A stretch of DNA of 63,879 bases, the filler included, from Reticulomyxa filosa (Eukaryota; Protista; Foraminifera): assembly GCA_000512085.1 (NCBI GenBank). It is 14 parts of 14 records of this genome, joined end to end, with 100 filler letters (N's around TTAATTAATTAA, not from the genome) between each part and the next. Parts side by side here need not be neighbours in the genome. Positions count along the whole stretch, not along the records: positions 49,119 to 57,610 come from ASPP01006143.1; 13 more parts are not named here. One strand, 5' to 3'. Every line of letters starts with the position of its first letter. Position 1 is the stretch's first letter. The translations under genes and the position numbers were made by a program. The notes beneath the pieces are model-generated. The model had not been told where the DNA came from, ran no database searches, and saw nothing but the letters and a program-made list of their open reading frames with translations. This document shows, piece after piece, positions 1-63,879 of this stretch.

Positions 1-6
1 AATAAA

Positions 7-45
<39 letters not shown>

Positions 46-84
46 AACATGAGCAATTGGATAATGTTTTGTATAGGTGATTTT

Positions 85-452
85 TTAAGTAGGCAATAAC
101 AGTGAACAGTAAGATGACACAATAGAACAATCACACTCCTGCTTGCTCAACACAAATGAACATTGACAAAAGTTAGAGAAAGGGAAGGCAGTCTCAAAAA
201 AAAATAATTTATATATATATGTACATATACATATATAGACAAATGTAATGACCAAACTGCGATCGATAACCTCTTTGCCTGCTTTGATGGTACTATTGGC
301 TCTTCGGATCGAAGTGATGTCAGCCAAGAATAATAACTTAGTGTCCAATATGCGTTGGCAATTAATTCTTTTGAAAAGACTCTCTTGCACCAACGAGTAC
401 AAAATACCAATACCGTACCTTGCATTCCCAAATTTGTAGAGTGAGTTATATG

Positions 453-483
<31 letters not shown>

Positions 484-907
484 TATACATACATATATCA
501 TAAATAATGTTTTGAGCTTTGGTTGAAAAAAAAGTGTTTTTTTTTTTTTTTAACTCGGAGTCAATGCCGCTTGCATCCTTTTCGTTGGAAGCCATAAGAT
601 CATCCAAGACAACCAAAATGAAATCTAAGGATTGGAGCAATTCCACGTTTGCCACCAATTGATCTTTCGCTTTGAATTCGTATATCATCACAGTCACTGC
701 CGTTGGTTCTTTGGCGCTCTTTCTCTCACTCTCACTCATAAATTCTTTTGGTATCACATATTTCAGTTTATTTATCGTGCCAAATGGTTTCTCCGTTCTT
801 TCACAGTCTTCTGCCCAGTCATTCCAAAGGTGCCCCAAGAATTCTGCGTTCCTCCTGTCTTTTGTTAATAGTCCAAATTTCAAAAGATACTTTTTCTTTG
901 TTGCCAT
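85..907 (-). CDS. Uncharacterised protein, about 3 exons (introns ~419-554 and ~193-252)
   Basis: ATG at 907. In-phase GT-AG introns join ...GIDSE|YGIGILYSL... and ...IDRSL|TAFPFSN...; stop at 85-87. No family recognised. Confidence 0.5.
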
Positions 908-1478
908 CTTTTTATTTTATTTTTTATTTTATTTTTTGTGGAGAAAAACAACCCCCAAACCTTTTTAACACTCAAAGAGGGGAGAAAAAATTGTGCAAGG
1001 AAGACTTAACTTAATTTCCAAGAAAATTCATTTGATCTATTTCAAAAGGGGGTAGTAAAGGTAGCCAACTGTTTTTGTCCTTGCTATTTCTTGATTTGAA
1101 TGATTACATAGTATATAATGTTTTACTGAAAACATCAGTGGATCTGAATATCCAATAACAAGAGCGATCAACAGACAAATTCTGCCAGTGACAACAAAAA
1201 GAGCAACTCTTTTAAAAAAGAAAACAGGAAAAGAGTCAGTTTTTTTTCACGAAATTTGTGTACTCAACAAAAAAAGTAAAATAATTCGTTTTTTAAGTCA
1301 CATTCCTTTTTTTTTATTATTTTTTGTTTTATTAGTCGCAAAACGCGTTCTCGTTTTATTTTTTCTTCCTCTCCCCAAAAACAATAACCAAACAACCAAA
1401 AAAAGATAAATTAAATCCAAGTGTTTTCTCCAAAAAGAAAATAATCACAATGCATTAAAAAATATTTTTGTTTTGCCA

Positions 1479-4400
1479 TTACAACACAACAAATCCTAAT
1501 TTGCCCTTCTCCTCATTGGTGAGAATTTCGTTTATCTTGTTTTTGACATTGGTGGACAGCGAACTCATCTACAAAAAAAAAAAAAAAAAAGGCAAACAAA
1601 TAAATTGATGTATTGACAAGATAAGAAAAGGAATAAATAAATAAATGAAAAAGTGAGAGACCTTGCGACAAATTTGTCGAATGGCACTATTCAAGCGATC
1701 ATTGGATCTATCAGTATCAATGATTTCAGCAAATGCTTTGGTGATGAAAGGAATGTTTTCAAACTCTTTCCCGACAACAGCAGGTTCATTGCTATCCACA
1801 AATTGCAGCAACAAAGCATGGCAATAAATGGACTCTGTCACATCCAATTGAAGCGGCAGATGCGATGCCCATATGGACATGATTTGATCCGAGTTTACGG
1901 TAGGGACTTGTCGGATTCCAGTGTGCTTGATTATTTTGGCTACCATCGCTAAGGCATTGTCGACAACGACTGTTGCATCTTCAGCCAATTCTTTTTTTTT
2001 GTATTTTTCCGACGCGCTGCGAATGCATTGCATACACGGCTCGAGTACCGCAGATGTGTATTTGGTGAATTTATCCTCGCTATTTTATTATTATTATTAT
2101 TTTTTTGAGTTCGCTTTTTGTTGTTCCTAAAAGGAGGAGAAACAAGAGAGAGGGTGGGGGAGGGAGGGGAAGAAGGAAATAAAGAAATACCATCGATGTG
2201 CCATGACACCAAAGAGATAGAAACAAGCTTGTCGTACAGATAAATCTTGGTCACTCTTTAAGACAGTAAGTACTTTGGGAACAACGCCATCCAAAAATTT
2301 GCACGTTTTTGCAGGTGATAATTGTTCATAGATATCACAAAACACAAAGATAGCCGCTCTATGCACAAACGCGCCTTCTGCTCCTTGATACTCCAGTAAT
2401 TGATATACTCCTGTTGTTTTCATTTGTATTTTTTGGTTTGAATCATTACAATATATACATATATACATATATACATATATGTATATTTGTATCAAAGCAT
2501 TGGATATGAGAATATTTAACCTTGGATATTTTTTTCAACAACAGGTAACATGTCATCTTTAGCAATTTTAAGAAATTCTCCCATGATAACAGTCAATTGA
2601 AACAAGAGATCATCTTCTAGATTTTGCTCTTCTTTCAATTCTTCCTCGTCAATTTCGTCGTGTTTTTCGGGTTGTTTGGTACGACGCTCGGTCATGACAC
2701 CAATTTTCCGTTGGCATCGCTGAATGCACTCGATGATACCGGACATAATTTCATCCAAGATACTGACGCTCAAGAGGGCCTGCAAGTCTTCACGCAAATC
2801 CGGGATGTACATGACGTCTTTCAGACGCGGTTCGTGTTCGTCATTGTTCTTTTCGTCGTGATGGAGAGATAGATTGGATTCATAATGCGTGCTCGAGTTG
2901 TTGGCCGACTGTAAAATATGAACTAAGCTTTGGCACGTATCGCTCATGACTCCACTGTCTCGGTCGTCTTGAAGCAAGCCAATTAACGTCTTCATGATTT
3001 TCTTTAACAATTGTTGAATATTGTCTCGGTCCACTTTATATTTGGATCGATTATTGTCATTGTTGGTGTTGTTATTATCTCCATTGGCAACACACCCAGC
3101 AGGTGGCGAATGATAGGCGTCATAAGCGCATTGCAAGAATGTGGGCAAAGACACAATGCTGTGCTGTCTGACACGCATGGAATAAGGAAAGCGACACAAC
3201 TCGATAATGACGTCTTCAAATTTATGCAAAATTGGGAAAAACTCTTGTTTCAATCCTTCCGCCAAAGCTTCAATCACTTCAATGGCGGTCACTTTGTTAT
3301 CTACTTTGGAGAGATTGACCACAATACGGCGCTTGTCATCGTAACAATAGTCAATTTTTTGTGACCCATATCTCTCTTCGTCCGCGACCTCGGTTACTCC
3401 TCGCTTCACCAGCTCATTTTCTTTGGTGTTTTCAATCGGAACAGCTTCCACGTCCATTTGGGCCGCATTCAACAATATGGGTCCCACCTGTTCCAAATAG
3501 GGCAAAAATCGAGTTCCGATCGCCGATACAATGAGTGGCCATGTTTGCATTGCCACTTTAAACAGATACTCATCTCCGGTCAGATTTGGCATTTTGTAAT
3601 AGTTGATTGTGAATGGAACCAACTTCGTTGCAACGTCTTCAAATTGCTTTGCGCCCACGGCCGCTCCAATGTAACTCATGCATTCCAACGCACGGCCTCG
3701 TAATTCCGTGTGTTCCTCGCTCGTGGCATTTTTGATTATATCCAACAACACAGGTGCAAATTTGTCGTAGTGTTCGCAAAACTCATCCTCGCAAATCCCT
3801 GCCAACGCAGCTATGGCCGTCAGTGCTTGGATTTGCACATCCTTGTTTTTCGTTCCCAGTAACTGCAGCAAATTACGCAACAATTGCGCCGCCATTGGCT
3901 TTATTGCTTTCTGTGCATCCACTAAGGCAAAGTTGATCACACATGCTGCTGCATGTGCCAAATTTCTTTATATATATATATATATATATATAAGTACATT
4001 CATCACACATAATTATATAAGTATATAATTATATCTTTTACACATATACACATATATATATATATATGTATGTGTATATATGTGTATGAATATATGTATA
4101 AAATAAAATTGCATTGTTTTATTTGTTCTTTTGTGAATAAACTTCCAATGTTCTTTTTATTTCCCATGACGGCAATCAATTTTTTCAGGGCTTTGGGACA
4201 AATTTGTGAATCGATAAGATCAGGGTGATCATTTGCGATTTGCCCTATTGCGTTGATGGCCGCATAGCGAACGCGGAAGTGAGCGTCTTCTAAATACATG
4301 ACTACTTTTTCTGCCAAGCGAAAAGCTATTTGGTCATCGGTGAGAAACTCGCTAATTTGTGTAACGGCAAATAAAGCGGCGTGGCGATAGCAAAAGTTTT

Positions 4401-5113
4401 GGTTTCTCCAGAAGCGATCGTCCAATTTACGGAGGACGTAAGGCACGACCACTTTGCCATCCAAATCGCGGCAGAGATGGTCTAAACAATACTCGCCTAC
4501 CGAGGGCAAGTCGTTCAATTGATTTTCCTCTGTATAAGGGGCATCATTCCAATCTTCGTCACTCTCAAGCCTCGTCATAAATGATCCAATTGCCACATCT
4601 ACTACGGCCTGTATCCACCAATTGAAATATACAAATATATATATATATATATACACATATATATATAAATATATATGTGTATATATATATATATATATAT
4701 TTGTTAAAAAAAAACTCAACTTGGATCAACTCTTTTGATTTTCGACACATGGTGGGAGCGCCATGGGCCAAATGAAGCAGTATTTGCAAGCTCAGACTAC
4801 GCAAGTCGTCTGGAAAGCGTGTTTGACCGCTGATGGACTTCATTGCTTGCACGTATTCGTGCAACTGTTTTTCAAACAACGAAGGCTCACATTGAGCGAT
4901 ATCTCCGATGATTTCTACCAATGCGATGCTCAACTCATAGCTTTGTTGATTGTCATCACCTTTATTGCCCTTTTCATTCTGGCTTTGCTCTTGCTTCACT
5001 ACCTCTCGCAATAGTCCCAACATGCTCGGAATCATTGGTAAAAACACTTGACATTTTTCAGACTCAAATGATCGCATTGTCAACCCTATTGCTTCAATTG
5101 CCGCTATTTTCAC
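1479..5113 (-). CDS. IPO5: Importin-5 / karyopherin beta-3 (Kap121/Pse1 family), 5'-truncated at contig end, multi-exon
   Basis: HEAT-repeat motifs typical of importin-5: YRHAALFAVTQISE, LEDAHFRVRYAAINAIGQ, AHAAACVINF, LRGRALECMSYIGAAVG, DNALAMVAKII, WASHLPLQLDVTES. GT-AG introns resolved near 1579-1661, 2080-2190, 2411-2520 and 4609-4720. Stop TAA at 1479-1481. Confidence 0.92.
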
Positions 5114-5118
5114 CTTTG

Positions 5119-5158
<40 letters not shown>

Positions 5159-5258
5159 NNNNNNNNNNNNNNNNNNNNNNNNNNNNNNNNNNNNNNNNNN
5201 NNTTAATTAATTAANNNNNNNNNNNNNNNNNNNNNNNNNNNNNNNNNNNNNNNNNNNN
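5159..5258. other. Artificial contig linker (N44-TTAATTAATTAA-N44). Identical linkers at 6290-6389, 9256-9355, 12916-13015, 14392-14491, 15496-15595, 32834-32933, 43636-43735, 46647-46746, 47778-47877, 49019-49118, 57611-57710 and 59799-59898
   Basis: Exactly 100 bp each time, with a palindromic 12-mer that puts stops in all six frames. Confidence 0.99.
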
Positions 5259-5361
5259 GATAATAGTCCAAAGGCCAAAAAGCAAAAAACCCAGGTTCTT
5301 TCCTAAAAACACTAATCGTTCGGGAACAACACGATAAGAAAACATTACAAAAAAACTTTAG

Positions 5362-5979
5362 AATTCGGCTCCTGTGCTTTATGTTCAAAAGTTTAGTTTC
5401 CTTTAATGCTTGCTGGTTGGTTTGTGCATTATTAAAAAAAATAAATTATAAGGCTGAGTGAAGACGCACAAACGCCAACCAAAGGCAGCAAAATGGCAGC
5501 TGGCTATGATTTGTTCAGTGCCAAAGAGGAAACAGTCGCCGCACATGGCAAAGCACTCATCAAGACAGACATAGCTATTCAATTACCAAAGGGGTGCTAT
5601 GGTCGTATCGGTACGCTTCATAAAGAAAATGTGAATTTTTTTTTCTTGCTGAGTCAGCCATCATTCATCACCAAAAAAAAAAAAAAAAAAAATTGCTCCC
5701 CGAAGCGGACTGGCATGGAAAAATCATATTGCTACTGGCGGTGGAGTTATTGATGGCGATTACCGTGGAAATGTTGGGGTAATATTGTTCAATCATAGCG
5801 ATGAGCCATTTAAAGTTGACAAAGGAATGCGTATCGCACAGTTGATTTTGGAAAGGTATGTCCACGACAGCGTCGTGGAAGTTGTTGACAGTTTGGATGA
5901 GTCAGCCCGTGGAGAAAATGGATTTGGAAGCACAGGTACCGACGCTACTATTACTTTCCATAATAACAAACGTGAATAA
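5362..5979 (+). CDS. DUT: Trimeric dUTPase, join(5362..5390,5453..5610,5696..5979); 5' end probably incomplete
   Basis: All five dUTPase motifs: [41 protein letters not shown]. Intron 5391-5452 is GT-AG. Intron 5611-5695 reads GT...TG in this assembly. Confidence 0.95.
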
Positions 5980-6389
5980 AAATCACTTGTTTTTCAATTT
6001 TAATGTTTATAACATTTTAATTTAACAATGAAAGGTATAAAATTTTACTACAACTTTCACTACAGAACATGTCACAACTTTTTTTGCAAAAAAAGTTGAT
6101 TTTTATTGTGTAAAACCTTGTCGAAACTGCCACCGCATTGTCGAATTGACAATCGTACTTCATACAAATTGACGGGAAAAATATATCGTGAAGATTAATT
6201 CAGCAACACTTCTATTCTTATTCCGTATAGCAGTCAATTTGCTTGTTAAAGTTTGAAATACATCTTTGGTTAATTTTCTTAAGATATTTNNNNNNNNNNN
6301 NNNNNNNNNNNNNNNNNNNNNNNNNNNNNNNNNTTAATTAATTAANNNNNNNNNNNNNNNNNNNNNNNNNNNNNNNNNNNNNNNNNNNN

Positions 6390-6498
6390 GAACGCCTAAA
6401 ACGATATCCTATGATGATAATTGATTTCCTCCATGAAAAATCAATTATCATCATAGGATATCGTTTTAGGCGTTCAGTTTTCTTTGCAACCTACTGTA
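6390..6498. mobile_element. MITE-like element with long terminal inverted repeats (Tc1/mariner-like ...ACTG|TA end); internally deleted hairpin copy
   Basis: 6390-6427 is the exact reverse complement of 6438-6475. The right end ...TTTGCAACCTACTG-TA is shared with copies at 32934-32973 and 57836-57909. Confidence 0.75.
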
Positions 6499-7508
6499 GT
6501 TCTAATATTAAAATTGTGAAAAGCAAAATATATTTTTCCAGAAATCATATTTACAATATGCTTCAGATAAATTTAATTTACAAAAACATAATTTTGAATA
6601 AAAGTTTAAGAAACAACAAGTTCGATCTAATGGCAATTGATTGTTCCTGATATAATTACATTTAATGCAATGATCAAGTATAATGTACAAAAAGAGGAAA
6701 ATTCAGATAGAAATTACATTGCCTTCATGTAATGATTGATGTTTCTAATTTAATTACTTGTATGGATTTTTCTTTTTCATTTGATAAATTTGATCATTCT
6801 TTGATTTAATTTTGGGTTGATTGTCCTAATTGATGTAATTTATTATTTGTTTGTTGTAAATTATTCATTTGAAATTTCTCCATTTTGTTTTGTGCAGAAA
6901 ACACGTTACAAAAATTCTTTCCTTTTTTTAATGTAACGTCTATATTAAATTTATTCAAACAATTTGGCAAGAAAGTTACAATCATGGATCAGTCGATTTT
7001 ATCTTAAAATGCAGACAAAAGTACTACTACAACGAATTGAACATATATTGAATATACATTCACAAAAAAAACATTTTCGATACTCTTTGACGTGACAGTC
7101 AACTACGAAAAAAGGAGAAACTTTAAAGAAAAGCCAAAATTGAATTTGTAAGATAACATGAGCTGATTCTTAAATTTCTTTTTGGCTGTTATTTTCTTAA
7201 ATCTTGTGGAACTAGTGTTATTGAAAAAAAGTATTGAGCTTATTAAATCTTTGACAGAACATGAAAACAGCAATTGACGCAATTGAGAACATTTTGGCCA
7301 TAATAAAACGGGTATTAAGCATGTGACAGCAAATGAGAAATTTGAGCAAAAAAGAACACTTCTCTACTTGACAAATTCATTTTTGACAATGAGTTGAATT
7401 TCGCGAAAGACTCTCCTTAGAATTACTTTGCTATTGATTATACCTCCCATTCAATTAATAATTGAAAAATACAGTTAATATAAAAAAAGGAAATTTGCAA
7501 GACAGTTT

Positions 7509-8634
7509 TCATTTTTGGCCTTTTCGTTTCCGAACACCATCAGAAGCTGAAGATAAGACACTTTCAGTGCGTTGTTCGGTCTCTAGTGGTTGTTGACCGA
7601 CAGAGGGAGAAGTGAGTCCGTTGGCAGAGCTGTTCTTTTTCTTTGCATTCGGATCACGATATAACCACACAAGATTGACTGACGCCAGCAAACCAAATGC
7701 CAAGAGCCACATTACCACAAAGTGGATACTAGGATACACATAATACATCAAGAACAACACTACTAGCAATATTACCACTGAAACATTCACCAAGTAATAC
7801 ACCAATTCGCTGTAAGGATCCAGTGCCGACATAAAAAACATTTGAATACGTGACGGTCTTTCTGATAACTTTGTTTGCAAATCTTCACTCTATCATTCAC
7901 GATAATAAATAGCAACAACAAAAAAAACACGTCACCTTTTTTTTAAAAAAAAATGGGGTTACTTCTCAAAAAAAAAAAAAAAAAAGAGAAAATTTTTTTT
8001 TTTGAAAGCGACCTTGGCAACATTGGAAAGAAGAGAAAATCGAATGTTTGGAGAACTTCGACGGAACAGTTTGACTTTTTTGCTTGAGGTACCGTCATCA
8101 AACCATTCCAGTTTTAAACTTTCTTCGCTGCTGTTATCGTTGTTGTCGTTTTCGTCCTTGTCCTCCGTTGTGGCTGCTTCGTTTGCTGACGTGTCCGTTT
8201 TTGTCACTTCAACGACCACTGCTTCTTGCCACGCTTTCTTTTTCATCGAGTAGCACTGCAGTTTGGCCCCTACGGCCCAGTCTTGACGACAGACTGCCTG
8301 GGTACATACCAAAAAAAAATTCCGTCCCCCCCTTCTAAGGATTTTATATGTCTTTTTTAAGAACTATTGGAATTTAATTGTTTTTTGCACACGTAACATT
8401 TGGCAACACTTGAAGATAGCTTGAACCAATATCCACTTGCTTCGTTTTTTGGGCGTTCCCGTTGGTCCAAAATCGAACCTTTATGGCTTTGTTTTCTTGA
8501 ACTTCTATAACTTCTCCTGGCCTCCAGTCATTGCTTGAACCACTAAATACTAATATAGGCAAACCTACAACCAAATTGTCTGATTTTATTTCTTTGGGAT
8601 TCTGATTATTATTATTATTATTTGCTTGTGTCAT
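7509..8634 (-). CDS. 300-aa protein: two Tudor/Agenet-like beta-barrel repeats plus a C-terminal Pkr1-like two-TM domain; join(8398..8634,8013..8297,7509..7889)
   Basis: Two phase-0 GT-AG introns join three ORFs in frame. Repeats VGLPILVFSGSSNDWRPGEVIEV and VGAKLQCYSMKKKAWQEAVVVEV. The segment VILLVVLFLMYYVYPSIHFVVMWLLAFGLLASVNLVW resembles the V-ATPase assembly factor Pkr1. Confidence 0.65.
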
Positions 8635-8891
8635 TTTACTTATTATTTTTTTTTTTGTGCAAAAACGTTCCTTTTTTATACGCTCATGTCCACAAAAAAA
8701 GACATAGATAACAAATCTATGTTATCAAAAAATGTTCACTTTCATTTTTGGTAGAAAATGGATTTATGAAATAGAACAAAACAAATTGAGTAATTTTTTT
8801 AAAAAAAACGCTCCCTTTTTCGTTTTCAAACTAAAACTTTCTTATCTTTTGTAATTCGAGTATTCAACGTAATAGAAGCTTTTAAGAAAAA

Positions 8892-9207
8892 ATGCAACAA
8901 TATTCATGGACTAGTGTCAGCTTTTCCAGCGAAAGTGATGAAGAAGTGACAAATAATTACAATTCGAAAAAAATGGAGAGAAGCGGAAGCGAAGAGGAAC
9001 AAATGACAATTGTGAACGAAGAAATGGAACGACTCTGCCGCTTCACTCCAAATGATAAGTGCCACTCCGTTACCAAAGGGACAATTGGCAACAGTCGTAG
9101 TTTACAAAAGCGTAAATTGGAAGAAGACATCGAAGACACCGGAATGGTCTCCGATGAAAGCGCATGCACGATTAGTCCACCGAGTAAAAAAATCAAAATT
9201 AACCAAG
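8892..9207 (+). CDS. First exon of an uncharacterised, probably nuclear protein (3'-truncated)
   Basis: ATG at 8892, Ser/acidic composition, NLS-like KRK...PPSKKIK, GTAAGT donor at 9208; head-to-head with the 7509-8634 gene. Confidence 0.55.
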
Positions 9208-9424
9208 GTAAGTTTGTTTTTTTTTTTTTATGATGACGTATACATTTACACAAGGNNNNNNNNNNNNNNNNNNNNNNNNNNNNNNNNNNNNNNNNNNNNT
9301 TAATTAATTAANNNNNNNNNNNNNNNNNNNNNNNNNNNNNNNNNNNNNNNNNNNNAAAAAGAATAATACGATTAAAAATTAATAAAATAAATAAAATTTG
9401 TTTATTTATTTATTTTATTAAACT

Positions 9425-10323
9425 GTTCAGCAATGGGTGGTATTAATCCCTCCAATTTTGCAACCCAAAAAGCTTCGGTAATTTGAGCGGCAGTCCATTC
9501 GCTGGTTCCCCAATACAAAGCTTTTCCAGATCGTATGATATCCGTAAATGCTCGTACCACCTCTTTGGTGCTTGTCAAAGGATCAAATCGATGACAAAAT
9601 ACAACATCAACATAATCCATGTTTAATCGTTTTAAGGATTGTTTCATTCCTTCCATTATATGTTTTCTTGACAATCTTTTTTATTTTATTTTATTTATGT
9701 ATTTGCATATATCTTTTTTAATAAATAAATACAAATCTTACCCTTTTTCATTTTGTCCTTTTCCACCCCAAAAGATCTTTGTTGTAAAACAGACATCACT
9801 TCTTCGCCATAATGTGCTGTCCTCTTTTAATAAGCGTTCATATGCTTGTCCCATTATTATTTCTGCATCTCTTTATTTTTATTTTTTTTTAACTAGTTGT
9901 TGATGTTGTACAATTTTAAAGCAGTTGACAAAAAATTTGACTTGTGAGAGAACAAAAAAAATACCCATTCTCTTTTCCATAAGCCTATTTATTTATTATT
10001 TATTTATTTATAACGTTTTTTTATTTAAAAATAAAAATAAAAAGTATGCAAATCACTTCACTTCTGCATTGTCAAAGAAATTTATTCCTCCTTTACGGCA
10101 AACACGCATCACCTCCACACATTTGTCCACTCCTTTTTTTTTTTTTTTTTTTGTAATTTTTTTTAACATTTTAATTATTTTGATTATATCATCCCTTTTT
10201 TTCTTTTCTACCTTCTTTCACTCCATACGTTGCCCAGAATCCAAATGACAACGCTGACACCTTCAAACCCGTTCCTCCGAGCAAACGATACTCCATCTTC
10301 ACTTCTGCCTTCTCTTCACTCAT
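9425..10323 (-). CDS. Aldo-keto reductase of the voltage-gated K+ channel beta-subunit (AKR6/Kv-beta) type, 3'-truncated, at least 5 exons
   Basis: MEYRLLGGTGLKVSALSFG, GINFFDNAEAY, TTKIFWGG, GLSRKHIMEG..SLKRLNMDYVDVVFCHRFD, YWGTSEWTAAQI, PIAEQ. GT-AG introns; includes a 20-nt exon at 9965-9984. Confidence 0.93.
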
Positions 10324-12210
10324 TTTTTTTCTTTTAACTAAAAAGAATTGCTTACTTTGTAATAACAGAAACTTAAGAAAAAAAGCTACTTAAAGTTTCT
10401 AAAAAAAAAAATTTTTTTAGTTTGCCCCTCAAGGAAAGGAAACAGTTTGTCGTCGCTTTTCCACTATGTAGCAGACTTTATTAATTTGTACATCCTCCAT
10501 TTCGTTTTCTTTGTGCTGAAGGTAAAAAATAAATTAATCGGTCATCTTGATTATAAAAACAAAAAGAGAATGTAATGTGGACATGTAATAAAGAAATAGT
10601 TATAACCTCAGATTCATTCTAGCAAGACTAGCAGTCTAGTGGTTTTATGAATGTAATAATTCAACGTATGTAAGATTCCTATATAAACCAGATTGTATTT
10701 CAGTACTTTTGCTTGCACTTTTGAAACTTGATTATTTTAATTTCATAAAACTGGTGCGTACTTTTTATCTAGTAAAACTATATCATTTGACACAAATTAC
10801 TTGTAATTTGTACGTACCAGCATATCATTTGTTGTCTATTGAGCTCAATGTAAATTTATTAGCTAAAATTACCACTAATATATTAAGAAGTATAACTAAT
10901 GAAGATAATCTAAAGTTAATTTGATTTTTATATTATTGAATAGTATAAAGTTACCAATAAAATATTACACATTAATAGTGCTGTTATATGTGGTATTATC
11001 ATGAAAGATGATAATATCCGATATGAAACCTGCATGCCCAACCTTGAAAATTCAAATTTCTCTGAATGGAATAATATACAATCGATTTAGATTTTTTATG
11101 TTAATATTAAGAACTGTTTATTCGGTTGTCACATAGATGTAATATTTTCATTAATGATATAATATTTACTTTGTTCATATTTTTTGCATGAGATAATCAA
11201 ATTGTATAAATTAGTCTAATCGCAAATTTTAAAGGTATTCAATAGTACAAAATAACATTATCAAACATATTCATTGTATATTCATAAAATTTTTTAAATT
11301 GACATGACCAGCAAAAGCATAAAAACGCCAAATTTAGTAAAATGCTCATATGTATAAAATGTGTAATGCTAATTTATCGTGTTTCGATTTTTAATAGTTG
11401 AAAGTTAACAATTTGACTATTTTTATTATCGTATGAAAATAGATATTATTTGTAAAATCAGAAGAATTCAAACAAGAAATTAACTTTTTTTACTCAAAAC
11501 TATGTTAACTTTTTGACTAAAAACAGTTACAAGTGAACTTAACCTTACCACAAAATTGTTTAACCTGAATGACCTGACTGAATTCGTCCAATGCCAATGC
11601 AATGAACAATCAATCAAGGTAGTCGTCGGTTGCTATAATCACATACAACTACTAGTTGTTGTTTTACCGTTTTTAGTTATTAATATCTTTTTACTGTTTG
11701 CTTGTGCTTGCCTGTTCATGTAAATGAATCTAATAACAAATAAAATGACCTTGTTTAGAAATAGATTCAAATTTTCAAATATGTTCAAAATTTGTTCTTA
11801 TTATGTTTAGCTTTGTTTCATTCAATATTTTCTCTTATCAAATAGGAGATGTATTAACATTTCATGAATAACATTATTGCAACTTACCTTGTTTCCATTG
11901 TATTAATGTTGTGTATTTATAATCTTGAAGCATTATTCTTTTTGGTGATGCTCAAATTTATTATCATTTGATTTATCTATAATAACTAAATATTTAAATA
12001 ATTTCTTTGGTGTTTTGTTCATTTTTCCAACAACATGTCGTAATAAAAAAATCAGTGATAGTATCAAAATGTAGCATAAAGTATGCCATTGCGTATATTG
12101 CCATATGTTAAAAAAAGCTGACTAGTCCAAAAGGAAATAGAAAAAAAGTCTGTTTCCGTGTGTTAGTGTTTTGAAACACGCAACTGTAAACAAAAAAAAA
12201 GGCCGAAGAA

Positions 12211-12872
12211 ATGAGTTACGATGATCGTTATGAGAGACATGGCCATTATCCCAGTCGTGGAGAGCGCGATGATTGGGGAAGAGATGAAAGGCGTGAACGT
12301 GGTGGCTGGGGAGACAGAGGTGACCGCGGAGATCGTGGAGATCGCGGAGATCGCGGAGATCGTGGAGATCGAGGTGGTTGGCAAGGTCGTGGTGGAGGGC
12401 GAGGTGGAGGCCGAGGCGGAGGCCGTGGAGGATTCAGAGGTGGTGGTCGTGGTCGTGGTCGTGGTCGCACAAGCGTTTCGTCTTTTATCCTTTGTTTTTT
12501 TTATTTATTTTATTGTTTATATTGTTTTGCTTTCGTTCTCTTCGTCAGCACAAAAAAAAACAAACAAAAGATGGCGCGTTACAGCGAAGATCCAAGCCAC
12601 GAACTACTGCAAGAAATCTATGACTCGTACCGAAATCAACCGTCGGGAGTGGCACGTCGACGAGTGGCGGTATACAAAGGCGACATAAAAGAAGTCGAGT
12701 CACTGAGAAAAGGGATAAGCTACTTTGTCATGCCGGACAATACCACCAGCTACGAACGTCCGTCCGTTTTGGTAGGAGTTGAGCCAAGTGTCGTGCGCTT
12801 CGAACGCCAAGCTTTGGACGCGGAATACTACCAAGCTTTTCCCAAGCCTCCTAAACGCGAACACTTTGCTAA
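12211..12872 (+). CDS. RG/RGG-rich N-terminus of a probable RNA-binding protein (3'-truncated); intron 12475-12570
   Basis: (GDR)n and GRGGGRGG/GRGRGRG repeats, then an ordered segment MARYSEDPSHELL...FPKPPKREHFAN before a poly(T)-containing intron and the contig end. Confidence 0.7.
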
Positions 12873-12876
12873 TTGT

Positions 12877-12915
<39 letters not shown>

Positions 12916-13015
12916 NNNNNNNNNNNNNNNNNNNNNNNNNNNNNNNNNNNNNNNNNNNNTTAATTAATTAANNNNNNNNNNNNNNNNNNNNNNNNNNNNN
13001 NNNNNNNNNNNNNNN

Positions 13016-14332
13016 GACTATGATGATGACCTGGAAGAGAAAACACATGAAAAAGGGGAAGACGAAAGAAAAGATGAAACTATTCACAATGGCTTAGCCA
13101 ACAATGTTCAAGAAAACATCTTCATGTGCATCTACTTTCGGTCGCTAGCTCTAATGCACTATTACAGCGATTGGGATTCGCTTTCCACTACCGCAAATCG
13201 TTCGCAGCTAAGTGACGCCAATCCTAAATGTGTTCAAGAACGTTCCGAGAACAAAGTTGATGATTCATCTACACCTTCCTTTGGTCATGATTTTGATCCG
13301 GTGGAATACGGGTATATACGTATACATACATATATATATATATATATATTCATATATACGTATGTATATATGTATATATATTCATATATATGTATGTATA
13401 TATGTATATATGTATAATTTTTTTTGAAATCTTCAATGTATTACACTCAGTATATGTTGTTTGTAAAATAAAGGTTTCAAAAATTTTTCACGTCATTTAT
13501 GCAAGGTGCCGTCGTATCAATAGCGACAGCAGATTACATGTTGTACAAAGCTCATTATAAAAAAGACTTCAAAGGGTGCCTGGAAATTTATAAAAAGCAA
13601 ATGAAAAAATTGATTCGGGAGGAACAACAGGAGCGACAGTTCATTTGGAGTGAGTGCTGTGAGAAACGAAAGAACAAAAAACTTTTGAAAAAAATTGATG
13701 TGAATTCAAAGCTGGACGACAAAAGCACGATCAATTGCAAGCAGCTGTTACTGGAGGACCAACGCAAGTTCGAACGAATATTGGATAAAAAGAGCGAAGG
13801 GACTCAAAACTTTGAGTTTTATCGCATTTCTGAAAAGTCGCGATTGGAAGTCACGTATGCGTACATGTTGTCTTTGCAAGCCAGAGAAACGCCCAACACG
13901 ACAGTAGGGGATACTCGTAGTGGTAATGATATACAATCTTGTAAAGGAAAATGGAACTATGAAGCAAGTCGATTATTTGAAAAATGGTACCGTGTTTTGC
14001 AACACACGAAAAATGATTTGAAGTGTGATTTATTTGGATTGCGCGGTTCGTGGTGTTTGCATCACTTTTATGCCACCCATTTGCATTACAACATGAAAAC
14101 ACTCTCATCCGCCAAACAACAATACCTTTGTGCTCTCGAATGCTGTCCAAGACATATTTGGACACTTTTTCATTATACCAAATTGTTGGTGCAAGAAGAT
14201 TTCCACAAAAACAAAAATTTAATCCATCAACACATTCATTTGATGAAAGAAATTAATTCCTCTGTCGATCTAATGAAAACTGACTTTGAAAACTTATGCA
14301 AAGAAATTCAGAGCATGGATAAAAAAGCCTAA
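13016..14332 (+). CDS. C-terminal part of an uncharacterised helical-repeat (TPR-like) protein; intron ~13312-13473
   Basis: Open frame from the contig start and a GT-AG microsatellite intron. TPR-like segment HHFYATHLHYNMKTLSSAKQQYLCALECCPRHIWTLFHYTKLL; stop at 14330-14332. Confidence 0.6.
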
Positions 14333-14491
14333 TACACACATATATACATCCCTTTTCCAGTTTTGACAAAAAAAAAAAAAAAAAAAAAATTNNNNNNNNN
14401 NNNNNNNNNNNNNNNNNNNNNNNNNNNNNNNNNNNTTAATTAATTAANNNNNNNNNNNNNNNNNNNNNNNNNNNNNNNNNNNNNNNNNNNN

Positions 14492-15495
14492 ACTTTTCAT
14501 ATTCTCCTTTTTCAAAGTATGCATTCCCGAAATTACTTAATGATAATGCAACATTTTCGTGATTTGATCCTAATTTATCCAATCTAATTTTCAATGCTTT
14601 TTTATGATATTCAATTGCTTTATCATATTCTCCATTGTTTTGGTAAGTAGCTCCTAAATTATTGTATAAATTAGCAACATCAATGTGATCTGATCCTAAT
14701 TTATCCAATTTGATTTTCAATGATTTTTCATGATATTCGATTGTCTTGTTATATTCTCCTTTTGAAAAATACACACTTCCCAAATTGACGTACGACGAAG
14801 CAACATCAATGTGATCTGATCCTAATTTATCCAATTTGATTTTCAACGACTTTTCATAATATTCAATTGCCCTGTCATATTCTCCTATTTTCAAATAAAC
14901 ATTTCCCATATTGTCATATGAATTAGCAACATCAACGTGATCTGATCCTAATTTATCCAATCTGATTTTCAATGCTTTTTTATGATATTCAATTGCCTTG
15001 TTATATTCTCCTATTATCCAATAAACATTTCCCATATTGTTATATGAATTAGCGACATCAATGTGATCTGATCCTAATTTATCCAATCTAATTTTCAATG
15101 CTTTTTCATGACATTTTAATGCTTTGTCTTGGTCTCCTTTCATACAGTATGAACAACCTAACCGTTCACAAGAACCTGCAACATCAATATGAGAATCACC
15201 TAATGTTTGCAAAGTGATACAAAGTGCAAAACGAAATAATGTTATTGATTCATCATAGTTTGATTTATTAAATGAATCAATTCCCAATTGTCCAAAGTTA
15301 TTTGCATGAATAGGTCCAGGACCAATGGGAATAAGAGAAGCAAATGGATAATGAATAATAGATTTTTTAGTATGAATAAGATGCTGGGTAATACGGCAAT
15401 TACCAATTCCATTGATAATACAATCAACAGCATAAACACATCCATCAATTGTAATATCATCAAATATGATATTTTTGGAATGAAAAGAATAAATA
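14492..15495 (-). CDS. 42-aa-period TPR repeat protein (kinesin-light-chain/NPHP3-type repeats), truncated at both ends
   Basis: At least 5 near-identical 126-bp repeats encoding KA/SLKIR/KLDKLGSDHIDVANSYNNMGNVY..GEYNKAIEYH. The frame is open to the contig edge (...DDITIDGCVYAVDC...). Confidence 0.92.
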
Positions 15496-15678
15496 NNNNN
15501 NNNNNNNNNNNNNNNNNNNNNNNNNNNNNNNNNNNNNNNTTAATTAATTAANNNNNNNNNNNNNNNNNNNNNNNNNNNNNNNNNNNNNNNNNNNNTATTT
15601 TTATATATTTTTATATATTTTTATATATTTTTATATTTTTTATATTTTTTATATTTCATCTTTTCTTTTTTCATATAG

Positions 15679-15805
15679 TCGATCCATACAACGAATCTTT
15701 GATAAAGAAACTTGGAATCAAATTGCTGAAAAATTAACTCTTTGGCAACATAATACTGATACTGTCATACAAATTATGCAAACATATAGTGGTAATAAAG
15801 AATGA
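15679..15805 (+). CDS. EIF3M: Last exon of translation initiation factor 3 subunit M (not in the ORF track)
   Basis: After the acceptor ...CATATAG the frame reads RSIQRIFDKETWNQIAEKLTLWQHNTDTVIQIMQTYSGNKE*, matching the eIF3m C-terminal R.F....W..L...L..W..N pattern. Confidence 0.7.
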
Positions 15806-16558
15806 TTATCAATTTATTACCACTATTATGCTTTCATAGAGTTTTTTTTTAGAGTGCATCTAAAATAAACATTGCTTTATTATAGGATCTGATTTCCTAA
15901 TTTTCTCTCTTCACTTTTGACATTTAATTCAATTTCCATTCATTTCATACTCTAAACAGCATTCCAATTTTTCAAAAATAGAGATTACATGTTATTGTGT
16001 CAAAATTTTATTCGTTATCTAATGAGAAAGAAATGCAAAAAATTGTTAAGGGAATGCCAAGATTGCAATATATTCATGGAATGCAAGGAAATACATGTAT
16101 GTATAATAAAATCATTACGATAAAAGTGATGGCGGTTTGATCTGTAATGATGCACTATGTTATGAACTTTGCGTTGCTGACTAGTATACAACACAGCAAA
16201 AAAAGACCCCTAAAATGAACTCCTATAAATTTGTTCATAAAAATCGATATTTTCAAAATCTTTTTTAATGATATCTATGCATCATGGAGACCAATATTTT
16301 GAAAAAAGTTAATAATTCGCTTTGGTATTAAAAGCCAAACACATTAAAATTTTATTTTTCTGAATTATTAGAACTTTGAATATGGATTTTCACAAATAAA
16401 CTTACAAGTGTTTGTAGAGAAATCTTTTTTCGGGGAAAAGAATGTTGGGATTGAAACGTTGAACAAATTTTTTTAATTTTATTTTATTGCATTTACATTC
16501 AAAAACAAATCAAAATATTTTGAGAAACCACATCCAAAAAATCACACCAGTTTTTCAA

Positions 16559-17809
16559 CTAACTTTCATTGATACTGACCCATTGTTGTAATCGGTCTGC
16601 GGCATTCATGCGAATGCTCATCCAAAAAGGTAAGTAATCACTTTTGCACTCATTTGAGTTGGCGAGGTCATAGATACTCTTTCCGTCATACGTAACTCGA
16701 ACACAAGTATCTCGATTGACTAATTTTGCCCCACACACTTTTTGATACAAAACTCCTTCTTTTACGCCCATGCTACCTTTGTTCAACTTGGGTTCACAAT
16801 CACCCGAGGATTCCCATGTTAGCGGGTTCACTGTTAAAAAAGAATCTTCTGACTTCTCGTCACCGGAGATAACTTCAAATCGACGAGCGTCGTCTTTAAA
16901 AAAGTGTTATCATCATTTTAACCTATTTACTTTGGAAGCAGCGAATATGTGTTTTTGGGCTAAAACAAACCTGCATAGAAATAGTGGCAAGGACGAATGT
17001 TTGTCTCTTCAACGCCATAATCCGTGCACCAAGAAATGACACATTTGGTATCTCGAGGTTGCTGTGTTGCTTTGAGATAGGAATTAGTGGTTATGTCTGT
17101 AGGATAGATCGGACATCCTGGCAAATATGCACAAACTATTCGTTTACGTAAATCTTTAGCTCGTTCAGTATCTTGATTGATAAATTCTTCTTGAATAAGT
17201 CTTAGCAACATATATGACCCTATGAATCCCCGCCAAAACAAATCCCAACGCTGAAGGGATTGATACAACTCAACACACAAAAAAAAAGGGACAGAGAGGA
17301 GGGTCTCCCATGTGAACTTTTTTGTTTATTGGTCCCTTAAAAAAAAATATTCCGGTTAGAATACCTTGTCCTTCACCAGCTAAGATAAACGGTCGGGTGG
17401 AACTCCAATACGTTAAAAAATGAAAAAAAGCTTTTTTGACATCGCCATAAGCAATATCTAATGCCAAGGAATCGTTCGTTTCGGTAGCACTTCTATAATT
17501 CGGAGCATACACACGGCAACAATTGTTGAAAGTGCTTGCGTGCATTTCTATTTCAGCGCGAACAGTTTCCGCGTCTTGTTGTGGACAATTTAATAAAGTC
17601 CTCCAATGCACATAAAACGCGTCACAGTCCGCTTGCTTTTGATTGTCTGTTTGTGGTAGTTCAAATCTCTCTTGTCTGGAATATCCTGAAAACACTCCTG
17701 GATAGCTGTTTTGAGGAAGCACGTTCGTTCCAGCCATCACCCAATTGTCTTCTTTTCCATATGATAAATCTTCCATCGAATCAGTCTTAGGAGCATTTAC
17801 ACAGCCCAT
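16559..17809 (-). CDS. DUF3089-family alpha/beta-hydrolase-fold protein, 342 aa, join(17365..17809,16971..17219,16559..16893)
   Basis: Family motifs DAFYVH, ASTFN..CRVYAPNYRSAT, LDIAYGDVKKAF.HFL, RPFILAG.GQG, RIVCAYLPG, CVISW, VNPLTW, DYLPFW..IR.NA..R. Two in-phase GT-AG introns. Confidence 0.85.
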
Positions 17810-18214
17810 TTCACCTGATTTTGCTTATCCAATCAATGAATAATCCACACAAAATAAGGGTTTTTGATGTTATTAATCGTCGAAATTCAGTGTACCTTTT
17901 TCTTCACGTGGCAAAGTCCCTGCTTCGCCGTCGTGACTAAAGTATCCAACAAAATGATTAAGAGTAATTGTTCATTAAGTCGCAATGATAAGCATCATAG
18001 AAATGAAACATTAGTTAATATTTTCATCTTAAACCGTAATAGATGACGAAAAATGAAATTCTGCTTTATTGTTCGCAGTTAAAAGGTTTTGGATGTGCTA
18101 AATGCAAGGTTGAGTTTTTTTGCAGTTGTTGCAGATCAACAAAAATAGAGAATACAATGAAGTAAGCGACGCCTGAGTTTTTTGTTTTCTCCCTTTTTGC
18201 GTTGAAAGTTTATT

Positions 18215-19360
18215 ATGTCTCAGAATTTGAGCTTTGGTGGCATCTTAAAAAACCTTTCCCAGTTGGATTGGAAAGATTTTGGGACCAAACATGCAGCGGT
18301 AGGGTTAAGTGCAGCGTTGGTGATTGGAGGTGTTTGGGGAATACTATCATACAACAAAACAGTTCCATATTCAATCCCAGACTATGCGTATTCGGATGAA
18401 TATCAAGAAGAGAAGGAGCGTATTGAAAGATTAAGAAAAGCGATACACAGACCAAAAAATAAAAGGACAACAAGTACAGAATCACATAAAGCGAGCTCAC
18501 TCAAATTTGGTGTCAAATCATATGAAAAGAAAGAAAAAAAAGGACATGACATCCAAAGAAGTGACAAGATAGAAGATAAGCAAATTGACCACTACACACA
18601 TGAGTCCAAGCAAACAGAGTTGCAATTACAGGAGAAGCTTTTGATTTCACCAGTTAATTAGAAAAGCGAATAGCAATAATAATACAAATAATAAAGGGAG
18701 AGGTATATTATGTCAAACATGCATTTGATTTGATGAATATTGGTTTGAATGAATTTAGAGTAACGAAGACAACAAACAAAATGTAAACGTAAGCGTGAAT
18801 ACAAATGAGCTTGAACATGGACATGGAGATGACAATGAGAACAAGTATGATTATAAGACAGAGAATGACAATGAGGAAGAGGAAGCGGTCGGATTTTCAG
18901 CCGATGTACATTATGTCCCTTTACAAATTCGCTATCAACATACGAAACGAGATTTAGACGGGTACGACTTACCGACAAACATACATTAGTTATTTCCTTT
19001 GTTTTTGTGTGATCATGAGTTGACACTCCAAATAAACACAAAAAAAGACCATTTTTCCAATTGGTGAACGTGTATGCCACACATCCAACCAACACTGGGG
19101 CTGATCCACTCGATGAGAGACACACAGACAGAGACCACACAATGAAATCGGAGCTGGGAATGAACTTACAACAAGAGAAACTAAAAGGGATGGAAATCGA
19201 TTCATTGAGGACTTCTCAAAAATCAAATCCAATGTACAATCTCAACGAAGATAAACCTATTATCGAAAGTGAGGAAAGCATGTCTGATAGACTTAAGCGA
19301 ATGTATGATCATGACAAATTACCTTCATCTCTGCAGCCTGAACCATCCACTGGAGTTAAT
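18215..19360 (+). CDS. Uncharacterised protein with an N-terminal transmembrane anchor, multi-exon; 3' end uncertain
   Basis: Hydrophobic AAVGLSAALVIGGVWGILSY segment. An in-phase intron (~18653-18758) joins ORFs 18215 and 18795. The join to ORF 19061 is problematic (see findings). Confidence 0.5.
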
Positions 19361-19849
19361 TTCTCTTTTCTTTTTCTTTTTTCTACGTTGCCCACTACAA
19401 ATATTATTTCTGTTTTCTTGTCCTGGTTTGTCATTTCATTTTCTATAGTCGCTAAGCACATAATTGTGCAGGAAACGATTGTATATTGGTCAGTTGTTTT
19501 CCCTTTGCGCCTTCTTCTTGCGTCTCCATTTTATGCTGTTTTTGGGCTTGATTTGCTTTCATTAAAAAAAAGAGCAGGTAAGATCAAAAAGAAAAACAAT
19601 CTGAACTTGTTCCGGGTAGTTGTTTTGCAAAACAATATTAAAGCATCTTTCGTTTGTGAGCACCGTACAAGTTCATTTGAGGATAAAAGAAAAGCGCAAA
19701 TTTTTTGCTCCGCAAAGTTTTTTAATTCTCATTCAAGATTGATGATTTCGTTGTAAACTTCGCCGTCTTACAGAAATGAGCCTGACCCTTTCTGAACATT
19801 AATTATTGAACAAGTAACGATTGTAACAAATCAATTAAACATTCAAAAC

Positions 19850-20174
19850 ATGATTGGCAGCAGTTTTCGTTGTTTAGGTCGTCGTATGTTGTCGACGAAT
19901 GGACCCCGTTTCAGCTCTCAATTTACAACATACGGGAGAACGGCCTCGAGCTTTGTCCTGCCAATAAACTCATCACAGACAAAAACGCTCGTTCAAGAGC
20001 AAAGCTCGACTTCAATGGGCTTTCCTTCAACTTGGTACATGTTTTTACTTTTCGAAAAAGCAAATGTTCTCGATCTGCACGACATATATATTAACGAATA
20101 GTTTATTGGTTACAATGCAACAAGGCTCTCATTTGGTGAGTGTTGGTGCCTCGCCATCAGCAGCAGGTGATTAA
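19850..20174 (+). CDS. Small 85-aa protein with a mitochondrial-presequence-like N-terminus, join(19850..20034,20102..20174)
   Basis: MIGSSFRCLGRRMLST... is Arg/Ser-rich and acid-free. The GT-AG intron 20035-20101 is in phase; stop TAA at 20172-20174. Confidence 0.5.
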
Positions 20175-20859
20175 TGTTAACTTTTATATGGGGTTTGTGT
20201 GTAGTAACTAAAACGCTATTGATATGTCTGTAATTTTGAATATTCACGAATTTCTGGAATTTTCTGGATTCAGAAGGAGAAGAAGAAGGTTTGTGCTAAT
20301 ACAACAGAAAATAAATAAAGAAATTTGTAAACCACAATGCCCTAATCAAGTATTGGCTTTGTGAAATAGGGGTAGCTTTTGGAATCGATCAACAGCTTTC
20401 ACGACGTTCGTTTTTGCAAAATTGAACTATTTGTTGAACTGTGAACACTGCAAAATATGTCTTTTTGGGAAATTGCAACAAAACAGACCCGTAAAATTGG
20501 AAATGACAAAGAGTACAGCTTTTTGTTTGCTGTATCTCTAATTATGTGACGAGTGATAGACTGACGCAGTGGGACAAAATATTTTAAGGAATGAGTTTTC
20601 AAATCTTCCTTAATTCCATTTAAATACAAATAAAATCCGTGCTTGTGAACTTTTTCAAATAATTACATTGTTTTTTTAGGATGCATAAAATATTTTCGAA
20701 AAAAAAGAGGCACTTTCGATCAATATAAGCCCAAAGAAAATATCACTCATTAAGATATGTACGGAAACGACTGGCAAACCCTTTAAAGAAAGAAAATCCC
20801 TCAAAAATATTCTATGAGGTAACGAGAAATGATATTCCTTTTGCCATTTATAATAATCC

Positions 20860-23800
20860 TTGAAAGTAAAATTTTCTTTGTTTATTTTTGTGAATGATTT
20901 TACAAAAGCCTTTGTCTCCTCCAAAAATCCTGTTTATCTACAAATAGTTGTCTCCTCCTCTTTTATTGACGGTTATTTATTGTATGACAAATGTAGTAAG
21001 CTTGGAGGAGTTAAAAATGTATATATGGTATCTAAGCCAAGCGATGCAATTACTCCAAGTAAAAAACAGAAGGGAGAAGGAGAAAATATGAAAGTAGTAT
21101 ACTGGGACAGTGAACATGAATTTCCTTTATTTGCGATAACAGAAGTGAGTTCATCAGAACTTTCTTCAAAAAAATGGAGAAGCGATTATTATTCCACTCT
21201 TTATGGTTATGTGCAAGAGTGGAATAGTTTGTTTTATTATATTACGTTGAACGACAGTATTTTTTCAGCAGGAGAAATTGAATTAAAGACAAAAGTCCAT
21301 CAAAGCTCTTGTAATGCAGATACTGGCAATAATGATTTTTTTCTGTCGATCGAATGGACACAAGTTGTTTTTTGTTTTGTTTTTTTTTTTTGTTCGAATG
21401 TACATCTGATCTGATAAACATGGGCGACAATAATAGCTGACAAGCAATGAGCCATTAAAAGCAGTTGGAACAATGATGGAATTCCAAAAGCAATGCGACA
21501 ACAATATTGTAATACGTTATTCGACAGATAAAATAGTGCTAAATAGTTCTGCAATGGTTGAGCACTGCAATTATTGGTTAAGGTGTGGGATCAATGCAAC
21601 TAAACACTACTATGTATTAATTTCAAAGAATACGTTTGCACTATTGGGAAAAAGGGACTCAATCACTGAGATGAACCGACTTGCAAACTATTTGGGAAAT
21701 GTCAAAAAAGTTGGAAATAGTCCACGTCAAAACGCATTGACATCCAATTGTTCTCCAAAATTAATTACTCTGTTTTTCTCAGCAAACATGAGTACCACAT
21801 TTGATACATATCCATATCATTGGAATCAGTCCATATATTTTCCCCTCTGTCAATACTGGAATCAGGTTTCGACCAACATAACATAATCCCCGTTTTCTAA
21901 ATGTGAAATATCAACATTACAATGATACATCCACACACATACACACATGTATACATGTACGTCGTGTGTATCGTTGTGACAAATGGATATAGACGGAGTT
22001 GGAGTGGAAGAGCACATCAGATTGTTGGGTGGTAAATCATACCAGTGATAGCAGTACATGCGCTTGTGTAGTGACGAATACCACGTATCGACTGACCCAA
22101 TTCACAGTCCAATTGAACACTGGAGATGTGGAAATTGTAACTCGCGAACACACGCGAGCATTCACCATCGCAAACATCTCCCGACGACATCCGGTTGCCC
22201 TTTATGTTGTCTGCGCTCTCACCGCGTTGTTTTTGTTGTCTGTTGTCGCGTTGCCTAATAAATCACATGTACCTTTTTTGTCCGAAGATGACCTATCCAT
22301 TCTTAAACACGGAAAGCAAGCGTTGTTGCAGGATGAAATGAGCTGCATTTATAACATTGCAATCAGCGAACGCAAATGGATATGTTGTCGACTCGCCAAT
22401 GTGAACCTGCGTTCGCATTACCCGTTGTTGTCGATATGCTCTACTGTCCATGGATCCAACGTATCAACCAAAGAACTGTTACTAGCTTTCTATGCCATGG
22501 CCTTATCATGTTTGATTGGCAATGCCTTTTTGCTTCGTTATTACTCAGTTGAGTTTTTCGTGACATTTATATTTTGTGTGAGTGCAGAATGGGATAACAA
22601 CACGCACGTATACATATATGCACATGTACACATAAACATATCAATAACAAAAAAAAAAAGCATTGGAATCAATATTTGCGCTATGTGCTATGTGGAATGT
22701 TTGGAGGAGCAGTGTATTATGTGAGTGATAGTTGTTGGACTTGGTCTTTGCCACAAAAAGTGTATGAGTATTGGAAAGTGCATGAGACACAAGAAAAAGG
22801 ATCAAAGAAGGAAGAAAAAGTGTTTCAAATGCACTCGATCAAGTCACACGATAGTAATGCAATTGGCATGAACGAAGTGGAGATCCCTCCTCAACTTCCT
22901 CCAGTCCTCGCCGTAGCCGTCGACGATATGGCGTGCAAGTTGCTTCCGTCGACCCCAATAACAACCCATCAAATGTTCGAAATAACACAAAGCGCGACAA
23001 CTGGAGACGATCGCAACATTGTTCGAGGTGCCATCACTCCGGTGACCGTCGACAAGGAAGACACGATCGCAGTCGGCGTATCGAATAACAGCAGAGAAGG
23101 AACGCGCACCCAACGCACCTCCTCGTCGCCTCCTCAAAAAGTTCGGGGGAGTGAAAGTCAAGACCATCCTCCATTGCCCCCCAAACATAAAGACATGCAC
23201 AGTGATACCATTGTAAACTCAATTGTCGACGAATTAATGCACGATGCAATCGCACCTGCGTCCTCGACTCAAGTCAATGTGACTACTGTCGTCGCTATTC
23301 CGGAATTGCCTGTTTCTGAAAAGATCGACGATATCCAGATTAAAGATCAAGAGCAGATCTCCGGTCCTTTGAGATACAACAATGAAACACGTTTGTCCAA
23401 TCACGAATCGATACCGATAATCGACAGAGACAATAAACAGTATTGCGAAATTGGCAGTGACAATGGCCCCAAAGACGTGGCGGAGACAAATGTCGCATCA
23501 ATGGTCATAGCAATAGTCAGTGCAAATGAGCACGAAAATAAGCACAAAAAGGAAGTGCCAATCGATGTGAAGACACAACAAACACGAAAAACAGTTGGAA
23601 GTGACATCCATTCAATTGAAATCGAGCAATCGATCAATGTAATAGAGGACAACAGTAAATCAAATGAAGAAGAGCACACTAAGCCCGTGGAAAATGCCGG
23701 TCGAACCAGTGGCACCAATAGTCCAGTTCATGTCCCACGTGTGAGTGGAAAACGATATTCCAACAGCAGCACGCTCACAACTGCTCCATTTATGCATCAA

Positions 23801-26800
23801 GACATTGATACACACTTTAATCTGAATGAATCATTACCACCTTCTATTATCAATACCAACATTAATACTAACATTAACATCAACATTCACGCCAATTCCA
23901 ATATTGATATCGATGTGACTAACGGTAGCAATCCAAACAATGCCAATGGCATGCAAGTGGTGGTGACGTCGCTGTTCGATCACAGAAGCAGCAGCACTCT
24001 CAATGACAAACAAGAAGATAATGTGTTGTCGACGATGGATTCGGAACCGAGATCACAGCCCAAACTTGAGAAAAAAGACACGCAAACAGAAACGGAAACA
24101 GAGACGGAAACCGAAACAGAAACAGGGATGGAAATAGACTCGGACAAAGCACTCTTTCCCGAAACGAAACAGGGAAAGCTATTTGACAGAATGGGGATTA
24201 TTTTAGACAATTTGGATATCAATCCCGAAAAAGATTCAACTGATCCTTTGACTGTCGATTTTGAGGATATCTATGGAGATGAAAAGAGTGAGTATTTTTC
24301 ATACTCTTTTTCTTTCCGTCAAACTCATATTTGTGTGTATGTGTGTACATATATGTTGTTAATGCGACCATCACAGCGGTGTCAGACGATACACTGTTGA
24401 GCATAATCGTGCCCAGTCGAACGGGACAAGTCAAATTTCGAGAGCAAAGCATGACAAAAACCAAAACTGGAGACAGCATTGAGGATTTGTACGGACACGA
24501 ACACTCTCAAACCCATTCGGATCAAAAGAAAAATTACAAAAGCTTTGTTCCATACTAATTTGTAATTCAATATGTGTTACTGTCTTTTTGATCCATTCAT
24601 TCACACATACACACACATACATACATGTATATAGTTGTGGTGCACGAAGTACGATTTCAGCCCTCATATTCGTGGATATTGGATCCCGATCGTACGGATT
24701 TACAAAGGCCACAGTTGCGAGAGAAGGTTGATGGACCAGGCAAACGTACCACTCTTACCAACTCACACGTTTGTTTATCATGTCTTTCATACACGACATA
24801 TTCAAAGCATTACTTTATTAAATATCAAATATATACCATCAAGATAGGACTATTCATGGCTAATGGGTATCTTGGTTGGTGCATGGCCTGGAGTGCAGCA
24901 ACAAGGAGAAATGACGAGGTCAGCGATGGATCGCATATTCAATCTATTACCGCCTCCCTATCGTAATGAACTATTTCGATTGATCAATGAAGACAATGAA
25001 CCTTTTATCACTGCCGAAGAATATGAAACATTTCTGACCTCTTTAGTGGTTGGTTGTATTATTGCGTTTTGTGTTGTGTCTTCCCTTGTGTTGGGACGAT
25101 CCACATATGCATCACAATACACCGACTAGTGCGTGACTGGAAATCAAAAGCCGCCCATCGACTTGGAAATTCGAAACATGTCCAAGTCATTTTATCAAAA
25201 CGTAAATTTAAATAACATATTTGCACGAAAACAATTTTGCAGTAAACAAGTACTAACCGTGATTGGCGCAAAGCAAATCATTACTGATTTGCGCAAATAC
25301 TTTAGCGATATGGATATCCCTCCCAATGACATTTGCATTCCATTACTCACCGGCTTATCTCGGATCAAGATTACCAAAGCCATCACCCAATGCTCCAGAG
25401 TGTTTTGGAAGCTTTTGTCGGATCAATGGTGGTCTGATTACGACGACGCATTACCAGAACACCAGGAAGAAAGCGAACAATTAGAAGAAAAAGGGGAGGA
25501 TATTCCAATCAAAGACGATGACGACAACGAAGACAACAATGAGAATGTAGATGGACATGACATTGAGGATGACGAAGTTGAGTTTGATGATGAGCCATGG
25601 GACGACAAAGATTCGACAAAAAAACAGCCTTTGAAATACGCTCATGACGATAGCAACGATACAGCCAAGATCTCCGACATGGAAGACGATCATATTGCAA
25701 ACGCTGCACGAACTCAGATCAAGTCGTCACCTCTTGTATCTACATCTGTTCGTACACATGGACCGACCAATAGCTTGGGCCTTGAGTTATCCACAACATC
25801 GATTGCGCCAAAGTTATAATATTCAATGTTTGAAAAACAACAAGACAAATAGACAAATAGACAAATAAATGAATAAACAAATGACACAAAAACAAATCAA
25901 AAAGAAAACACGACCGTGCACTTTCGGCGAGCAGTGCATTAAAACTTGAAAATACGACAAAAGAAAAAGCGAACAATGAAAAAAACAGAAAGAAAAACAA
26001 AAATCTAAGACGCACTCAAAGTACCGGGATAAAAGAAAGTATTCACGAATTTTTAGAACGAGTAATGTCCCCTCCCATTCTCAAAGTTTTGGAACAACAA
26101 CAAAATCCTGATGCCAATGTCGGCGCCTTGTACAACAAGGCCATGAACTTACCTGTTCAAAGTCGATACTATCCAGTGAAAGACAGTAACGAACACAAAG
26201 CGGAAGGACACTCCAAACTCTCAACCATTGACGAAAGCATCAAAGAGATGGTCTTCACGAAACGTCCATTGGGATTTAGCTTGCACGATGTCAATGGGGA
26301 TTTGATTGTGGATGGAGTCAAAAAAGATTCGCCTGCGTGTCGAAAAGGCGTAAAGCAAGGATGGTTAGTGATCAGTATCAATGAAGAAACTGAAATTGAT
26401 AAAATGTATCGAATACTCTTTGATAAAAATGTGGAATCTTTGACTGTTGTATTTGACACAAGTGTCATTTCTCCTCTTCCGACCACCACCACTTCTGCCA
26501 ACACCTGCACAAACACCTCTGTCGACAGTGATTCCAGATCTGTTGTCCATCACTCCAAAACTCAGAGTGACTCCAAAAGCAAAAGTAACTCTTCGAGTAG
26601 TGACGAATCCACGAAAAAAAGATCGTTTGATGAAGAGTTGCCAAGTGAGTTTGCACACGAGTTTTTGGAAAAGAGAAATATCGTCAAAGCCAAGCCGAAA
26701 CCAATCACGACAAATACCGTACCAATGCAGTTAAGCGAGGATAAAAAGCAGTTGTTATTAAAAATGGATCGACGCGTGATGAAAGCGATACATCTTTGCG

Positions 26801-28200
26801 CACTGGAAAAGACCGTGAAGAATCTGTTCGCAGCGACGCGTCTTTGGATCTCTCTCCAGCGTTGCCACTCGATGATTTGGATAACATGATGCTGCCACCA
26901 CTCATTTTGGAAGATATGCCATTGAAACATAATGGGAATGATATTGATAAGGCTGGAGCGATTTCACCACTGGAAAGCCCTAATCAGCCCAGCTTGCAAT
27001 GTCCAAGACCTCAACCGATACCAATGAGGGTGGAAATGCAAATGGAAAACGATACTCAGCCTTTGTCCAATTCCCAACCTGATAGACAGAAAACAACTCA
27101 ACTCGCCCTTCCCAATTCTCAAACAACTACCACAAACATTGTTCAAGCTGATCCCATTCCTGAAATTGCCCCAGTCTCATTAACAGCATATGATTATGGA
27201 TTTACTCACTCTCGTATGATTTTATTGCGAAAATATTTTTGTTTGAGTTACAAATGGAAATGGATTGTGCGAATTATTTTATCAATTTGGTGTATTGTTG
27301 CCATATTTCTCATATTGCAGTTATATCATAACTTTTGTTTTCTTTTCCCAAAAAACACTTTTTTTTTGTGTTTTTTAAATAGCATTGGTATTCAATTTGA
27401 TTTAAAAGAACAATATAATAATCCATACAAGGACGAAGTTATAAGTCAATGCAGTAACAATCTGGATGTACCAGAACTAAATCAAATTTTATACAGTTGA
27501 GTAAATTCAAAGGGAAAATAAACCCAAGGATGCAAGGCATGCAAAAGACGCATCTACTTAAAAGCACTAACTTGTATATGCACGAATACGATACTTTTTC
27601 ATTATGACTTAACAACACAAAATAAAAATAGATGTAACTGAAAAGCATATTCAAGTATTAAATCAAAAACAAACTTCAGAAGATCAGTTCTCTGAAACGA
27701 TGTCGTGGATTTATTCTGGATTGTGTAGCGTCGGAATATTTTGGTTTGTGATTAGTCCGCTTTGGATTTTGTTCAAAACTGTTTGTATGAGTTGGCAATT
27801 TCGCGACTTAGCGCGACAAAAACAAGGCCATACGTTATTACGAGCCATAACCACAACAACCACACCCCCACTCACACCAACCGCAAGACAGAAAGGTGAT
27901 GAAACTATTGCCTTACCAAATAATTCTGGGCAAACACAAATTGAAATTACAGCTTCACCACCAAGAAAGGTCACTGGAACAGAAACAAATACCAATACTA
28001 CCTCTGCTCAAACACATACAACTAACACTATTCCCAGCAATTCTACTGCTACTACTATAAGTGGTAATGTAAGTCATTCTCAAAAAGAAAGCGCTTACAA
28101 TCAATTTACATATGAAAATTATATTTCCCTCATGGGACAAATTTTTAATGTATTTGGAGAGATTTACTTGCTGAAGGACAACCAAAACAATCAAGAATGA
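20860..28200 (+). CDS. Large multi-exon polycystin-1-like membrane protein: GPS motif, several TM segments, long disordered loop containing a PDZ-like domain; true start not resolved
   Basis: Spliced GPS-like CQYWNQ|TELEWKSTSDCWVVNHTSDSSTCAC..RLTQF, then a TM helix. PDZ-like FTKRPLGFSL...IVDGVKKDSPACRKGVKQGWLVISINE (~26242-26460). C-terminal TMs WKWIVRIILSIWCIVAIFLILQ and SWIYSGLCSVGIFWFVISPLWILFK. Most consecutive ORFs join through in-phase GT-AG introns. Confidence 0.65.
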
Positions 28201-31200
28201 CGAGCCATTTTAAAACAAAAACAGCTGCCAGTTAAATTATACTGGAGTTTTATCACACTCCCAATATAACTGTTTCACTTATTTTTTTTGTACATTGCAA
28301 AATGAAAGTTTTTTCTCAGAAAGCCATTTCTAGGGATTGTTGGATATTAAAAAGTTTAACCAATTGAAGGATTCAACCTTCATTGGTACATATTTATTTT
28401 TCCTTTTTTTGCTTAGACCTCTTTAACTTGTTTTCTTATATGCTTTTACAAAATTTTGAAATATCGGTTACTTTCTATTCAAAATGTATCTCACTTGAAT
28501 TTTTCTTTAAAAAGATATTGATGTTATGGTCGCAAACTGATGTTGTCTCAGTGTTTAATTTGTATGTACTAAGTACAATGAAAAAATGATAAATGATTGT
28601 ATTTTTTAAAAAAAGGGGCAAAAGACGAATATAACAAAATTTAGCAGATATAGAAAAAGGATGAAAGCACAAACACTTTTTAACTACATTAGATGCTTGT
28701 ATGAAGAAAAATTTTAAAGGTAAATTATAACGGCATCGCAAGTACATTCACAAATAAGCGCAAGAGACAGTCATTGTCAAAAAGAAAGAGTGAAAAAATC
28801 CTTTTTCACAGACAGTGTATCTTTTTAATAGCCTCTTAAGTCACTTGTCAATAAAGATAAAGCATCCACTCCAACTGTAACGACAATAACAATTAATTGC
28901 ACTGCCAACAGCAACAATTCAGTGAGCAAGAAATTAACGCAAGCGCATCATACACGCAAAATTCCAAAATCAGCGTGAAAAAAAAAATCAAATTGGTCGA
29001 CGCCAAGTCGAAAAGTAACGAATCTGCAAATGTACAATCATTGCTGTCGTTGTTGTAATATTCGTTACACAAAAAGGACAAGGGTTGGCATTAGACAAGA
29101 AACGACACTAGAAATATTGATTAAGCATGAGACGAGAATGAAGGATTTCAAGAGACTTAAAGAAATTTTATCTAAAAAAATTACATTAGTAACAACAATA
29201 TCAATAATAACAGTAACAGAAACAATATAAATAATAAAACTAGTAACAATAATATGAAAGTATAATTGATTGAATACTACGAATTGTAATAGCTCAAAGA
29301 TCAACTTTATATCTAACTAAATTATATATATACAATATCAATGCCAAAGTGAATTCACAACAAATATGATAATGCATGTATATCAGAAAACGAAATAGAA
29401 AGGAAGAAAACAAATTGACAAAAAAAAAGTAATAAATGACAAGAATTTAAAGTGCACAAATTGACTTGACAATGTCACAAATTTATAGACTTGGCGCAAA
29501 ACTAGTGTATATTTCCAAAAAAGTAAAAAAAAGTAAAACAAACTGACAACAATATTGGTAACAATGCTAACAATAATGGAAATGAAATAATGTTCAATTA
29601 AAAAAAGAACAATAAATAAAAAAAGAAAGTTGACAAAAAAAGAATAACGAACAGAAACTGAGTCAAAAAAAGAACAACAAGAGCAAGACTAAGATGACAT
29701 TGCACATGATCAAATAAATAAACACGAACAAAAGATTATGAGAGAAGATGTACAATACCAATAACGTGGAAAGCATTGATATATGATATAATAATTAACA
29801 GTAGAAGATAAAATATGAAGAAACTGCTCGATGTAAACTTATGATAAGAAAATATTGCAAATAGTTCGTCTTTTTAATGTATTTGAATATTTTCTGATAA
29901 TTGACCGATTAGATCAATTTAACTTCAATAATTGTGGTAATGCATTTGATTAGAAATCATATATTATAATTGAATTGATTTTAGATTGATAATACTACAA
30001 ATTTTGTGTATGTTATGCAATTTAAATATATCAATTTTCTTTGAATCAAATGTATTCAATATATATTATTGTGTTTTTCAAATTGTGATTTGATATGATA
30101 TGGAAGTTTTAAATTGCATGGACAATATTGATAAAGATTTATATTGAATACTAACTTCATGATATGAATATAGTTGACAGCTTATATTCGAATCATTTTC
30201 AATGTATAAAATTTATAATGCATTTTCAAATTGTTATGAAAATTTATTACTACATATCAAAATGATAATAGTTATCCAAATCTATTATGTTTTATAAAAA
30301 TATTATTGATTAAAATTCAATTTATAATAAATAATGCTTGTATGCTGTCAAAATAGTAAATGATATTGTATAAATACAAAACTCAGCCAATCATATTCAA
30401 GATGATTTAAATTTGAATAACAATCAAATTTAATGTTTGAAAATTTTGGTAATAATGACAAAATTACTAACTAAATCAAATGAGAACATAGTACATGAAA
30501 AAGCGAATAATACTTTGAAGACATATTTGAGGACAAAATCATTGGTAAACTATAGTGACCAAATAGCTATTATCAAGCATTAAAACAGACAATCATTTGA
30601 ATATAGATTATAAAATAATGATATGCAATACAATTTAAAGAAGATGATCATAAGTGATATTTTAGTATAAAAATGACTAACAAAAATTCACTAAAAAAAC
30701 AAATTAAATATCAAAGGTTGCAATGTGATAGTAATAGTTGTGGAAATAATTTTGGATATTTACTGCTGATCGTCAGTGGGATTAAAGTAGCGTTGTTAAA
30801 AAAAATCATAATCTAGATAAACTTGAAAAAAAGTTGTATTTTGAATGAAGACAAGAACAGATACTGCAACATCTAGTAGCTGAAAGAAGTCCAAAGTTAA
30901 TATTAGATTATTAACAACGATTTTCGTCGTCAACAAGATTGTGATGAAAACAGAAACAAAGACAAAGATACAAAGAGAATATTTTCAAATTACTAAAAAA
31001 AGAAATTTTTTTTATTGTTGTAAAAATTTTTTATACCTAGTTGAAAACTTTCAGATATATGATATTGCGATTTTGCGCGAGATCAGATATATACAAGATA
31101 ACAAACGAAACACATAAAATGAACAGTCGAAACAAAATAATATTAACAAGAAAGAATGGTGATTGAGTTAATTTTCTATTAAATAACTGAAATGGCAATA

Positions 31201-32534
31201 TCAACAACATTTACATGCTTTTCTTTAATAATAAGTGTTTAAATTTTATTTTATTTTAGTTTGCTTTAATTTATTAAAAGAGGTAAATTGAATCTCAATA
31301 TTTCTCCTAGACTTCAACACTTCGAAAACAATGATTAAAGGATTCGGTTGAGCATTAGCATTGCTACTGTAATTCACCGAACATTCCACAAGGAAGAGCC
31401 AAATTTGTTTTCACAGCTATTGATTGATCTTGCCGTATTTCTTTTTTTTGGATATTTTAAAGATTTAATTAAAACTTAAAATTTTTTTTTCACTTGTTGT
31501 TGTTGATTATGTGAGTTTTGGATATTTTTTGTTGATCTTTTCCATTTTTTGTTTTTATTAGAGTACTGTGTTCCTTTTGGGACGAGGTGCTCATTTAACT
31601 TGGATAACTTGGATAAGATCTTATTCTTGCTAAAAAAAAACGTTGTTCAACCAAATCCTCTGTGATGTTTCGTTTGTATCTTGATATCTTACTATAAAAA
31701 ATTTTACAGTAAAAAAATCAATTTCAGGTGGACAAAATTATTAGAAATCTTTGAAATGATTCTTGAGCTTCATAGCACATATTCCAACAGGCTTTCACGT
31801 AGAATGGTGTAAGATCGTCACGATTATATATAGTTTTTTCTTATTGGCAAGCATAGCGCTCATATTTGACTTATATATCTAAAAAAAAAGTGCAAATAAT
31901 CACTGTAAAGTAAAAAAGATAAATGAGGTAAAGAAATTGTTAAAAAATAACTACATAAATCACTGATGTACATGTGATGATGAGCATGATGCGTGTGCAA
32001 GAACTTTTGGTTTGTGATCAATTCACTTCGAGATAATTCTACTCAAATTTATCTTTTGGTTTTTGAATAATTATCTGACACAAATATCTTTGTTCATGCA
32101 AATGATTCCATTTTTAAGTGAAAAATATATTCAACACATGGAAATTCAGGAATGGAACTGTTCGTCTTGGTCTCCTGATTGATTAAATTCTGCTTGGAAT
32201 CTTTCTTCGCTAATGCATCCGTTCGTTCATTTCCAGAGTTATAAGCATCTGAAATATAGCTGAAAAGTTATTTGTTGGTTACTTTTGTAACATATTGTAA
32301 TATTTAGTACTTTATTCAAGTGTACTTGTTTTGCAATATTTCTTTCTGTGAATTCAACTTATAACATTATCTCTAAAAAAAACAAAAAAATCTTTCTAGT
32401 TAAAAAGAGCACTTCGTTCTAAGAAATAGAACAGTCTAAAAAATCTTACAACGACCAAAAGATCAATGCAAAAATAATCAAAGAAAAACAATAAAGTTAT
32501 TGCAATTTAAATTGAGATTTATCTTGTCAATTGT

Positions 32535-32833
32535 TCAAATTGTCGACATTATTCCGTGGATACATCTATGAAGCTGATGCTGGAGTGCCGACAGTTGAAC
32601 CAGATTTACATCCGATCCCAAATATTCCAACAATGCAAATAGCAATGATGCCACAATCAAATAAATCGACACATTTTGATATTTTGTGATTGAAATCCTG
32701 GAATTGGAGGTGCAGGACTTGTCATTCAAGATCATATTTGCGGGAATCATTGGATCAGAGGTTAAGGCAATGAGATTTCATTTGAATATGTGAATTACGT
32801 CGCAATTGGTGGACAAATGTCCAAGAATTGCTT
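32535..32833 (+). pseudogene. Degenerate RNase H-like remnant, probably from a retroelement
   Basis: The + strand encodes NPGIGGAGLVIQD (32694-32732), then GIIGSEVKAMR after a frameshift. This resembles the RNase HI NPG.GG.G and E..A motifs; stops and frameshifts are present. Confidence 0.55.
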
Positions 32834-32933
32834 NNNNNNNNNNNNNNNNNNNNNNNNNNNNNNNNNNNNNNNNNNNNTTAATTAATTAANNNNNNNNNNN
32901 NNNNNNNNNNNNNNNNNNNNNNNNNNNNNNNNN

Positions 32934-32973
32934 ATATGTTTTAGGCGTTCAGTTTTCTTTGCAACATACTGTA
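32934..32973. mobile_element. Terminal fragment of the MITE-like TIR
   Basis: GTTTTAGGCGTTCAGTTTTCTTTGCAACATACTG-TA, identical to the end of the 57909 copy and one mismatch from the 6498 copy. Confidence 0.7.
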
Positions 32974-33922
32974 TATAATGTGTCGTTTTATGTTTGAACT
33001 TTCTTTTGAGTTCTACAGTAGATTCGTCAGTCTAATGACAGGAAAAAGGCGGAACCTTAAAAATGATTGAACGGAATTGATATAAAAATTTGATAAAAAA
33101 ATAATTTTTCATTTTTTGTTTAGTGTTAAAAATAATGGTCTTTAAAAGTTAGTGCAAAAGTAAACATATTAAATATGTGTACATGTCATTAAATGAAGAA
33201 TTAAAACAGAACAAACTAATTACATACATGCATCATTGAAATGTAGCACTTAGTAATATTTCGCAAAATAGAATTACAATTTATAGTAACTGTTGTGAAA
33301 CGAACTAGTTGTTTTGAGTATAAGTGTAAACTATCAAAAATTGAAGTTAAAGAAGGTACTTACAACAAAGAGGAAGTTGTAGAAATATATAATGATACAT
33401 ACCTAAAATAATATTTTGCAAAAACAACAGTCATTCAAAAATATTGCATTTAAAGTATAGTTGTTGAATTTTTTTAACTTTAAGTTAGTATAGCGATATT
33501 TTGCCATAGAAAGATGAAGAGGTTTAGAAGCGATCGAAAAGATAGCACGATATAAAGCTTGTAAAGTGGACTAATAGATATACTGATTTAAAAATCATAA
33601 ATTGCCTATAGTTTAAAAAATGTGTCTTTTCAATTAATATGAAGTTGTTTATTTTATTTTAATTGTAATTTGTTTTCATCGTAATGTAAGCAATGAAGAT
33701 AAGTTTTTATGATATGCATATAACGAACTTTTGAAGTAATACGTAATTTATCAATTTTTGAATTGCATATACTAGTGAATATGATTTCTTTCCTGATTTA
33801 TGCTAATTTAATTTATGCTTTTAAAATTTTTTTGAAGCAATTAAATAGGATCAAAATGAAATAGTGGTTTTGTAATAATTCATCTAACGCTTTGTCTGAT
33901 TAATCACAATGTACAATTAAAG

Positions 33923-34165
33923 ATCCATTTTGCATATGGTGTAGCAATCTTTATAGTTGTCATTGGTACGTTCAGTACTTTCGTTACAAATTTTGGTTTT
34001 GATTTGTTATACTCTGATGATATTATGCGAACAAAAAATTTATTTCTTTTGTAACATTTTCCAGTTGCAATACCTTTCCAAATCGTAGCTTTGAAAATGT
34101 TTTCGCACGCAATAGCTGTATCTTATAATATAACACCAAATAAAATGCAAATGACAAGTCATTGA
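33923..34165 (+). CDS. Possible last two small exons of a membrane protein, or a pseudogene
   Basis: AG|IHFAYGVAIFIVVI-GT..AG-VAIPFQIVALKMFSHAIAVSYNITPNKMQMTSH* splices in phase; upstream exons were not resolved. Confidence 0.3.
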
Positions 34166-34732
34166 CATCCTACCGAAGGAAGTCATTCGTAAATCTTACT
34201 CACAGCAGCAGCATTCTCACAGTGTCCTTTAAAAAAAAGTATACGGTATGTCAAATTACAAAGACTTTAAATAGTTATGCACTTACAGTCTAAGACAATA
34301 AACTATTAATGAATACAAGTAAATGGAATTTGTTCATATTGTTTATGCGACAGCTGGTTAATATGTATCAATATTCTTTCTTTTAATAGCACTTTAAATT
34401 TTATTTATTTGTTTTATGATATCCTTTGTATATTTTTTGAAACAAATAATATCTTTTTTAAGTTTAAAGAAGAGTATTGCTTCACATATGATCAATTTAT
34501 TACATTGTATTGATGCCTTAAAAATATGATACATTGTTCAATTGTCAATAAAACAATCAAGTATGCACACAAACCTTTTCTGTAGGTGTGTATTTTCTGT
34601 CTCAAACGGTTGTTGTTTTTGGTGCTAAAAAGTTAAAAAATCCTAAAGTATATCTGATACTTGTGAGAACATTCAAATTTTACCTGAAGAATAAGACCCA
34701 AAGTACTCTCAAGGCTGGAAGAAAACAATAAT

Positions 34733-37700
34733 TTGAAACAAAAGGTATCTCGAAAAAATGGGTCGCAACGAGATGATTCGTTGAGTCCAGTAGTAACCCC
34801 AAACTCGAACGCGACGCAAAATTTGCACGGCTCTTTCAATTTGGGTGCAAATGGCTCAGCAACAGGACTTTCGTCCGGCAGTGGACAATCTCTAACTCCA
34901 AAATTGGATAGTAAAAAAGGTCCAGCCCGATTTGCATCTCACCAAAACAACAAGACATCAGGAACAGGAGGAAGTACCTCGAGTTCTAATTCGAAAAAAT
35001 CATTACGCAAGTATCGCAAAAACTTTACAAACACACACATGTTTTTACCGAATGAAAAGCCCCCTCCTCCAACATATCGGCGAGGAGCATCCTCTCAAGC
35101 GGGCTACGCGATGATGCGTCAACGAAGCACCCGTTGTATGGAGCGATGCATATGCCAAAGACGGGTATGTCAAAAGGATCAAAAATGGGGCGAGGTATGT
35201 ACAACAACCCAACAGTGACCAACTCCGTTGCTCATAATAAGCGTCCGACTGTGAATAAGGCGCCACTCACTGGCGCTGACAGCAACACGAGCGATAGTGT
35301 CAATAGTACTTCCCTGCCAGGACAAGTCGTCCAAGCACGAGACAACTCGGACAATGGTCACAACAGATCCGCATCCCATCATACGAGAAGCGTCAGTGCA
35401 TTGAACTTACCAATCAATTCTGCTTTATTAAGTAGCGACAATCACAGCATTAATGGTGGACCAGACCATCCGATTATTAACCCATTACAACATTCTAACA
35501 TGTTACACATTTTTTTTTTTTTTTTTTTTTTTACGTTCTTTGTTTTTGTAAAAGAAAAAAATAAATAAATAAATGAAATATGAGGATAATCAGAACACAG
35601 AGCGACAAGCCTCCTGGACATGTACTAACAAACTTGCGTCGTCGAAGCTATAGTGGCGGAGACTTAAAGGTCCCGTCCGTAACGACATTGACAAGTCCCC
35701 CTGAAAATACAATGATGAGGATGATGGATATGGAGGTTTCAGCACTGGGACCGGACAATGACGGCTACAACTATAACCATTCCAATCATTACAATCATTA
35801 CAATCATTACAACAATTACAATCATTACAATTACGTAGACGGCGATAACGAGGACGACTATGGACCAACGGTGGATGAGGAAGACGAGAGCAAGGACGAA
35901 GCAATGGACGAAAGCGAAGACTTACAGATACTCGCGGACATTGGGGACGATTATGACGACGGGATTGAAGAGCCACTTGGACACGACATTCTTCCAATCG
36001 AATTGGCCCAGTTGCTACAAATGGTCGAAGAAAAGTTCAATCGCTACGTAAACGATAATGATAACGATAACGTTAACATAAGTCCACGCCACGTCAATCC
36101 CACGATCAAAGTGCGAATGTCCAATCAAAACAAGCTCGCCACGTTATGTCACATCATTGCCGATATGTGTAAATATGCTCAAATTGGATTTTTGACCCCT
36201 TTTCTTCAAAGTTTTGACAACACTGTCTGACATTTTATGGATATATGTACTACGCATATTATATCTTTGTCAAGCTCAAAAAACAACAATCGACAGAGAA
36301 ATGCAAGGAATTGATAGCACTATTGGAACAACTTGAAAAATTTTTGGCCAAGTTTATAAGCTTTCATTATTTTATTACTCGATTGATTTGTATTGAAATA
36401 AAAAAAAGGGGGGGGGAAACAACACAAACATTGACAGGAAGGAATCAAGCAAAGAGGAGAATTGGATCGCTTCCGAACTGGGCAAAGATATCGATGGTGT
36501 CGTATTGAATGCCTTACAATTGTGCAGTGTGATCATCAATGGACTGGATCGCATGAAAGAACTGTGGCAATTGTTTGGGTTTAGAAGAGATTGGTTTGAC
36601 TTTTGGATTGGATTATTTCCTCCAACAGTTTTGTTTGTGTTTGTGCATTGTCGGACCTTTTCACAGCATCGACTTATTCACAAAAAAATCTCTTTGGGAC
36701 ACTGAAAGGAAATGCATTTTGATGCGATTGAATGGTCCGTGTTTGTGGAACACATTACGGTGAAATACGGTAAACTGAACGGCCTGGACAAGCAAAGCGT
36801 GATCCGCAGTTTGACGGAATATAATTCTTCCACTTTCTCATTACGAGTATTTGATTTGCTTTTGAAAAAGTTTGATCGTGTCGATCAACTACTCGATTAT
36901 GTCGTTCACAACAGTTTTGATTTTTTTTAAATTTGATCTGACAAGTTACAAATACGCCGTAGCACTGCATAATGTGACAACAGTTGAAAGGAATCTATCG
37001 ACGAACTCAAAAACGGGATTCCCATTATTGGACAGACGAGTACTCGCAAGCACAAAGAAACAGTCAAGCGTGAAAAAAGACAAAAACAACAATGCAAGAA
37101 AACGCAATAGCAACAGCAACAGCAACAGCAACATAAATCGTAGTCCAAACAGCAATAGCAAATCTATTTCACGACCAGTGATGGTGCAATCCTATTCGCA
37201 GGGTGTTGATCGTCTCAATCCTGCACATTTGTCTCCTTCCGTTACGACCAAGCAATCAATCGTTTCGATTCACGAACGCGCCACGGCAAATAAGCCCATC
37301 AATCGAAATGTTAGTGTCGATAACATGTCTCCGCTCGCGCCACAATCGGAAAGTCAGTTCAACAACAGTACAGTGAACAAGGGTAGCACAGTCGAGAGCG
37401 CACGTTTGAAAATGGAGGACGAGGCGATGATCAAGAGTGAAAGACAGGAGTGGATGTTCATGCTCGCCTCGTTGCAAGACCAAGTGCAAATGCTGCAACA
37501 TCAAAATTATCAACTACATCGAACCTGTAAAGAGTACGCATACGGAAAAAAAGTCGACAGAGCCCAATTGAGCCATCTTTTCAAAATGCAAAGTATTCAA
37601 GAGCTCACCGAAAAAATTGTTCGCATTGTATGCAGTCGGTCTCACGAATTGTTTCAAACTATGAATCAAAAAATCGCTCAAATCCAACTCTCTTTGGGTC

Positions 37701-40443
37701 CTATTTCCTCCAATCTTTCCAATACTCGATCCATCGACACCGATACAAGTAAATTGATCACTATTTTTGATCGATATAAGGTTTGTGTTGGATCCTCTGC
37801 TTTTACGTATATATTTATATATGTACATACATATGTACATATACACAAATTCAACAAAGAGAAATGAATAGCTCCTCCCTTCCCCTAATTTGTTGAAATA
37901 GACATTGATAGCTCAGCTTCTTCCTCAGCCAAGCGATGAAAGGTTGTCCAGTACGTATATCCAAATGAAAGAGGAACTGTTGCGTTATGACGAAGACGTT
38001 CGTAAGAATGAAGCAATTCAAAATGTCTTGCTAACCCTATTGAAACAATATTCAGCAGAAGTGGGTGACATTTACCAGCAATTGAAGGCTTGTCAACGAA
38101 ACAACAACAACAACAACAACAACAATAGCAATAGCAATAGCAATAACAACAGCAATAACAACAATAATGCCACTAACAATAACAACACTGTGATTCAATC
38201 TCCACGGCGAAAGTACCTTGTGACGCACAACGATGGCAATGCCCCCACTCCTTCTACATCCATCGGCAAAAAGAAAAGCGATGGTGATGAAAACGGAACA
38301 TCGGGCTACGAGGTAAAAATAGACAACGATACGAATCAATCTGTAAATATTGAAAAATTGGATTCGCAAATGCCTATGCTGGCTGCAATGATTCGATCAC
38401 AAAGCAAATCACAATTGAAAAAATTGCAAAAAGAAAAGGAAAAGCAAAAAAAGTTAGGATTTCGACATGTGACACGAGCAAAGACTGTGAACACGAGTCG
38501 AATTGGTATGGATTATACGTGTGTCCTGTGCTTGTGCATGTGCATGTGCATGTGCATGTTTTTGTTTGACTGGATGGACAGGAAATACAAGCATAGAAGC
38601 AGTGGTGCTGGACACGGAAATGCCAAACTACGTGGAAGACGAAAGGAAAGAGGAAGCCACTTCGAATAGCACGGAAAATGCCAATCGTCGTCACTCGATT
38701 CATACGGCAAAAGAGTATCGAAAGGAGCACTATCCAGAACTGGCCAACGAAGAGAGCGAAGACGATGAGGAGGACGAGCACGAGCATGAGCATGAGCATG
38801 AGCATGAGCATGAGAATGAGCATGAGCATGAGCATGAGCACGAGCACGTGAGCAAAGACAAGGACATGCATCGAGATGAACATGCGGTGGTGGAAGTGGA
38901 AATTGAGATGGACGAAGAGGAGGACACTGCAACGGTGCACGTGATGGAGGACAATCGATTTTTGTCAAGCAATCCAGACAGCGAGGTGGAAAGTCCTCAT
39001 TTTCCTACGAATGGGATGGTGGTGACCACGGCCGGATTGGACCCCGATTCAATGATCATTTTCGAGACAATAGAGGCGCAGCCGGATACTACCAATCCAT
39101 CCCCTGCTTTGTTCGGGAGCATGTCTCCACAAAAAGCGTCCAAACGTGAACGTAATGGACATACGCCAAAAAGGGAGAGAGCGCACACTGAGACTTCGCT
39201 GAGCCATGGCCGAGTCAAAACGACTGTAGTTCATCAACGTCCGCAGTTATGTAGAATAACTTTGGAGTCTGTTCATTTGTTGTTTTGTAAATCGCAATGA
39301 TTTGTGAAGAGTACACACAAAGAGCATGAATTGCTTGTGCAAAGGGAAAAAGGAATGTCCTCTGCGGACGTGGAGAGCGAAGAAGAAGATGTAATCAGCA
39401 CACTGTCTGGAGTACCGGCGTACAACACAAACGAGGATGAATCTGCAGTCACAACAATGATCATTGCTGAAAACGAGGAACAAAACTTTGGAGCGAGAGA
39501 ATTCCAATCTGCCTCTGTCCACGCCCAATCCTCTCACAAACCATTGCTGAAGACAAACTCAAACAGCGACAAGGCTTCTTCCAATGTTCCTTTACACAAT
39601 CAACCGCGCTCCTATCGCTTTCCTTCTTCTCAGTCTGTGTTTTCTGTTGTGGATTACAACACTTTGCCTCTCCCTTCTGGTGACTCCGTCATCGGAGATG
39701 ATGAAGACGATCGCGATGATAGTGTCATTGACAGTGAACTTCTCGAAGAAAGTGAAGATAAAAAATCAAGTCCAAACAAAGAAAAAAAAGCTGCCCGATC
39801 GACCAAAACAAACAAAAAAGGCGCAAATTACAAAGAGTCATCTGCATTGAGAAAATTACGTGAAAAGTTGAAAGAAGGGTTTCAAGCTGTTGACATAATG
39901 GCGGAAGAGGCCGTTGACGTGGCCAACTTTTGCATTGTTATGATGTATTTGGGCTTGAACGAGTTTGATCACAGTGATGGCCAAGATATTTTTGACGTGT
40001 TAGACAATCATGATCTACAAGTTATGCCAATTGCTGAAATTATTGATGCAGTCGTGCAAAACAAAGAACATGATATCATCATCGCCTTGAGAAATAAGCT
40101 TTTAAAAACTCTAGGCTTACACGCAGAAGAAGAGGAAGAAGTTGAACAGAACGAAAAAGCGTCACAATTAACTGATAATAGTGGTGACACTATCGGAAAA
40201 AAAGAAATAAACAAAATACTGAACTCTTTGATATGTTATGTTGCTTTTTTTTTTGTGCCTGCAATCTGAAGAGCCTAAAAGTGTTTTTTGATTATGTATA
40301 GAGATGCAATGGAAGAAATACATTTGGTCGAGGTTGAAAAAGACAAGACACCACTGAGCCCAATTTATAGCACCGTCCAGCCCGTTCAAAGGTTTGATCT
40401 TAATCAACTACACGACAATGGGGCAACAAAATCTCAAGAATAA
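34733..40443 (+). CDS. Large multi-exon low-complexity protein with a helical bundle plus Cbl-like EF-hand module, coiled coils, an (HE)n tract and a C-terminal EF-hand-like region
   Basis: Successive ORFs are joined mostly by in-phase GT-AG introns (e.g. 36628-36708). DFWIGLF...IEWSVF...GLDKQSV...FSLRVFDLLLKKF; QDIFDVLDNHDLQVMPIAEII near the C-terminus. Confidence 0.6.
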
Positions 40444-41196
40444 CCAAATGAACATTTCATTTTTTGTTTGTTTGGGGATCCATGGTTGTATTTGTTCTGT
40501 TTTTGTAACTTGAAGACGAAAAGATTAGCTTTTCCAATTAGATGGATGTTTAGTTCTTGTTTTTAATCAAACATTTACACACGTTGAAAAATAAAAAAAT
40601 TTCATCACGAATAACAAACATCTTTGGTCATATAATAATTAGATATCTCTTGGTTCAAAATTTACTATTTTCTTATCTTTCAATTTTTTTAAAGAAGAGA
40701 CACCTTATTCCAAGGATAAATCTATTAAGAAATAAAATGAACCAAACTAAAATTGGTCTCTGCTTTTAACAAAAATTAACAACTAATTACTTCTACATTA
40801 CAATAATCCATGATTACCTCTTATCTGAATTTGAATATTAAAATGTATTTGAATTTGAGTCGTCGCATTTAGACAAATGCAATAGTACCTCAATTTTGAA
40901 AAAAATACTATTATTACCTGGACAACAGTCAAAACAATTTCAAAGCATTGTCTCTAAGTTGACTATTAATATTTATTCGCACTAATTAATACAAACAATG
41001 AATCTTGAAGAAATTTTCAATAAAAATAAATAAAAATAAAAGTAACAAACATTGAGTGAAAAGAAGCTAAGAAAGTTGATCCTTAGCCAGTTCAAAACTA
41101 AGTAATCCTTTGAAGAGAAAAAAAACTTGTTTGTTGCGTGTTTTTCTTTGTTTATTTTGTTAAATAATTGTGTTTTCTTATTCCAACAAATAAATT

Positions 41197-42388
41197 ATGG
41201 ACGAAGATACTGCGCAAGCGTTGGTTGTTGATAATGGCAGTGGTATGGTGAAAGCTGGCTTCAGTGGCGACGATGCCCCACGAACAGTATTTCCAAGCAT
41301 TGTGGGCAGACCAAAAAACGAGAGTGTGATGGTGGGCACAGTGCAAAAAGATGCATATGTTGGTGATGAAGCCCAAAGCAAAAGGGGTATTTTGCAGTTA
41401 AAATACCCAATTGAACATGGTATCGTGACAAGTTGGGATGACATGGAAAAAATTTGGCATCACACGTTTTACAAGTTAAACTTTTTATATAACGTTTTTG
41501 AAATTTGTTCCTTAGCATGCTTTTTTTTTGGACAGCGAGCTACGTATCCAGCCAGAAGAGCACGCAATTTTGTTAACGGAGGCCCCGTTGAATCCGAAGG
41601 CAAACCGAGAAAAAATGACGCAAATAATGTTTGAGACCTTTAACACGCCTTCAATGTACGTAGGTATCCAAGCTGTCTTATCACTGTATGCAAGTGGCAG
41701 AACGACCGGTATCGTATTGGACGCTGGTGATGGTGTATCGCACACAGTTCCAATTTACGAAGGGTACGCTTTGCCACACGCAATTTTGCGCTTGGATTTG
41801 GCTGGCAGGGATTTGACCGAGTACTTAATGATAATTTTGACCGAAAGAGGTTATTCCTTTACTACCAGCGCAGAAAGGGAAATCGTCCGTGATATTAAGG
41901 AGAAATTAGCTTATGTTGCTGAAGACTTTCAAGCAGAATTGAAAAAAGCAGAGACCTCTAGCGAGATCGAGAAAAACTTTGAATTACCTGACGGACAGGT
42001 TATTACTCTCGGAGCTGAGAGGTTCAGATGTCCTGAGGCTTTGTTTTCACCAAGTATGATTGGAAAGGAGAGCGAGGGAATTCACAAATTGACTTACGGA
42101 AGTATTATGAAATGCGATCTCGACATCCGTCGAGATTTGTTCACCAACACTGTGTTGAGTGGAGGCACAACCATGTTCCCTAACATTGATGTCCGTTTGA
42201 CCAAGGAAATGGCCACTTTGGCTCCTGCCAGCATCCGAGTAAAAATTGTTGCTCCTCCTGAAAGAAAATACAGTGTCTGGATCGGGGGAAGTATTTTGAC
42301 CAGCTTAAGTACTTTCCAGGAAATGTGGATTACAAAAGATGAGTACGATGAAAGTGGTCCAGGCATTGTGCACAGAAGATGCTTTTAA
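41197..42388 (+). CDS. ACT: Actin, 376 aa, join(41197..41474,41536..42388)
   Basis: [75 protein letters not shown] 61-nt GT-AG intron restores TFYNELR. Confidence 0.99.
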
Positions 42389-45300
42389 AGTTTTTTCGCC
42401 TTGAGAAGATTTTACGTTTGTTTTTGTTTTTTTATGTAACTGATGTTCCCCAATTTTTGGTTGGTTTACAATTGTTGTTTGTCACTTCGTCGTTCTGAAG
42501 TGTCGCTCTTGTACATGCAATTCATTGTGATGTTTTGGAGTGTGAGGTGTAATGACATCAATTGTTTTGGAATAAATTTCGTTTGAAAATATATTCAGGG
42601 TGAAAATTAACTTTCAATTTATACATTCTCTGCAATAGATTCACTTTGAGTATTAATATTTTGAAAAATGCTTATAATTTGAAACCAAGTCGGACATGAA
42701 ATATAATCGGTGGTTGATATAGTGAAAGGTGATTAGATACACTAATTTCCAAATTGGATAGTGTGAACTTGTGTACATTAAGATGGAAGTAATTACCGGC
42801 AATAGATAAGATATACTCAAAATGAAAAACAAAACTATTCTTTATGAATTTAAATTAAACATAGAGAATTCAAAAAGCAAATAATATGAAATATTTGGGA
42901 TTTATTGTTGATAAATGATATTTCAGAACCAAATCAATTGTATTTATTGCAAACAATCAAAGAAACTTGTATATTTGATGTTAATGTGATATTACAAATG
43001 AATAAGAATGATTTTGTCTTTATATAATTTATTGTATAAACAATAGTTATTGTATGATGAATCAACAAGAAATGTGCTATCAAAATTATTTCAAAAAAAA
43101 ATAGATATGATTTATATGATTGATTACATTAATAAAAACTAACAACAATATAAAATAATGTGGAATAACAATATTGAAGTAGACTAATATAATAAGACGA
43201 AATTCTACGAAAAGAATGCAACTATATAGTGGATTAACAAATGAACATTGCTTCTTTGCTTTCTTCGCAACGTCAGCATTTAAAGTTGTATTACAAAGCT
43301 AAAGTATGAAATAAAATGAAGAAAAGAAACTTGAAGAAGTCAAATTTTAAAAAATGTAATAAAAATATTCAAATTATTGTGTAAAAATATTATAATGATT
43401 GTAGTCACTATGAATAAGTCCAAAGAACTACAGTAAGATAAAAAAGAAAGATGACACCTAAAATGCCACCTTATAGAGATAATTGTGTTTCTACATGAAA
43501 AAACAACATTTAATCAAAATTTTTTTTTTAAAAAATATCTACGAATCGTGTAGTTTTTAAATATCATTTTGGTTTTTTAATAAGTCTTTTCAATTTTTCA
43601 AAAATTTTATTCTTTCATTTGATTTGGTAAAATTTNNNNNNNNNNNNNNNNNNNNNNNNNNNNNNNNNNNNNNNNNNNNTTAATTAATTAANNNNNNNNN
43701 NNNNNNNNNNNNNNNNNNNNNNNNNNNNNNNNNNNTATATATTTATATACTTATATTTATATTTATATTTATATTTTTTGTGAATTAAAACTTTTTTTTT
43801 TATTGTTTAATTTCAAAATCGATTTGTTTTTGCTTTTTTGAGTTTGTGTTGAATTGTTTGTGCTTGTGTGATTGTGCATGTTTTCTTTTTGCACAAATTT
43901 TTACTCGATTTTTTCCTCATTTTTTTTTCATCTTGAAAAACTTTAATTTTTCTCATAAATCGAATTTCGCAATATATAACTTATATTTTCTTTTCAAAAA
44001 ATGAAAAATATTTTATTGACATTTTAACGTATCTTTTTCAAAGACTTGCAATTAAAAAATGATGATATTTTTAATTTCATAAAAGAATTTTATTTTTTTG
44101 CAATTTTGTCTTAAATAAAAAAAAAGATAGAGCCAGTTGCACAAAGTGTAATACGAAAGATTTGCTCTTTTAAGAAACTTTCAAGAAAAGACAAACTATT
44201 TAGGAAGAATACTTAAAATTAACTCAAAATAAGGACAAAAGAGAACAAACTTTCTCTGAAGATGATATGAAAATCTAAGAGTTTTTTTTTCAAAAAAAAA
44301 AAGTTCCTTTTGAATATTGTCAACAATTTGTACAATTTTTTATATAATTGGAATATGTCAATAAATTGAGATTATTATGATATAACTTGGAGAAAAAAAC
44401 TTATTAAAGATGGTTTTTTTTTTCTCTCAATGAGGATATAAAAGTTTTGAAAAAAGAAATTACCAGTATTTTATTTTTTTGTAAAATGACTGTTATTTTA
44501 CTCAAAATCGATTGATAGAGAAAATGTTTTTCCTTTTTCAATAATTACAAAAAAGTAATTTGAAACAATAGGGCTTTTTTTTTCCGCTTGCAAAGACGTA
44601 ATATCAAAAATAAATACATCAAAACACGTTATTTAGAAAACTTACACATAAACAAAATGTAAGGACTGTTTTTAGAATGAGATATGTAACGAAGAAATCA
44701 TTCCTTAGATAAGCCTTATATTTCCAGTGTGTTAAAGTTTAGTAACATTCCAACTTCTAGAAGAAAAAGTACTAAACTCATTTAGTCATTGAAATATATT
44801 CTTTATTCAAGGGAAAAAAAATGAAATCAATACAGTCACTATTTTCTCTTTATTCTAGTAGATTTTCAATAAAAAATTAATTAAATTTTATTAACATCGT
44901 ATCTATCGTATTGTTGATAATTTGTGGAGATTGGTTGATTTTTACTCAAAAAAAAAAGAACAAATTTGATCTCACTAATAACTTTATTTATCAAATTGAT
45001 TGTGATTGTCATTTCGTATTTGCAATGCAAAATCTACTCAATCATCAGTTCAATCTTCTGTTGTTATAATTGTACTTGTTTTCCAAAGAAAGATAGTTCA
45101 AGATAACAAGATCACTATGTCCAATGCCACAACAGATTTTTTATTTAATGTAAACAAAAAAGAAAATAGCATCCAATTCAAACAAGTCAAATCAAAATAA
45201 ATAATCTTTCTTGTCCATAAGAACACGATCAACAAATTCCATTCTCCATCTAACGAAACAACCCCAAATTTCAAAATTCATCACTATACATCGATACACA

Positions 45301-45413
45301 ATTATTTGTTTAAAAAAACATCTTTATCATTTCTTACCCAAATATTCATTTCCAAAAAAAAGAAGGGGTCATCATAAACTATTTAAAAACAAAAAAAAAA
45401 AGCTTAATCTAAC

Positions 45414-46646
45414 ATGTCTACTCAAGTCAACAACTACTTTCAATCTTTGCCTGACTTACCCAAACCATTCACAGCAACACAATGTATTTTGTTCAAGGAA
45501 GAACTTCTTATTTGTGGAGGCGCTAATACTAGCCAGTGTTACTCGTATCATACTCTGAAAAAAGAATACAAATACATCTGCTCTTATCCCGATGATGTCA
45601 AATTAAATGGACATTGTGTCGTTCAATTGAATCATTCGCAAACCAATCCCAATGAAATTCATTTGTTATCTTTTGGAGGACAAAATACAAATATAATGAA
45701 ACAAACATTTTCAATGAAATATACAAGTGTTTGGGAAATTGATGATAACAACACTCAGAGTGATTCCAAATCTGAGAATCAATCTTTCAATACTTGGATA
45801 CGACATAATCAAGATACCAACATTGGAAACTTTCAAAATAATTTAATAGGAGTGCGTGGATTGATTGGTGGAAAGAATAACGATTTATTGTTCATCACAT
45901 ATTTTCCAAAAAACATTGAAGTGATTGATTTGAAAACAATGAGATCATTGAATGGAATCAAAAACAGCGTAATACCAAGAGAGAAACGTAAATTTAAAAT
46001 TCAACATCATTGTTTTGTGCCATTGACAATGAATAATGAGAAGGTGATCAATCATTTCATATTATTTTGTCATAACATAGGATTATTAATAAAATATGAT
46101 GAACAAAACAAATCATTTCATTATCAAAAATTACCCATTTGCCCTGCCTTCAATGATTTTGCATCTTATTCATTTGTGTATCTTCATGATTTTATATTTT
46201 TATTTGGTGGAATAAATAGTATTACACACGAAAGAACAAAGCTTGTGTATAAGTATTCAATGAAAGATAAAATATGGAATCAATGCAAAATAACATTGCC
46301 AATGGAAATTAATTTATCATTTGCAATTTTGAGTGATGATGATATAAATGTTCATGTCATTGGTGGATCGAATGCAAAATATGGAATACAGAAAACGCAT
46401 GTAAGTGTAAATGCAGATGAACTATTTGAAAAATCAGAATTATTGAAAATGCCAGAGATTTATAGAAAAACGATAGAATTAAAAAATGAAATAACGAAAA
46501 TGAAATTGGAAAGACCATACATAATTCCAATTGAAAAACAAAGAATGAATGAAGATGAAAAAGAGAATAAAGAAGTGATAGAAATTCCAAAAGATTGGAA
46601 AGAAAGAAAAACACAAATTGAAACATTGGAAAAGAAATGGAAAGAA
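45414..46646 (+). CDS. Kelch-like beta-propeller protein (expanded-family type), 3'-truncated
   Basis: Intronless ORF with repeated GG motifs (ELLICGG, LLSFGG, GLIGG, FLFGG, HVIGG) and Y/W spacing typical of kelch blades, followed by a coiled-coil-like tail. Confidence 0.85.
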
Positions 46647-46828
46647 NNNNNNNNNNNNNNNNNNNNNNNNNNNNNNNNNNNNNNNNNNNNTTAATTAATT
46701 AANNNNNNNNNNNNNNNNNNNNNNNNNNNNNNNNNNNNNNNNNNNNTTTTTTTTTTTGAACAGTTATTTCAAAAAAATCAGGTAAAAGTAATTGAAATTT
46801 TTCACAAATATTTATATTGAAAAAAAAT

Positions 46829-46920
46829 TTGACTTAGTCAGGAGAAAAGAGTTTTGACTAGTCAAGAAAAATTGACTACTCAAGAAAGAGCTTGATTAGT
46901 CAGGAAAATAGTTTTGACCA
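46829..46920. repeat. Short array of 4-5 degenerate palindromic TTGACTAGTCA(A/G)G units with A-rich spacers
   Basis: TTGACTTAGTCAGG, TTGACTAGTCAAG, TTGACTACTCAAG, TTGATTAGTCAGG, TTTTGACC. Confidence 0.6.
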
Positions 46921-48596
46921 ACAAGCTACAACCACACAAGTCTCTTTTCCAACGAAAGGCTCTCAATGTCTTGTCAGAAAAATGAGCCATTTGATAATAG
47001 CGGAAAAAGAAAACCGCAGACTCATTTGAAACAAATCCAAAGCGAATAAGCAATCTTGATGGCTTTTTAAAGGATAAAATATTCCTCTTTTGATGATGAT
47101 GAAAACGCTTATATCAGCTGGAATTTTTCATCATGTTCACAAGTTTCAAAGCAATCTGTTGCAAATCCTGTTTTTTATGTTTATCAGTCTTGTCGAAGTG
47201 ATAATGACAAGAATAACTTTTAGATTTCTTTAGAGGATCCGTCGTTTTCTGTCAAAAAAGTATAGACCATTTGACACGAGAAGACGAATGGAAGTTGTTT
47301 TTGAAAAATTTTTTTTAATGATGTAATGCTAATGTGAGCATTAAAAGAAAAAAATATATATATAAGAACAAAATTGCAAGGTGCTACAATTTGTATAAGT
47401 ATATGAAGTAAATACTTCTCTCATTATGTTATTACCACCTTGACTCCTTTTGCATTTCTAATTTATGAAATTTTAATTGACTTCAAAATTGTTTGTAAAA
47501 TCTGTCAATTTAATGAGAATTCTTATAAAATTTTTTTTTTTTTAAAGAATTTTTTTTTTCTTCTTCGAAAGTGCAAATAATCGACATGAAAGATTTAAAT
47601 CATTTTTCTATCTCTTATTTTTTGGAAAGTTTAAAAAAGAATAATAATGTATGCATTTTAATTTGTTATTTGTATGAAAAGCAATATTGAAAATAACAAA
47701 TTGAAGACAATAATTTTTTGCATATAGTGCTTAAATTGTACTATTTCTTTTCTTTCTCTTTTTTTCAAATTAAAAATNNNNNNNNNNNNNNNNNNNNNNN
47801 NNNNNNNNNNNNNNNNNNNNNTTAATTAATTAANNNNNNNNNNNNNNNNNNNNNNNNNNNNNNNNNNNNNNNNNNNNTTTTTTTCTTTTGGCTCACGACC
47901 AGAGAGTTTTGCAAATTTTCGGTAAATCGATTTGAATTATTGTTGTTATGCTGAGATAAGGGGGCAAGGGCAAAGGGAGCAAATTAATGTGTGTGTGGTC
48001 TTCGTTTCTTTTGAATTTGAGAGAGGTCTCCAATTCTGGTGGTATAAGCTTCCGCATTTGTAGTATTTTGCAATTGCCCATTATTTCGGACATAAGAGAA
48101 GTTTGTTGTCTTTTTTTTACTAATGTTACCACAACAGAAACTGACGGCAACTTTTAACAAAAGAGCAAAACTTTAGAGCTACAAAACAAGTCATCAAAGA
48201 CAAAAAAAACTGAACCACCACTTAACCCTATAATTTTAATTGAGTTCATAAAATACTCCATAATAACAAATAAGTTAATAAATAATAATACATTTTTTAA
48301 TTGAAAATATAACAATAAAATTATGATGAATTTAAGAGTTTCTTAAAAAAGGCCTAGTTCCAGTTTTTTCCTTATTTTATCTAGCATCATTGAGCTCGTT
48401 CCTTCAAATCAAAGCTTAAAAAAAAAATTTATTCCGGATTGCCGATGAAAGACTCCGTAGAAAAGTAACTTCAAACCTTCAAAAGCGCTATCCTGACAAT
48501 TTTTTTTTTAAAAATAAATCATTACGAAAATGACTGGTATTAAAACTGATTGCTTTATATTACATCCAAAAAATGGACAAGAAATGATGCAAACGA

Positions 48597-48880
48597 ATGA
48601 AAAACAAAAGAAAGAAACAGCGAAATGTTGCTTTTTACGATGATAATAAAAAAAATTTTCAATTTCATATGCTGGCTGTTGATGTATATGTTGTACAAGT
48701 CTACAAATATGGATATTTATGTATCAATGACGTTATCTGGACATTTGGTGGATGTTGGATGATATTGAAGCATTACATTCGTGAAAACTGATGGAAAATG
48801 TCTCGACAGCTAAATTTTTTGAAGATGCAACAGTGTTGAGTGAAGAAAACCATGCATGCATTTGATTGGATGAAAATTTG
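48597..48880 (+). pseudogene. Kelch-family pseudogene fragment
   Basis: YDDNKKNFQFHML...YGYLCINDVIWTFGG...YIREN*W aligns by eye with YDEQNKSFHYQKL...YSFVYLHDFIFLFGG...YSMKDKIW of the 45414 protein. It has an in-frame stop and a frameshift. Confidence 0.6.
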
Positions 48881-49237
48881 ACTTGAATGAAAATGTAAAG
48901 ACAAATTACAATGAACATGAATAAATGTATTTGTGAAAAAGAAAAAAAGGAAAAAGCTAGTATTGAACGTCTGATGCAGTCATGAATGTTGTAAAAATTG
49001 CATTTTTGTTTTGTAAAANNNNNNNNNNNNNNNNNNNNNNNNNNNNNNNNNNNNNNNNNNNNTTAATTAATTAANNNNNNNNNNNNNNNNNNNNNNNNNN
49101 NNNNNNNNNNNNNNNNNNTTTCTTTTTTTTTTTTTTTTTTTTTTTTTATTAAAAAAAAAAAAGCAGTGTTCAAGTAAACTCTCACTGTAATTTCTTTTCT
49201 ACTTCTCGAATGTAGGTTGATAGATGGATATAATCTA

Positions 49238-50005
49238 CTATTCATAAAAATCACTTTCATTATTTTGCTCAATGCTATTTTCTTCATCAACAGCATCTAA
49301 TTCATTCTCAAGATCGACTACCACATCTTGTTTGTCTTGGTATTCGGAAATCAAAGATTGCACATTAGCATGACTTTCCGAGAACTGAAGTTCATCTATG
49401 CCTTCTCTGGTGAAACGATGTAACATCGTTTTTCTTTGGAAAAGTTGTGAAAAGGTAGAGGAAAGAGCTGCAAATGTATTTTTGATGCAAGTGGTATTAC
49501 AAAGCAACGTGCCATTGAGTGGAGTATACGTTGGAGCCAATGGAATAACGGTGATCTTGATAAGGTTTGGAATGAAATTAACAAAGTCTTCGGCCATGTG
49601 ACTTGACATATTGAAGACATCCCAAATATTCATGCTTACGTTTTCTCCACGAATCACAAAAGAATCGGACAAGTATTTGCCATCGCCTGGGACGATATTC
49701 GCGAGCGAGGATACGGACGACCAGAGGTAATCGGTCATCGTTGAGACTGACGTATCTACTTTTTTGCTTTCATCGACTTTGAAAAAAGGATAATGCGACA
49801 TCAACAAAAAATGTAACCGTGGAAAAGGTATCAAGTTCAATCTCATTTTATGTAGATCGTCATTCAATTTACAGGGAATCCTGTAATCACCAGCAATAAC
49901 AATATAAAAATAATTTATTTTTTTTTTTTTTTTTTTTTGGGAAAGAGATACTTTGTTTATTGCATAATGTGCAAGGAGGGGGAGGGGAAAAATAATTGAC
50001 TCTAT

Positions 50006-50045
<40 letters not shown>

Positions 50046-50937
50046 TAAGTGCAAGGAGAAAAGAAAACACCTGCAAACGAACAAACTCTCTTCTTTGGTA
50101 TTATTATTTTGTACCCTCCTTCTTTTCATTGACAAACCTGAAAGATGAAGTAACTCCATTCATGGCCAAAGATGTAATCCAGTTCAAATCTTTGTACGTC
50201 GGATTCGAACTCTTCAATGTCCTCTTGCAAATATTGAAGAGGGATGCGTTGTCGATGGTAAAAGTGGCATGGCTGTGATCAATGAGTTGACTCAAGCCCA
50301 ATATGGCATGGTATGTCTCCACAATTAGCTGACTTGGAAGCACGCTAAACGAAGATGTAACCAAGGTAGGATAGTTGTTTCGGAGGTGCTCCAACAATAA
50401 CGTTCCCAATCCACTGCCGGTACTTCCTCCCAATGAATGCATTACTTGAAATCCTTGTGGTGAGTCACATAACTGTACTTCCCCCCCCTTCCTCTTTTTT
50501 TCTGTCTTCACTCTTTTTTTTTTTTTTTGGCTCTTAACTTCTAATTCTTTTTGAAGGACTTCTGTGTACTCTTCGATAATTTGTGACGACTCGGTCAGAT
50601 AAGATCGTCCGTAACCACCCAAAACAGAAGATGCTCCGGCAACGTAATTATCTGGATTAAACATCTTTCCGATCCGTCCTGCTTTAACTACTTCCAACGG
50701 CCCTGGGTCTGTGTCAAGCATTATTGCTCGAGGGACGTATTTGTTGTCGCTGCTTTCTGCAAAGTACACGCTCATTTTCTCAGTCTGTAGTCGGAGTTTG
50801 TTTTTACTTGTCTCCGGATCCGAAATAAGCGATCCACTTTCGCTAAGCTGATGGTCTTTGCAAATAGATTCCCAAAAAACATTTCCTATTTGATTTCCAC
50901 ATTGGCCAACTTGTAAATGTATTATTTCGCGTACCAT
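49238..50937 (-). CDS. TUBB: Highly divergent beta-tubulin (foraminiferal beta2-related), 458 aa, join(50539..50937,50138..50472,49238..49880)
   Basis: MVREIIHLQVGQCGNQIG, YVPRA, QGFQ..HSLGGSTGSGLG, IDN, NLIPFPRLHF, EYQDKQD and an acidic tail. Two GT-AG introns give an intact 1377-nt CDS. Confidence 0.93.
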
Positions 50938-51343
50938 TCCTTTTTTTTGCTAGGTTTTCTCTTCAAAGACGAACCCAAAAAGGAGGAAATAAACTTAAAC
51001 TATTGATTGTTTGCGGTTCTGTAAATTAATCTCATTGGTAATGCTGTCACACTATAAAGATTAAGTCAGTGATCCTTAATTATTTAAATCCTTTTCATAT
51101 TTTGAAACAGAGCAACTTCGCTTTAAAGTGAACACTTTTTCTTGACAAATGGCTACCTAGTCTGTATTTTTTGGCTGTCCACACAACGAAAAGCTGCACT
51201 TTTTTTTTTTGTAAAAAAAGGTCTTTGATTGACGAGCATGTACCAGTGAGTTGTCAATATAAAATATTGAAAGAAGAAAATAAAAGAGCAAAAAAAAAGG
51301 TCAAGTAAAATCAAGCAAATAAATAAGAAAAAGTACATCAACG
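50938..51343. promoter_or_regulatory. Probable bidirectional promoter between the divergent tubulin and G-alpha
   Basis: 406 bp between the two ATGs of head-to-head genes on one contig; contains TTGACAA and TTGTCAA motifs. Confidence 0.45.
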
Positions 51344-53151
51344 ATGGGCTGCTGTGCAAGTGGTGACGAAAACTCTGAAGTGATAACCTCACGAATGAGA
51401 CAAGAAGGAGCGAGAGATGAAAGAGAGCAAAAACTAGTTTTGTTAGGAACAGGCGAGAGTGGAAAGTCAACAATTTTCAAAAATCTGAAGCGTATCCAAG
51501 GAGGAGAAATGGTAGATCAAAGAACAATCCAAGATATTCGTAACAACATTCGACAAAACATAGTGGAATTTATGGTAAAATTGTTGCTAAAGTCACAAGC
51601 ACTGTACCTTTCCGACAAAGAAAAGCATGCTGATTGTTTGATCAAAGAAGATCAAGACACGCTAAAATACGTACGATTTATGTTGGACCACCAAAAGGCC
51701 CCTTTTGATGACGATTCCAAAATGAAAGACGATATCTTGATAGACCTGGGCGCTGCCGTGGCATTTTTATGGAAGCTGCCTGCCGTCCAAGCGACCTTTG
51801 CTAAGAGATGTGGCCGATTCTCGTTTCCGGACAACTTGGAATTCTTTTTTGACAAAGCATTGGCCGTCATGCAGTCCGACTATAAACCAACCGAAGACGA
51901 CATTATCAAAGTTCGAATCCGTACAACAGGTTACGTGCTACCTTCCTTTCTCCCTTTTTTTTTTTTTTTTGGAAGGGAGGGGGGGGGGGGACATAATTAT
52001 CCCAATACTCTTCATAAAACAATGTTCGCACGTCCAACACTTTGTGACACACCTCTCGCTCCTTTGATCATATGGGCATTTTTTTTTTTAATACGTATTT
52101 TTTTTTTTTTTGGGAGAAAAAAAAAAGGGGTAAAAAAAAAAAATTCAAATATTATTTTTTGAATTTTGTGGTTGAAATGTGAAATAGGTTTCGTGACGTA
52201 CTCGTACACCGAACAAAAGGCCACGTTTTTGATCACAGATGTCGGAGGTCAACGAAGTGAGCGGAAAAAATGGATGTCATATTTCGACAACGTTGCAGGG
52301 GTAATATTTGTAACGGCGTTGAACCACTACAACGCAGTATTGTTTGAAGACGAAGAAAAAAATGCAATGCATGAAGCCGTGAAACTATTCGAGCAATTCG
52401 CCAACATTCACGCGTTTGAAAAAGCAGGTGTGCAAATTTTTGATTTTTTTTTAATCTTTTTTTTTTTTGTGCCTGTTGCATTTCGTACTTTTAACTTTTT
52501 TTTTTTTTTTTGCATATTCTTTCTCTTTTTTTTTTTTTCCTCTCCCTCTTTTGATCAATTTAAAAATGTGACTTGATTATTTTATTTTGAAACAGAAATG
52601 ATACTGTTTCTCAACAAGAATGATTTGTTCATGCAACAACTGAAAATTGTACCATTAAATGTTTGCTTCGACAAGGACGCTGGATGGTTAGTATTTTTGC
52701 TTGTTGTGTTTGTATTTGTCTGTTCGATATACGTATTCTATGTATACACACCCGCATATTTGTTAAATGTACAATATGCAAAAACACGTATTTTTTTTTT
52801 TTTTTTTTTTTTGCATATAATAACAACACTACCTTTTGCACACACTTTGCTTAAACTCTTGTCCTCTTACGATAAATAATGATTGGACACAGGAAAGACG
52901 AGGAATGGGATGGAAAGAATTACACTCCCAAAGAAGACCCAAATGAAGATGCGCTCCACTTTGAAGAGTGCTACCAAGACGCCATTAAATTCATTAAGCA
53001 ACTGTTTATAAATAGAAATAGTGTGGACGATCGCAGTGTTACTTGCCACGTCACCTGCGCAACGGATAAGGGCAATGTCAGAGCTGTATTTTGGGATGTA
53101 CAGAAGAGAATTATTGAGATCAATTTAAAACATGGAGGATTTATCGGTTAA
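51344..53151 (+). CDS. Heterotrimeric G-protein alpha subunit, 391 aa, join(51344..51929,52188..52427,52596..52686,52893..53151)
   Basis: MGCC acylation motif; G1 GTGESGKST, G2 RIRTTG, G3 DVGGQRSERKKW, G4 FLNKND, G5 TCATD; three in-phase GT-AG introns. Confidence 0.97.
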
Positions 53152-53895
53152 AAAAAATGAAAGAAGAATATTGAAGGATATAATTAACTTTAAAAAACAA
53201 AAACAAAAACAAACAAATTTAAATATGAAATTCAAAAACAAAACAAAACAAAATGAACAAAGGTCAAAAAAGAAAAAAAATTTTTCTCCCAATAATTCGA
53301 TTCTTTCAAAATTTATTTTTCTTTTTTTTATACTTGGAGCATGTTTTGAAGTTTTCTTTTTTGTGTGCTTTTTGCTTTGTTTTTTGTTTTGCAATATATC
53401 CTCGTTTTTGTTATCTTTGGATTTTTGTTTTGTAACTAGAAGTTGTCAATGAAACTTTTTCCATTCCAATGGCTGCTCATTTACCTAACTTGTTTTGTTA
53501 TCGTTTTTTTAACCATTTTTTCCTTTTCTTTTTTATTTTGTTTTGTTTGTTTTTGTCTGGCATTTCTTCTTCTTGATCCTTTTGGATCAATCAAGTGTGG
53601 ATAAACTTAATGACGTTTTTGCCATTGAAACAGTTCTCTTCCTTCCAAACCTTTCCTAACTACAAGCAACCGTACATATTAAATATATTTCAAAAAAAAG
53701 ATCTCTTTGAAATTTAAAATAACAAATTATAAAGGCACAAAGACAATGATGATTCTAATAATTGATAGCCAAGAAATAAAAGGCAAGCGACTAAAAAAAT
53801 ATAATTACATTATAACAAATTATAAACTTCTACAAACGTGTTTGATCGGTCCATAACGTTTGACAAAAAAACGTTGGAAGGGAGACAACACGTTG

Positions 53896-54660
53896 ATGCA
53901 TTTTCCGATGACTTATTTCAATGCCAACCTAATTTGGCGTTTTTGCAAATGGCATAATAAATGTCGAAATACGAAATCAATATCTAGTTTGGTGGGTTCC
54001 ATTCCGTCATTGTTTGGGAAAAATGTATACGTCTCGCACGTGTTGTACACGTCCGAGGCAACGAACAGCAACAAGCCTTCCTCTAGTTGGAAGGACAGTA
54101 AAACATTGAATTATTTTGCACTGCTGGACATACCAGAAAAATTCAACATTGACAAACAACAATTGTATAAAAATTTTCAGTCAAAAATGAGGGAGAATCA
54201 CCCAGACAAATACTCGACTCCAAGTCACACAAAACAACAATACAACGATGCAGTATTTATATCTTCGCAATTGAATCGAGCAAAACAAGTGTTGGAGTCA
54301 CCTCTCTGGCGAGCACAACATTTGGTGATGATCAGGAAGCATCAACAATCATCGTCAGAACGGCAGAGTCACGATGAGGATATCTTAACTGAAGAAACCA
54401 AAATCACCGATCAAAACTTTTTATTTGAAATAATGGATACGAGATTACAAGTGGAAGATTATGGGAGCAAAAATGACGTTGCTAAACTCGATCAATTGCT
54501 TCAGGAAAATAGTCAACGTATGGAACATATTATTTCATTAATTCAAAAAGAATTTGACCAAACCAAACCTCACCTCTTCACCATCAAAGAATTGTTAGCC
54601 AAATTAACTTATTTTGATCGCATTGAAGCCGAAATTAAGGAACAATTACCAGCACGATAA
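53896..54660 (+). CDS. HSCB: Mitochondrial Fe-S cluster co-chaperone HscB/Jac1
   Basis: NYFALL...F.ID...HPDKY J-domain, LN.A..VL..PL.RA..L, FLFEIMD.R and KLTYF C-terminal domain; basic presequence-like N-terminus. Confidence 0.9.
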   Translation: MHFPMTYFNANLIWRFCKWHNKCRNTKSISSLVGSIPSLFGKNVYVSHVLYTSEATNSNKPSSSWKDSKTLNYFALLDIPEKFNIDKQQLYKNFQSKMRENHPDKYSTPSHTKQQYNDAVFISSQLNRAKQVLESPLWRAQHLVMIRKHQQSSSERQSHDEDILTEETKITDQNFLFEIMDTRLQVEDYGSKNDVAKLDQLLQENSQRMEHIISLIQKEFDQTKPHLFTIKELLAKLTYFDRIEAEIKEQLPAR

Positions 54661-55327
54661 CAAAAAAAAGTTCAAAAAAAAAAAAGGGGGGACGGATGAA
54701 AAAGGGAGAGATGTTTGTATCAAAGAGTTGGTTCAGTACAATATCAATTGAGTACAATATATAGACATTTTGATTTTGATTGTTTTTTCCTTGTCCTTTC
54801 TTATTGCTTTTTCGTGGCTTTTTTTCACTGCACAAAAAGCGATATTATTACCTTGCCTTCGCTCGTCCTTTTTACAAGTATTCGGTCGTATCTCATTTTT
54901 TTTAGTCATATCTTAAATGCTCGTTTCCCTCCTATATATTAAAGCTCAAAAAAAAGGAAATGTTTACATCCGATCTTTGGTTTTACTTACTATCTCTAAC
55001 GCATTTCTCTTGTTTTACAACTCGGAACATTTTTTGTCTTTCAAGTTTTAGAGTTTGTTTTTTGTCTTAAAAATTGTCAATATGAAAACAATTATTGCTG
55101 TTTTTTTGACAATTTCCAAAGAAATTTCTGAATATTTATGCCGATTCTTTTGGCGTACTATTTGTAGAAAACTAAATAAAAACTACAATTTATATTATTG
55201 GCTTTCCAATAGTTGAGGTTTCAAGAGAAAAAAGAAAGAATTGTCGAAGGAACTCTGCAATACAATCAACAATCCTTTTAAATAATCAGAAAATTATATT
55301 GGTGAAAAATGTTTTGAAAATTGCCTT

Positions 55328-55555
55328 CTATCTTATGTCGTGTGTTTTTTGTTTGAACACTTTTTGGAATGCTTGTTTTTCCATTTCTTCAATTTTTTGC
55401 AGCGTCATCGATTTCAAAGGAAGCATTTTGGGTTTGCACAGGACTGGTTGCAGATCATCGCTTTCCGTAAAAACAATTCCAGAACGCGGAAAAACTTCAC
55501 CAATCTGCTGCAATAGATTGCTCTCATTTTTAGTTAATAAACTACCGTTTGACAT
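55328..55555 (-). CDS. BBIP1: BBSome-interacting protein 1 (BBIP10/BBS18)
   Basis: EVFPRSGIVFTE....VLCKPKMLPLKSMTLQKIEEM matches the BBIP1 signature EVLPK.G.LF.E...VLCKPKLLPLKS.TLEKLE.M. Confidence 0.92.
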   Translation of the reverse strand: MSNGSLLTKNESNLLQQIGEVFPRSGIVFTESDDLQPVLCKPKMLPLKSMTLQKIEEMEKQAFQKVFKQKTHDIR

Positions 55556-57198
55556 TATTTGCTTGTAAAGTTAATTTTAATTCACACCGCTTAAGTAAAT
55601 TATGCTTAACAGAATAAATGACGTCAAACGATTCTTAATTTTTTTCAGATTCATACTGATTAAGCAAAATAGAAAATCAAAAATATTAACACAATTCTTG
55701 TAGCTGTTAGATGATATACTCTTTCGGAAATAAACAAGTGTAAATATTAATTTTTTTCTAAAACTGTCCTAAAAACGAAAGAATTAAAAAGTGGCCGAAA
55801 CGAAAAAAATGACAACACAATCTTAAGCAACAACATAGACCAATTTTAAATATCTTATTTTGATTATTGAGTTAAGTGAGTAGTAAGAGATTTGATCCTA
55901 CAACAAGTAACGGTTTTTGTACTGGATCAAAAATAGTTGTTTCTGTCAATCAGCAAAGTTTGGTTCCATGTTCCCCCTAATTTTCTATTTGCGAATGCAT
56001 GACCACTTCCATAAACAGTTTCTTATTACATTTAGCAATTTTTATTCCTAGAGAATTGAACTAACATGTATTGTTACAACTCAATTTCTTAAAAAATTTT
56101 TTAACAAAACAAAAAAAGATAGTTTAAGGGGAAAAAAATGAGTTGAAAATGTATCTTCGGATTCTTTTCGTCGCCAAATCAGCGCCTTTGTTTGAAAATT
56201 TGGATTATGTGATTTGTTTTGTGTCTTCAGTAGAAATAGCAATAGGATGTCAATAAATCTAAAAAAAGTAATGTCTCGCAGATTTTGTTTGTTACAATAC
56301 CATACAGTTTTACTTGTGTTTCAAACTACGTTACCTTGGACGTCTTTTTTTCAAGAAAATGTTGTAAATCCTCTTAACTTGTGCAAAAATAGTTTCAAAT
56401 GCATCAATAATCCAAGATATTTCTCCAACTTGTTGCAAGAATAGCGTAGTTTGGAACAAAACGAAACAAAAGGGGAACTGTTAAAAAAGGTTTGGTTTAA
56501 AAGAATCGCAGCCAAAACAAGGCAAAATGAAAATTATTTGATCACCAAGTGAACTTTGGAGATCAATTGGAATTGTACATAACTAGAGAAAGGTAGCTCA
56601 CTGTCCGCATGTGGAGATATTCAAGAATACTTATGTATCACACCAACAAAAAAGATTTAATTTTATTCCATTTTAAGATTTTTCGGCAACGTGTTATTAA
56701 TTTGATTGGTTGTTTTGTTCAAACAGTTTTTTTCTGATACCATATAAAGCAAAAACAAAAAATATGCAAAGCAAATTTCTATGATACGGAGCCAAAATCT
56801 GCTTTTGCGCGTTTCATTTCCAATAATCATCAGCTGCTGCTTTCTTCAGCATGATTTAGTTTTTTGATCAGCAATAAGAAAAAAATGGCTGCAAGATTGA
56901 AATGCAAGAGGGAAAAAAAAAAGCAAAAACAAAAAAATTACTCTTTGAAATACGAACACTTCTTTGGTAGAAAGTAAAGCCCGCAGACGTTGTGTCCCTT
57001 TCTTTTACCTACGGCACATTTTTTTTGTGTGCTTCTTTGTTTGTTGTTTGAGTCAAGACCGTCTTTTCACCTCTTTGAACACTCGGAAAGAAATCATCTT
57101 CCTATTGTAATGGCATGTCTTTGTAGGGGGTGTGTCGTTTCAAGTGTTACACAGTGCAAAAAAATTTTTTTTTTGGGTAAAACAAACAGGATCGTGCA

Positions 57199-57435
57199 AT
57201 GAACGTTGACGAGACAAGAAAAAAGAGACAATTGCACTTTTTCGACGAAGATGAGACGTTCTCCAAACTCGAGCCAACATTGCCAGTATTCCCTGATTTT
57301 TTATCCTCTCCATTGCATTGCGTGAAACTAGCGTCCAACGTATTAACAGCCGATACCAACAGTCACAGCACTACCACACCACCCACGCCATCGCACGAGT
57401 CGTCCACTTCCAAAGACCACATTTACAACAACTTT
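57199..57435 (+). CDS. Probable first exon of an uncharacterised protein (3'-truncated)
   Basis: ATG-initiated, GC-richer ORF ending at a GTTAAG donor followed by poly(T)/poly(A) intron-like sequence. Confidence 0.45.
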
Positions 57436-57835
57436 GTTAAGACCATTTTTTTTTTTTTTTTGTTTAACTAAAAAAAAAAAAAAAAAAAGAATTGCACCTT
57501 TCACATTTCGACGAACGCCAATTTTTTTTTTTTTTATCCCAACTTTTTTTTTTTAAACCCTACTTTTCCCTTTTGCTACTCTGATCAAACGGACACCTCT
57601 TACCCTTTTCNNNNNNNNNNNNNNNNNNNNNNNNNNNNNNNNNNNNNNNNNNNNTTAATTAATTAANNNNNNNNNNNNNNNNNNNNNNNNNNNNNNNNNN
57701 NNNNNNNNNNAATCATTTGAAAGAATTGTGATTTCATCCAACAAAAAAAAAAAATTATTAAAAAACAAATTTCATATTTAAAAACTACAAGATTTGTAGA
57801 TATTAAAAAAAAAAAAAATTAGATCTAAATGTTTA

Positions 57836-57909
57836 TTTTTCAAGGAGAAAATCAATTATCATCATATGATATCGTTTTAGGCGTTCAGTTTTCTTTGCAA
57901 CATACTGTA
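57836..57909. mobile_element. Longest copy of the MITE-like TIR
   Basis: TTTTTCAAGGAGAAAATCAATTATCATCATATGATATCGTTTTAGGCGTTCAGTTTTCTTTGCAACATACTG-TA; near-identical to 6438-6498. Confidence 0.75.
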
Positions 57910-59252
57910 GCTTGAATTTGTTTTGGCATTCAATTAAGCTTTTGCACATCTACAAACTTTGACCTTTCTAAATCTATATATAACAAATATTATGTCATTA
58001 ATATTTGTTTCATGATGCAAAACGATGATGATATATGGTTCAGTATTTAAAGAACAATTTTTTCTTCAAACAAAAAATTAAATTATTTAGCGGAGACTCA
58101 TGAATATAGCTTTCAAAAAGGTATACACTAGATTTCTTTATGAAAAAACTATCAATACCTAGCAACACGTTTGCGAAGACAATATAATGATAGTGTAAAT
58201 TATGTTACAATAGCGCACATACTCGACAGTAACTGAAAAAAATAGAATAAATAAATAAAATATTGTAAATAATACAATAATTTAACTTGTCCGAATTTTT
58301 CTACAAATAAATCTGTTGCAAATTAGCAACACCACTTCGGACAAAATTTTATCAGAAACTGTATCATAACTACATTGCTAAATCACAAATAGTAATATAT
58401 AATCAACATGCTTTTAGCTTCATTAAAGCTAATATTGTATATTTGTTTATTATTTTAATCAGTTTAATTGTTTTTTTTTATTTGTAGATGTATATCATCT
58501 TTTTTCTCAGCACAGTGTTCAAAGTAAAGTTGCTGCATAAATAATACGTTATTCTTTTTGTGAATTCGTCACGAACTTTTCAAAGTTAAGAATCAATTGA
58601 CAGTATAACAAAGCTACAATTACAGTATATCCATAATAATATCCAAATTGTTGAACTTTCAATATCCTTTCAAAAAAAACATAGAAAACTTTTGACACAA
58701 CTGAAAATTTAAGATTGTATTAAAATCTACAAGGAACTCAAAATACGATACCAACCCCAAACTTGTACAGTTTCCAAAAAATATTCTTTTGTAATGTGCA
58801 TGTGTTTCAGACAAGTATTGCAAAAAAGCAATTGCAAAAGTGAAGTTAAGCATGTCGGTGAGCAAGAGATAATGAATGCTGCCTCACTTCCTCTTTTATC
58901 CGTATAAGTATTTCTGTACAAAAAGGCCGTTTGCAGGAAAGTTGTAAAAAATATCACGAAAAATTTTATATTTCTTTAAAAACGACATGTGTTTAGGTAA
59001 TTTTGTTGTTGCATGGCATTGATGATTTTAGAAAAAGTTTTGTGAATGAAAGTTACTTTTTTCCTTTTTTCGCCCAAGATACTATTTTACGATCAAAGAT
59101 ACAAATATCAAAGTGTGCACATTTGTGGCTACCATAAAATGTACATTTATTTTTAATGTTTAAAAAGGTACACAAAACTTGTCAACTGAACACTTGGACG
59201 TCTGGGTAGTGTTACCTCTCGTCTCTTACAAAAAAAAAAAAATCTTTACACT

Positions 59253-59798
59253 ATGAGCACAACGACGTCAATTGGAGTATCGGGAAGCATATCAACGCCG
59301 CCTTTCTCCGGTTCAATTCACAAAAACGATGAAGATGTGTTGTATCTAGAAGAGAAAAGCGCATTAACGCCCTTTGACACACACGATGAAACCCCAACAA
59401 TAAAGGGTGATGAAGAGACCAACCGACAAGGAATGGCAATGGCTTTGCCGAACGTGACAATGCAGGAGCTGGAGCAATTGCAAAGATTGCAGGCAATAGT
59501 CCAAAGCCAATTGGATCAGTTGGAGGCATTGGTGACAATCCATCGAGAGAACAAAGAGAGCAAGAAGCAAGGGACGAATGAGAAGAAGACAGAAGCAAAT
59601 CAAGACGTACCAAAGAAAGAACAGCAGCAAGAAGAAGATATGACAGAGGAGGAGATATTCGACGCATTGAAGCAAACGATACAATCGTGTCGTTTACAAA
59701 TAAAGAGATTGCGATCCAATCCGAACGAAGTCATAGTGGAAGTCAAAGCCAATGACACTAATAATAATAATAATAATAATAACAATAATAATAATAAT
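59253..59798 (+). CDS. Uncharacterised coiled-coil protein with a poly-Asn tract (3'-truncated)
   Basis: ATG at 59253; heptad-like ELEQLQRLQAIVQSQLDQLEALV; (AAT)n runs to the contig end. Confidence 0.6.
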
Positions 59799-59924
59799 NN
59801 NNNNNNNNNNNNNNNNNNNNNNNNNNNNNNNNNNNNNNNNNNTTAATTAATTAANNNNNNNNNNNNNNNNNNNNNNNNNNNNNNNNNNNNNNNNNNNNTT
59901 TAACTTTAGCTTTGTTTTTTATTT

Positions 59925-61450
59925 TTGCAAATAATTGGGGCTTGTGAAAGACTTATTACTTCCTTGCTTTTTTTTTTATTACAAGAAATTCAGTCGCATC
60001 ATTGTTCATAAAATGGTGCATTAATAATGAACAAATTATTACATTTACTTTTCCTTCGTTATTATTCATATTACGAATTAAAAGTTTTCAATCTTTTGTG
60101 AAGAAGATTTAATAATTAAAAATTTATTACTAAAAAATAATCTTATTACTTTCAAATATATTCAAATATGTATTTTTTTACGTTTCAATTTTATCAAGAA
60201 GATTTTTTATAGTTCAAACAAAAAAAATAAAAATAATAAGCTTTTGATATTATGACACAACAATAAAGACTTTTTGTTTATTTCGAAATATTTTAATATT
60301 ATTGCAAATTTTTCAATTTAAAACTACTTTTGACATTATTCATTTCAATATAATATTATTCAACATATGCATTTACTTTCAATATTTGATAATTATCCAA
60401 TTTTTACATTTTTTGAAAATAAGAAAATAAAAAAATAAAATTAAATGATATACAGATGCTTTCTTTTCAGTAAGGGCCCGTAGATTATTAGCAACATTAA
60501 GTTAGGGTAGCTGCTCTTTTAAACAACTTCTGATATGCATAGGATTTAGATCCATTTTAAGTTTTGAAAAAATATCAATTATATTTTTTAAAAATTTAAT
60601 TTTTTTAATATATAAAAATTAATTTTTATATTATATTTCTAATGAAATTATAATATGACAACATATTTATATTAAAAAAATAATTTTTTTTCTTTGATAA
60701 GTTGAACAAAAGTCACCGACAAATTATAACAAATAAATATATTTTATAAATAAAATTTACTTTTCATACAATTCTTTCATTAAGTTTTTTCAAAAATATC
60801 ATTTTCAAATTTTTTTTAAATTAAAAACATCAATTTCGAATAATTACGTTACACAATATTCGTGAAAAATGTGTTTGCAGAAATGGATACGACAGACTGG
60901 TTCATTGAGCGGAAAGTTATACTAACAAACTTTGCAACAAGTAAATTTATTATTAAGTTCCAAATGAATTATCACTTGCAAGGTTTCCCAACAACACAGT
61001 TGGATCATTTTACTATTGGACAAAGTTTGTTTCATCATTTTATTTTTGCAATAATTGTCTTGTGAAATCTAAATTCATTATCTTTCTCTGCAACGGCAAA
61101 AAGACTTATTGGTTCCTTTGCTTTTTTTGGACTAACAAGGATTTCAGTCTCATCATTGTTTCATAAAATGGTGTGTTGTAACAAACAAAAGATTGCATTA
61201 ATATTGAACAAATTACTAACATTTTCCTTCGCTATTGTTGATATTACGGATGAAAAATTTTAAATTTTTTGTGAAAAGGGTCAACACTAAAAATTTGTTT
61301 AAATGAAGATTTAATAAGTGAAGACTACGATCTAAAATAAGAAAAATATTTTTAATTAATTACTTGTATTTTTTACGTGTAGATACGTTCAATTTGTCAA
61401 AAAGATTTGTCAAAGTTTAAACTGAAAAAAATAAAAATAAAGCTTCGATG
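59925..61450 (+). repeat. Two diverged direct copies (~59925-60250 and ~61045-61450) of an AT-rich non-coding repeat
   Basis: Shared colinear blocks: CTTGTGAAA, AAAGACTTATT, TTCAGTC.CATCATTGTT, CATAAAATGGTG, GCATTAATA.TGAACAAATTA, TTTTCCTTCG.TATT, GAAGATTTAATAA, TAAAATAA..AGCTT. Confidence 0.7.
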
Positions 61451-61727
61451 GGGATATCATATAAAGACATCAAATTATTGTTACAATGAAGAAAAAAGAA
61501 ATGAGTTGAAACGTTACAAACACTTTTAAAGTTTTACGTTGATGAAAACAGAGTTTCTAATTATTAATTTGCAAAAAAAAATGCAAAGACAAAAAAAAAA
61601 AAAAGATGATGCAGAACAAACCTTTGCAAACAAAGAAAAAGACACACAAATAAGGTAACGTCTAAGAAAAATACTCTGAAGAAAAAAAAAAAATTAAAAA
61701 ACAAACACGCGAAAGTAAGAAGATAAA

Positions 61728-63810
61728 TTACAAAAGGTCGTTTTTGACTAATTTGCGGAAGACTGCTTCTTTGTTCTGCAGAGTTGACAAGAGACGTTTA
61801 CAATCTTCACTTCTTAGAAATAGCCTGGATTCGTTATGAAGAAACAAAACAATAAAGCAAATACAGTGTGGAGAGAGAATTTTACATATACACAGATACA
61901 CATGTGAAAAAAGTGTATTAACTGATAATGAACATTTTCCATGTGTTCAAAAATCAGTTGCTGAGCAACATCGAAAATATCAAGCGGAATTTCTTCTTTG
62001 CATGTCTGATTATTATCGGAAGAGGAAGAGGAATCAGCATCACTATCGTAATGCGAGCGTGCTTGCATTCTTGGGAGTTGCTTTTTGCTGACCTGAACAT
62101 TGACATTGATATTGGCGCTGGCATTGGGATTGGTATTGGCATTGGAAGAAACAGGAGGAGTGGATGAACGAGCAACGATAGCAACGGGTAAGTTATCTTC
62201 TTCAGTAATAAAAGCAAAGCTGTCAGTATACGACATGCGACATTCTTGCATTCGATCGGTAATAAGTTGGCATGTTTCAAACCCAACAACTTGTTGAATG
62301 ACATGCGCAACTTCAACGTTATCTTTATAATTGGGATCAAAGTACTTTTTATACAAATCAAACATTTCTTTGCAAACATTTTTCCGCAAGTTTTCTAATT
62401 TCTGTTGGTCTTTTTGAAAGCTGTCCACAAAGGGCAGAGCACTGAAGCTGCCACGATGACTTCCTAGCATCGACCTCGGCGTGAGATTGAGTAGGAATCC
62501 ACTGCTGTTGTTCCTTTTGTCCAACGAGCCAACGGCTGTCGGTGCTGGATCATGCATCCCTGCTCGAGGGTCCCCTGCGTTCATCGCTTGCAAATGACTC
62601 TTATAGCTGCTACACACATCTTCAAACAAGCTCACTTCCATCCAAAAATGTAGCAATACAAACACATGCGGCCCGCTGGACTTCATAAAGTTGTGGAAGT
62701 ATGTCAGCGCTTCCGGGTCTTCGACGATCGCATGCAGCGATGTTATCACGTCTTGCGACGGCAATTCGGGCACGCTGAGGGCAAAATACGTTCGATATAC
62801 TGGCCATGTCACTAAATAAACAAACAAACAAACAAACAAACAAACAAGTAAGTATTATTTTATTTGATCTGTTCACTTTTGCATTTTCATTTATTATAAT
62901 TTTTTGTATACGTATATAAGTACGTATATGTATATATGTATTTATTTATTTATTTATTTTATATTGTTTAATGGTAATTTTATTGGAACTGGAAATGGTA
63001 AACAATCCGATGGTTCTTATTAAATGCAAATACAAAATGCACAAGGTGTGATCGAACTTATGATGGGGAGTGGTAAGGACAAAGGCGATCATAAAAGCAG
63101 AGAAGCAGACTTCAAGCAAGGCCGCCGAAATGAGTTCGCGTTTGACGTTGAAGGCTCTCCACACGTGTCGAATGTAATAGACCATGGCGAGCAGACCGGC
63201 AAATTGGAAGCAAGACAAGCCAGTCCACGTCCAGAGCCCCACTTCCATCCAGGCCGCGTCGCAGTGGTTGGTGAACAAGGGTAGCAAATGCCATTGGAAA
63301 TACCATGATAGCGCAGAAATGGCCATCAAAGGCAGCAGAGATAGGGCATACGTGATAAGCAGTTGACTTTCCAATTTTTCGGACACAGCCTCCCAAATTT
63401 GTTTCTGAGTCTCGTCTTCTTCGTTGTTTTTGTTGTTGTTATTGCTTTTCTTACTCGACAGATATCTGTCGTCCATATCCGTGTCTTGATATTCACTCAG
63501 TGTATTGAAGTTCATATCACTTTCACTTTCATTACCATTCATATGACTACCGTTATTATTATTATTATTATTATCCTCATTGTTGGAATGATCACTGTTG
63601 CTGTTGCTATTACTATCGCCATCACTGTGATCACTATTATCGTCATGATTACCACGATCCTCTTCGTCAAGTTCGTCGTAATTGCTTGCCTGTTCGCGAT
63701 TGGTGCTGACGCTCATTTCGCTGTCCACACTCAAGGGTCGACGACTGGATCGCACCGATTGTCCATTGCTTTCGTTGGCACTCGAGCCTTGTTTGTGTTT
63801 GCTTTTTTTC
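61728..63810 (-). CDS. Multi-TM receptor-like protein fused to a C-terminal RGS-homology domain (7TM-RGS type), 5'-truncated; introns 62812-62989 and 61825-61922
   Basis: Three to four TM segments with ...RAFNVKRELIS..., then SLHAIVEDPEALTYFHNFM...LHFWMEV..F, LYKKYF, DIFDVAQQLIFEHME..HYQLFLRSE. Stop at 61728-61730. Confidence 0.85.
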
Positions 63811-63844
63811 CTTTTTTTTTTTTTGTTTTTCTTCTTTTTACTAA

Positions 63845-63879
<35 letters not shown>

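Follow-up and report, generated by a model that had tools for sequence, protein, structure and literature searches.

An intact, strongly diverged beta2-tubulin paralogue of Reticulomyxa filosa with altered nucleotide-site loops

Introduction

Few eukaryotic proteins are as conserved as beta-tubulin, whose T3, T4 and T5 loops are essentially invariant, and tubulins share the glycine-rich signature [SAG]-G-G-T-G-[SA]-G (PROSITE pattern). Divergent beta-like tubulins occur in protists, for example the BLT genes of Tetrahymena and the mitotic tubulins of Naegleria, which are lineage-specific, evolve fast and serve specialised arrays, and which keep their GTP-binding motifs. Foraminifera convert microtubules into helical filaments, and to our knowledge no other cells match the speed of their microtubule remodelling. 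Neofunctionalisation is suspected in both their beta2 and their alpha2 families.

In Retaria, innovations in alpha2 and beta2 are paired, and 25 alpha2 copies have been reported in Reticulomyxa filosa (PMC5455982). In the helical filaments of foraminifera, lateral contacts are believed to persist and longitudinal ones to be lost (PMC4990898). The GTP-driven switch of tubulin runs from T3 Asn99 to T5 Asp177/Tyr222, and an engineered yeast beta-tubulin carrying T175R,V179R is blocked in assembly (PMC7491153). Here we describe a beta-tubulin gene of R. filosa in which much of this machinery is rewritten. The window, meaning the whole stretch of DNA that was analysed, is 63,879 nucleotides long, filler included; its positions 49,119-57,610 are the contig ASPP01006143.1, on which the gene lies.

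Results

The gene occupies the minus strand (50937..49238), and its three exons, interrupted by two introns, join into a CDS of 1377 nt that encodes 458 aa plus a stop (Table 1). An initial annotation, made from the sequence alone, had read it as one continuous 458-aa frame with beta2 hallmarks; hallmarks and intactness stood, while the single frame gave way to three exons. No disabling lesion (stop, frameshift, lost splice site or lost start codon) was found in the gene: all 458 codons are open, ATG and TAG sit at homologous positions, and both introns are bounded by GT..AG. The adjoining intergenic region presumably holds the promoter and the 5′ UTR. The same contig also carries a BBSome gene.

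Table 1. Features of the divergent beta-tubulin gene, in positions of the window
Feature	Position	Strand	Remarks
Exon 1 (aa 1-133)	50539..50937	-	start codon, S1, T1, H1-S2 loop, T2, T3, H3; translation; Pfam Tubulin E 4.5e-23; identical to P0121 aa 1-133
T1 GQCGNQIG	50884-50907	-	exon 1
T2 DTDPG	50701-50715	-	exon 1
T3 (aa 103-117)	50587-50631	-	exon 1
Intron 1	50473..50538	-	66 nt, GT..AG, phase 0, A/G-homopolymer rich, in frame, stop-free
Exon 2 (aa 134-244 + 2 nt)	50138..50472	-	S4, T4, H4, S5, shortened T5, H5, T6, H7 with base contacts retained; translation; Pfam Tubulin E 1.4e-22
T4 GGSTGSG	50410-50430	-	exon 2
Shortened T5	50308-50337	-	exon 2
T6 IDNASL	50239-50256	-	exon 2
H7 base contacts YKDLN	50182-50196	-	exon 2; retained
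Intron 2	49881..50137	-	257 nt, GT..AG, phase 2, TA repeats and A22 run
Exon 3 (aa 245-458 + TAG stop at 49238-49240)	49238..49880	-	T7/H8, M loop, H9-H12, H11-H12 loop, beta2-type end, acidic tail; translation; Pfam Tubulin_C E 6.8e-16; 100% match to P0121 aa 302-514
T7/H8	49808-49873	-	exon 3
H11-H12 loop RKTMLHRF	49412-49435	-	exon 3
Beta2-type EYQDKQD..VVD	49307-49345	-	exon 3
Intergenic region	50938..51343	.	406 bp, GC 0.31; head-to-head with neighbouring G-alpha gene

GenBank lists the gene as "beta-tubulin" ETO29268.1 (here P0121), a mis-spliced 514-aa model that keeps intron 1 as aa 134-155 and, through a shorter intron 2, adds aa 268-301. Our 458-aa model is P0121 minus these two segments, neither of which has a counterpart in solved beta-tubulins: in the alignment nothing stands opposite the intron-1 segment, and a gap stands opposite P0121 aa 268-300. 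Both segments are also poorly folded in the AF2 model, whose pLDDT drops under 50 across P0121 aa 266-319. The joined 458-aa sequence was used for alignment, trees and simulation, the exons were searched separately in protein collections, and the fold and PDB comparison used the annotated 514-aa protein. The AF2 model of the latter has a pTM of 0.81, and its top Foldseek matches are beta-tubulin chains (TM 0.90, target-normalised, outside the two extra segments); as a tubulin alignment went into the model, this fold match is not independent evidence. The domain order is that of the superfamily, with exons 1 and 2 matching PF00091 (profile positions 1-104 and 106-190, respectively) and exon 3 matching PF03953, and the best protein-collection and PDB matches are all beta chains.

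Every motif change quoted in the initial annotation, from T2 to KTMLHRF, was borne out by translation and alignment. In T2, DTDPG replaces DLEPG (E69D). In T3, only 2 of the 13 aligned positions are unchanged and 11 differ, the canonical GAGNNW being altered by A97V, G98L, N99G, N100G and W101Y. In T4, GGSTGSG replaces GGGTGSG (G142S), so that Ser takes the place of the third Gly in the PROSITE-type signature. Of about 280 tubulins compared, a single one has this variant, and two other foraminiferal paralogues have Ala at the same position. T5 (canonical SPKVSD..VEPYN) carries D177Q, N184H and a four-residue gap at 172-175. The reported loss of four residues including the Asp holds as to the gap and the missing Asp, which is absent in either alignment, and the deleted residues may be read as SPKV or as KVSD, according to how the loop is aligned. 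T6 reads IDNASL (vs IDNEAL) and the H11-H12 loop KTMLHRF (vs KAFLHWY). Identity is 0.15 in T3 and 0.30 in T5, compared with 1.00 and 0.99 in beta2, and T3 and T4 are 100% conserved across 18 canonical beta2 sequences. Among 105 beta-tubulins, 36 of the 120 columns conserved at 98% or more differ in the divergent protein, whereas every other sequence differs at 8 or fewer. These changes lie far beyond chance or normal variation.

The canonical exchangeable-site loops T2, T3 and T5 are, in short, not conserved. Retained, as had been noted, are GQCGNQIG, the KLN..DL.K stretch and IPFPRLHF, and the alignments confirm the beta2 hallmarks, namely the MVREI start, the H1-S2 insertion, K245 in T7 and EYQDKQD..VVD. 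Within the pocket, Q11, C12 and Q15 of T1, S138, six of the seven T4 residues, E181, N204, Y222, L225 and N226 are kept. The kept residues are those contacting the guanine base, ribose and alpha and beta phosphates, and what has been replaced is the gamma-phosphate sensor with its output (N99G and N100G in T3, D177Q and the shortening in T5, E69D in T2). In H8, where alpha-tubulin has its catalytic Glu, position 252 is Lys, as in all beta sequences compared.

How are the changes spread over the structure? With secondary-structure and interface boundaries assigned after published beta-tubulin structures rather than from coordinates, 28 of 46 positions are changed in T2/T3/T5/H11-H12 and 64 of 176 elsewhere, a modest but significant 1.7-fold enrichment (p 0.004). 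The earlier contrast between a rewritten plus-end face and a preserved intradimer face is weak: among beta2-conserved positions, 61% are changed on the plus-end face vs 41% on the intradimer face (p 0.11). The corresponding figures are 38% for strands and 50% for H11/H12, with lateral-contact elements (30%) and the T1/T4/H7 block (29%) least altered. Raw identity is low in the M loop (0.36), H3 (0.33) and H10 (0.13), and reaches 0.62-0.86 in the T7/H8-S7 stretch; the acidic C-terminal tail and the beta2-type end of H12 are retained. All surfaces other than the E-site and plus-end loops are heavily altered as well. An even spread of substitutions, named beforehand as an outcome that would refute the initial reading, is seen in part, in that strands, H11/H12 and H10 are strongly changed. 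Because intradimer-face and strand positions are among those changed, pairing with alpha is uncertain.

In the trees, a branch with support 100 separates the beta2 clade from canonical beta, and the divergent protein falls inside it with the Reticulomyxa-type sequences, nesting with P0001 and P0002 (SH-aLRT 98; 100 once P0302 is added). A long-branch caveat applies to this placement, which is the same with and without P0302. The terminal branch, at 2.1-2.6 vs a median of 0.21, is about 10 times longer and the longest in the family, and the closest relative is 51% identical. No orthologue was found in 15 billion proteins searched, and none of the entries in these collections is a copy of the correctly spliced protein derived from a transcript. 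The protein is an intact beta2-derived tubulin and not a described canonical isoform; it stands alone within the Reticulomyxa beta2 clade, as a singleton of this lineage and not a foram-wide class, and the proposal of a further-derived class falls away.

With canonical beta2 (P0001, and P0002 whose 90% cluster includes the R. filosa fragment ETO26688.1), the protein shares the clade, MVREI, the H1-S2 insertion, K245, EYQDKQD..VVD and the acidic tail. It is 50-51% identical to these sequences; their T3, T4 and T5 are invariant and here rewritten, their strong codon bias is missing, and its branch is about 10-20 times longer. R. filosa ETO33694.1 (P0302), a moderately divergent beta2 paralogue, belongs to the same clade and has both introns at identical position and phase; its counterpart of intron 1, 68 nt long and bounded by GT..AG, lies between the same two codons. 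As both introns lie at the same positions in this sister paralogue, the duplication took place at the DNA level, and a retroposed origin is excluded. The two proteins, which may share a divergent ancestor, have only 14 derived residues in common and form a polytomy in the tree. P0302 has its own changes in T1, T3 and T5 (Q11E, Q15L, N99S, D177N) but, unlike the divergent protein, has GGGTGSG, DLEPG and KAFLHWY unaltered and a T5 of full length. Its identity is 65% with canonical beta2 and 46% with the divergent protein, its branch is 1.0, and its codon bias is still tubulin-like (GC3 0.19). A transcriptome-derived beta2 paralogue of Nonionella stella (EukProt EP01083 P165119; P0124) also has a degenerate E-site (Q11A, Q15A, DSDPN, N99H, GGATGSG). 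Unlike the divergent protein it sits in a rotaliid-type clade and has T5 and IDNEAL intact, with 42% identity in the C-terminal domain. Placed in a different clade, it arose independently, and orthology between the two is excluded.

In pairwise comparisons with the nearest relatives dS was saturated or undefined, and selection was gauged instead from codon-position branch lengths and simulations. In neutral simulations, the probability of no stop was 0.003 at 17% residue change, and none of 2000 runs stayed open at 30% or 49%. Run forward neutrally from the gene's own CDS, the frame was open with a probability of 0.06 at 0.036 substitutions per site. The 192 replacements have a mean BLOSUM62 score of +0.18, where neutral simulation gives -0.43 to -0.60 (sd 0.11-0.20), and the fraction changed rises with column variability, from 24% (invariant) through 39%, 47% and 67% to 78% (variable). 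Codon positions 1+2 give a branch length of 0.517, far below the 4.24 of position 3 (ratio 0.12). GC3 is 0.41, with neighbouring genes at 0.37-0.51, non-coding DNA at 0.22-0.31, and canonical beta2 and P0302 at 0.11-0.28. The open frame, the conservative replacements, the conservation-graded change and the codon-position contrast reject a long-dead pseudogene. A young neutral pseudogene, which the initial annotation had named as the outcome that would overturn it, is by the same simulations and branch lengths unlikely to account for the bulk of the divergence, and a recent neutral phase or loss of function may have occurred within a limit of about 0.04 substitutions per site. We regard it as very probable that the gene is a protein-coding, lineage-specific beta2 paralogue whose evolution has run at about 10-20 times the pace of the canonical copy, under purifying selection that still preserves a folded, intact tubulin.

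Discussion

What might such a tubulin do? The best explanation of the whole, and in our judgement a reasonably probable one, is a selected beta2 paralogue with a split nucleotide pocket that would act as a non-canonical beta subunit; from its sequence, the gene appears to be kept by selection as an intact tubulin. Residues of the published GTP-activation switch, Asn99 and Asp177 together with position 175 of the engineered pair, are lost, as the initial annotation had led us to expect. The yeast T175R,V179R mutant is altered in the same loop, in which the divergent protein lacks 172-175 and has Gln for Asp177; its Asn99 and Asn100 are Gly, and Tyr222 is kept. The yeast protein was engineered, whereas this one is natural, carries about 220 further substitutions and has V179 conservatively replaced by Ile; and the block in polymerisation described for the former is presumed for the latter.

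A guanine nucleotide would probably still be bound, as a structural cofactor, and the 'in/out' switch from T3 to T5, by which the plus-end face is made ready for the next alpha, would no longer run. With the GTP-driven switch lost, the protein is unlikely to serve as a bulk microtubule subunit, and a codon usage like that of an average gene, not of tubulin genes, points to low abundance. We picture a low-abundance, non-canonical beta subunit that might alter or terminate longitudinal growth, or assemble with a co-diverged alpha2. That it is specifically a modulator or terminator is a tentative and rather doubtful proposition. Its fullest version, to which we give little credence, is a 'switch-less' beta that would pair with alpha and hold nucleotide while its rebuilt T3/T5/H11-H12 face could no longer take up the next dimer by the normal GTP-dependent route, making it a sub-stoichiometric chain terminator or a promoter of polymers with lateral contacts only (helical filaments). 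If true, this would provide a genetically encoded handle on the exceptionally fast microtubule remodelling in Reticulomyxa.

The gene could instead be a relic that was silenced recently or never expressed at all: a duplicate turning into a pseudogene after long relaxation of constraint, with no new role and as yet no disabling mutation. The longest branch in the family, the change of 24-39% of otherwise invariant positions, the lost tubulin codon bias and the singleton status (the protein collections searched yielded neither an orthologue nor a copy derived from a transcript) all fit such a fate, as do the existence of graded divergent R. filosa paralogues such as P0302 (branch 1.0) and the size of the R. 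filosa tubulin families (25 alpha2 copies; PMC5455982). We nonetheless think this unlikely: start and stop are homologous and both introns keep GT..AG, 458 codons have stayed open despite 0.52 changes per site at positions 1+2, which leaves at most about 0.04 per site for a neutral phase, and replacements are conservative and graded by site conservation. The ratio of 0.12 between positions 1+2 and position 3 also speaks against it, and the shift in GC3 has ended at values typical of ordinary genes and not at those of non-coding DNA.

Less readily still do we favour a specialised isotype that polymerises with a divergent alpha2 of co-evolved T7/H8, in a distinct polymer or life stage (gametes, spindle, helical-filament stores). 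Paired alpha2/beta2 innovations in Retaria and the 25 alpha2 copies of R. filosa (PMC5455982) fit this reading; the least altered groups are the lateral-contact elements and the T1/T4/H7 block, and lateral contacts are those that helical filaments are believed to retain (PMC4990898). Other forams express beta2 paralogues with altered T1, T3 and T4 (P0124 of Nonionella stella, P0308), yet the independent origin of the Nonionella paralogue makes it an analogy only, and the low raw identity of the M loop, H3 and H10 speaks against this reading. The BBSome gene on the contig hints at an undescribed ciliated stage. Very improbable, finally, is a tubulin-fold protein outside any polymer, with a non-cytoskeletal or regulatory role, for example in keeping alpha-tubulin or tubulin cofactors sequestered or in the autoregulation of tubulin. 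Alterations of both longitudinal faces, of H10 and of the motor-binding H11/H12 would suit it, as would the kept fold core and nucleotide base pocket; the retained acidic tail, beta2-type H12 end and T7/H8-S7 stretch, however, are expected if alpha-tubulin or lattice partners are still met.

The preferred reading, a selected beta2 paralogue with a split pocket, would make the gene a natural experiment in what tubulin can do without its GTP-assembly switch, in a copy apparently kept intact by selection. It is the most extreme member of the foraminiferal beta2/alpha2 families seen so far, and other forams have independently derived paralogues with a degenerate E-site; taken together, these cases suggest that the route is recurrent. 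Were the gene silent, it would exemplify birth-and-death turnover in an expanded tubulin family. Active or silent, the GenBank model ETO29268.1 should be corrected.

Gene model of the divergent beta2-tubulin

The gene consists of two long open reading frames on the minus strand, running from 50937 to 49238 in the piece 49119..57610. Its spliced CDS spans 1377 nt (458 codons plus TAG), and the 458-aa protein of the initial annotation is the correct model, as a three-exon product rather than a single open frame. Exons 1 and 2 match adjoining parts of the Pfam Tubulin profile (E 4.5e-23 and 1.4e-22), and exon 3 matches Tubulin_C (E 6.8e-16). In an exhaustive search, exon 3 matched at 100% the 514-aa protein P0121 (ETO29268.1 / X6NTJ0, 'beta-tubulin [Reticulomyxa filosa]'); the gene itself is already in GenBank under this generic name, and no mention of accession ETO29268.1 was found in the searchable literature.

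The GenBank model is mis-spliced. It retains intron 1 as aa 134-155 (22 residues, reading through the 66 nt) and takes a shorter intron 2, which adds aa 268-301 (34 residues); without these segments it is identical to our model. Both insertions are absent from all tubulins. We favour the shorter protein because a structure-database alignment places gaps in solved beta-tubulins exactly opposite both segments, because the AlphaFold2 model of P0121 has pLDDT <50 over aa 266-319, and because P0302 (ETO33694.1), a second R. filosa beta2 paralogue, is interrupted at both sites, in matching phase, by GT..AG introns of 68 and ~61 nt, the former of which does not permit read-through. The remainder of the predicted structure is a beta-tubulin fold (pTM 0.81; Foldseek TM 0.90 to beta chains). 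Long homopolymers (A16, G8, A22 and, at the 3' end, poly-A/T) and TA repeats abound in the introns and flanks and are avoided in the exons.

Features of the divergent beta2-tubulin gene and its neighbours
Feature	Position	Strand	Details
beta2 exon 1	50937..50539	minus	from ORFs and sequence
beta2 intron 1	50538..50473	minus	66 nt, GT..AG, phase 0, in frame, stop-free
beta2 exon 2	50472..50138	minus	from ORFs and sequence
beta2 intron 2	50137..49881	minus	257 nt, GT..AG, phase 2
beta2 exon 3	49880..49238	minus	from ORFs and sequence
Homopolymer-rich flank	49119-49160
G-alpha gene	51344-53151	plus	four exons
G-alpha exon 1	about 51344-51940	plus
G-alpha exon 2	about 52184-52420	plus
G-alpha exon 3	about 52598-52690	plus
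G-alpha exon 4	about 52900-53151	plus
Likely HscB ORF	53860-54660	plus	single exon
BBIP10-like ORF	55328-55555	minus	75 aa

Replaced GTP-switch loops and a retained base pocket

All of the motif changes listed in the initial annotation were recovered in our alignments. Measured against 105 full-length beta-tubulins, the divergent beta2 departs at 36 of the 120 columns conserved to at least 98%, as compared to 8 at most in every other sequence. Conservation across 18 canonical beta2 sequences is 100% in T3 and T4 and 99% in T5; the divergent copy's identity with the beta2 consensus drops to 0.15 in T3, 0.86 in T4 (G142S) and 0.30 in T5, which is shorter by four residues. GGSTGSG occurred only in this protein among the ~280 tubulins fetched. 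Nucleotide contacts are altered in T2 (E69D), in T3 (A97V, G98L, N99G, N100G, W101Y) and elsewhere (G142S, deletion of 172-175, D177Q, N184H, E205A). Those of T1 (Q11, C12, N14, Q15, I16) and T4 (G140, G141, T143, G144, S145, G146) are retained, as are S138, P171, S176, E181, Y183, N204, Y222, L225 and N226.

In the published switch, GTP presses on the T3 Asn99 amide, releasing the Asp177-Tyr222 contact so that T5 flips 'out', which allows Asp177 to contact the alpha subunit being added; a T175R,V179R pair in T5 stops longitudinal assembly (reviewed in PMC7491153). The divergent beta2 has lost both ends of this relay, Asn99 and Asp177, together with position 175, whereas Tyr222 and the base pocket are retained. 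With 11 of its 13 positions altered, against 24-39% at other near-invariant sites, T3 looks fully unconstrained.

Divergence under selection

Could this simply be a decaying gene copy? In neutral simulations (AT-biased HKY, started from the canonical CDS), the open frame survived in 0.3% of runs at 17% residue change and in none (0/2000) at 30% or 49%. With the CDS of the gene itself as starting point, the probability of an open frame was 0.47 at 0.010, 0.06 at 0.036 and 0.003 at 0.08 substitutions per site. Indels were not simulated, making these estimates conservative. The 192 replacements, counted where the canonical Reticulomyxa-type P0001 and P0002 agree, have a mean BLOSUM62 score of +0.18, as compared to a neutral -0.43 to -0.60 (sd 0.11-0.20), and the altered fraction climbs with site variability, from 24% in invariant columns through 39%, 47% and 67% to 78%. 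With an eight-taxon tree held fixed, the gene's branch length is 0.517 for codon positions 1+2 and 4.24 for position 3, which is saturated, a ratio of ~0.12 (canonical copies, 0.034; P0302, 0.20; neutral expectation, ~1). GC3 is 0.41, against 0.37-0.51 in the adjacent genes for G-alpha, HscB and BBIP10, 0.22-0.31 in non-coding DNA and 0.11-0.28 in canonical beta2 and P0302, which are codon-biased; by codon usage, the gene looks ordinary and is probably weakly expressed.

Jointly, open frame, conservative replacements, conservation gradient, codon positions and codon usage reject a long-dead pseudogene, and the neutral evolution that would have undermined the initial annotation is unlikely for the bulk of the divergence. 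As judged from the coding sequence, nearly all of that divergence, motif changes included, accrued while an intact protein was maintained. Recent silencing is possible.

Distribution of changes over tubulin surfaces

Positions at least 90% conserved within beta2 were grouped into structural elements, whose boundaries, in sequential numbering, follow published beta-tubulin structures and on which the following fractions depend. The plus-end and E-site group (T2/T3/T5/H11-H12) is altered at 28 of 46 positions (0.61), the intradimer group (T7/H8/H10 plus following loop) at 13/32 (0.41), H11 and H12 at 13/26 (0.50), strands at 15/40 (0.38), lateral elements at 9/30 (0.30), and T1/H1, T4/H4 and T6-H7 at 14/48 (0.29). 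H10 is almost wholly replaced (identity 0.13). The proposed rewriting of the plus-end face holds insofar as its loops exceed all other groups combined (p 0.004), but not against the intradimer face alone (p 0.11). Enrichment in the plus-end loops is real but modest, and every surface is affected.

A lineage-specific beta2 singleton

The closest matches, foram-type beta2 from soil and litter metatranscriptomes, share 49-51% identity; canonical beta-tubulins share up to ~42%. In trees, the protein falls within beta2 and forms a clade with P0001 and P0002 (SH-aLRT 98; 100 with P0302 added). This clade represents the beta2 lineage of Reticulomyxa itself, since a beta-tubulin fragment from R. filosa belongs to the 90% cluster of P0002. 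Terminal branches have a median length of 0.21 substitutions per site; that of this protein is 2.1-2.6. No closer relative was found for either half in the protein collections searched, which makes it a lineage-specific singleton instead of the further-derived class that had been envisaged, or one common to forams.

P0124, a transcriptome-derived paralogue from Nonionella stella, has a degenerate E-site too (Q11A, Q15A, DSDPN, N99H, GGATGSG), and its H1-S2 insertion is large; as P0124 falls in a different clade, its degeneration is an independent event. E-site erosion seems recurrent in foram beta2 families. The moderately divergent P0302 (L003:680-2176, ASPP01003195.1) carries Q11E, Q15L, N99S and D177N; its strong AT3 codon bias (GC3 0.19) suggests high expression despite these altered nucleotide-site residues. 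Among foram transcriptome and ENA proteins, one set of rotaliid-type beta2-tubulins (P0328, P0329, P0355, P0308) has a conserved N-terminal extension of ~50-60 aa before MREI, some members bearing altered signatures (GGATGSA, GGGAGSG, GGGTGGG).

A possible role

What might such a protein do? The parent family, retarian beta2-tubulin, is known and comprises several paralogues differing in functional regions (PMC5455982). Taken on its sequence, the present copy is a selectively maintained, very fast-evolving member with replaced GTP-switch loops. It likely still binds guanine nucleotide, but GTP would no longer be usable to license elongation and, for that reason, the protein would not be a bulk lattice subunit. 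Its most likely role would be to disturb or terminate longitudinal growth as a non-canonical beta subunit of low abundance, or to work with a co-diverged alpha2 partner; 25 alpha2 copies are reported in R. filosa (PMC5455982). Helical filaments are thought to lose longitudinal and keep lateral contacts (PMC4990898); speculatively, the relatively better-kept lateral positions would fit a link to them. New here are the correction of the gene model, evidence showing that so extreme a beta2 copy was selectively retained, and the specific T3/T5 switch loss alongside a retained base pocket. The evidence comes from one gene in one genome; if that gene does yield a protein, its biology would be striking.

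Neighbouring genes

Head-to-head with the divergent beta2, 406 bp away, lies a gene for a heterotrimeric G-protein alpha subunit with an N-terminal MGCxxS acylation-type start. An ORF that combines an HSCB C-terminal domain (E 2.7e-13) with a weak DnaJ domain probably encodes HscB, the Fe-S cluster co-chaperone of mitochondria. The product of a further ORF matches BBIP10 (Pfam E 5e-21), which belongs to the ciliary BBSome; as no flagellate stage is known to have been described for R. filosa, this may point to a cryptic ciliated stage or to a role outside cilia.
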